From a virus (Duplodnaviria; Caudoviricetes), in IMG/VR virus record IMGVR_UViG_3300022885_000070, positions 1 to 26,369 of that record: a DNA stretch of 26,369 nucleotides; one strand, 5' to 3'. The notes beneath the pieces are model-generated. The model had not been told where the DNA came from and ran no database searches. It saw only the letters and a program-made list of their open reading frames with translations. Below are positions 1-26,369 of this stretch, piece after piece (within the stretch, counting starts at the first letter, position 1; every line of letters begins with the position of its first letter). Position numbers and translations under genes: made by a program.

Positions 1-2757
1 ATAGGTAACAACCTTTCTGACGTACTTGATGCAGGTACAGCAATATCTAACTTAGGTGTAGATACGTTGCTAGATTTAAAAGCTCCCTTGGCAGACCCAG
101 ACTTTACAGGAGAAATATCTGCTGACCAAGTTAAAATAAACAGCACAGATTTTAAATTAATATTTGACTATATAGACCCACCATATATTTCTGGTGTTAC
201 ACTTACAACAGCAACAACTGGAGGAACAATTACGGCTGGTACATATTATACAACAGTAACTTTTGCAGATGCTAACGGATATGAAACAGAACAATCTGTT
301 ACCTCAAACTCAGTCACAACATCTGGCTCAACTTCAACTATTACAGTTAATGATTTGCCAGTTAGTCCTAATTCAAATGTGACTAAAAGAAGAATCTACT
401 TTGCTAACACAAATATTAATCTTCAAATAAAACAGGATGTGAATGATAATACATCGACATCTGCTGTAATCACCTCTACCACATCTGGGGGGATTAATAT
501 ATGGAGAGGTAAGACATTTAGTAATGTTTTAGGTTTCGGTAATACTATGGGTGGCCACATCTTTGACGAGAACGGTGATTCTATTCTATCAGTAGGCAAA
601 GAGGGACAAGTTAGATTCGAGAGCTTACATGGGCACCTTGTAGTGCCAAATAGAAATTCAACATCAGACGGGTCAGGAGGATTGATTGTATTTAATACAG
701 ATGATGAGGAAAGTAATGTTGAATATGGAGCATTTGAATATGTGAATGATGTTCTTGAAATTGGACATAAAGGCAGAGGTTCATTTGCCTCAAGAGAAGT
801 AAGATTAGTCTCATTTCAACCAGGAGTTGAGTTTCGTGCATCTTTACAAAGAGGGAATAGTCTTGCGGGTTGGTTCAATATAACCGATGGGGGAACTTCA
901 ACTCCAGATATTAATTTTGTTAAATACGATCCGGGCGTATGGACCGCCTCATATGGAACTAATAGAATACTTAACTTAACCAACTCCATAAATATGTCTG
1001 GCTCTTCGGGGTATTCTATTTTTGAAATCAACGTCATAGAAAACACTACTGGTTCTGGGGAAAAAACCCTTGCAAATTTTAAAGTAGGGGGTTCAAGTAA
1101 GTTTACAGTAGATAGCAGTGGTAATGGATATTTTGCTGGTAACGTCGGAATAGGGACGACATCACCAACTGCAACACTAGAGGTTTACAGCACTAATGAT
1201 AGTGTGGCTAATTTTCGTGGAAATGATCATTCCCTTGTATTTATTGAAGGTTCAGGGAGTTCTGAAAAAAGTCTTAACTTTACTACAAATGGAGTAAATG
1301 GTTTACAATGGAAAGTTGGATTAGATAATGCTCCTGCGCAAGATGCTGGTAAGTTTTCAATTAAGAAAACTAATAATGCATCTGCTGAATTTACTATTGA
1401 TACAACAGGTAACGTCGGGATTGGGACGACGACTCCCGGTGCCAAATTGCAAATAGATACAGGAGCAACAGGAACTATTGGTCAGATCATCAAAGGTTTT
1501 TCAGGGCAGACAGCTAATCTTCAAGAATGGCAAAACAGTTCAGGAACCGTTTTAAGTGTCGTTAATTCTGTCGGTAACGTCGGGATTGGAACGACATCAC
1601 CAAGTTCAAAACTAACGGTTCAGGGTGATACTGTATTGAATTCAAGCAAAACATTGAGCCTCAGAGATTCGGATGGATTCGAACGGTTTTACGTAGCAGA
1701 TGATGGTACAGTTCTATTTCAATCGGGAAATAAAAATGCCGCTTACTATATGTATTGGTCACCAACCATTGCTGGTGGTGCTGGTGGTCTTAGCATGTCT
1801 AATTGTGGAATTTATCTTTGGGGTAGTGGTAGTAAGCTCACATCAATAAATAGTCCACTATATTTGAACGGCTCACACACAAGCGGCAAAGCCGTCTATA
1901 TGTATGCGTCTAGTCCATCAGTTCCAGACATGGCTGTTAAGGATGGAAGTGTAGGAATCGGCACCGGGACTACTGCCCCTAGTGCAAAGTTAGAGGTTGT
2001 TGGTGATGCTTTAATTAGCGGAACAGTTAACGGCAGAAATATCTCAACAGATGGGGCAAAATTAGATACGAGGTGGGGAGATGAAAAATTAACGCAACTA
2101 CACGACGTTACCTCGACTTATTTCTCGGCGTTGAATTTAAACGGTGGATCTAGTTCTACCACATTCGGTAATCAATTATGTGGTTCTACCGCATCTACTA
2201 CTACGATTGATTCTGTTTCTGTCATTAACCATATAGGCCAATCTTTGAATTATATGAATACAGCGATGCAAGGTTTGGCATGGAGAAACCCCTTTACTGT
2301 AATACATACTGTTGCATGGTTGGTCGTTACCTCATCGACTCTTGTGTGGATGCGACTCGGATCTACAAGTGTTTACCATGTTAACCCACCACCAGCTACC
2401 CCCGATTACGTTTCGGCTGGATGGGTAATAACTGAGTCTTCAACCTCACTAGTAAAGTTCAAGGCGTATAGTTATTCAGCAGGGGTCATTTCGTATGGGG
2501 ATGAAATAACCACATTTTCTTTTATCGTGGATGGCCCGTTGAGTTTTATTACCACTTCCGATGGAACCACAGTAAAGGTTGTTGTTGTAAACGGGTCTCA
2601 AGTCAAGAGTGGTGTATCTCAAGTCTCGGCTCCATCAGAAAGTTACTCCCATTCCGTAGCATCAATTGGGACCATAAATGATGGCATTACTGGAAGTGCC
2701 GGAAATTTGCGCTTGACTGGTTCGGTAAAATATGGGCCAATATATATTGATGTCTAA
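1..2757 (+). CDS. Tail fibre / receptor-binding virion protein, 5'-truncated at the window edge
   Basis: Frame 1 is open from base 1 (IGNNLSDVLDAGTAISNLGVDTLLDLKAPLADPDFTG), so the TTG at 67 is probably not the true start. Contains fibre-type motifs NNLSDV..A..NLG and KAPLADPDFTG, three GNVGIGTT(S/T)P units plus GSVGIGTGTTAP, and VNGRNISTDGAKLD; Gly/Ser/Thr/Asn-rich beta-strand composition. Confidence 0.75.
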   Translation: MGNNLSDVLDAGTAISNLGVDTLLDLKAPLADPDFTGEISADQVKINSTDFKLIFDYIDPPYISGVTLTTATTGGTITAGTYYTTVTFADANGYETEQSVTSNSVTTSGSTSTITVNDLPVSPNSNVTKRRIYFANTNINLQIKQDVNDNTSTSAVITSTTSGGINIWRGKTFSNVLGFGNTMGGHIFDENGDSILSVGKEGQVRFESLHGHLVVPNRNSTSDGSGGLIVFNTDDEESNVEYGAFEYVNDVLEIGHKGRGSFASREVRLVSFQPGVEFRASLQRGNSLAGWFNITDGGTSTPDINFVKYDPGVWTASYGTNRILNLTNSINMSGSSGYSIFEINVIENTTGSGEKTLANFKVGGSSKFTVDSSGNGYFAGNVGIGTTSPTATLEVYSTNDSVANFRGNDHSLVFIEGSGSSEKSLNFTTNGVNGLQWKVGLDNAPAQDAGKFSIKKTNNASAEFTIDTTGNVGIGTTTPGAKLQIDTGATGTIGQIIKGFSGQTANLQEWQNSSGTVLSVVNSVGNVGIGTTSPSSKLTVQGDTVLNSSKTLSLRDSDGFERFYVADDGTVLFQSGNKNAAYYMYWSPTIAGGAGGLSMSNCGIYLWGSGSKLTSINSPLYLNGSHTSGKAVYMYASSPSVPDMAVKDGSVGIGTGTTAPSAKLEVVGDALISGTVNGRNISTDGAKLDTRWGDEKLTQLHDVTSTYFSALNLNGGSSSTTFGNQLCGSTASTTTIDSVSVINHIGQSLNYMNTAMQGLAWRNPFTVIHTVAWLVVTSSTLVWMRLGSTSVYHVNPPPATPDYVSAGWVITESSTSLVKFKAYSYSAGVISYGDEITTFSFIVDGPLSFITTSDGTTVKVVVVNGSQVKSGVSQVSAPSESYSHSVASIGTINDGITGSAGNLRLTGSVKYGPIYIDV
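1138..1980 (+). repeat. Dispersed GNVGIGTT(S/T)P repeats inside the fibre gene
   Basis: ggtaacgtcgg(a/g)at(a/t)gg(g/a)acgac at 1138, 1408 and 1573; a degenerate fourth copy (GSVGIG) at about 1945. Confidence 0.85.
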
Positions 2758-2870
2758 TATCTATTGATTTCTGGAACACCCTTAAATCGGACGCGACTCT
2801 TTCTGGTTCCATGGGAGAAGAAATTAAAAACATAAAAAATGACACAAGTTTGATACCAGCCATTTTATAA
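2751..2870 (+). pseudogene. Possible stranded C-terminal remnant of a virion protein gene
   Basis: Frame 3 reads CLISIDFWNTLKSDATLSGSMGEEIKNIKNDTSLIPAIL* directly behind the fibre stop codon, with an in-frame TGA at 2748 and no upstream start; it stops 1 nt before the next ATG (2872). Confidence 0.4.
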
Positions 2871-2871
2871 C

Positions 2872-3069
2872 ATGAACAGTACACCACAAACCGAGAACGC
2901 AGGTTCCGAAAGACCAGAACAAGAAAACAACCAGTTTACACCAGCACAGGCATTGAGCAATCTTTACCTCGCATCAAAAATGGCACCTCTTACGGCGAAT
3001 GATCATGATGTTTTGAAGAACTCCGCGATTGTATTGCAGAACATCATCACGAAAGAAAAAAATGATTAA
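2872..3069 (+). CDS. Small hypothetical protein, paralogue A (possible fibre-associated chaperone)
   Basis: 65 aa; core TPAQALSNLYLASKMAPLTANDHDVLKNSAIVLQ is shared with 3169-3378, and in-frame conservation supports coding. Confidence 0.75.
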   Translation: MNSTPQTENAGSERPEQENNQFTPAQALSNLYLASKMAPLTANDHDVLKNSAIVLQNIITKEKND

Positions 3070-3299
3070 ACTGCTCTCAGTTGCGCTAATACTTGGAAAA
3101 GAAGTGGACTATCTACTTGGTAATTTTTAAAGCTTGTAATTAACCAATCCGCGAATAAATATTGATATATGTCAGATACACCAACAACCAAAAATAAAGA
3201 TTCCAAAGCACCGGAACAAGGAGAAATCACCCCAATTCAGGCACTGAACAATTTGTACATGGCATCAAAAATGGCACCTCTTACGGCGAATGATCATGA
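2971..3299 (+). repeat. 38-bp perfect direct repeat (2971-3008 and 3262-3299)
   Basis: gcatcaaaaatggcacctcttacggcgaatgatcatga is identical in both paralogues. Confidence 0.95.
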
Positions 3300-3378
3300 A
3301 GTCTTAAAAAAATCAGCAGTACTTTTACAAGAATTTATAAATGGTCAGACTGTGGATTCTAATTTACCAGTGAGGTAA
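3169..3378 (+). CDS. Small hypothetical protein, paralogue B
   Basis: 69 aa; TPIQALNNLYMASKMAPLTANDHEVLKKSAVLLQ; preceded by AATAAATA (3154-3161); 3' end overlaps the convergent ATPase gene by 34 nt. Confidence 0.75.
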   Translation: MSDTPTTKNKDSKAPEQGEITPIQALNNLYMASKMAPLTANDHEVLKKSAVLLQEFINGQTVDSNLPVR

Positions 3379-4142
3379 TCCTTCACACAAGTCTGGAAAA
3401 TCTCGATACATTTGGTAGAATAATTTTCTTCCATATCGAAAATCTTGGCACCCAAATTAAACAAAACAAATGGACTGTGGGTTGCAATAATGATCTGATA
3501 GTTGTCAGAGAGTCCTTCCAAGAGTCTGAATAATTCCATTTGTTTAGGTAAAGACAGTGCTCTTTCTGGTTCATCGAATAGAAGAGTTACCTTACCATTT
3601 TTCGGAAGTGTCTTGATATAGTTTCCCTCTGGTGTGCTACCATGTAGAACAGGTGGTGATTCGATGACATTTAAGATTTTGTTGATTTTCTGTAGACGAT
3701 ACTGTCCAGATGATGGTTTTAGGGCCATGGTGTCCATATGATCGTCTCCGGTGCTGATACCGTCCTCTGACATCTTTTCATTGGAAAAGAACCATGAGAG
3801 TCCATCTACCTTCACATCACCCTCATTAAAGAAAGATGGTGTTCCGTCCCACCCAACATTGGCCAAACAATTCCCCGGAGAAAAAATATTATAGGCATGT
3901 GGGAATTGGTCTGCCCGAGATGCCGAAAAGGATAGTTCCTCACTTATCTGTGACCAACCACCCTGACGAATCCCACAATATGCCTTCATAATCTTCAAGA
4001 GGCTAGACTTTCCACAACCATTTGGGCCGAACAATACATTCATTTTATCGGTAAAGGTGAATGTATAATTTTTTACACACTCTAGGTCGGTTGCATAACC
4101 TTTAAGAACTTGGATATTATCGATCATTTTCGTCCCTTTCAC
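3345..4142 (-). CDS. Stand-alone ABC-family ATPase (AAA_15/AAA_21-like)
   Basis: Walker A GPNGCGKS, signature-like SSGQ, Walker B/D-loop LLFDEPERAL, H-loop IIATHS. Start could be 4127 (MIDNIQV). Confidence 0.85.
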   Translation of the reverse strand: MKGTKMIDNIQVLKGYATDLECVKNYTFTFTDKMNVLFGPNGCGKSSLLKIMKAYCGIRQGGWSQISEELSFSASRADQFPHAYNIFSPGNCLANVGWDGTPSFFNEGDVKVDGLSWFFSNEKMSEDGISTGDDHMDTMALKPSSGQYRLQKINKILNVIESPPVLHGSTPEGNYIKTLPKNGKVTLLFDEPERALSLPKQMELFRLLEGLSDNYQIIIATHSPFVLFNLGAKIFDMEENYSTKCIEIFQTCVKDYLTGKLESTV

Positions 4143-4437
4143 TGTAAAAGATGTCGATACCGTGCATATCTCGAAGTAACTGTCTATGGTAATTATCCAC
4201 GGTTGCTTCCATATACTCTTTGATTTTGATGGGAGATAGATCTACATCATCCAAAACAATCCCTCGTTCTTCGGCTTTGTCATAAACAATGTTGATAGCA
4301 TCATAAAGACATATCCATCGTGCTAGTAATTCAGCATTGGCATTCGCCTTTTCCCAATATTTTAGAACATCTTCTTTTTTGTGTTTGGCTCTATAATAGA
4401 TTTGTTTTTGTTTTGGTTTTGGTTTTGTATTAATCAT
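4117..4437 (-). CDS. Hypothetical protein
   Basis: 106-aa ORF overlapping the ATPase start and directly downstream of a near-consensus sigma70 promoter. Confidence 0.75.
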   Translation of the reverse strand: MINTKPKPKQKQIYYRAKHKKEDVLKYWEKANANAELLARWICLYDAINIVYDKAEERGIVLDDVDLSPIKIKEYMEATVDNYHRQLLRDMHGIDIFYSERDENDR

Positions 4438-4444
4438 TTTTTAT

Positions 4445-4473
4445 ATCATAAAAAATTTATACCACAATGTCAA
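4445..4473 (-). promoter_or_regulatory. Sigma70-type promoter TTGACA-N17-TATGAT
   Basis: On the minus strand, -35 TTGACA (4473-4468), 17-nt spacer, -10 TATGAT (4450-4445), then 7 nt to the ATG at 4437. Confidence 0.75.
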
Positions 4474-4478
4474 TACAA

Positions 4479-4934
4479 TTAATCATTTTTATAGGTATCG
4501 TTATCGATAATATCATTCATTTCAACGGGAATTCCTTGAACCGTGGGGTTTTCAAGTGGTTGAGAAATTTGGGCAACAACGAACTGCATCGATACCAGAT
4601 TTTTATTTTTACAATGATCACATACAAATTCGATTCGCTCGGATTGATCTGGATTGAAGATCATGACATTTTGTTTTTTACAATACGCACAATCCAACAA
4701 GGTTGATAAATTTTCTAGCTTATCGAGTTCTAGTTTTTTACGACCTTCTGATAGATAATGTTTAAAAATCGACCCGAAAAATGAGAATAAAATGAACTGT
4801 AGGACGAAGAACAGTATAAACGCCGCGAAAAAATTGACACCAAACAAGAAGAGAGCAAATGCACCAATAAACGATGTTGCACTGGTGATGGCAGTAGATT
4901 GTAGGGTATTTTTTATGGTTGGGTTAAACTTCAT
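4479..4934 (-). CDS. Predicted membrane protein with C-terminal Zn-ribbon
   Basis: Phe-rich hydrophobic stretch (about aa 20-57, one or two helices) followed by CAYC...CDHC. Confidence 0.75.
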   Translation of the reverse strand: MKFNPTIKNTLQSTAITSATSFIGAFALFLFGVNFFAAFILFFVLQFILFSFFGSIFKHYLSEGRKKLELDKLENLSTLLDCAYCKKQNVMIFNPDQSERIEFVCDHCKNKNLVSMQFVVAQISQPLENPTVQGIPVEMNDIIDNDTYKND

Positions 4935-4940
4935 TCCACC

Positions 4941-4968
4941 ATCTTATACATCTTTTGAATAAAGTCAA
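4941..4968 (-). promoter_or_regulatory. Candidate sigma70-type promoter TTGACT-N16-TAAGAT
   Basis: -35 at 4968-4963, -10 at 4946-4941, 6 nt to the ATG at 4934. Confidence 0.5.
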
Positions 4969-5426
4969 TTCTTTTTAATACTTTTCTTCCCAGATGTGGG
5001 GACAAAGGCATCGGGAGTAGGTTGCTGGGCAATATTTCCGGCATTTTCGATACTCATACCAACTTTTTTTACAACCATTGCAGCATCTTTTGTTGCTCTA
5101 TACAACTCTAAAAGTGCCTTTTTCTGTTCATCGGAGATAGACTTACTATTTTTAGCGCAGTTTGACATCTTTTTCATGGCAACTTCTAGGTAAATAAAAG
5201 CATCTACTAGATCATCAACAATATGATTTAATTCCCAAGGCATCGAAGACGGACTTTCTGGAGTCGGTGCCGCTGCCAGAATACTATCGTTGTTTTGTTG
5301 TCGATTAAAGTTATTAGCATTTTTCTTCTGAGGAATAAAATCTTTTCTGGGTGGTGATGATGCCGCTGGATAAGAATTGGGTCCATAAGATCCCATGGCT
5401 TCTTTTAAAATTTTATCTAATCTCAT
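4965..5426 (-). CDS. Hypothetical protein (Pro-rich N-terminal part, helical C-terminal part)
   Basis: 153-aa ORF, tightly packed with co-oriented neighbours; N-terminus MRLDKILKEA. Confidence 0.75.
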   Translation of the reverse strand: MRLDKILKEAMGSYGPNSYPAASSPPRKDFIPQKKNANNFNRQQNNDSILAAAPTPESPSSMPWELNHIVDDLVDAFIYLEVAMKKMSNCAKNSKSISDEQKKALLELYRATKDAAMVVKKVGMSIENAGNIAQQPTPDAFVPTSGKKSIKKN

Positions 5427-5435
5427 TACAAAGAT

Positions 5436-5627
5436 TTATGATGCCAATCGACCAACTCTAGAAACGTTTCCACATCTGGTGCAAACCCAATGACACTCTT
5501 TAATGACTTCTTTGGTAGTGTGATCTTTTCTCTCTTGAACTCTTCCGTTTATAGAAGCACCACAAAAAGAGCACGGCATTGGTCGGTTTTCTAAAATTGG
5601 GTAACCGTAGGATGTTTTATTTGACAT
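5436..5627 (-). CDS. Small Zn-ribbon protein
   Basis: 63 aa with CSFC...CTRC; preceded by GATAAGTA 5 nt before the ATG. Confidence 0.7.
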   Translation of the reverse strand: MSNKTSYGYPILENRPMPCSFCGASINGRVQERKDHTTKEVIKECHWVCTRCGNVSRVGRLAS

Positions 5628-5669
5628 AAAAATACTTATCTACTTTCGATACGCTTTCAACATTTTCAA

Positions 5670-5984
5670 TTAAATAGCTGGTGTGTTTGGGGAATTTACT
5701 GGTGGTGTGCTAGTTTGTTGGGGTTTTTGGGTTTGCGATACTTGTGGAGGTTCGGGGTTATCACCACCCAAGAGTTGTCCAAATGCTTCCAATTCATCAG
5801 GTGTTAGATTTAAAGGTTGGTTATTCTGTTTTGCCAAGGTCCATTTTTGCATTAGAGTATTTATATGGGTTTGATCCAGTTTTGGTTTTGGTTGGACACC
5901 TTGGGGTTGTGTTGTGGTTTGCGATGGATTTTGTGGTGTTGCCATATTAACCAATGCTTCTTTATATACGTTGTCGAATTTCAT
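5670..5984 (-). CDS. Hypothetical Pro/Gln/Thr-rich protein
   Basis: 104 aa; N-terminus MKFDNVYKEA; preceded by GATAATTA 7 nt before the ATG; divergent from the sheath gene. Confidence 0.7.
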   Translation of the reverse strand: MKFDNVYKEALVNMATPQNPSQTTTQPQGVQPKPKLDQTHINTLMQKWTLAKQNNQPLNLTPDELEAFGQLLGGDNPEPPQVSQTQKPQQTSTPPVNSPNTPAI

Positions 5985-6029
5985 GTGTAACTAATTATCA
6001 TCGATTGATCCTTTTTGTAGAGTTAAAAG

Positions 6030-6037
6030 TATAAATA
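6030..6037 (+). promoter_or_regulatory. T4-type late promoter TATAAATA
   Basis: Exact match to the T4 gp55-dependent late consensus, 13 nt upstream of the sheath ATG. Confidence 0.7.
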
Positions 6038-6050
6038 GTTAATATAAATT

Positions 6051-8234
6051 ATGGCATCTAGAACAATTGCATCACCCGGTATTCAAATTAATGAAGTTGA
6101 TTTAAGCATTATCGCTCGTCCTACAGCCGAGACTAATGTTTTTATGACGGGTTTTACACCCCAAGGACCAACTGATGAAATCATAAATGTTGGTAGCACT
6201 AGTGAATTTGAGGACATTTTCGGTCAACCAGAAAACTCGGCAGAAAGATATTTTTACCATTCCGCCAAACAAAGTTTAGAAGGATCTGCAAATCTTTTGG
6301 TAACTCGTATGCCTTACGGTTCGGGTGCTGGTGCTGGTTTTGCAAATAGTTATAGTGCATTGGTTTACCCTTTATCTTCTAACACTGCTAAGTATGCAAC
6401 TTCCACTGAATTTGTTGTTCTCGAACCATATTCGGTTCTTTTGACCAACGCAGAATATCAAGATGTGGTTGATGGGAGCATCAATTGGAATGAGGGATAT
6501 TCTACTGGTAATATTACCGATGCTTCTGGTTTGAGTAAAGCTGGTATCGTTGTTTTGGATTATGCAAAAACAACCATAAACAATATCTTTGAAGGTTACT
6601 ATGTTGGATTTGCGGATAATAGCAACAACAACCCTGCCACAAATTTCGACGCTCTTAGTGGTGTCAAATCTGTAAATTCAATCACAAACAACAAGTATCA
6701 AAGTTTTACATATGTACCACCTGCTAGAATGTCATTCACCTTGACAAGCACATATTCTGCATATGGTAGTGGTTCTATATCTGAGGCAATTGAAGCACTT
6801 CCTACCGGATTCGATTTTGGCAATCCTTCTTACACGGATAGTTTGACATTGGGTATTTTTAAACTTCGCCCATCGATCTACAACCAAGATACTGTAACTC
6901 TCGATTATATCACTTCCGAAGGATATACCGGTTCTTTGAATAAAAACAGAACTCAGAATGATCCCAACGGTGGATCACCTAAGACATTTTTCTTGGAAAG
7001 CATGGTAAACCTTCGCTCTCCTAGTTTTAAGGTTATCACGAACCCATATATTTCATCTAGTGGTGATTGGACAGCACCGGATGGTAATCCACAAAAGACG
7101 GTAACAGTTTCCGATGGTGCCAAGAATCTATATTCTGCTGGTATTTACGCTACCGATACAGATAAAAGCGCAAAAGATGTCGGAAATGTTCCGGCAAAAC
7201 TCCAGAGAATTTTAAGAATCTTAGAAAATGCCGATGATGTCAGAGTTGATGTCATTCCGGAAGCTGGTTTAGGAACTGTTTGGGTTGGTGCTAAGGCTCG
7301 CCAAGTTGCTTACTCGACACAACCACAGATCTTTGATGATACTTTTAATGTTGATTATAGTGTTCTTAAATCTACAGACGGGTCTATCGTCGGTGGTGTC
7401 AGAGATGATTATCTATCAATTGTTAATCAGTTTGTTAGCTTTGCTCAAAATGTTAGAAAAGATCATTTGTTCATTGCTGATGCTCTTCGTTACATTTATG
7501 TAAACGGAGATAACACCAAAACAACGAAGAGAGAAAATTATATATTTTCTACCGATATCTATTGGCCTTTGAAGAATCTCTTTGCTGGTGTTGAAACATC
7601 ATATGCAACGGTGTTCGGTAACTGGTTGAAATTAAACGACACTGCATCTGATAGCCAAGTATGGGTTCCTTCTTCTGGATTTGTAGCTGCTAAATGCGCA
7701 GAAGTTGATCGAACCGCTTACCCTTGGACCGCAATTGGTGGTTTTAATCGAGGATCTTTGAATGGTGTTTCCGATATTGGTGTAACAACAACCCAGAAGC
7801 AAAGAGATCTTCTTTACAAAATTAATATCAACCCAATTGCATTCTTCCCCAATGATGGATTTGTTCTTTATGGACAAAAAACATTATACAGAAAACCATC
7901 GGCATTTGATAGAATTAATGTTAGAAGATTGTTTTTATATCTCGAAAAGAACACACAAAGTGTTTTGAAATATTTCCTATTCGAACCCAATACGTTCTCA
8001 ACCAGAACTCGTCTGGTTGGTGCTCTGACTCCGGTTTTCGAAAAAGCCAGAATTAACGATGGTGTCTATGACTATCAGATAGTATGTGACGAGAGGAATA
8101 ATACTCCTGATGTTATCGATGCTAATGAACTTAGGGTATCTCTATACATCCAACCAGTTAGAACTGCTGAATATATTTTGGCTGACTTCATTGCTACTCG
8201 AACAGGGGTCAATTTTAACGAATTGATTGGTTAA
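6051..8234 (+). CDS. gp18: Contractile tail sheath protein (T4 gp18-like)
   Basis: N-terminal SPGIQINEVDLS, QGPTDE; C-terminal PWTAIGGFNRG, RDLLYKININPI, GQKTLYRKPSAFDRINVRRLF, FLFEPN, VCDERNNTPDVIDANEL, IQPVRTAEYI. Confidence 0.97.
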   Translation: MASRTIASPGIQINEVDLSIIARPTAETNVFMTGFTPQGPTDEIINVGSTSEFEDIFGQPENSAERYFYHSAKQSLEGSANLLVTRMPYGSGAGAGFANSYSALVYPLSSNTAKYATSTEFVVLEPYSVLLTNAEYQDVVDGSINWNEGYSTGNITDASGLSKAGIVVLDYAKTTINNIFEGYYVGFADNSNNNPATNFDALSGVKSVNSITNNKYQSFTYVPPARMSFTLTSTYSAYGSGSISEAIEALPTGFDFGNPSYTDSLTLGIFKLRPSIYNQDTVTLDYITSEGYTGSLNKNRTQNDPNGGSPKTFFLESMVNLRSPSFKVITNPYISSSGDWTAPDGNPQKTVTVSDGAKNLYSAGIYATDTDKSAKDVGNVPAKLQRILRILENADDVRVDVIPEAGLGTVWVGAKARQVAYSTQPQIFDDTFNVDYSVLKSTDGSIVGGVRDDYLSIVNQFVSFAQNVRKDHLFIADALRYIYVNGDNTKTTKRENYIFSTDIYWPLKNLFAGVETSYATVFGNWLKLNDTASDSQVWVPSSGFVAAKCAEVDRTAYPWTAIGGFNRGSLNGVSDIGVTTTQKQRDLLYKININPIAFFPNDGFVLYGQKTLYRKPSAFDRINVRRLFLYLEKNTQSVLKYFLFEPNTFSTRTRLVGALTPVFEKARINDGVYDYQIVCDERNNTPDVIDANELRVSLYIQPVRTAEYILADFIATRTGVNFNELIG

Positions 8235-8240
8235 TTAAAT

Positions 8241-8274
8241 AAAAATAAAGACTTGAAAAGGTCTTTATTTTTTT
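8241..8274 (+). terminator. Intrinsic terminator hairpin after the sheath gene
   Basis: Perfect 12-bp inverted repeat AAAAATAAAGAC (8241-8252) / GTCTTTATTTTT (8261-8272), 8-nt loop, running into a T tract. Confidence 0.6.
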
Positions 8275-8281
8275 GTATAAT
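8253..8281 (+). promoter_or_regulatory. Sigma70-type promoter TTGAAA-N17-TATAAT
   Basis: -35 at 8253-8258, -10 at 8276-8281; overlaps the hairpin; 15 nt upstream of ATG 8297. Confidence 0.65.
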
Positions 8282-8296
8282 AGTGTAATTAATACT

Positions 8297-10090
8297 ATGA
8301 CATACGATCTCAAAATTATAAACGACATTAAAACAAATCTCATAAAAACAGATGGAGAAACCGTAAATTCCGCAATTATTCGACGGGATTGGTTCAAGTC
8401 ATCGGAAACATATAAAACTATATTAAAAATTACTCATTTTTTGGATATCAAAAATCCATCAGTAAGTGAAAGAATATATTGTATTATGAATGGCATAGAA
8501 AAATCTCCTACATGTAAATTTTGTAATATATACGAGAAAAGGTTTGTATCATCTAAGCAAGGATACAGATCATGTATCAATAAAAAATGCCAAAGAATGT
8601 ATAAAAAATGGAAAAGTCCATCAAAAAATAAAATAGATAATTATGCTCAATTATGTTTGGAACTATCCGATAAATTTAAATCAAACCAGTATAACCTATC
8701 AGAAATCTCTAAATTAAAAGAATATATAGAGATGAAGGTAGATAGAAAATATAAAAATATATCATATGTAAATCCGAAGATTATTAAAAATGATTTCGAT
8801 TTTCTTTTAAGTGCCGTATATTATACCCAAGATATATTACCACTAACATCTGATAAAACATCTTTAAATATGAGCGAACGGTATTTTTTAATAGTAAATG
8901 ATCTAAAAACACCCCAAAAATGTTTGTGCGGTAATAATAGAAAATTTTTGAATTTTTATTCCGGATATCAGAAAGAGTGTGGAAATGTATGTAGGCGCGG
9001 GAAGAGGTTAATAGAAATTAAAGACAATGTTTTAGACACCCAAAATATGACAATATTATCAGATTTTAATACTCTAAAAAATAATACGTTTCAAATCCAA
9101 TGTAATGAGTGCAATAAGATCCATGAAAGATCGTTAACCAATGCGCGTTGGATGGATATATATTGTCCAACATGTTATGGTGATGCTAATTCTTCAAAGG
9201 AAGAAAAAGATGTTTTGGCGTATATCCAAACCTTATATTCTGGTGAAATATTAGAAAATTCCAAAATCGATAATTTAGAAATAGATATTTTGTTACCCGA
9301 TATAGGTGTGGGGTTTGAATATGATGGTCTTCTTTGGCATTCTTTTGGATCAAACTTTCCTAACAATCAAGACAAAGAAAAAAATAATAAAAATAGAGGA
9401 TTAATAAAAACCAAAAAATGTGAAGAATCTAATATTAAACTTTTTCATATCAATTCAGATGAGTGGTATTCTCCAAATAATAAAGATATCTGGAAATCTA
9501 TGATTCGTAATGCACTGGGAAAATCTAATAGAATATATGCACGAAAATGCTCTATTGTTAACGATCTACCATTCGAAGAAGTCCGAAAATTTCTAGAAAA
9601 TAATCATTTACAGGGGCACGACAAAAGTCCTATAAGATCTGGATTATATTTTGATGGGGAATTGGTCTCTATTATGACATTTTCAAAACCCAGATTTAAT
9701 AAATCATATGAATATGAACTTGTTCGTTTTTGTAATAAAAAAAATTGTGGAGTTATTGGTGGTGCTTCTAAACTATTTTCGAACTTTCTAAAAATTTACA
9801 ATCCTCTATCTGTTATCAGTTATGCCGACAGACGGTATAGCGGTGGTAATTTATACAAATCGTTGGGGTTTTCGTTTAAAGAAAATACAAGAATTGGATA
9901 TTTTTATATTAAAAATATCGGAACCAAAACATATAAAAAAGTATCTAGAGTTTCGGCCCAGAAACATAAACTCCCAAAGTTCCTAGAAAAATTTGATGAA
10001 AATTTGACCGAAGTTGAAAATATGTTTATGAATGAGTATAGAAGAGTTTGGAATTGTGGCAATTCTACATTCATTTATCGTAGACTGTAA
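8297..10090 (+). CDS. Free-standing homing endonuclease, Hef-like (Vsr/DUF559-type nuclease with Zn-binding repeats and a C-terminal GNAT-like domain)
   Basis: Nuclease motif EIDILLPDIGVGFEYDGLLWHS; C-terminal IYARKC, FLENNHLQG, YELVRFC, GGASKLF, ISYADRRYSGG, RVWNCG; two SER(I/Y)...CxxC repeats; Lys/Asn-rich and more AT-rich than the flanking genes. ATG 8297 is preferred over TTG 8273, which overlaps the predicted -10. Confidence 0.85.
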   Translation: MTYDLKIINDIKTNLIKTDGETVNSAIIRRDWFKSSETYKTILKITHFLDIKNPSVSERIYCIMNGIEKSPTCKFCNIYEKRFVSSKQGYRSCINKKCQRMYKKWKSPSKNKIDNYAQLCLELSDKFKSNQYNLSEISKLKEYIEMKVDRKYKNISYVNPKIIKNDFDFLLSAVYYTQDILPLTSDKTSLNMSERYFLIVNDLKTPQKCLCGNNRKFLNFYSGYQKECGNVCRRGKRLIEIKDNVLDTQNMTILSDFNTLKNNTFQIQCNECNKIHERSLTNARWMDIYCPTCYGDANSSKEEKDVLAYIQTLYSGEILENSKIDNLEIDILLPDIGVGFEYDGLLWHSFGSNFPNNQDKEKNNKNRGLIKTKKCEESNIKLFHINSDEWYSPNNKDIWKSMIRNALGKSNRIYARKCSIVNDLPFEEVRKFLENNHLQGHDKSPIRSGLYFDGELVSIMTFSKPRFNKSYEYELVRFCNKKNCGVIGGASKLFSNFLKIYNPLSVISYADRRYSGGNLYKSLGFSFKENTRIGYFYIKNIGTKTYKKVSRVSAQKHKLPKFLEKFDENLTEVENMFMNEYRRVWNCGNSTFIYRRL

Positions 10091-10116
10091 GCCTTTTTAT
10101 ATAAGTATTTTAAATT

Positions 10117-10659
10117 ATGAGTGGATTATTAGACCAAACCGGAATTGAAAACTTCTATGATGTAGCATCGGTAAACGATTTTGCAAGAAAAAACTTATTT
10201 AGAGTAGTTGCCCTTGGTGGGCAGAGGTTTAATCTTAATGAACTTATCTATATGGAGACAGCAATTCTTCCTGAAAGAGAGATCACCAACATCCAAATCC
10301 CATTTATGGGATTAGATTTCAATGCGCCGGGAACCGCGAAGTATCCCGGTTCTAGTGATTGGAACGTTCTTTTTCGTATGCCTCAAAACCTTTCTATCCG
10401 TAGAAAGTTAGAAGACTGGTCGAACTACATATTCAACGACCAGACATCAACGGGTGCATATGATATCCCTAATAAGGACGTTTCTAACCAAACTATCATT
10501 ACTCTGATAGATAAGCAAGGAAATCCAATTAGAACATATACACTCTTCGGGTGTTATTGTCGTAAAGTCGGAACCTTTGATTTAGATATGAAAGATACTG
10601 GAACCCTTGTAACAACAACCGCTTCTATCGCATATCAATATTTCCGTTTATCTCGTTAA
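10117..10659 (+). CDS. gp19: Tail tube protein (T4 gp19-like)
   Basis: 180 aa; ARKNLFRV, AILPEREITNIQIPFMG..FNAPG, IRRKLEDW, LIDKQGNPIRTYTLFGCY, IAYQYF; downstream of the sheath; TATAAGTA at 10100-10107. Confidence 0.88.
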   Translation: MSGLLDQTGIENFYDVASVNDFARKNLFRVVALGGQRFNLNELIYMETAILPEREITNIQIPFMGLDFNAPGTAKYPGSSDWNVLFRMPQNLSIRRKLEDWSNYIFNDQTSTGAYDIPNKDVSNQTIITLIDKQGNPIRTYTLFGCYCRKVGTFDLDMKDTGTLVTTTASIAYQYFRLSR

Positions 10660-10686
10660 TTTGATCTTATTTCCATAATTAGTTTT

Positions 10687-11373
10687 ATGGCAACCGGAGC
10701 ACAAAGTCCTTACGAATATTATCTAGAGCTTCTAGGTAATTGGTCAACTAATATAGCACTACCTACTTTATGGTACTGCCATTTTCATCTAGATTCGGTC
10801 AATTGTCTAAAAGGCACTCTAAATAACCAATTAGGTAATTATGAATCTGCTCTAGGAAATAATGGTTGGGGTATCAACAAGGAGAGTGTTAAACACCTGA
10901 TCGATGGACGGTTACAGTATGCAACCGACAGTTTAATTGGTTGTGTATTTGCCAAACAGGTAAATTTACCGGGAGAACTCATAAAGACTAGTCATGAGGG
11001 TTTAGATTATGGTGGATTCATGGCACCAGCAACTACCAATGGTAGACGCGATGTTGAAAATTTACAAATAACTTTACTGGAGACTAATCTATCGTTTCTT
11101 GATTTAGTCATACGACCTTGGAGTATTCTAGTCGGTTATAATGGGTTTGTTGCGCGATCTAAAAAATCCATTAAAAATGTAAAATGTTCTCAATGTGATA
11201 TCGTGATGTTATCAAAGGCTGGGCCTGATAATCCTTTAAGTATTAGAAAGATTTTTAGATTTTATAATATTGCACCAATGGATATTTCTGGGGAATCATA
11301 TAGTCATATGACAGATGCTCTCAAAACAACTCAGGTTAATTTTGCATACGATGGTTACACGGTTCTAGGATAA
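10687..11373 (+). CDS. Tube-fold baseplate/tube junction protein (gp54-like)
   Basis: FAKQVNLPGE, LQITLLETN...IRPW, FRFYNIAPMDISGE, VNFAYDGY match the tube fold; adjacent to the tube gene. Confidence 0.6.
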   Translation: MATGAQSPYEYYLELLGNWSTNIALPTLWYCHFHLDSVNCLKGTLNNQLGNYESALGNNGWGINKESVKHLIDGRLQYATDSLIGCVFAKQVNLPGELIKTSHEGLDYGGFMAPATTNGRRDVENLQITLLETNLSFLDLVIRPWSILVGYNGFVARSKKSIKNVKCSQCDIVMLSKAGPDNPLSIRKIFRFYNIAPMDISGESYSHMTDALKTTQVNFAYDGYTVLG

Positions 11374-11407
11374 GTAGACTTTTACCATTTTACTTGTAAG
11401 TTTTTTT

Positions 11408-12343
11408 ATGCGTTACCATTACACTGTTGAATTACCATTCACCAAAACGGTGTTAACATATAGAGAGATTACCACAGAAGAACAATTGGATTTAGGTAAA
11501 GCGCAATATTCTTTTTCGGATAATTCTTTAGGATATTTTAAATTTGTTTACAACATAGTAGAAAATTGCGTATCTAATAAAGATGATCTATCTAAGATTG
11601 ATATAATAGAATTTATACTATTCTCTATAAAGCTAAGAATCGTAAGTGTTGGGTCATCTATCGAATTATATAGTAAGATCGATGGACAAAATACAAAAAT
11701 AACCTTAGATTTAAACACATTGTTGAAAAATATATACACTCTGATGGAGAAATATACCTACGATTTTTCACATAACGCGATTCGGGTTAAGATAGGATTC
11801 CCATATATTGCAGATCTTCCAGAATTTTTAAGTTTGGAAAACGATTCTAATTCTATATCAGAAACTTTCCCACTTTTTATCAAAGATCTTACCCCATTTA
11901 AATTTAAATTGAAATGGTCAGATTTATCAACAAAATCTAAAAGAATTGTGTTTGGTAATTTACCTGTGTCATTATCCAACGAGATTCAAACCAATATTTT
12001 AAAAACTTTGAAAGGTGCTTCCGAAGAAGATATATTCGCATTAGAAATTTTCAAAGATTTCCGAATCAACATGTATAACAACACTATTCATGAACTTATA
12101 AAATTGGTTTGTTCGTATGATATCAAGAGTATCCATAGTGAAATTTATGTATTATCGGCATTAGGTCCAAATTATATAAAAAGTTTGTCACCCAACGAAC
12201 GAAAAATTTATCTTTCTCTATATATTCAGGATAAGAATACAAAAGGAAACTCGTCAAATCCATCAGAAGGGGCCACAAACGAACAGACAAGCCCCGTAGA
12301 CGCTTTGGCTCTTGAATTTGGGCAAAGCCCTATAAATAGTTAA
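11408..12343 (+). CDS. Baseplate hub assembly protein (gp26-like)
   Basis: YTVELPFTKTVLTYREITTEEQ, IDIIEFILFSIKLRIVSVGSSI, C-terminal YIKSLSPNERKIY resemble T4 gp26/gp51-type proteins. Confidence 0.7.
   Translation: MRYHYTVELPFTKTVLTYREITTEEQLDLGKAQYSFSDNSLGYFKFVYNIVENCVSNKDDLSKIDIIEFILFSIKLRIVSVGSSIELYSKIDGQNTKITLDLNTLLKNIYTLMEKYTYDFSHNAIRVKIGFPYIADLPEFLSLENDSNSISETFPLFIKDLTPFKFKLKWSDLSTKSKRIVFGNLPVSLSNEIQTNILKTLKGASEEDIFALEIFKDFRINMYNNTIHELIKLVCSYDIKSIHSEIYVLSALGPNYIKSLSPNERKIYLSLYIQDKNTKGNSSNPSEGATNEQTSPVDALALEFGQSPINS
12331..12338 (+). promoter_or_regulatory. T4-type late promoter TATAAATA
   Basis: Exact consensus 8 nt upstream of ATG 12347. Confidence 0.65.
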
Positions 12344-12346
12344 AAT

Positions 12347-13171
12347 ATGAGCACCGAAGACATTGTAGAAGAAATTGTAGATAAAAATGAATTTGATTTT
12401 AATAGTGCATTAAGTGCATTATCTGATCTGGTAGACACTTACAGTAGTGATGTATATATCCCATCAACCAAAAGTGATTTGAAACTAAGGGAGATCAATG
12501 CAAACCAACAGAAAGAACTTATTGGGTCATCGGTTGACAATTCTTTATACAACACGGTATTCATTATATCTTTTTATAAAATCCTAGTCGAATTGTTAGG
12601 TGATGAAATCCTCAAAACTTTGACGGTTTTTGATAAAGCATCACTTGTTCTTGGGGTGAGAAAACAAATTTCGGATGTGTTGATGGTTCGCTTCGATGAA
12701 AAATCCGAAGAATCTTCCAAAATTTCTCTCGATGTAATTCTAAAACAAATCAAAAAAAATTATCAACATCCCAAACCCACAAAGTTGGGAGATAAGAAAT
12801 TGTCGGTTACTGTTTCTACACCTTCTATATATACAGAGTTCTTATATGAAGATCTGATGCACAAAAAAGAAAAGACTGTCAATGATATTAAGACATCACA
12901 AGATGTTAAAGACATAATTTCGAAAGAATTTCTAGGAGAGATTTCTAAATATGTTAAATTGGTTAGTATGGGTAAAGATCATATCGATTTTGACACTCTA
13001 ACATTTCCGCAAAAGATTCGATTGGTTGAGAAATTGCCTAGTAGCATCGTTCAGGAGATATTATCAAAGATATCTGATTGGAAAAAAGATCTAGAAAGTT
13101 ATTTAATAGTTTCCGACGATTCTGGTAAGCAAGTTACCATCAAGATAGACCCTATTTTATTTGTTAATTAA
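12347..13171 (+). CDS. Second gp26-like baseplate hub assembly protein
   Basis: VYIPSTKSDLKLREINANQQKELI, LTVFDKASLVLGVRKQI, KIRLVEKLPS; same motif order as the upstream gene. Confidence 0.6.
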   Translation: MSTEDIVEEIVDKNEFDFNSALSALSDLVDTYSSDVYIPSTKSDLKLREINANQQKELIGSSVDNSLYNTVFIISFYKILVELLGDEILKTLTVFDKASLVLGVRKQISDVLMVRFDEKSEESSKISLDVILKQIKKNYQHPKPTKLGDKKLSVTVSTPSIYTEFLYEDLMHKKEKTVNDIKTSQDVKDIISKEFLGEISKYVKLVSMGKDHIDFDTLTFPQKIRLVEKLPSSIVQEILSKISDWKKDLESYLIVSDDSGKQVTIKIDPILFVN

Positions 13172-13195
13172 CTCTTTAGGCCATAATTATTTAAT

Positions 13196-15631
13196 ATGGC
13201 CGAGTTAGACATTGATGCAGTAATTTCGAGATTAACATTTGATCCTATTAATGGGGATGATCTGTTAAAAATCATATTCCAAAATGTAGACTCATCGGCA
13301 ATATCCTCAAGTTTAAAGGATACTGTTATAAATCCCCTTATCAATAAGATAAGATTTTTATACGAAAAAGCCGGGACCAATGTTCAAGATCTAACGAATA
13401 ACAAGGACAAGCTCGCAAAGATATCTGAGCCTGCTGGTTTATTTGAGTTTTCGAAGAAGGCTACCTATGCCAAAGATTTAGGAGAAAAGGTTATTTCTCC
13501 TATAGTGAGCAAACTAAAAAGTTTGTATAGTAAGGTCGAAAAAGAAATTGATGATAATCAAGATGAAAAGATCGGTGCAATGGCTGATCCGACTGGTATC
13601 ATCGAACTTAGAAAAGATTCTAAAGATAGGATAAAGGATGTTATCGATAAGATGACATCGCGTATATCTGGTGATACATCACCAGATATTAAATCCTATT
13701 CCAACCAATCAAATGATTCGGATAATATAAAAATATCGGATGATGGTGTTTCATCGGTCCGATTTAGTGATGGTGGTCTAAAAGAACTTTTATCATCGGT
13801 ATTAACAGTAAAAATTCAAAAATCTGGTAGCGAACAAGATACATTCGATGATCCGTCTGATAAAGGTAATAATATATCGGACGCTCTCGCGCAAGCATTT
13901 GAGAAAATTGGACTTTCTAAAAACTTAGAAAAATTAGAAAGAAGTAATAATTCTATAATAGATGTTCTTAAAGAGTTAAATTTGGACCCCAACAAGACTA
14001 TGGGGATTCTGGGTATGATAGCCGCTGGTGCCGCTCTAGTAGGTGTGGTGGGGATGTTTTGGGGTAGTCATATCAAGCCATGGATCGAAGAAAAATTCGG
14101 TATTAAATTTGATTTTCTGGATAAATTTAGTGGTATATTCGAATCTATAGAAAAATGGTTTTATGTTGGTGGTGCTGCCGCTGGTGGTGCTGCATTAAGA
14201 ATAGGTGGAGAAATTTTTGAAACTGCCGGAAAACTTGGTGAGAAAATGATAGGGAAAGTATTTTCGGCTCTTCTAGGCGAAGGTGCTGAAAAGGGGTTAG
14301 GCGCAGGAACTATGAAGCTATTATCAGGAGCAACCGTTAAAAAGATTCTAGGTAAAACTTTAGGCAATGTTGGTAAGGCCGCTTTGAGGGGAATTCCTAT
14401 TATCGGATCTTTGATTAGTTTGGGATTTGCTATTGACAACTTTCAAAAAGGCAACACAACCCAAGGGTTATTGGATTTATTAAACGGAGTAGTTGGTTTA
14501 ATCCCCGGTGTTGGTATTCCATTGAGTTTAGGTGTGTCTGCATTGCAAATAATGCTAGAAGTACAAACTTTAGATTTGGAAGGATCTGAAAAAAGTTCTG
14601 CACAGGCTAGTATGGTTTGGAGCGGCATTAAAGGTATTTGGGGTACTCTAAAGAAAACTCCGTTCATACAGACCTTTGTGAATTTAAGCGAAGGATTATA
14701 TAAATTAACTACTGGTGATTTTCGTGGTGGGTTTGAACAATTGAACGGTGTTCCGGTTATCGGAACTATCATTACACCCTTTATGGCGTTCTTTGATAAT
14801 ATAGAACACACAAGCGAAGGTGGATTGAGTTTCAACTTTAAAGGTTTTATGAAGGATTTCAAACGCAGAACACTTCGTGGGTTATTATCATGGTTCCCGT
14901 CAGTATTTGGATTTAGATCTAAATTAGCCGATATGATGGGAATGGGTGATGAATTTCGACAAGATGAATATGACTCGTTAGAATCATCCGATGTAACTAA
15001 TGCTGAAAATAATGTAAAGAAAATGATAGGCTCTTCGCCACACTCTCAAGATCGAGAAAGTAGTATATCAAAAAACATAGAAGAACTGAATAAAAAATTA
15101 GAAAATTCTAAAAAACAACTTGAAAATGAAAAGCTTAAAAATTCCGAAATAAGTAGTCTAAAGGCTGTGTGGGATGGTGAATATTTCGCAAACAAAGAGG
15201 GTAGTATGGAACAGGATGTTTCATACTATGCATCGCAACTTAATAAAGAAAGGGGATTATTGGAATTAGAAAAAAGTAAAAAGCGTGTAAAAGCCGATGA
15301 CTTATTCTTACCATCGAAGAGTGTTTATAATCCGTCAAACAATACCCAATATGATTTGGCACCCGATGATAATGTGTTGGCTTACAAATCTGGTGGTATG
15401 TTGGATACAATGTTAGGTGAGATGAAGAATGCAATTCTAACCATGAGTAATACCATTGTTGGTATGCAAAAATCTGATAATTCTCAAGGTTCCAACGTGA
15501 ACGTGAATAATGTATCAAACGTAAGCAATGCATCAGGTGGTGATAGTTCCATGAGTGGTAAACGCGATCCTATATTCGATTCTCGAACAAATTATTGGAG
15601 AAAATATCCCAATGAGAGAAGTTTTGCTTAA
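13196..15631 (+). CDS. Putative tape measure / baseplate hub protein (gp29-like)
   Basis: 811 aa, helical; central Gly/Ala hydrophobic segments with GIPIIG, LIPGVG, VPVIG; coiled coil; C-terminal VNVNNVSNV; position between hub assembly genes and a gp48-like gene. Confidence 0.65.
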   Translation: MAELDIDAVISRLTFDPINGDDLLKIIFQNVDSSAISSSLKDTVINPLINKIRFLYEKAGTNVQDLTNNKDKLAKISEPAGLFEFSKKATYAKDLGEKVISPIVSKLKSLYSKVEKEIDDNQDEKIGAMADPTGIIELRKDSKDRIKDVIDKMTSRISGDTSPDIKSYSNQSNDSDNIKISDDGVSSVRFSDGGLKELLSSVLTVKIQKSGSEQDTFDDPSDKGNNISDALAQAFEKIGLSKNLEKLERSNNSIIDVLKELNLDPNKTMGILGMIAAGAALVGVVGMFWGSHIKPWIEEKFGIKFDFLDKFSGIFESIEKWFYVGGAAAGGAALRIGGEIFETAGKLGEKMIGKVFSALLGEGAEKGLGAGTMKLLSGATVKKILGKTLGNVGKAALRGIPIIGSLISLGFAIDNFQKGNTTQGLLDLLNGVVGLIPGVGIPLSLGVSALQIMLEVQTLDLEGSEKSSAQASMVWSGIKGIWGTLKKTPFIQTFVNLSEGLYKLTTGDFRGGFEQLNGVPVIGTIITPFMAFFDNIEHTSEGGLSFNFKGFMKDFKRRTLRGLLSWFPSVFGFRSKLADMMGMGDEFRQDEYDSLESSDVTNAENNVKKMIGSSPHSQDRESSISKNIEELNKKLENSKKQLENEKLKNSEISSLKAVWDGEYFANKEGSMEQDVSYYASQLNKERGLLELEKSKKRVKADDLFLPSKSVYNPSNNTQYDLAPDDNVLAYKSGGMLDTMLGEMKNAILTMSNTIVGMQKSDNSQGSNVNVNNVSNVSNASGGDSSMSGKRDPIFDSRTNYWRKYPNERSFA

Positions 15632-15639
15632 TTATTTAT

Positions 15640-16800
15640 ATGCCTGATGTTTCTGATAATACAACCACCAATCAAGGGGGGAGTTCTATGATAACAGAAT
15701 CCGAGACTTTGAACCAAGCCAATGATCACACTCGGGGGGGAGGGTTGTATAATATAGTTGATAAAGAAGTTGTTATAAAACTATTCGGTCAAACTGTAAA
15801 GTTTACATATCCTTATGCAAAGCATAAAGGAGATGGTATTATAAATCTACATAGCCAATTTCCGTGGTGTAATTCATCTATGGATAAATCGGAGGTTCCT
15901 GCCATATGCGCCCAAGAATTTGAATTGACATGGGGACAAACCGTGACAAATTTACAAAGGTTATTGGAGGGTGTCGATGAATATAGTGGATCTAAATCTT
16001 TAGATACTTATCTAACAATGTATTCAGGAAAACCAACAGGATTTACATATTATTTTCCACATTTATTAAGGGGTGGAAGCAGTCTACGAGAAATTTCTAA
16101 TACTTGGTCAGCGGGAAATGATTTTAATCTAACTGGTTCGATGTTGAAAGGGTTGAAGGGTAGATTTGAGTCGATTTCAGGACTTGTTGATTTGGGCGAA
16201 GAAATCGCTGGTGGAATTCTCCCCGGTTTTGGTTTCGAAGATACTCAAAAATATGGGGGAACCGCTCCTAAAACCGTAACAGTTTCTTTCCCGTTATATA
16301 ACACCGTCGATACCAAGTCAGCATTTAAGAATTATTGTTTTTGTCTATTGTTCGCGTTTCAAAATCTAAAAACTCGAACAACTATGATGACTTATATTCC
16401 ACCTAAGTTATATAAAATTTACAATGCTGGATATAATGGTGGAATTTATATGCCTTCTGCTACTGTTTCTAAATTTTCGGTTGAAGGTATCGGAACAACC
16501 CGAGTATTAGATGATCAGTTAAAGGATGGGTTAACTAACTCAAGAATATTAATACCTGAGGCTTTTAAGGTTACCATAGAATTTCAAGAAATATTATCTC
16601 AAAGTTCTAATATTATGTTGGGGTCAATGGGTGGTCAACAAGTTGAGGTTATTAATGATAAGGGAGTAGATAAAATTATGGATGTTGCTTCTAATATTAC
16701 CAGTGGTGTAGCAGATGGTGTAGCAGCTATTTCTAATAAATTAGGAATAACACCTCCCGAACCTACGGTGTCTACCGATACTAAACAATTATATAAATAA
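15640..16800 (+). CDS. Baseplate tail-tube cap-like protein (gp48-like)
   Basis: TGFTYYFP, VTVSFPLYNT, YIPPKLYKI, YMPSATVSKFSVEGIG, IPEAFKVTIEFQEI; follows the tape measure and precedes the LysM gene. Confidence 0.6.
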   Translation: MPDVSDNTTTNQGGSSMITESETLNQANDHTRGGGLYNIVDKEVVIKLFGQTVKFTYPYAKHKGDGIINLHSQFPWCNSSMDKSEVPAICAQEFELTWGQTVTNLQRLLEGVDEYSGSKSLDTYLTMYSGKPTGFTYYFPHLLRGGSSLREISNTWSAGNDFNLTGSMLKGLKGRFESISGLVDLGEEIAGGILPGFGFEDTQKYGGTAPKTVTVSFPLYNTVDTKSAFKNYCFCLLFAFQNLKTRTTMMTYIPPKLYKIYNAGYNGGIYMPSATVSKFSVEGIGTTRVLDDQLKDGLTNSRILIPEAFKVTIEFQEILSQSSNIMLGSMGGQQVEVINDKGVDKIMDVASNITSGVADGVAAISNKLGITPPEPTVSTDTKQLYK

Positions 16801-16801
16801 T

Positions 16802-17158
16802 ATGAACAACCCAATTTCAAACCCTAATAAAATGTCATCATATCGCTTTGAGAATTTCTTTAAAGTTTTTACAGACAATGATTACGACTGGTCATTTTAT
16901 AATATATTGAAAAATATATCGATATTTCCAGCCGATGACCCTTCGGTCGAAGATGATTATATTATTCGTCCGGGTGATACGTGGGTTTATATTTCATATA
17001 AATATTACAATACGATGGATTTATATTGGTTGGTGATGGAATATAACAATATTAGAAATCCCACGAAATTCCCAGAAGTAGGCACAAAAATCAAACTTCT
17101 TAATGCTTCGTATGTTTATCCGGTTCTAACAGAACTAAAGAAACAGATTGATAGATAA
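16802..17158 (+). CDS. gp53: LysM-domain baseplate wedge protein (gp53-like)
   Basis: YIIRPGDTWVYISYKYYNTMDLYWLVMEYNNIRNP...GTKIKLL; TATAAATA at 16792-16799. Confidence 0.8.
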   Translation: MNNPISNPNKMSSYRFENFFKVFTDNDYDWSFYNILKNISIFPADDPSVEDDYIIRPGDTWVYISYKYYNTMDLYWLVMEYNNIRNPTKFPEVGTKIKLLNASYVYPVLTELKKQIDR

Positions 17159-17166
17159 GTAGTTAA

Positions 17167-17853
17167 GTGGCAAGAAAACAGAAACCCATTCCAGTAGTTG
17201 ATGATGATATTCTAATCAACGGCCAATTCTATAAAGGTAACGAGCAGTTATTAAATAAGAACGCAAAAATAGGGTTCACTCCAGAGATGTTGGAGGAACT
17301 AAAATCTTGCACGAAGAACGTTTTATTCTTTGCAGAAAGACATTTTAATATCATCACCGAGGATGGTCGAGAGGTTATTAAACTTAGACCGTTCCAGAAA
17401 AAAATTCTCAAGAATCTTAAGAATTTTAAAAGACATGTGTTGTGTTGTACTAGACAGGCAGGTAAAACCACAATTGTTTCTGTATATGCTCTATGGAAAG
17501 CATGTTTCTTTGATCATCAAAGGATTGCTATTCTTGCAAATAAAGGGGAAACTGCCGAACAAATTTTCGAACGAGTTAGAATGGCCTTCGAGAATTTACC
17601 AATGTATCTCAAACCAGCCGTAAAATCTTGGAGAAAAAATGGTTTCGATCTAACTAATGGTTCGAGTATCATCATTAGTTCAGCATCTTCTTCTTCTATT
17701 CGTGGTAGATCGATTAATTGTGTGTCCGGTGATAGTATAGTAACAATGAGAAATAAATTAACAGGAGAAATTTTCAAAATTCCTATGAAAAATATCCCAG
17801 AAAAAATCGGTGGGATAAAATATTCGGATACCGAATTTATTTTAGATGATTAG
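17167..17853 (+). CDS. terL: Terminase large subunit part 1 (aa 1-184, N-terminal ATPase) fused to split-intein N-half 1
   Basis: GTG start; adenine-binding LRPFQ, Walker A TRQAGKTT, IAILANK, FENLPMYL, NGSSI, IRGRSIN; then the intein block A CVSGDSIV. Confidence 0.93.
   Translation: MARKQKPIPVVDDDILINGQFYKGNEQLLNKNAKIGFTPEMLEELKSCTKNVLFFAERHFNIITEDGREVIKLRPFQKKILKNLKNFKRHVLCCTRQAGKTTIVSVYALWKACFFDHQRIAILANKGETAEQIFERVRMAFENLPMYLKPAVKSWRKNGFDLTNGSSIIISSASSSSIRGRSINCVSGDSIVTMRNKLTGEIFKIPMKNIPEKIGGIKYSDTEFILDD
17719..17853 (+). mobile_element. Split intein 1, N-half (44 aa)
   Basis: CVSGDSIVTMRNKLTGEIFKIPMKNI...DD*, starting exactly where the terminase sequence breaks before Walker B. Confidence 0.88.
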
Positions 17854-17927
17854 CTGTATGTCGAATCGTCAAGAATTACCTATTGGTTGGATGAAAAGAA
17901 CCGATCATACAAAAACAAAAAAATGAT

Positions 17928-18269
17928 ATGGCAGATGTAACAAATTACAAAATATTTAAAAATGATGACTTCGAAATCTTAACCAAAGATGGATTTCAGG
18001 ATTTTAAAGGATTAATTGTTGGGAAAAATATAAATAAACTATTATTAACATTTTCGAACGGCAAATCATTATTATGCACTCATCATCATAAAATTATGAT
18101 AGATGATTTAAACTTTATTTATGCACATGATATGGTGGTCGGTGATCACATTTTCGGTGGACATATATTGATATCTTCCGAAAATGTTGAGAACGATGAG
18201 CCTGTATACGAATTTCTAGAAATTGAAAATAATCACACTTATTATGCCAATGATATATTATCCAACCAA
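17928..18269 (+). mobile_element. Split intein 1, C-half (114 aa), Gln-terminated
   Basis: FEILTKDGFQDFKG, block B CTHHHKI, block F/G EPVYEFLEIENNHTYYANDILSNQ followed by Cys+1 at 18270. Confidence 0.9.
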
Positions 18270-18659
18270 TGTCTGATCATTGATGAAGCTGCACATATTC
18301 CAAATGATTTGATGAAAGAAATTTGGAAATCTGTCATTCCTACCATCTCGGCCAATAAAAATGGAGAAATTATAACCATCTCAACTCCTAACGGTGCCGA
18401 TAAAGATAATAAATTCTATCAATTATATCTAGAAGCTCAAAAAGAAAATAGTATATGGGCACTAATGTTGGTAAATTGGTGGGAAATTGAGGGTAGAGAT
18501 GAAGAATGGAAAAAACAGGAAATCGAAACCATTGGATCTTTACATGACTTTTTACAAGAATATGAAAATTGTGTAAGTGGTGAAAGTATTCTAGATTTGA
18601 TAAGTATTGATAACGAATACACCAAAAAATCAATTGAACAACTCTATATCGATATGTAA
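17928..18659 (+). CDS. terL: Terminase large subunit part 2: intein C-half 1 (114 aa), 100-aa extein, intein N-half 2 (29 aa)
   Basis: Extein 18270-18569 has Walker B CLIIDEAAHIP, coupling motif ISTPNG, VNWWEIEGRDEEW and FLQEYEN. Confidence 0.93.
   Translation: MADVTNYKIFKNDDFEILTKDGFQDFKGLIVGKNINKLLLTFSNGKSLLCTHHHKIMIDDLNFIYAHDMVVGDHIFGGHILISSENVENDEPVYEFLEIENNHTYYANDILSNQCLIIDEAAHIPNDLMKEIWKSVIPTISANKNGEIITISTPNGADKDNKFYQLYLEAQKENSIWALMLVNWWEIEGRDEEWKKQEIETIGSLHDFLQEYENCVSGESILDLISIDNEYTKKSIEQLYIDM
18570..18659 (+). mobile_element. Split intein 2, N-half (29 aa)
   Basis: CVSGESILDLISIDNEYTKKSIEQLYIDM*, with block A plus the (S/K)IE(Q/D)LY end typical of short TerL intein N-halves. Confidence 0.88.
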
Positions 18660-18921
18660 ACTCGATAAAGGACTTTATAGTTCCGTCCCAATCAAACGAG
18701 AAAACGCAAACACCAAAAGGAGAGAAACCAATTTTAAATTGTATGGGAATTTTTCACCAAATACTTTTGGGGTATTATCCCGATGGTTATTGTCATGAGA
18801 CCAATACTATCTACGAACTATATAAAAGATATGATAAACAGAAGAATTCTGATAATAGACAATCTGAAATTGTCGAAAACTCGGGTGTAATTTTGTAATC
18901 ATATGGGATATTAAAAAATGA
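18660..18921 (+). pseudogene. Decayed Vsr-like homing endonuclease between the halves of intein 2
   Basis: Frame 1 KRRETNFKLYGNFSPN; frame 2 LGYYPDGYCHETNTIYELY...DNRQSEIVEN (18767-18880); frame 1 LGCNFVIIWDIKK* with its TGA (18919-18921) overlapping the ATG at 18918. Confidence 0.7.
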
Positions 18922-19235
18922 AAAAAAACAATAAAGGTTATAAAATTTTAACACCATCTGGATATCAATCTTTTGATGGTATACGAAAAATAAAAAAGAA
19001 AGTATATAAAGTCGAAACCGAGACTAAAATTATTCGGGTTACTCTGGATCATCCATTTCAAGTGGATGGTAAAGTTGTTTTAACCAGAGATTTATCTCTA
19101 TGGGATATGTTAGAAACTAAAGCGGGTAAGGAGATGGTTTTAGATATAAGCCCAGATGGTGAAGAATGGGTTTTTGATCTAATAAATGTAAAAAATGGAA
19201 GTATTTATTATGCAAATGACATATTGGTTCATAAC
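18918..19235 (+). mobile_element. Split intein 2, C-half (106 aa)
   Basis: YKILTPSGYQSFDGI, block B VTLDHPF, block F/G WVFDLINVKNGSIYYANDILVHN followed by Cys+1 at 19236. Confidence 0.93.
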
Positions 19236-20273
19236 TGTTTCCACCCTCCCGGTAAATCTGTCATTGATCCTGCCTTATTGGAAAAGCTAAAATCTCAATG
19301 CAATGAACCAATTTTGGTTACTGATGATGGTGCATACAAAATATATACACTACCGAAACCCACAAGTTTTTATGTGATAGGCGTTGATGTAGGTGAAGGT
19401 ATCGGTCGAACAAATAGTGTTGCTCAAATATTAGATATATCTGATTTAAGAAATATTGAGCAGGTTGCTGTTTATGCGCGGAACGATATGAGTCCCTATG
19501 TGTTTGGAACCCGTTTAATGGGCATTCTGAACGATTGGGGACGACCTCCGATAGCAATTGAAACAAATAATTACGGTCAACAAATATTGGATGTGTTGAA
19601 TAATACACACAATTACGAATCGTTGGTGACTTATAGACCGGATGGTCAATCTTCGCACTACAATCGCGAAGGTCGATTGGGAATCTATAGTCATACAAAT
19701 ACCAAATATAAAGGTTTGACGAATTTCCGATATTGGATCGATAGTATAAAGGCCGTTAAGTTCAACGACTTGGATACTCTTATCGAAATTTCCGAATTTA
19801 TCCAATTACCAAATTACACATTTGGTAAAAAGAATGATTCTGATAGAGATGATCGCGTATTTGGATTAGTTTGGGCATTGTTTATGTTAGAACCATCATT
19901 AACCAGAATGTTTTTCAACATAGTTGAAACCGATGAACAAGGAAGACCCTTGATTATTACACCATTCATCGACAATTCTGATCTAATTAAGAAAAGTCCA
20001 ATATTTAGTGGTGATGTTAATGTTTATAAAAAAGAAGAAAGTGTGTTTAATCCGTTAGCATTTATGCCAACCGCCCCAGATAAAGATTCTACATTAGCAG
20101 ATGAGGAAAGTATGTTAGGAGGTTGGTTGCTTAAATGGGAACCCACCGATAAACCGTTGAACGAGTATAAACAATACAATCCAGAAATTATATGGAAATC
20201 TGATGATGTTATAAAACAAGAGGAAAGATTAATCGACGAAGATAATTCTAATAGACCAATTTTTCTATTCTAA
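18918..20273 (+). CDS. terL: Terminase large subunit part 3: intein C-half 2 (106 aa) plus 345-aa nuclease domain
   Basis: After VHN: CFHPPGKSVID, RNase H-fold nuclease motifs YVIGVDVGEGIG, AIETNNYG, DRDDRVFG. Confidence 0.93.
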   Translation: MKKNNKGYKILTPSGYQSFDGIRKIKKKVYKVETETKIIRVTLDHPFQVDGKVVLTRDLSLWDMLETKAGKEMVLDISPDGEEWVFDLINVKNGSIYYANDILVHNCFHPPGKSVIDPALLEKLKSQCNEPILVTDDGAYKIYTLPKPTSFYVIGVDVGEGIGRTNSVAQILDISDLRNIEQVAVYARNDMSPYVFGTRLMGILNDWGRPPIAIETNNYGQQILDVLNNTHNYESLVTYRPDGQSSHYNREGRLGIYSHTNTKYKGLTNFRYWIDSIKAVKFNDLDTLIEISEFIQLPNYTFGKKNDSDRDDRVFGLVWALFMLEPSLTRMFFNIVETDEQGRPLIITPFIDNSDLIKKSPIFSGDVNVYKKEESVFNPLAFMPTAPDKDSTLADEESMLGGWLLKWEPTDKPLNEYKQYNPEIIWKSDDVIKQEERLIDEDNSNRPIFLF

Positions 20274-20285
20274 CTAATTATTTCT

Positions 20286-20894
20286 ATGAATCAAGCAATC
20301 CTAAACAAACAACGCCATGATAAATTCATTATGGTTTTGAGTATTCCACCGATCATGCGAGATATAATTGATGTGGTGTCAGATGATAAATTTGACCCGG
20401 ATTCTTTACAATTTTCGTGCTATGGTTCCCCGGTCCCTAATGTAAGTATTCCATCTATCGATGTTCCTTATGGCGGTCAGGTGATAAAAATATCTAGCAA
20501 TTCTCGACCAGTTTTTCCATCATTTGTATTAACATTTGTCATCGATAATGGTTGGAGAAATTACTGGATTCTATTATCGTGGTTAAACTTGTTCAACGAT
20601 CAAAAAGATGGTTCGACTAGCTATAACCATGGAAATAGATCCGAATCAGAACCTTATGCAGCAGATAAAAATAATATACCTTTCCGCGATATGGTATCAT
20701 CCTTTAAGACCTATGCAATCGATGAGTATAATAAAAAAATTATGGGGTTTGATTTTACCAATGTTTTCCCAACAGAAATAAGCGAAATTGGGTTTTCCCA
20801 TCAAGACCCATCTGAAATTATTTGTAAGGCATCATTTGCCTTTAACCAACTTCATCCTAAGTTAATTAGAGATATTGATAAGAACAATTGTTAA
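20286..20894 (+). CDS. Tail completion / tube terminator protein (T4 gp3-like, tube fold)
   Basis: LQFSCYGSPVPNVSIPSIDVP, FVLTFVIDNGWRNYWILLSWL, FDFTNVFPTEISEIGF, CKASFAF. Confidence 0.7.
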   Translation: MNQAILNKQRHDKFIMVLSIPPIMRDIIDVVSDDKFDPDSLQFSCYGSPVPNVSIPSIDVPYGGQVIKISSNSRPVFPSFVLTFVIDNGWRNYWILLSWLNLFNDQKDGSTSYNHGNRSESEPYAADKNNIPFRDMVSSFKTYAIDEYNKKIMGFDFTNVFPTEISEIGFSHQDPSEIICKASFAFNQLHPKLIRDIDKNNC

Positions 20895-20897
20895 TTT

Positions 20898-22556
20898 ATG
20901 AGTAATATAGAAGACATCGTAAATTCTCAGAAAGATGAGAGTAAATTACATTCGATTGATGATCAGGTTTATTATTTCGAAGTGTGGATATATAATCAAA
21001 TAGTTGGGCAAGATCCTTTTCAGGTTCCGTATCTCTTTATCGATTCCTTATCTATAGAAGAATCTATAGAAGATTTCAACACCAGTGGATGGATCGTTCT
21101 TAATAATGATTATGAGATTCTTGAAAGGTTTTTTCCTAACACGTCTAAGGCACCATTTATATTTAGGACCGATGGTCGGAACAAAATTCGATTGCAAATA
21201 TACCCAGTATTCGAAACATCTCAAGATTTTCTAATATTAGATGATTCTAATAAAGAAGCCGATAAAGAACTTAGAAAAAAATGGGAGATCGATTTAGACT
21301 GTGTGGTTTATGATGTGGAAGATATTGATGTTCCAAATGCCAAAAATAAGAAAAAGAAATTTTATTTTCATGATGAACGTTATCAAATATTCTCAGAAAA
21401 GAATATAGAATGGAGCACTGCCGTAGAAGGAAAATCTCACCAATTCGAAGGAACTGCTCCTTACATAAATACGGCAATTTTACCAGATCATCAAAGATGT
21501 TGTAGGGCTAATTATGCACTACGATCCATCATAGAAGAAGCAGGTATTTCTCCGGATAGTAAATCATTGTTAAAGGTAGGTGGCGGAACGATTGATGACC
21601 CATCATACACTATACAAGGCGACAGGACAATTTGGGATATAGGAACAGAAGATAATAACATTTTTTACACTTCACCCGCCTATAATACGGTTCTTGATGA
21701 TATTGATTATGTTTTAAAATATTGCGGAACCAAAGAAAGAGGACCATCATTTCTTAGTCTAACCCGTTGGGCTGGTGAAGGAGCAAAGGTTTTTGAATTA
21801 AAAAGTTTAAAAAGTTATTTTGATGATGCCAAGACAGAACAAGTCGAACATTTAATTATTGAAGATGGTGTTCTAGAGGTTGGTGGAGATATAAAAAATG
21901 GTTATGTATCAACCATGAAACCTTATTTTCCTAAAGCACCTAATGACGTTAGTAATAATGTTCAGAACTTTACATCTGGTAAGGCTTCTAGAATCCATTC
22001 TTATAGATTTTCTCCTATGGTAGCTTCTGATGATTCTCGTATATGCACAACACCATTACATAATTTCGATTTCTCCAAAGGATCTTTTAATATTATGTTC
22101 AATGGTAACAAAATCGATGACGTTCATATATCTATGACCGATTATGCCAAAGATGGTTTACATTCGTTTGTAGAATCTTCCAATAAGGCGCACATCTTGA
22201 TGAATATCAATCAGACTAAAAAGAAAGGTATAATGATTAATAACCATTTTGAACCTTTGCAATTTATGCCTAAATTTTTACCACAGACTAATATGATTCG
22301 TGATTTGTTATTTTTAAATGAATGTATATGTTTTACCGTCACCGGATTGACTATTAGATCTCCGGGAAGATTTTTGTTTATTGATAAATTAACCAGTAAT
22401 GGTGACCCAGATCCACACGCCGATAGATTTTTAGGTCAGTGGTTTATCATTCGTGTGGTTCACTTGTTCCAACAAGGTAGATATATTTCAGAAGTCGTTG
22501 CAACAAAAGTAGATACGTTCAAAAAAATTTGGGATATGGAAGACGCAAAATATTAA
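20898..22556 (+). CDS. Putative baseplate hub protein (gp27-like)
   Basis: N-terminal IDSLSIEESIEDFNTSGWIVL; C-terminal FTVTGLTIRSPGRFLFI...FLGQWFIIRVVHLF...SEVVATKVD, typical of hub proteins of contractile systems. Confidence 0.65.
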   Translation: MSNIEDIVNSQKDESKLHSIDDQVYYFEVWIYNQIVGQDPFQVPYLFIDSLSIEESIEDFNTSGWIVLNNDYEILERFFPNTSKAPFIFRTDGRNKIRLQIYPVFETSQDFLILDDSNKEADKELRKKWEIDLDCVVYDVEDIDVPNAKNKKKKFYFHDERYQIFSEKNIEWSTAVEGKSHQFEGTAPYINTAILPDHQRCCRANYALRSIIEEAGISPDSKSLLKVGGGTIDDPSYTIQGDRTIWDIGTEDNNIFYTSPAYNTVLDDIDYVLKYCGTKERGPSFLSLTRWAGEGAKVFELKSLKSYFDDAKTEQVEHLIIEDGVLEVGGDIKNGYVSTMKPYFPKAPNDVSNNVQNFTSGKASRIHSYRFSPMVASDDSRICTTPLHNFDFSKGSFNIMFNGNKIDDVHISMTDYAKDGLHSFVESSNKAHILMNINQTKKKGIMINNHFEPLQFMPKFLPQTNMIRDLLFLNECICFTVTGLTIRSPGRFLFIDKLTSNGDPDPHADRFLGQWFIIRVVHLFQQGRYISEVVATKVDTFKKIWDMEDAKY

Positions 22557-23920
22557 TGAATACACAATTTTTAAATTCATTTTCCAAAGGTTCTAAGAAC
22601 TATACAGGAGATTATCCTATATATTTAGACGGGTCTATTAATTGTGTTAATGAATCTTCGTTGGTAAGCAATATATATCCTAGCGAAAAATTCACATGCG
22701 AATCTATAGGGTATTCATCTACACCATTTGGAGCATGTCCAAATGGTTCAAACAGTGTAACATATACAGATGCCGTTGGAAATCAACATATATGTTATAC
22801 AAATTGCATTGTTCCTTTCGAATTTGATGGTCCTGTATATGATGTCGATTATGATAACGTTAGAAATCGAGTATGGGTTGTTGGGGAATTTTCCGAAAAA
22901 ATTAAAAAGTTAGATGTTGATTTACAAGATGATACATCATTTGACCCACAACTAGCACCCACAACTAATTTTGATCAGGTGTATAGTTTGCGTTTAACTG
23001 GTGGGTGTTTTGTAGGGTCTTTTTCTAAGATTATTCCACATGTTGGAGCAACCAATGCAAGAGGGTTTCGTTATAAGTCCGATGGAGAATTTATAGATAC
23101 TTTCGCAATAACTGATACACATCATGATGGTAATAGATTTAACTTTATTGTTTTAGAAAATCTTGATGTAATACATATTGGAACATATGTAAATTTTAAC
23201 AGTTATAATTTGTCATCTGGTAGTAGAATTTTTACACAGAGTATGCCCGTAAACTGTCATGGTGTATTGACAAACTTCGACAGAGATAAGGTCGTATTAA
23301 CAACTAGACCCACTGTTAGTGGTCCTAAAACAAACCCACTAAACCCAAGATCCTTAAAATATTTAGACGGGACATCTTTACTATTAGAACCATCGTTTAC
23401 TTCTAATGGTGGAACGGGGTTGGGGGCGTCTACATTTGCAGGTCTTAACGAGTCTAATGCTAAGATAGGAACAAACCCACTGAACTCTTATATATATGTA
23501 AGCACAAATGATAATGCTAGTTGGGGTGGGACAGACTATTCTTGGAATGGTGGGTCAGCAACAAAACATACGTTTATAGCCAAGATAGGGATAGACGGTA
23601 TAGAAGCTTCTGATTGGAACACTTCTGGAAATGATAGTCTTGGATATTACTATAATTGGAGTGTATTTACGGTTGATTCCAATGATAGAGTATATGTGGG
23701 AGGCTCTATAGCCGCCATCAGGGGCGTTTCTGTAGATGCTGGCAGGTTATACCGCTTACTAGAAAATGGTGATTACGACACATCCTTTTCCCACACTTTT
23801 AATGGTATGGTGAGGGGTGCATTATGGTGCGAGATTGATAATTCTCTACTTGTATGGGGGGATTTTACCGAAGTTGATGGTGATGATACGAAAAAATATC
23901 TAACAAAAATAGCTTTATGA
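22556..23920 (+). CDS. Beta-propeller-like protein with delta-60-like repeats, probably virion-associated
   Basis: FDGPVYDV...VWVVGEFS...DDTSF, RVYVGGSI...YRLLENGDYDTSF...FNGMV...LLVWGDFT; Cys-rich N-terminus. ATG 22556 overlaps the upstream TAA (TAATG) and is preferred over 22529. Confidence 0.6.
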   Translation: MNTQFLNSFSKGSKNYTGDYPIYLDGSINCVNESSLVSNIYPSEKFTCESIGYSSTPFGACPNGSNSVTYTDAVGNQHICYTNCIVPFEFDGPVYDVDYDNVRNRVWVVGEFSEKIKKLDVDLQDDTSFDPQLAPTTNFDQVYSLRLTGGCFVGSFSKIIPHVGATNARGFRYKSDGEFIDTFAITDTHHDGNRFNFIVLENLDVIHIGTYVNFNSYNLSSGSRIFTQSMPVNCHGVLTNFDRDKVVLTTRPTVSGPKTNPLNPRSLKYLDGTSLLLEPSFTSNGGTGLGASTFAGLNESNAKIGTNPLNSYIYVSTNDNASWGGTDYSWNGGSATKHTFIAKIGIDGIEASDWNTSGNDSLGYYYNWSVFTVDSNDRVYVGGSIAAIRGVSVDAGRLYRLLENGDYDTSFSHTFNGMVRGALWCEIDNSLLVWGDFTEVDGDDTKKYLTKIAL

Positions 23921-24231
23921 TAAGCCGAAACGATCTTAAAAAAAGAATACAGCAACACGCGAAGATAAGAGACTTGGCAACATCTAACAAGTCTATGCCG
24001 TCTATGTCCCAAATGGTCCAAAATGTTGGCCATAGTGTGGTTAAAAATGTTCGAAGTGTTGCTTCTGGAAATGCACTAAAAATATCCGAAGAGGACAAAA
24101 ACTCTAGATTGGATATTTGTAAATCGTGTGAGTTCTTTGAATCTGTTAAACAACGGTGTCTCAAATGTGGGTGTTTTTTATCTGTAAAAACATATTTAAA
24201 GGCCGAAAAATGTCCAATTAATAAATGGTAA
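23917..24231 (+). CDS. Cys-rich protein (DUF6171-like)
   Basis: RLDICKSCEFF...RCLKCGCFLSVKTYLKAEKCPINKW; ATGA overlap with the upstream gene. Confidence 0.75.
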   Translation: MISRNDLKKRIQQHAKIRDLATSNKSMPSMSQMVQNVGHSVVKNVRSVASGNALKISEEDKNSRLDICKSCEFFESVKQRCLKCGCFLSVKTYLKAEKCPINKW

Positions 24232-24816
24232 TCAATAAGTTGAATCGCTCTTAAACCATTCTTCTATAATGGTTTTTGCATATCGCAATGGTTCAATTTT
24301 TAGATCTTCGTCGTCAAAGGTGGGCCAATTTATGCATAAATTGGCACGTTCTTTAATTCTTTTATTATTTTCTCTCTCGTAAACGTTGGCCGGAAGTATA
24401 CCGTCTCTTTCTAAATAAACCAAAAAACCTTTAACTTCATCGGTGATCCAACTTAATTCATCTTTTTCATATTCATCATATCTAATATCTGGAACAATAT
24501 CTATGTTTCCGGAAGGTTCGAACATATCAATAAAATATCGACCGCCTGTAACTTTTCTCTGAATCCTACCATACTCAACCATAATTGGCCGTATAAGAGT
24601 TTTTTCTTCATCTGTGGGGGTATGAACGTTTATTCCGAATTTAGACTCTACAAGTTCTTCTAGATCTTTCCTAACTCGATCCCCGGCAATTGATCTACGA
24701 ACGGCCTTTAGATGGAATAGTCTATAAAAACATTCGATCATTGCGGTGCATAAAACATCTTTACCAACAAGACCATTTCCAGAAATTCCAATAACAAGTT
24801 TTGATTTTTGAGTCAT
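24232..24816 (-). CDS. Deoxynucleoside monophosphate kinase-like P-loop protein (T4 gp1-like)
   Basis: VIGISGNGLVGKD, IAGDRVRKDL, EKTLIRPIMVEYG, IVPDIRY...E. Confidence 0.75.
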   Translation of the reverse strand: MTQKSKLVIGISGNGLVGKDVLCTAMIECFYRLFHLKAVRRSIAGDRVRKDLEELVESKFGINVHTPTDEEKTLIRPIMVEYGRIQRKVTGGRYFIDMFEPSGNIDIVPDIRYDEYEKDELSWITDEVKGFLVYLERDGILPANVYERENNKRIKERANLCINWPTFDDEDLKIEPLRYAKTIIEEWFKSDSTY

Positions 24817-24826
24817 ATATGTAAGT

Positions 24827-24854
24827 ATTTTAACATAGATGACCGATAATACAA
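24827..24854 (-). promoter_or_regulatory. Candidate sigma70-type promoter TTGTAT-N16-TAAAAT with extended TGn
   Basis: Minus strand reads ...TGtTAAAAT then 10 nt to the kinase ATG; overlaps the start of the divergent gene. Confidence 0.4.
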
Positions 24855-26065
24855 CTAATAATTCAACAGAAAGTTTGGAAAAACAAACTCTTTTACATGG
24901 ATCAAAACCTTTAAATGTACTTATACAAACCTACGGGAATGATGAGGCCGAGTATAGAAAATATCTTCATATTCTTATAGATGGTGTTGATGCTGTCGGT
25001 CAATCGTACCCATACACCAATGAGGCTGGTCAATCAAACTCATATCCTGTCACAAATATTGAGTTCCAAAAAATACACCAACACGCACAATCAAAACAAT
25101 ATTCTGCATTCAAAACAATGACTCCTGCCGGAAAAGCGGGAGCGTTTGAACCGTATGGGACCGAAGGTGTTGTTTGTGCATTAAACCACCAAAGGTTGAG
25201 CAGTAGTCCGATAACGGGGCCTAAAAAAAACACACCATCGTTGTCAGAATTTTCATTAAATCGAATCCACCCCTTCTTTTCGGATGAAATTGATCGATAT
25301 TGCACAGCAATTAAGGCTGGTGCATATCTTGCTCTACCAGCTATGGCATTTGGATCTTTACAGAGGGTTGTATCTGCACTGAGTGGTTTGGCTAGTTCGA
25401 TCCAAAAGATAATGTTTAGCATATATAAGGGTGCTATAAAGGCAATCCAAGAATTTTATGCTTACGTAAATGGTGTAATTGTAAAGATGCAAAAAATGAT
25501 GTTCAGTGTAATCGAACAGATCATACCATTAGATTTGATGTGTCTTATATTAGAGGCAATTCAGGTTATTGCAGATGATATAAGTTTTTTCAGCGCAATT
25601 TTTGGCCAAACAGGCCCAATTAATCAATATATTAATACGTTCCAAAACTATACTAATCGAGCCTCAACATTAGCAGGGAATCCTTTTACCACACTATCGG
25701 CATATCTACCACCCGATATTAAAAATGCTATAGATATGGTTGATCAAATTGGTTCTGATCCAAATGGGTTTTTAACCGATCAACTTACAAATTATGGATA
25801 TGCTTGGGCTGTAAATGCTGTACAAGGTGATATAGCCGGGGCATTGGTTAATAAATATGGTGCTCAATATGCAGCAATTGGACCTGTTGGTAGAATATTA
25901 AATGCATCTGAAAATTATTCTAGAAACTTGGGATTTTACCCGAAGACTCCTGCGGTTATTGGTCCTAATATAACGACATCGCGTGGGGTTCCTTTAGATG
26001 GTAACTATAATACCAAAAATTCGCCGAAAGTGACAAATGAAAATATAGGAATTAAACCAAAATGA
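24839..26065 (+). CDS. Hypothetical protein, probably virion/baseplate-associated
   Basis: 408 aa with a long amphipathic helical region; TGTAAGTA at 24820-24827; ATGA-coupled to the gp5-like gene. Confidence 0.6.
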   Translation: MTDNTTNNSTESLEKQTLLHGSKPLNVLIQTYGNDEAEYRKYLHILIDGVDAVGQSYPYTNEAGQSNSYPVTNIEFQKIHQHAQSKQYSAFKTMTPAGKAGAFEPYGTEGVVCALNHQRLSSSPITGPKKNTPSLSEFSLNRIHPFFSDEIDRYCTAIKAGAYLALPAMAFGSLQRVVSALSGLASSIQKIMFSIYKGAIKAIQEFYAYVNGVIVKMQKMMFSVIEQIIPLDLMCLILEAIQVIADDISFFSAIFGQTGPINQYINTFQNYTNRASTLAGNPFTTLSAYLPPDIKNAIDMVDQIGSDPNGFLTDQLTNYGYAWAVNAVQGDIAGALVNKYGAQYAAIGPVGRILNASENYSRNLGFYPKTPAVIGPNITTSRGVPLDGNYNTKNSPKVTNENIGIKPK

Positions 26066-26369
26066 AAAAATTATACGGAAACCATTTAGGGATTGTTGTT
26101 AGTGATGCGAGTCAAGATCCTGAAAATCGAGGAAGATGTCAGGTTTTTATACCACACATATCAAATACTCTTTATAAGAACTGGAATGAAAAAATGGAAG
26201 ATATTGATTTTACACATGTTGATAAAATACCAAAAGACGTTTTAAAAAGACTCAAGCAGGTTCTACCATGGGCCGAATGCGCAGCACCTATATATGGTGG
26301 GGGAACAAGTGCTTTTTATAGTGAAGGTTCTGGTAAGACCGATGTAAGTGTAGATAAGGCTTTTAACGG
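26062..26369 (+). CDS. gp5: Baseplate central spike / hub protein N-terminus (gp5/VgrG OB-fold), 3'-truncated
   Basis: Not in the ORF track. ATG 26062 gives MKKLYGNHLGIVVSDASQDPENRGRCQVFIPHI...QVLPWAECAAPIYGGG, open to the window end. Confidence 0.8.
   Translation, partial: MKKLYGNHLGIVVSDASQDPENRGRCQVFIPHISNTLYKNWNEKMEDIDFTHVDKIPKDVLKRLKQVLPWAECAAPIYGGGTSAFYSEGSGKTDVSVDKAFN

Follow-up and report, generated by a model that had tools for sequence, protein, structure and literature searches.

The large terminase subunit (TerL) is indispensable for tailed phages. In an uncultured salt-lake phage, taken here as a myovirus, terL consists of three adjacent open reading frames, all on the + strand, and the question is how such a phage could obtain a complete packaging enzyme. 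The locus lies in a 26,369-nt stretch of the virus record IMGVR_UViG_3300022885_000070, referred to below as the window. It is highly probable, in our judgment, that terL is split at two sites and that two atypically split class 1 inteins, as predicted from their motifs and relatives, rejoin the products into a TerL of 629 residues.

Results

Organization of the terL locus

An earlier note on this DNA, made from the letters alone, had divided the three ORFs into TerL and intein parts (184+44, 114+100+29 and 106+345 residues), and we reproduced this division at the positions given in Table 1.

Table 1. Features of the split terL locus, with positions in the window
Feature	Position	Strand	Description
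ORF1	17167-17853	+	228 aa, GTG start; 184 aa TerL + 44-aa IntN
N-extein of TerL (ORF1 residues 1-184)	17167..17718	+	ATPase N-part, Walker A RQAGKTT, end ...IRGRSIN
IntN of intein 1 (site b)	17719..17853	+	44 aa from CVSGDSIV, then stop codon
Gap 1	17854..17927	+	74 nt non-coding; possible remnant of a GIY-YIG homing endonuclease tail (..LPIGWMK..)
ORF2	17928-18659	+	243 aa; 114-aa IntC + 100 aa TerL + 29-aa IntN
IntC of intein 1 (site b)	17928..18269	+	114 aa; block B T51..H54, block F H103, end ...NDILSNQ
Middle extein	18270..18569	+	100 aa; Cys+1, Walker B CLIIDE, motif III ISTPNG, end ...FLQEYEN
IntN of intein 2 (site c)	18570..18659	+	29 aa from CVSGESIL, then stop codon
Gap 2	18660..18917	+	258 nt; degenerate DUF559/Vsr-like free-standing homing endonuclease remnant at 18722-18844
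ORF3	18918-20273	+	451 aa; 106-aa IntC + 345-aa nuclease domain
IntC of intein 2 (site c)	18918..19235	+	106 aa; block B T42..H45, end ...NDILVHN
C-extein	19236..20273	+	345 aa; Cys+1, TerL RNase H-like nuclease domain, stop codon

Walker A lies on ORF1, Walker B and motif III on ORF2 and the nuclease on ORF3, with no product carrying a whole ATPase site. The boundaries read IRGRSIN/CVSGDSIV, ...ILSNQ/CLIIDEAAHIP, FLQEYEN/CVSGESIL and ...ILVHN/CFHPPGKSVID, and the exteins joined in silico give 629 aa. The seamless junctions and the product length in the earlier note agree with these strings and with the colinearity of intein-free alleles.

The N-extein matched Pfam Terminase_6N (E 3.6e-10, 40.3 bits, cut-off 22) and phrog_5989, terminase large subunit (E 3.6e-46), and the middle extein (ORF2 residues 114-200) matched phrog_2, also terminase large subunit (E 2.4e-12). 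The C-extein matched the nuclease domain of RB49 gp17 (3C6A, E 4.3e-6) and T4 gp17 (3CPE/3EZK, E 1.3e-4), and Pfam Terminase_6C under its cut-off (E 0.0031). All the features of a T4-type large terminase (gp17), i.e., Walker A, Walker B, motif III and a C-terminal RNase H-like nuclease, were found over the three ORFs. Alignment of the spliced product to an intact TerL, proposed in the earlier note, was colinear from end to end: the 629 aa of joined exteins are 55.5% identical to the uninterrupted 627-aa TerL of L091, with both junctions gap-free. At site b, N-extein residue 184 and middle-extein residue 2 are exactly one codon apart in 50 of 58 uninterrupted terL loci; seven others are colinear, the N-extein alignment stopping at residue 152, and one is cut by the locus end. 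This precision and the CatC matches described below show that the layout is not due to chance. In the closest relative, P0004, the N-extein is 67% identical up to the last residue and site b carries no intein (IRGRSIN-ILIVDE). The residue at site b is a native Cys in the intein-free allele L066, and Ile or Leu in P0004 and L091.

Agreement among sequencing runs

We give practically no credence to the stops and gaps being sequencing or assembly errors in one contiguous terL with two ordinary inteins, for which we found no supporting observation. Gap 1 is crossed by Logan contigs of five runs (X14, X15, X16, X19 and X23) and gap 2 by a contig of X14, with X19 and X24 covering gap 2 as two overlapping pieces. 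The earlier note had called for read mapping over both gaps; contigs of seven runs besides X1, possibly the source run, agree with the window, and there was no indel in the eight runs compared, which are salt-lake metagenomes of 2017-2019, perhaps from one campaign. Two SNPs, both synonymous, were found in other runs, and two further IMG/VR records match over 8-9 kb with 100% identity. The sequencing runs listed as containing this DNA include no RNA data set. Against such errors also speak the own ATG with which each IntC opens (MADV.. and MKKN..), as do homologues in other lineages, and the content of gap 2, which is endonuclease-derived and not intein sequence.

Intein family, conserved motifs and predicted docking

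In a search of 177,635 PDB sequences, the best match of both IntC halves was CatC (6DSL_B), an atypical TerL intein (E 5.3e-6 for IntC1; E 1.3e-9 for IntC2, and 8.6e-11 with its extein flank); 6QAZ, 6VGV and 2LWY were further solved inteins with sequence homology. Nothing in the PDB matched the sequences of the IntN-bearing tails (62 and 49 aa). Of the intein HMMs, which the earlier note had suggested for the joined halves, Pfam Intein_splicing stayed under its 35.8-bit cut-off for both IntC halves (E 0.07 and 0.011), which are without block A.

Position 1 is Cys, as in class 1 inteins (ORF1 C185, ORF2 C215), block B Thr-x-x-His is present in both IntC halves (ORF2 T51-H54, THHH; ORF3 T42-H45, TLDH), and the first C-extein residue is Cys at both sites (ORF2 C115, ORF3 C107). 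Both inteins are split between block A and block B, the latter lying in IntC, into IntN/IntC of 44/114 and 29/106 aa. Intein 2 ends in His-Asn and intein 1 in Asn-Gln with no penultimate His, the Asn-Gln end being a permitted but rare class 1 variant. In the site-b family, T51, H54, H103, N108 and Cys+1 are invariant in 14/14 middle pieces, whose IntC ends in Gln in 12 cases and has a penultimate His in just four; Cys1 and the -1 Asn are invariant in 5/5 IntN tails (the ORF1 tail and four homologues). This family, with its 44-aa IntN and C-terminal Gln, seems uncharacterised.

The inteins group by insertion site, with 41-73% identity within a site and 19-29% between sites. IntC2 shares 41-42% identity with its site-c counterparts in L062 and L064, homologues of the IntN tail of intein 2 are 55% (P0002) and 45% (P0004) identical, and inteins 1 and 2, at about 27% identity, represent two separate site-specific families. 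Their orthogonality is not obvious from sequence because the IntN tails share six of the first eight residues; the net charges of IntN and IntC, with no consistent complementary pattern across homologues, give no argument for it.

For intein 1, the predicted complex of IntC1 and IntN1 scored 0.81 (best control 0.01) and placed Cys1 beside Q114/C115; this mark was reached by 116/157 solved complexes and 2/215 mismatched pairs in the benchmark. Partner pLDDT was at least 68, and the runs agreed in at least 72% of contacts. The docking result may reflect likeness to the solved complex 6DSL only. An AlphaFold2 model of the whole ORF2 (14-row alignment) was poor (mean pLDDT 55.9, pTM 0.41), all-beta and confident only over residues 30-95, too poor to place IntN2 relative to IntC1.

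Homing endonuclease remnants in the gaps

Both gaps appear to hold decayed remnants of homing endonuclease genes (HEGs) that are intact in relatives. L062, L096 and L097 carry a GIY-YIG HEG of 257-314 aa (stop-to-stop frame) at the gap-1 position, and the C-terminal end of the L062 HEG weakly matched gap 1 by tblastn (E 0.02, two-sequence database). Gap 2 matched the 308-aa HEG of L064 (tblastn, 39% identity over 49 aa, E 1e-7; BLASTP, E 3e-8), which in turn matched Pfam DUF559 (E 9.5e-5); the 51-aa ORF at 18743-18898 in gap 2 is part of the endonuclease remnant. An intron was ruled out as the cause of the gaps, no Rfam family being found in 16800-20400 in a scan at E up to 1. Promoter-like sites around the locus were at chance level (21 vs 20.1 expected), and the positions of six weak terminator-like sites (1.7 expected) do not coincide cleanly with the gaps.

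Spread of the layout and selection

Other three-piece terL loci, for which the earlier note had recommended a search, were found. Two diverged phages, L062 and L097, have complete three-ORF loci in which an intact GIY-YIG HEG separates piece 1 from piece 2. Pieces with the order IntC-middle-IntN, 220-271 aa long, were seen in 25 of the 29 representatives inspected, which had been chosen by length and coverage from the best 150 at 50% identity, and at least 12 of 59 matches (27 of the 59 inspected) were b+c middle pieces. A metagenome scan with the middle-piece alignment gave only four loci because its search patterns were derived from IntC1. In relatives, with synonymous sites near saturation, dN/dS was 0.17 (IntC c), 0.19 (IntN c) and 0.34-0.37 (IntC b); for dN/dS in the window itself, a second set of runs compared for strain variants gave no differences. 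As far as these sequences go, the three-piece layout is real, common in metagenomes and recurring in many diverged lineages, widespread rather than unique. The earlier note had not mentioned this wide spread, the Gln end of intein 1 without a penultimate His, or the endonuclease remnants in both gaps.

Discussion

Proposed mechanism and origin

In the mechanism we propose, each short IntN would complete a HINT fold by docking on the long IntC of the same intein, Cys1 would undergo an N-S acyl shift followed by thioester transfer to Cys+1, the terminal residue (Gln114 in intein 1, Asn106 in intein 2) would cyclize, and an S-N shift would leave a peptide bond at the resulting junctions SIN-CLIIDE and YEN-CFHPPGK. 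The order IntC-extein-IntN in ORF2 is the one that engineers use for peptide cyclization (SICLOPPS), and from this order it follows that the two inteins must be orthogonal; otherwise ORF2 would self-cyclize and ORF1 would ligate straight to ORF3. Trans-splicing, orthogonality and the order of the reactions are what we infer from the sequences, and the comparative evidence supports three-fragment trans-splicing as the predicted function. Judging from the relatives, the locus would have originated by two independent invasions by cassettes of a split intein and a free-standing homing endonuclease ("fractured genes"), after which the endonuclease genes in both gaps would have decayed to remnants.

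The intein halves might instead act as non-covalent dimerization modules that hold un- or partly ligated products together in a three-chain motor. The non-canonical Asn-Gln end of intein 1, lacking the penultimate His, would fit this, slow splicing is possible for Gln-terminated inteins (PMC4031507), and the docking prediction covers binding alone and not chemistry. However, Cys1, TxxH, the block F His, a cyclizable end and Cys+1 are conserved in the 14 diverged middle pieces and would be needless for a docking module, and the motor would probably work less well with bulky HINT domains left next to Walker B and at the ATPase-nuclease hinge, so that we consider an unligated motor quite improbable. 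We hold it for still less probable, very much so, that terL is decaying after mobile-element invasion while another intact terminase, encoded outside the window, packages the DNA. The window is just about 12% of the estimated genome and the HEGs of both gaps have already decayed, which leaves room for such a gene; on the other side, the frames of ORF1, ORF2 and ORF3 are all open without frameshift, the 52-kb copy, the longest searched, has no further Terminase_6N match, and many lineages retain the architecture, with purifying selection acting on it. Moreover, the complete genome of Campylobacter phage CPX (132,662 bp) has only its two split halves as Terminase_6N matches.

If the three products are indeed ligated by trans-splicing, the locus could represent maintained tandem orthogonal trans-splicing with a post-translationally gated packaging ATPase-nuclease, and not mere selfish-element scars. 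Walker A, Walker B and the nuclease would then come together in one chain only once two distinct split inteins had fired, one being from a Gln-terminated family with its own kinetics. On this reading, nature would already have supplied orthogonal pairs of atypical inteins for the ligation of three segments. We regard this reading as unlikely.

If two independent protein ligations are needed before any TerL exists, this would be an extreme case of the hold of mobile elements on an essential gene. The ORF2 order implies in vivo selection against cross-reaction of the two inteins, provided that orthogonality is inferred correctly. A ready panel of natural intein pairs may be drawn from the numerous diverged middle pieces. 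Short IntN fragments can be produced synthetically. Orthogonality is the property that engineers seek for tandem trans-splicing and three-segment labelling (PMC12707363).

Comparison with known systems

Atypically split TerL inteins and two-piece terL genes are known already. The earlier note knew of no characterised three-piece terminase, and our literature search, outside which lie Thiel 2014, Bachmann and Mootz 2015, Stevens 2018 and Burton 2020, likewise found engineered systems only and no natural three-piece gene. The comparison with AceL-TerL and GOS-TerL in the earlier note was right at the family level: the AceL-TerL/GOS-TerL/Cat (6DSL) inteins share with those of the window the host protein TerL and block B in IntC, and no PDB sequence matches either IntC half better than CatC. 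IntC lengths are also similar (106 and 114 aa here vs 104-115 aa), and the IntN fragments are 29 and 44 aa here vs 25-37 aa (PMC11766414). The known inteins were characterised singly with model exteins, whereas two inteins of different site families occupy one gene here, and intein 1 differs from them in its site (before Walker B), longer IntN and Gln end. The CatC chain continues with the C-extein "CE", fitting the EYG|CEF site of cyanophage-type TerLs. That site, or a position adjoining it, is thus the likely location of intein 2, site c of the window (QEYEN|CF) being one residue downstream; site b is a different one. According to the review PMC11766414, the GOS-TerL and AceL-TerL IntN fragments are interchangeable, which by analogy would count against orthogonality of the two inteins.

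Fractured genes as described by Dassa et al. 2009 (PMC2677866) have a free-standing GIY-YIG or Vsr-like HEG between N-extein-IntN and IntC-C-extein, all on one strand, and one of the loci is a Lake Gatun terminase whose IntC has 122 residues. This layout is exact in L062, L064, L096 and L097, where an intact HEG lies between split-intein halves. The genes described there are fractured in two, whereas terL of the window is fractured twice with both HEGs mere remnants; by eye, the terminase IntC given there is similar to the site-a (Walker A) family seen in P0002/P0006 and not to the inteins of the window. The cultured phages Campylobacter CPX and relatives, Yersinia phiR1-RT and Shewanella Thanatos-2 are viable with a T4-type TerL, an atypical split and the same intein family (CPX IntC vs CatC, E 2e-10), but have a single split, at IDE|CAF right after Walker B. 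The CPX halves are 22 kb apart on opposite strands, and those of phiR1-RT and Thanatos-2 are adjacent; no three-piece terL was found in four records of 69-70 with at least 80% query coverage. The related IBB_35 gene was interpreted as "an intein and an intron" with an HEG (PMC3322345).

Gln-terminated inteins (Pab and Mma Pol II, CIV RNR) splice via Gln cyclization, which can be slow (PMC4031507); they are contiguous and reside in other hosts, whereas the Gln-ended intein 1 is split, and a Gln-terminated atypically split intein was not found in the literature examined. In engineered tandem trans-splicing, two orthogonal split inteins join three segments (PMC11185735, PMC12707363). Those ligations are laboratory designs, whereas the pairing in this phage would have evolved naturally and must avoid cyclization.

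Organization of the terL locus

The large terminase (TerL) of this salt-lake phage is encoded in three adjacent ORFs, separated by spacers of 74 nt (gap 1, ORF1-ORF2) and 258 nt (gap 2, ORF2-ORF3), in which the TerL parts (exteins) are joined to N- or C-terminal intein halves (IntN, IntC). ORF1 carries Walker A (RQAGKTT), ORF2 both Walker B (CLIIDE) and motif III (ISTPNG), and ORF3 the nuclease domain. ORF1 matched Terminase_6N above the cut-off (E = 3.6e-10) and phrog_5989 (E = 3.6e-46), residues 114-200 of ORF2 matched the phrog_2 terminase, and the C-extein of ORF3 matched the gp17 nuclease domains of RB49 (3C6A, E = 4.3e-6) and T4 (3CPE, E = 1.4e-4). The three-ORF layout and the extein/intein boundaries proposed in the earlier note are borne out.

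Coordinates of terL pieces and other features in the window and in related viral loci (L-numbers)
Sequence	Feature	Position	Strand	Description
Window	ORF1	17167-17853	+	228 aa: N-extein 184 aa, IntN1 44 aa
Window	ORF2	17928-18659	+	243 aa: IntC1 114 aa, middle extein 100 aa, IntN2 29 aa
Window	ORF3	18918-20273	+	451 aa: IntC2 106 aa, C-extein 345 aa
Window	LysM-domain gene	16802-17158		upstream of terL
Window	tube-like gene	20286-20894		phrog_45, downstream of terL
Window	605-aa ORF	8273-10090	+	between tail sheath and tail tube genes
Window	small-ORF island	3345-5984	-	five ORFs, between tail fibre and sheath genes
L097	first terL piece	376-2079		contiguous Walker A intein
L063	first terL piece	2696-3889		contiguous Walker A intein
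L099	middle terL piece	1063-1772		near-copy of the L097 piece, frameshifted within IntC

Among 58 related viral loci with an uninterrupted terL, 50 gave matches to N-extein residue 184 and middle-extein residue 2 exactly one codon apart; a further seven are colinear, with the N-extein alignment ending at residue 152, and one is truncated by the locus end. The closest relative found (P0004, 67% identical across the N-extein) reads IRGRSIN-ILIVDECAH at the intein 1 site, where it lacks an intein. The joined exteins (629 aa) aligned along the full length of the uninterrupted L091 TerL (627 aa; 55.5% identity), both junctions being free of gaps (SIN|CLIIDE vs TSN|LLIIDE; QEYEN|CFHPPGK vs QEYGN|VFHEKGK), in agreement with the seamless junctions and 629-aa spliced product predicted earlier. 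We regard the tripartite terL as confirmed and its reading as a trans-spliced protein as supported.

Two other explanations of the gaps were considered. Assembly error, raised in the earlier note, is contradicted by contigs of other runs, which cover both gaps with no indel: Logan contigs from seven runs besides the likely source cover the locus, those of X14, X15, X16, X19 and X23 spanning gap 1 and that of X14 spanning gap 2, which X19 and X24 cover as two overlapping pieces. No inserted or missing letters were found across the locus in the eight runs compared, all of them salt-lake metagenomes of 2017-2019 that may stem from one campaign, and the runs differ only by two synonymous A>G changes (17214 and 18521). 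Over 8-9 kb, the DNA of two more IMG/VR records matches the window at 100% identity. Introns were rejected as an explanation because no Rfam family was found in the terL region.

Intein identity and proposed splicing

The best match of both IntC halves was 6DSL_B ("Consensus engineered intein CatC"), the C-half of a consensus of the atypically split TerL inteins AceL-TerL and GOS-TerL, with E = 5.3e-6 for IntC1 and 1.3e-9 for IntC2 (8.6e-11 with flank), followed by gp41-1, VidaL and a bacterial intein-like domain. The intein assignment made from the sequence is upheld by this match but not by the Pfam intein models, which stayed below threshold on the IntC halves. Each IntN tail has Cys1, each IntC half a Thr-x-x-His motif (T51/H54 in ORF2, T42/H45 in ORF3) and each C-extein Cys+1. 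Intein 2 ends in His-Asn and intein 1 in Asn-Gln; according to PMC4031507, Gln cyclization lets Gln-terminated inteins splice, some slowly. T51, H54, H103, N108 and Cys+1 are invariant across 14 aligned middle pieces with both inteins, the terminal IntC1-type residue being Gln in 12 and the penultimate residue His in only 4.

Each IntN would dock onto its own IntC, and acyl shift, trans-thioesterification and then Gln or Asn cyclization would follow, as the conserved residues suggest. The predicted intein 1 complex scored 0.81 (best control 0.01), a mark reached by 116/157 solved complexes and 2/215 mismatched pairs, with a partner pLDDT of at least 68, contact agreement of at least 72%, and IntN residues near Cys1 contacting IntC residues 112-115. 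Because 6DSL is a similar solved complex, this predicted docking may reflect likeness to it only. Since ORF2 has the order IntC-extein-IntN, cross-reaction between the inteins would either cyclize the middle extein or give an exon-skipped TerL, and we therefore infer that the two must be orthogonal. IntC1 and IntC2 are about 27% identical, 6 of the first 8 residues are identical between IntN1 and IntN2, and charge patterns of the inteins gave no clear rule for orthogonality.

Insertion sites and relatives

The intein halves of the window and its relatives group by insertion site: in Walker A (GK|S/T, site a), directly before Walker B (site b, intein 1), and following QE(Y/F)xx, where the ATPase borders the nuclease (site c, intein 2), with identities of 41-73% within one site and 19-29% between sites. 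Site c is found at two positions one residue apart (columns 224-232 of the 14-piece alignment), QEFG|C in L062, L064 and L066 vs QEYEN|C in the window; the former Cys is native in the intein-free L066, and the latter position is Val or Ile in intein-free relatives. The two positions point to two invasions or else to a junction that shifted. Past the intein the CatC chain reads CE, in keeping with the EYG|CEF site seen in cyanophage-type TerLs, so that intein 2 probably belongs to the AceL/Cat type and intein 1 to a further one.

Occupancy is a mosaic: no intein in L066, L091 and L004; c only in L064 and the proteins P0004, P0010 and P0011; b only in L096; contiguous a with split b in L063; split a with c in P0002; b and c in the window, L062, P0003 and others; and all three in L097. 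The contiguous Walker A intein of L097 and L063 has Ala as its first residue (GK|AL...) and THN|S at its end, the Ala1 suggesting a non-class-1 mechanism, and that of L097 contains a LAGLIDADG endonuclease (Pfam E = 5.8e-9). The frameshift in L099, a 1.8-kb contig, may be either a sequencing error or the mark of a decayed allele.

An endonuclease gene of DUF559/Vsr-like type (308 aa; Pfam E = 9.5e-5) lies between the site-c halves of L064, and a GIY-YIG endonuclease gene between the site-b halves of L062, L096 and L097, the arrangement that Dassa et al. 2009 (PMC2677866) call a "fractured gene". In the window, gap 2 retains a remnant of about 40 residues of a DUF559-type endonuclease (E = 1e-7), and gap 1 at most a faint trace of a GIY-YIG tail (E = 0.02).

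A profile search of a 5.8-billion-protein set gave 59 matches, 27 of which were read; 12 of these, 237-249 aa long and from contigs of up to 225 kb, are b+c middle pieces, and P0033 is one additional, divergent middle piece. An exhaustive search gave 4,987 matches at E <=0.001, and 25 of 29 sequences, selected by length and coverage from the best 150, are IntC-middle-IntN pieces of 220-271 aa. By these searches, the layout is common. Ser1 tails are present in 3 of the 25, whose IntC halves lie at several positions around Walker B. In P0176, P0181 and P0192 the C-terminal IntN starts with Ser1 instead of Cys (..EYE|SVS.., ..EFE|SLY..), recalling the Ser1/Cys+1 chemistry reported for GOS-TerL. 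In the stand-alone proteins P0023, P0025 and P0156 (155-160 aa), an 11-residue extein with Walker B (CL[IV]IDE[MC]AF[IV]E) lies between a site-b IntC and another IntN, implying putative four-piece terminase genes; P0015 has their extra intein in contiguous form. With synonymous sites near saturation, dN/dS in relatives was 0.17 for site-c IntC, 0.19 for site-c IntN and 0.34-0.37 for site-b IntC (middle extein, 0.05); the intein-coding parts are under purifying selection.

Remainder of the record

The record (26,369 bp) is an estimated 12% of a genome. Its structural module is of myovirus type and encodes tail sheath and baseplate proteins as well as two tube-like genes. The LysM and phrog_45 genes also flank terL in L062, L064, L066, L090, L091 and L097. 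The 605-aa ORF matched PHROG families named homing endonuclease and HNH endonuclease (E = 3.8e-95 and 4.7e-92) and no Pfam family; the endonuclease name may be wrong and the product a structural protein. An ABC-type ATPase of 265 aa (AAA_21/AAA_15, E = 1.3e-13) is encoded in the small-ORF island, which may be a moron or a defence-related cassette.

Comparison with known systems

Four cultured phage records were examined, none with a three-piece terL, and each has its interruption at IDE|CAF. In Campylobacter phage CPX (JN132397.1), the N-extein and its IntN of 31 aa lie near 2.7 kb (minus strand), about 22 kb from IntC and the remaining TerL at 25.3 kb (plus strand); these halves are the only Terminase_6N matches across the complete CPX genome. 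The CPX N-half is a 242-aa open frame, and the C half is annotated as a putative terminase. The terL halves are adjacent in Yersinia phage phiR1-RT and Shewanella phage Thanatos-2, with the endonuclease separate or fused; in a Nitratidesulfovibrio phage the form is contiguous. Viable phages therefore tolerate an atypically split TerL.

Within the literature covered by full-text searches, we found no gene that in nature is put together from three parts by a pair of split inteins. The present locus is of value mainly as a natural source of predicted orthogonal atypical split-intein pairs, and also as an extreme example of an essential gene in pieces. Published accounts describe single atypically split TerL inteins (PMC11766414), two-piece fractured genes (PMC2677866), and tandem trans-splicing as an engineering method (PMC11185735, PMC12707363).

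Follow-up and report, generated by a model that had tools for sequence, protein, structure and literature searches.

Phage large terminase subunits (TerL) host several atypically split inteins, of which GOS-TerL, AceL-TerL and Cat (PDB 6DSL) most closely resemble the elements described here. According to a review, they combine a short N-half of 25–37 residues beginning with Cys1, a long C-half of 104–115 residues that contains block B and a Cys at extein position +1, the individual half sizes being 37/115 for GOS-TerL, 25/104 for AceL-TerL and 30/104 for Cat (PMC11766414). GOS-TerL and AceL-TerL are described as single splits that leave the terminase in two pieces. Phage genes broken by split inteins and accompanied by free-standing GIY-YIG or Vsr-like endonucleases were reported by Dassa, London, Stoddard, Schueler-Furman and Pietrokovski in 2009; their loci include a terminase in which the break is unusually placed and the C part is long, and DnaE-1, at which a further intein is also represented by its C part; no discussion of a middle fragment or of orthogonality was found in the text consulted (PMC2677866). 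Cultured Campylobacter phages (Fletchervirus; CPX, JN132397.1) likewise have an atypically split TerL intein adjoining Walker B, with an N piece in which ..IDE is followed by a 32-residue tail (CVAGDT..) and a C piece that begins with a 100-residue IntC ending in SHN, followed by Cys; in these records the pieces are annotated as hypothetical protein and terminase rather than as intein. Engineered tandem trans-splicing, for example that of Pinto et al. (2020; PMC7090010), uses a middle piece of the form IntC–extein–IntN and two split inteins to join three polypeptides, the laboratory pairs having been chosen and tested for orthogonality.

The DNA analysed here, referred to as the window, is a stretch of 26,369 nucleotides from an uncultured salt-lake phage in which ORF calls and translation place TerL on three separate open reading frames (ORFs). 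ORF2 (17928–18659; 243 residues plus stop codon) consists, in order, of the C-half of a first intein (IntC1, 114 residues), an extein of 100 residues and the N-half of a second intein (IntN2, 29 residues). The N-half of intein 1 (IntN1, 44 residues) forms the end of ORF1 and the C-half of intein 2 (IntC2, 106 residues) forms the start of ORF3. This order within ORF2 was proposed in the preliminary description and is confirmed, with exact coordinates, by translation, profile matches and intein-free relatives. The exteins sum to 184 + 100 + 345 = 629 residues, as in a T4-type large terminase, and to 529 residues if the middle piece is omitted, which agrees with the sizes given earlier for the Walker B segment and for the product without it. 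We consider it probable that two different atypically split inteins break the TerL gene and that two predicted trans-splicing reactions restore the 629-residue enzyme.

The window gene differs from GOS-TerL and AceL-TerL in containing two such inteins. Intein 1 is further distinguished from them by its site before Walker B, its 44-residue N-half and its Gln end, and the insertion site of AceL-TerL and GOS-TerL presumably corresponds to site 2 of the window (after QEYEN). In Fletchervirus, unlike here, there is a single split, the intein is inserted after Asp-Glu of Walker B and a distance of ∼22 kb separates the halves, which are encoded on opposite strands. Compared with the fractured genes, the window has no endonuclease in the first spacer, a remnant in the second and two split inteins in one gene; compared with engineered three-piece ligation, the pair is natural and its compatibility is predicted only. 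In the literature searched, no account of a naturally occurring terminase in three pieces was found; one may be mentioned in subscription articles dealing with AceL-TerL, GOS-TerL, Cat or VidaL.

Extein 1 (17167–17718, plus strand, GTG start) comprises the N-terminal 184 residues of TerL with Walker A (TRQAGKTT, residues 95–102). It was assigned from Pfam Terminase_6N and from phrog_5989 and phrog_2 (terminase large subunit), and its N-terminus resembles that of P0004. Extein 2 (18270–18569, plus strand; ORF2 residues 115–214) starts with the +1 Cys, contains Walker B (CLIIDEAAH) and an STPNG motif and terminates in ..LQEYEN. Extein 3 (19236–20273, plus strand, including the stop codon) consists of 345 residues from CFHPPGKS onwards, corresponds to the nuclease domain and is collinear with P0007 and P0029 in alignment. 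Walker A, Walker B and the C-terminal RNaseH-like nuclease thus follow one another as in T4-type terminases. The terminase profiles run across the first junction: Terminase_6N aligns ORF1 residues 96–196 with profile positions 6–110 (E = 3.6e-10) and ORF2 residues 116–212 with positions 100–196 (E = 0.063 for ORF2 alone, a score short of the cut-off though continuing the profile), and phrog_2 aligns ORF1 residues 67–184 with positions 261–365 and ORF2 residues 114–200 with positions 365–451. PHROG terminase families thus match both ORF1 and ORF2, the phrog_5989 match reaching ORF1 residue 218. Terminase_6C matches ORF3 residues 154–323 with E = 0.0056, a score short of its curated cut-off. Relatives without an intein at the respective position read straight through, with RGRSIN-ILIVDECAH at junction 1 (P0004) and QEHEN-VFHPPGKS at junction 2 (P0029). 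None of the three ORFs contains a frameshift or an internal stop. Fusion of the ORFs by read-through or frameshifting was considered and rejected: the ORF1 frame meets further stops and differs from that of ORF2, and the frame shared by ORF2 and ORF3 has several stops inside the spacer. A promoter scan yielded promoter-like sites no more often than shuffled sequences did, and a terminator scan yielded weak terminator-like hairpins only.

Both sites have the residues expected of an intein, namely Cys1, a block B Thr-x-x-His, a terminal Asn or Gln and Cys at +1. Cys1 corresponds to ORF1 residue 185 and ORF2 residue 215, the points beyond which intein-free relatives continue with terminase sequence, and Cys115 and Cys215 of ORF2 are invariant in 20 diverse middle fragments. 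Since block B lies within both C-halves, the split is of the atypical type, between blocks A and B, with halves of 44/114 and 29/106 residues. Pfam Intein_splicing gave E values of 0.48 and 0.75 only, the scores falling short of its cut-off, and a PDB search with the short N-halves gave no meaningful match. The C-halves matched 6DSL_B, the C-half (CatC) of the consensus atypical TerL intein, with E = 5.3e-6 for IntC1 and 1.3e-9 for IntC2, and gp41-1 (6QAZ) with E = 0.0055 and 0.0045, respectively; VidaL was also matched by IntC1. The CatC matches, the terminase profiles that cross the junction and the junctions of intein-free relatives together indicate that the resemblance to inteins is not a matter of chance.

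IntN1 (17719–17850, plus strand; CVSGDSIV...FILDD) contains block A only and is followed by a stop codon at 17851–17853; the related loci L064 and L065 each have a 44-residue IntN1 at the same junction. IntC1 (17928–18269, plus strand) starts with the conserved sequence MAD(V/L)T.YK, contains block B as CTHHH (T51-H-H-H54, of which T51 and H54 are shared by at least 90% of the rows of the middle-fragment alignment) and ends in ..YYANDILSNQ followed by Cys. Its terminal residue is thus Gln, in an Asn-Gln end, and the penultimate His is absent. In the clade of IntC1, 16 of 20 rows end in Gln and ten of 20 have the penultimate His; as intein 1 of the window lacks this His, its activity is assumed here. 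Splicing would proceed through cyclisation of the terminal Gln. Gln is an accepted variant of the terminal residue and also replaces Asn in the Pab Pol II, Mma Pol II and CIV RNR inteins; inteins with this end are reported to splice, and Gln cyclisation is proposed as the third step (PMC4031507). Those are contiguous inteins in polymerases and a reductase, whereas in the present case a terminal Gln characterises an entire clade of split TerL inteins. In an AlphaFold2 model of ORF2 alone, pLDDT is 85–97 for IntC1, 41–74 for extein 2 and 56–79 for IntN2, with residues 216–218 below 50. The 74 nt of spacer 1 (17854–17927) contain no endonuclease gene, no ORF and no open frame linking the ORFs. 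At the same position L064 has a gene of 292 codons (1925–2803 of that locus) between the halves of intein 1, with matches to SegE_GIY-YIG (E = 0.001) and GIY-YIG (E = 0.0034), the scores of both falling short of Pfam's curated cut-offs.

IntN2 (18570–18656, plus strand; ORF2 residues 215–243, CVSGESILDLISIDNEYTKKSIEQLYIDM) starts with CVSGESIL and is followed by a stop codon at 18657–18659. Homologous tails are present in P0002, P0004, P0014 and 40 others. IntC2 (18918–19235, plus strand) contains block B as VTLDH, has a canonical ..VHN end followed by Cys and is 59–69% identical to P0162–P0164. Spacer 2 (18660–18917, plus strand, 258 nt) contains an open frame (18659–18895) in which the C-terminal ∼63 residues of a free-standing DUF559 (Vsr-like) endonuclease of ∼300 residues persist as a remnant (best-matching part ∼18704–18880). 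The remnant is 49% identical over 63 residues to the ORF that separates IntN2 from IntC2 in L097 (BLASTP, E = 1e-14) and matches L066 and L067 more weakly (E = 5e-5). The fragment itself has no Pfam match; the intact genes between the intein 2 halves of L066 and L097 match DUF559 with E = 9.5e-5 and 0.041, respectively. A free-standing endonuclease between intein halves, as in the fractured genes, is thus present in L064, L066 and L097 and absent from the window.

It had been noted earlier that the two inteins look related, which holds only in part. The shared CVSG(D/E)SI start bears it out (6/8 residues identical), as do the C-halves, which are 26% identical (E = 5e-10). The resemblance of the N-halves does not extend far, BLAST aligning only their first ten residues with six identities, and the YYANDIL motif, cited as a further link, occurs in loose form in 33 of 82 C-halves of the intein group and is therefore a block of the family as such, not a particular bond between inteins 1 and 2. 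In a quick tree of these 82 C-halves (117 columns), IntC1 falls into a clade of 20 rows, all from site 1 (SH-aLRT 93), and IntC2 into a clade of five rows, all from site 2 (SH-aLRT 96). The site label changes twice on the tree, compared with 7.7 times in shuffles, none of 500 shuffles being as low. By sequence, inteins 1 and 2 are thus members of different site-specific clades.

Among the 150 best cluster representatives, 22 have an IntC–extein–IntN middle fragment after curation, in which seven of 29 flagged by rule were removed by eye. The arrangement is a real one that occurs commonly in phages, and the window is not a unique case. It recurs in P0003 and P0005 (243 residues, 45–47% identical) and in L064. 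P0004 and L097 have intein 2 only and L065 has intein 1 only, both inteins being missing from most loci. Over extein 2 and IntN2, L097 and P0014 share 98% identity, and yet L097 lacks intein 1. Scans for further three-piece loci with P0014, P0137 and P0149 returned single-split or unsplit loci only. The insertion points differ by a few residues among lineages, and the starts of all three ORFs are kept in relatives. As a separate observation, up to three inteins were seen in a single terminase, and around Walker B there are four or more neighbouring points of insertion. In the population, identical copies of the stops and spacers are present in L004, L005 and L129, and contigs of runs X16, X19 and X24 span the ORF ends with 0 differences. 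The sequence is unchanged in runs of 2017–2019, a metagenome scan returned one identical copy, and no intein-free or endonuclease-bearing allele of this phage was found among the contigs of these runs.

The occurrence of relatives with one, the other or no intein, together with the DUF559 remnant, suggests that the layout is a by-product of two independent invasions. Two mobile 'fractured-gene' elements, each a split intein with a free-standing homing endonuclease, would have entered the gene independently and the endonucleases would later have been lost, so that the IntC–extein–IntN middle piece may reflect this history and be no device. Independent gain and loss and the ties to homing endonucleases at both sites argue for selfish elements and against a conserved regulatory device. 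Each N-half would then pair mainly with its own C-half, since the halves diverge beyond block A; in intein 1 an extra 15-residue tail of the N-half and the conserved head of the C-half, both absent from intein 2, may add to this preference.

SICLOPPS (split-intein circular ligation of peptides) places IntC, extein and IntN in this order on one chain, the halves being cognate parts of one intein. ORF2 has the same order on one polypeptide, but its halves are not cognate, IntC1 pairing by position with IntN1 of ORF1; because they derive from inteins that fall into separate clades, ORF2 is not expected to cyclise. The preliminary description reasoned correctly that a full terminase requires the halves of ORF2 to be unreactive with each other and with the non-cognate outer halves. 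Its further suggestion of a naturally selected orthogonal set finds no support in charge or in N-half divergence. In the window the net charges are −4 for IntN2, +9 for the first 40 residues of IntC2 and −10 for IntC1. Charge complementarity as a rule of specificity was rejected: the pattern is reversed in L064, and across 24 middle fragments the net charge of IntC1 shows no correlation with that of the IntN2 on its own chain (r = −0.04), and 19 of 24 have two negative halves where the margins predict ∼19.3. IntN1 and IntN2 of the window have 11 identical residues against a cross-site median of 9 (rank 35/44), an underpowered comparison in that only two genomes, the window and L064, supply both N-halves. 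As a proposal, a second invasion that gave a cross-reactive pair would cost the phage its terminase, so that only compatible pairs would persist.

A leaky pair, in which measurable cross-reaction yields a cyclic or polymerised 100-residue piece and the 529-residue product without Walker B as tolerated waste, is unlikely but has some evidence in its favour. Beyond the common CVSG(D/E)SI start, IntN1 shares up to 14 of 30 aligned residues with site-2 N-halves of other phages, which makes the N-halves of both sites one sequence family, and neither charge nor N-half divergence gave a sign of tuning against crosstalk. The N-halves of GOS-TerL and AceL-TerL are interchangeable according to the review (PMC11766414). 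In the results of Pinto et al., 15 of 16 tested split inteins were mutually orthogonal, and the crosstalk in a 24 × 24 matrix came mostly from atypical splits with one short-peptide piece (PMC7090010). Against a leaky pair stand the divergence of the C-halves into different clades at 26% identity and the unequal lengths of the N-halves (44 and 29 residues). The layout, moreover, is kept in at least 22 representative clusters and is unchanged across sampling years, a persistence which argues that any losses to crosstalk are small.

It is very improbable that the phage exploits incomplete orthogonality, with cross-reaction producing a cyclic 100-residue Walker B fragment of the ATPase or an ATPase-dead 529-residue terminase that would tune packaging. 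Such functional alternative splicing is permitted by the topology and, if true, would represent natural alternative protein splicing. Either intein, however, is absent from close relatives with 70–98% identical exteins, the inteins are linked with homing endonucleases and their insertion points shift by lineage, all of which point to selfish insertion rather than to a conserved regulatory product. The regulatory isoforms put forward in the preliminary description are thus unlikely, the inteins coming and going independently among close relatives and both sites being tied to homing endonuclease genes or their remnants, and nothing here suggests that the layout gives rise to protein rings or alternative enzymes. 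Absence of splicing, with non-covalent assembly through the intein halves or a decaying gene next to another terminase in a genome of roughly 200 kb, would fit the Asn-Gln end without penultimate His, the loss or degradation of both endonuclease genes and the small share of the genome covered (the 26-kb window being ∼12% of the estimated genome), outside which a second intact terminase gene may lie, but is highly unlikely given that both inteins retain Cys1, block B, a terminal Gln or Asn and Cys at +1, with Cys115 and Cys215 invariant, that the ORF starts are conserved and the frames intact, that a 52-kb record has a single Terminase_6N match and that Gln-ending inteins splice in other systems. 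Two independent invasions by split inteins that each pair mainly with their own half would remain the best explanation of the locus.

Among tools for semisynthesis and protein labelling, atypically split inteins whose N-half is short are highly valued, and the ligation of three pieces requires pairs without cross-reaction. A phage that has a pair of such inteins in a single essential gene has effectively passed a compatibility test in vivo, and the more than 20 diverged lineages would constitute a list of candidate pairs for three-piece ligation, here with halves of 44/114 and 29/106 residues. For the phages themselves, the case illustrates the extent to which an essential gene may be fragmented by selfish elements and the end state that is reached once their homing endonucleases decay.

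The window (26,369 bases) is part of the genome of an uncultured myovirus (record completeness 12% by CheckV) and contains genes for tail sheath, tail tube and baseplate. Its one T4-type large terminase (TerL) is split over three ORFs, all on the same strand: ORF1 (17167-17853, +; 228 aa), ORF2 (17928-18659, +; 243 aa) and ORF3 (18918-20273, +; 451 aa). Positions 6-110 of the Pfam profile Terminase_6N match ORF1 residues 96-196 and positions 100-196 match ORF2 residues 116-212, so that the profile continues over the gap. PHROG family 2 is also continuous (261-365 on ORF1 67-184 and 365-451 on ORF2 114-200), and ORF3 matches Terminase_6C (Pfam) under the curated cut-off. Intein 1, just before Walker B (site 1), consists of IntN1 (44 aa, end of ORF1) and IntC1 (114 aa, start of ORF2), and intein 2, after QEYEN (site 2), of IntN2 (29 aa, end of ORF2) and IntC2 (106 aa, start of ORF3). 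The computed extein lengths are 184, 100 and 345 aa, with a predicted spliced total of 629 aa, or 529 aa without the middle extein. ORF, profile and junction analysis thus bore out the layout, coordinates and sizes (100 and 529 aa) of the preliminary description. Two tail-tube-like genes, both phrog_45, are found directly after the terminase pieces (20286-20894, +) and after the sheath and endonuclease genes (10117-10659, +). A gene for a 605-aa HNH/homing endonuclease (8273-10090, +; phrog_3339, E 3.8e-95; phrog_559, E 4.7e-92) has the tail sheath gene (6051-8234) on one side and the latter tail tube gene on the other. It adds a further free-standing mobile nuclease to the structural module and resembles the genes annotated as Hef-like in Campylobacter phage CPX.

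Both junctions are fixed to the residue by relatives that are intein-free there: P0004 runs RGRSIN-ILIVDECAH at site 1 and P0029 runs QEHEN-VFHPPGKS at site 2. Cys1 and the +1 Cys are kept in both inteins. Intein 1 ends in Asn-Gln and intein 2 in His-Asn; splicing is reported for inteins ending in Gln (PMC4031507). IntC1 and IntC2 match CatC (6DSL_B), the solved consensus atypical TerL intein, with E values of 5.3e-6 and 1.3e-9, respectively; further matches are to gp41-1 (both C-halves) and VidaL (IntC1). Since block B sits in the C-halves (CTHHH in IntC1, VTLDH in IntC2), the two inteins are atypically split, as are GOS-TerL (37/115 aa), AceL-TerL (25/104) and Cat (30/104; PMC11766414), and the insertion site of intein 2 is presumably that of GOS-TerL and AceL-TerL. 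The first terminase intein of this kind is described in PMC2677866. By eye, the last ~15 residues of IntN1 (..IKYSDTEFILDD; 17806-17850) and the first ~16 residues of IntC1 (MADVTNYKIFKNDDFE; 17928-17975) have no counterpart in intein 2; the two segments may pair as additional strands and so lock the cognate halves together. Relatives show almost no variation in the IntC1 head, and M1, A2, D3, T5, K8, F10 and N12 are invariant in their alignment.

The IntC-extein-IntN middle fragment of the window is not unique. A word-indexed search gave 228 candidates, of which 11 matched at E <= 0.001; P0003 and P0005 from this search (both 243 aa, 45-47% identity to ORF2) have the same order. An exhaustive search of cluster representatives gave 2076 proteins at E <= 0.001, and the middle-fragment rule flagged 29 among the best 150 of these. 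Seven were removed by eye (P0030, P0040, P0045, P0101, P0130 and P0151 as false tails or truncations, P0050 as unclear), leaving 22 of the 150. A third, contiguous intein lies within the middle extein in three of the 22 (P0013, P0026 and P0097). The insert of P0013 is at ..AFIE-C; those of the other two are at the ST(P/A)NG motif, extend over several hundred residues and probably contain an endonuclease domain. Insertion points differ among lineages, with at least four near Walker B (N-CLIIDE as in the window, HN-CNLLALDE, N-CDEAAF and DE-CAF) and two at site 2 (after QEYEN as in the window, and one residue earlier). Another type of middle fragment, P0002 (338 aa), has the IntC of a Walker A (P-loop) site at its front (..GILSHN-TTTV) and IntN2 at its end, so more than one pair of sites has given rise to three-piece terminases. 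In locus L065, the terminase N piece (2702-3892, +) is interrupted at the Walker A lysine by a contiguous intein, and split intein 1 follows in this gene. The Walker A intein starts with Ala rather than Cys/Ser (..QVGK-ALDINTP...PTHN-S) and may lack an N-terminal nucleophile, as in inteins of class 2 or 3.

Cultured Campylobacter phages such as CPX have one split of this kind, after Walker B, whereas the window has two. The CPX TerL halves (JN132397.1; loci L164 and L001) are on opposite strands ~22 kb apart (2602-3318, -, and 25271-26599, +). The N piece ends in ..LIFIDE and a 32-aa intein N-half (CVAGDT..), and the C piece opens with a C-half of 100 aa that ends in SHN before CAFIDKW; the record labels them 'hypothetical protein' and 'putative DNA packaging protein', with the intein unannotated. 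No published account of a natural three-piece terminase came up in our literature searches; the closest hint is a DnaE-1 locus that also carries the C part of a further intein (PMC2677866).

Our best estimate is that cognate pairing is probably dominant simply because intein 1 and intein 2 belong to old, diverged families. IntC1 and IntC2 share 26% identity (E 5e-10), and the BLAST alignment of IntN1 with IntN2 covers only the first ten residues. Among the C-halves of this intein group, 33 of 82 have a loose form of YYANDIL, which is therefore a family block. In a quick maximum-likelihood tree of the 82 C-halves (Walker B region, 74; site 2, eight; 117 columns), with unresolved forks in many places and three Walker-B-side rows grouped with site-2 rows, IntC1 lies in a 20-row clade of site-1 rows only (SH-aLRT 93) and IntC2 in a five-row clade of site-2 rows only (SH-aLRT 96). 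The site label changes twice on this tree versus 7.7 times in shuffles (0/500 as low). A Gln end is present in 16 of the 20 IntC1-clade members (HQ 10, KQ 3, NQ 1, SQ 1, MQ 1) and an Asn end in the remaining four.

Indirect tests were negative for tuning against crosstalk. Across 24 middle fragments, the charge of IntC1 shows no correlation with that of IntN2 (r = -0.04); both are negative in 19, versus ~19.3 expected from the margins, and the charge patterns of the window and L064 are opposite. IntN1 shares 11 aligned identities with its own IntN2, compared with a median of 9 against 44 site-2 N-halves (rank 35/44), and 14 with each of the P0149, P0137 and P0091 N-halves. The N-halves of both sites are therefore one sequence family, and on sequence alone a leaky pair with some tolerated cross-reaction is conceivable. 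In PMC7090010, 15 of 16 split inteins were mutually orthogonal, but the crosstalk that did occur came mostly from atypical short-peptide splits. Important cross-reaction is opposed by the distance between IntC1 and IntC2, by features of intein 1 without counterpart in intein 2 (15 additional N-half residues and a strongly conserved C-half head), by the essential nature of the TerL gene, by the unchanged window sequence in the 2017 to 2019 runs and by the recurrence of the layout in many lineages, and we regard a leaky pair as unlikely. The preliminary description proposed a selected orthogonal set or regulatory isoforms on the grounds of the SICLOPPS-like topology. This interpretation holds only in part: the topology does pose a real problem, but neither proposal gained support from the analysis. 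The distribution of the elements is sporadic, they are linked to endonucleases and their insertion points shift from lineage to lineage, all of which speaks against a regulatory use, and functional alternative splicing is highly improbable. We consider it about as improbable that no splicing occurs or that another terminase gene exists elsewhere in the genome.

The two inteins occur independently of each other among relatives. P0004 (72% identity over the aligned part) has intein 2 only, L065 has, of the two, only intein 1, and L097 lacks the intein 1 carried by P0014 despite 98% identity in the part comprising extein 2 and IntN2. Among 127 rows, three-piece loci are only the window, its five copies and L064, in which IntN1 and IntC1 are separated by a GIY-YIG gene of 292 aa. 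The 258 nt spacer before ORF3 contains an open frame (18659-18895), residues 16-74 of which are 49% identical (E 1e-14) to the C-terminal end of a free-standing ORF of ~300 aa between IntN2 and IntC2 in L097; the 74 nt spacer between ORF1 and ORF2 contains no ORF. The L097 ORF and its L066 counterpart match DUF559 (Pfam; E 0.041 and 9.5e-5), a family with a Vsr-like nuclease fold. Two kinds of endonuclease, one Vsr-like, are reported from fractured genes (PMC2677866). In the simplest history of the window TerL gene, split-intein-plus-endonuclease elements would have invaded it twice, independently, and both endonucleases would then have been lost; on this reading, the middle-fragment topology would be a by-product of the two invasions.
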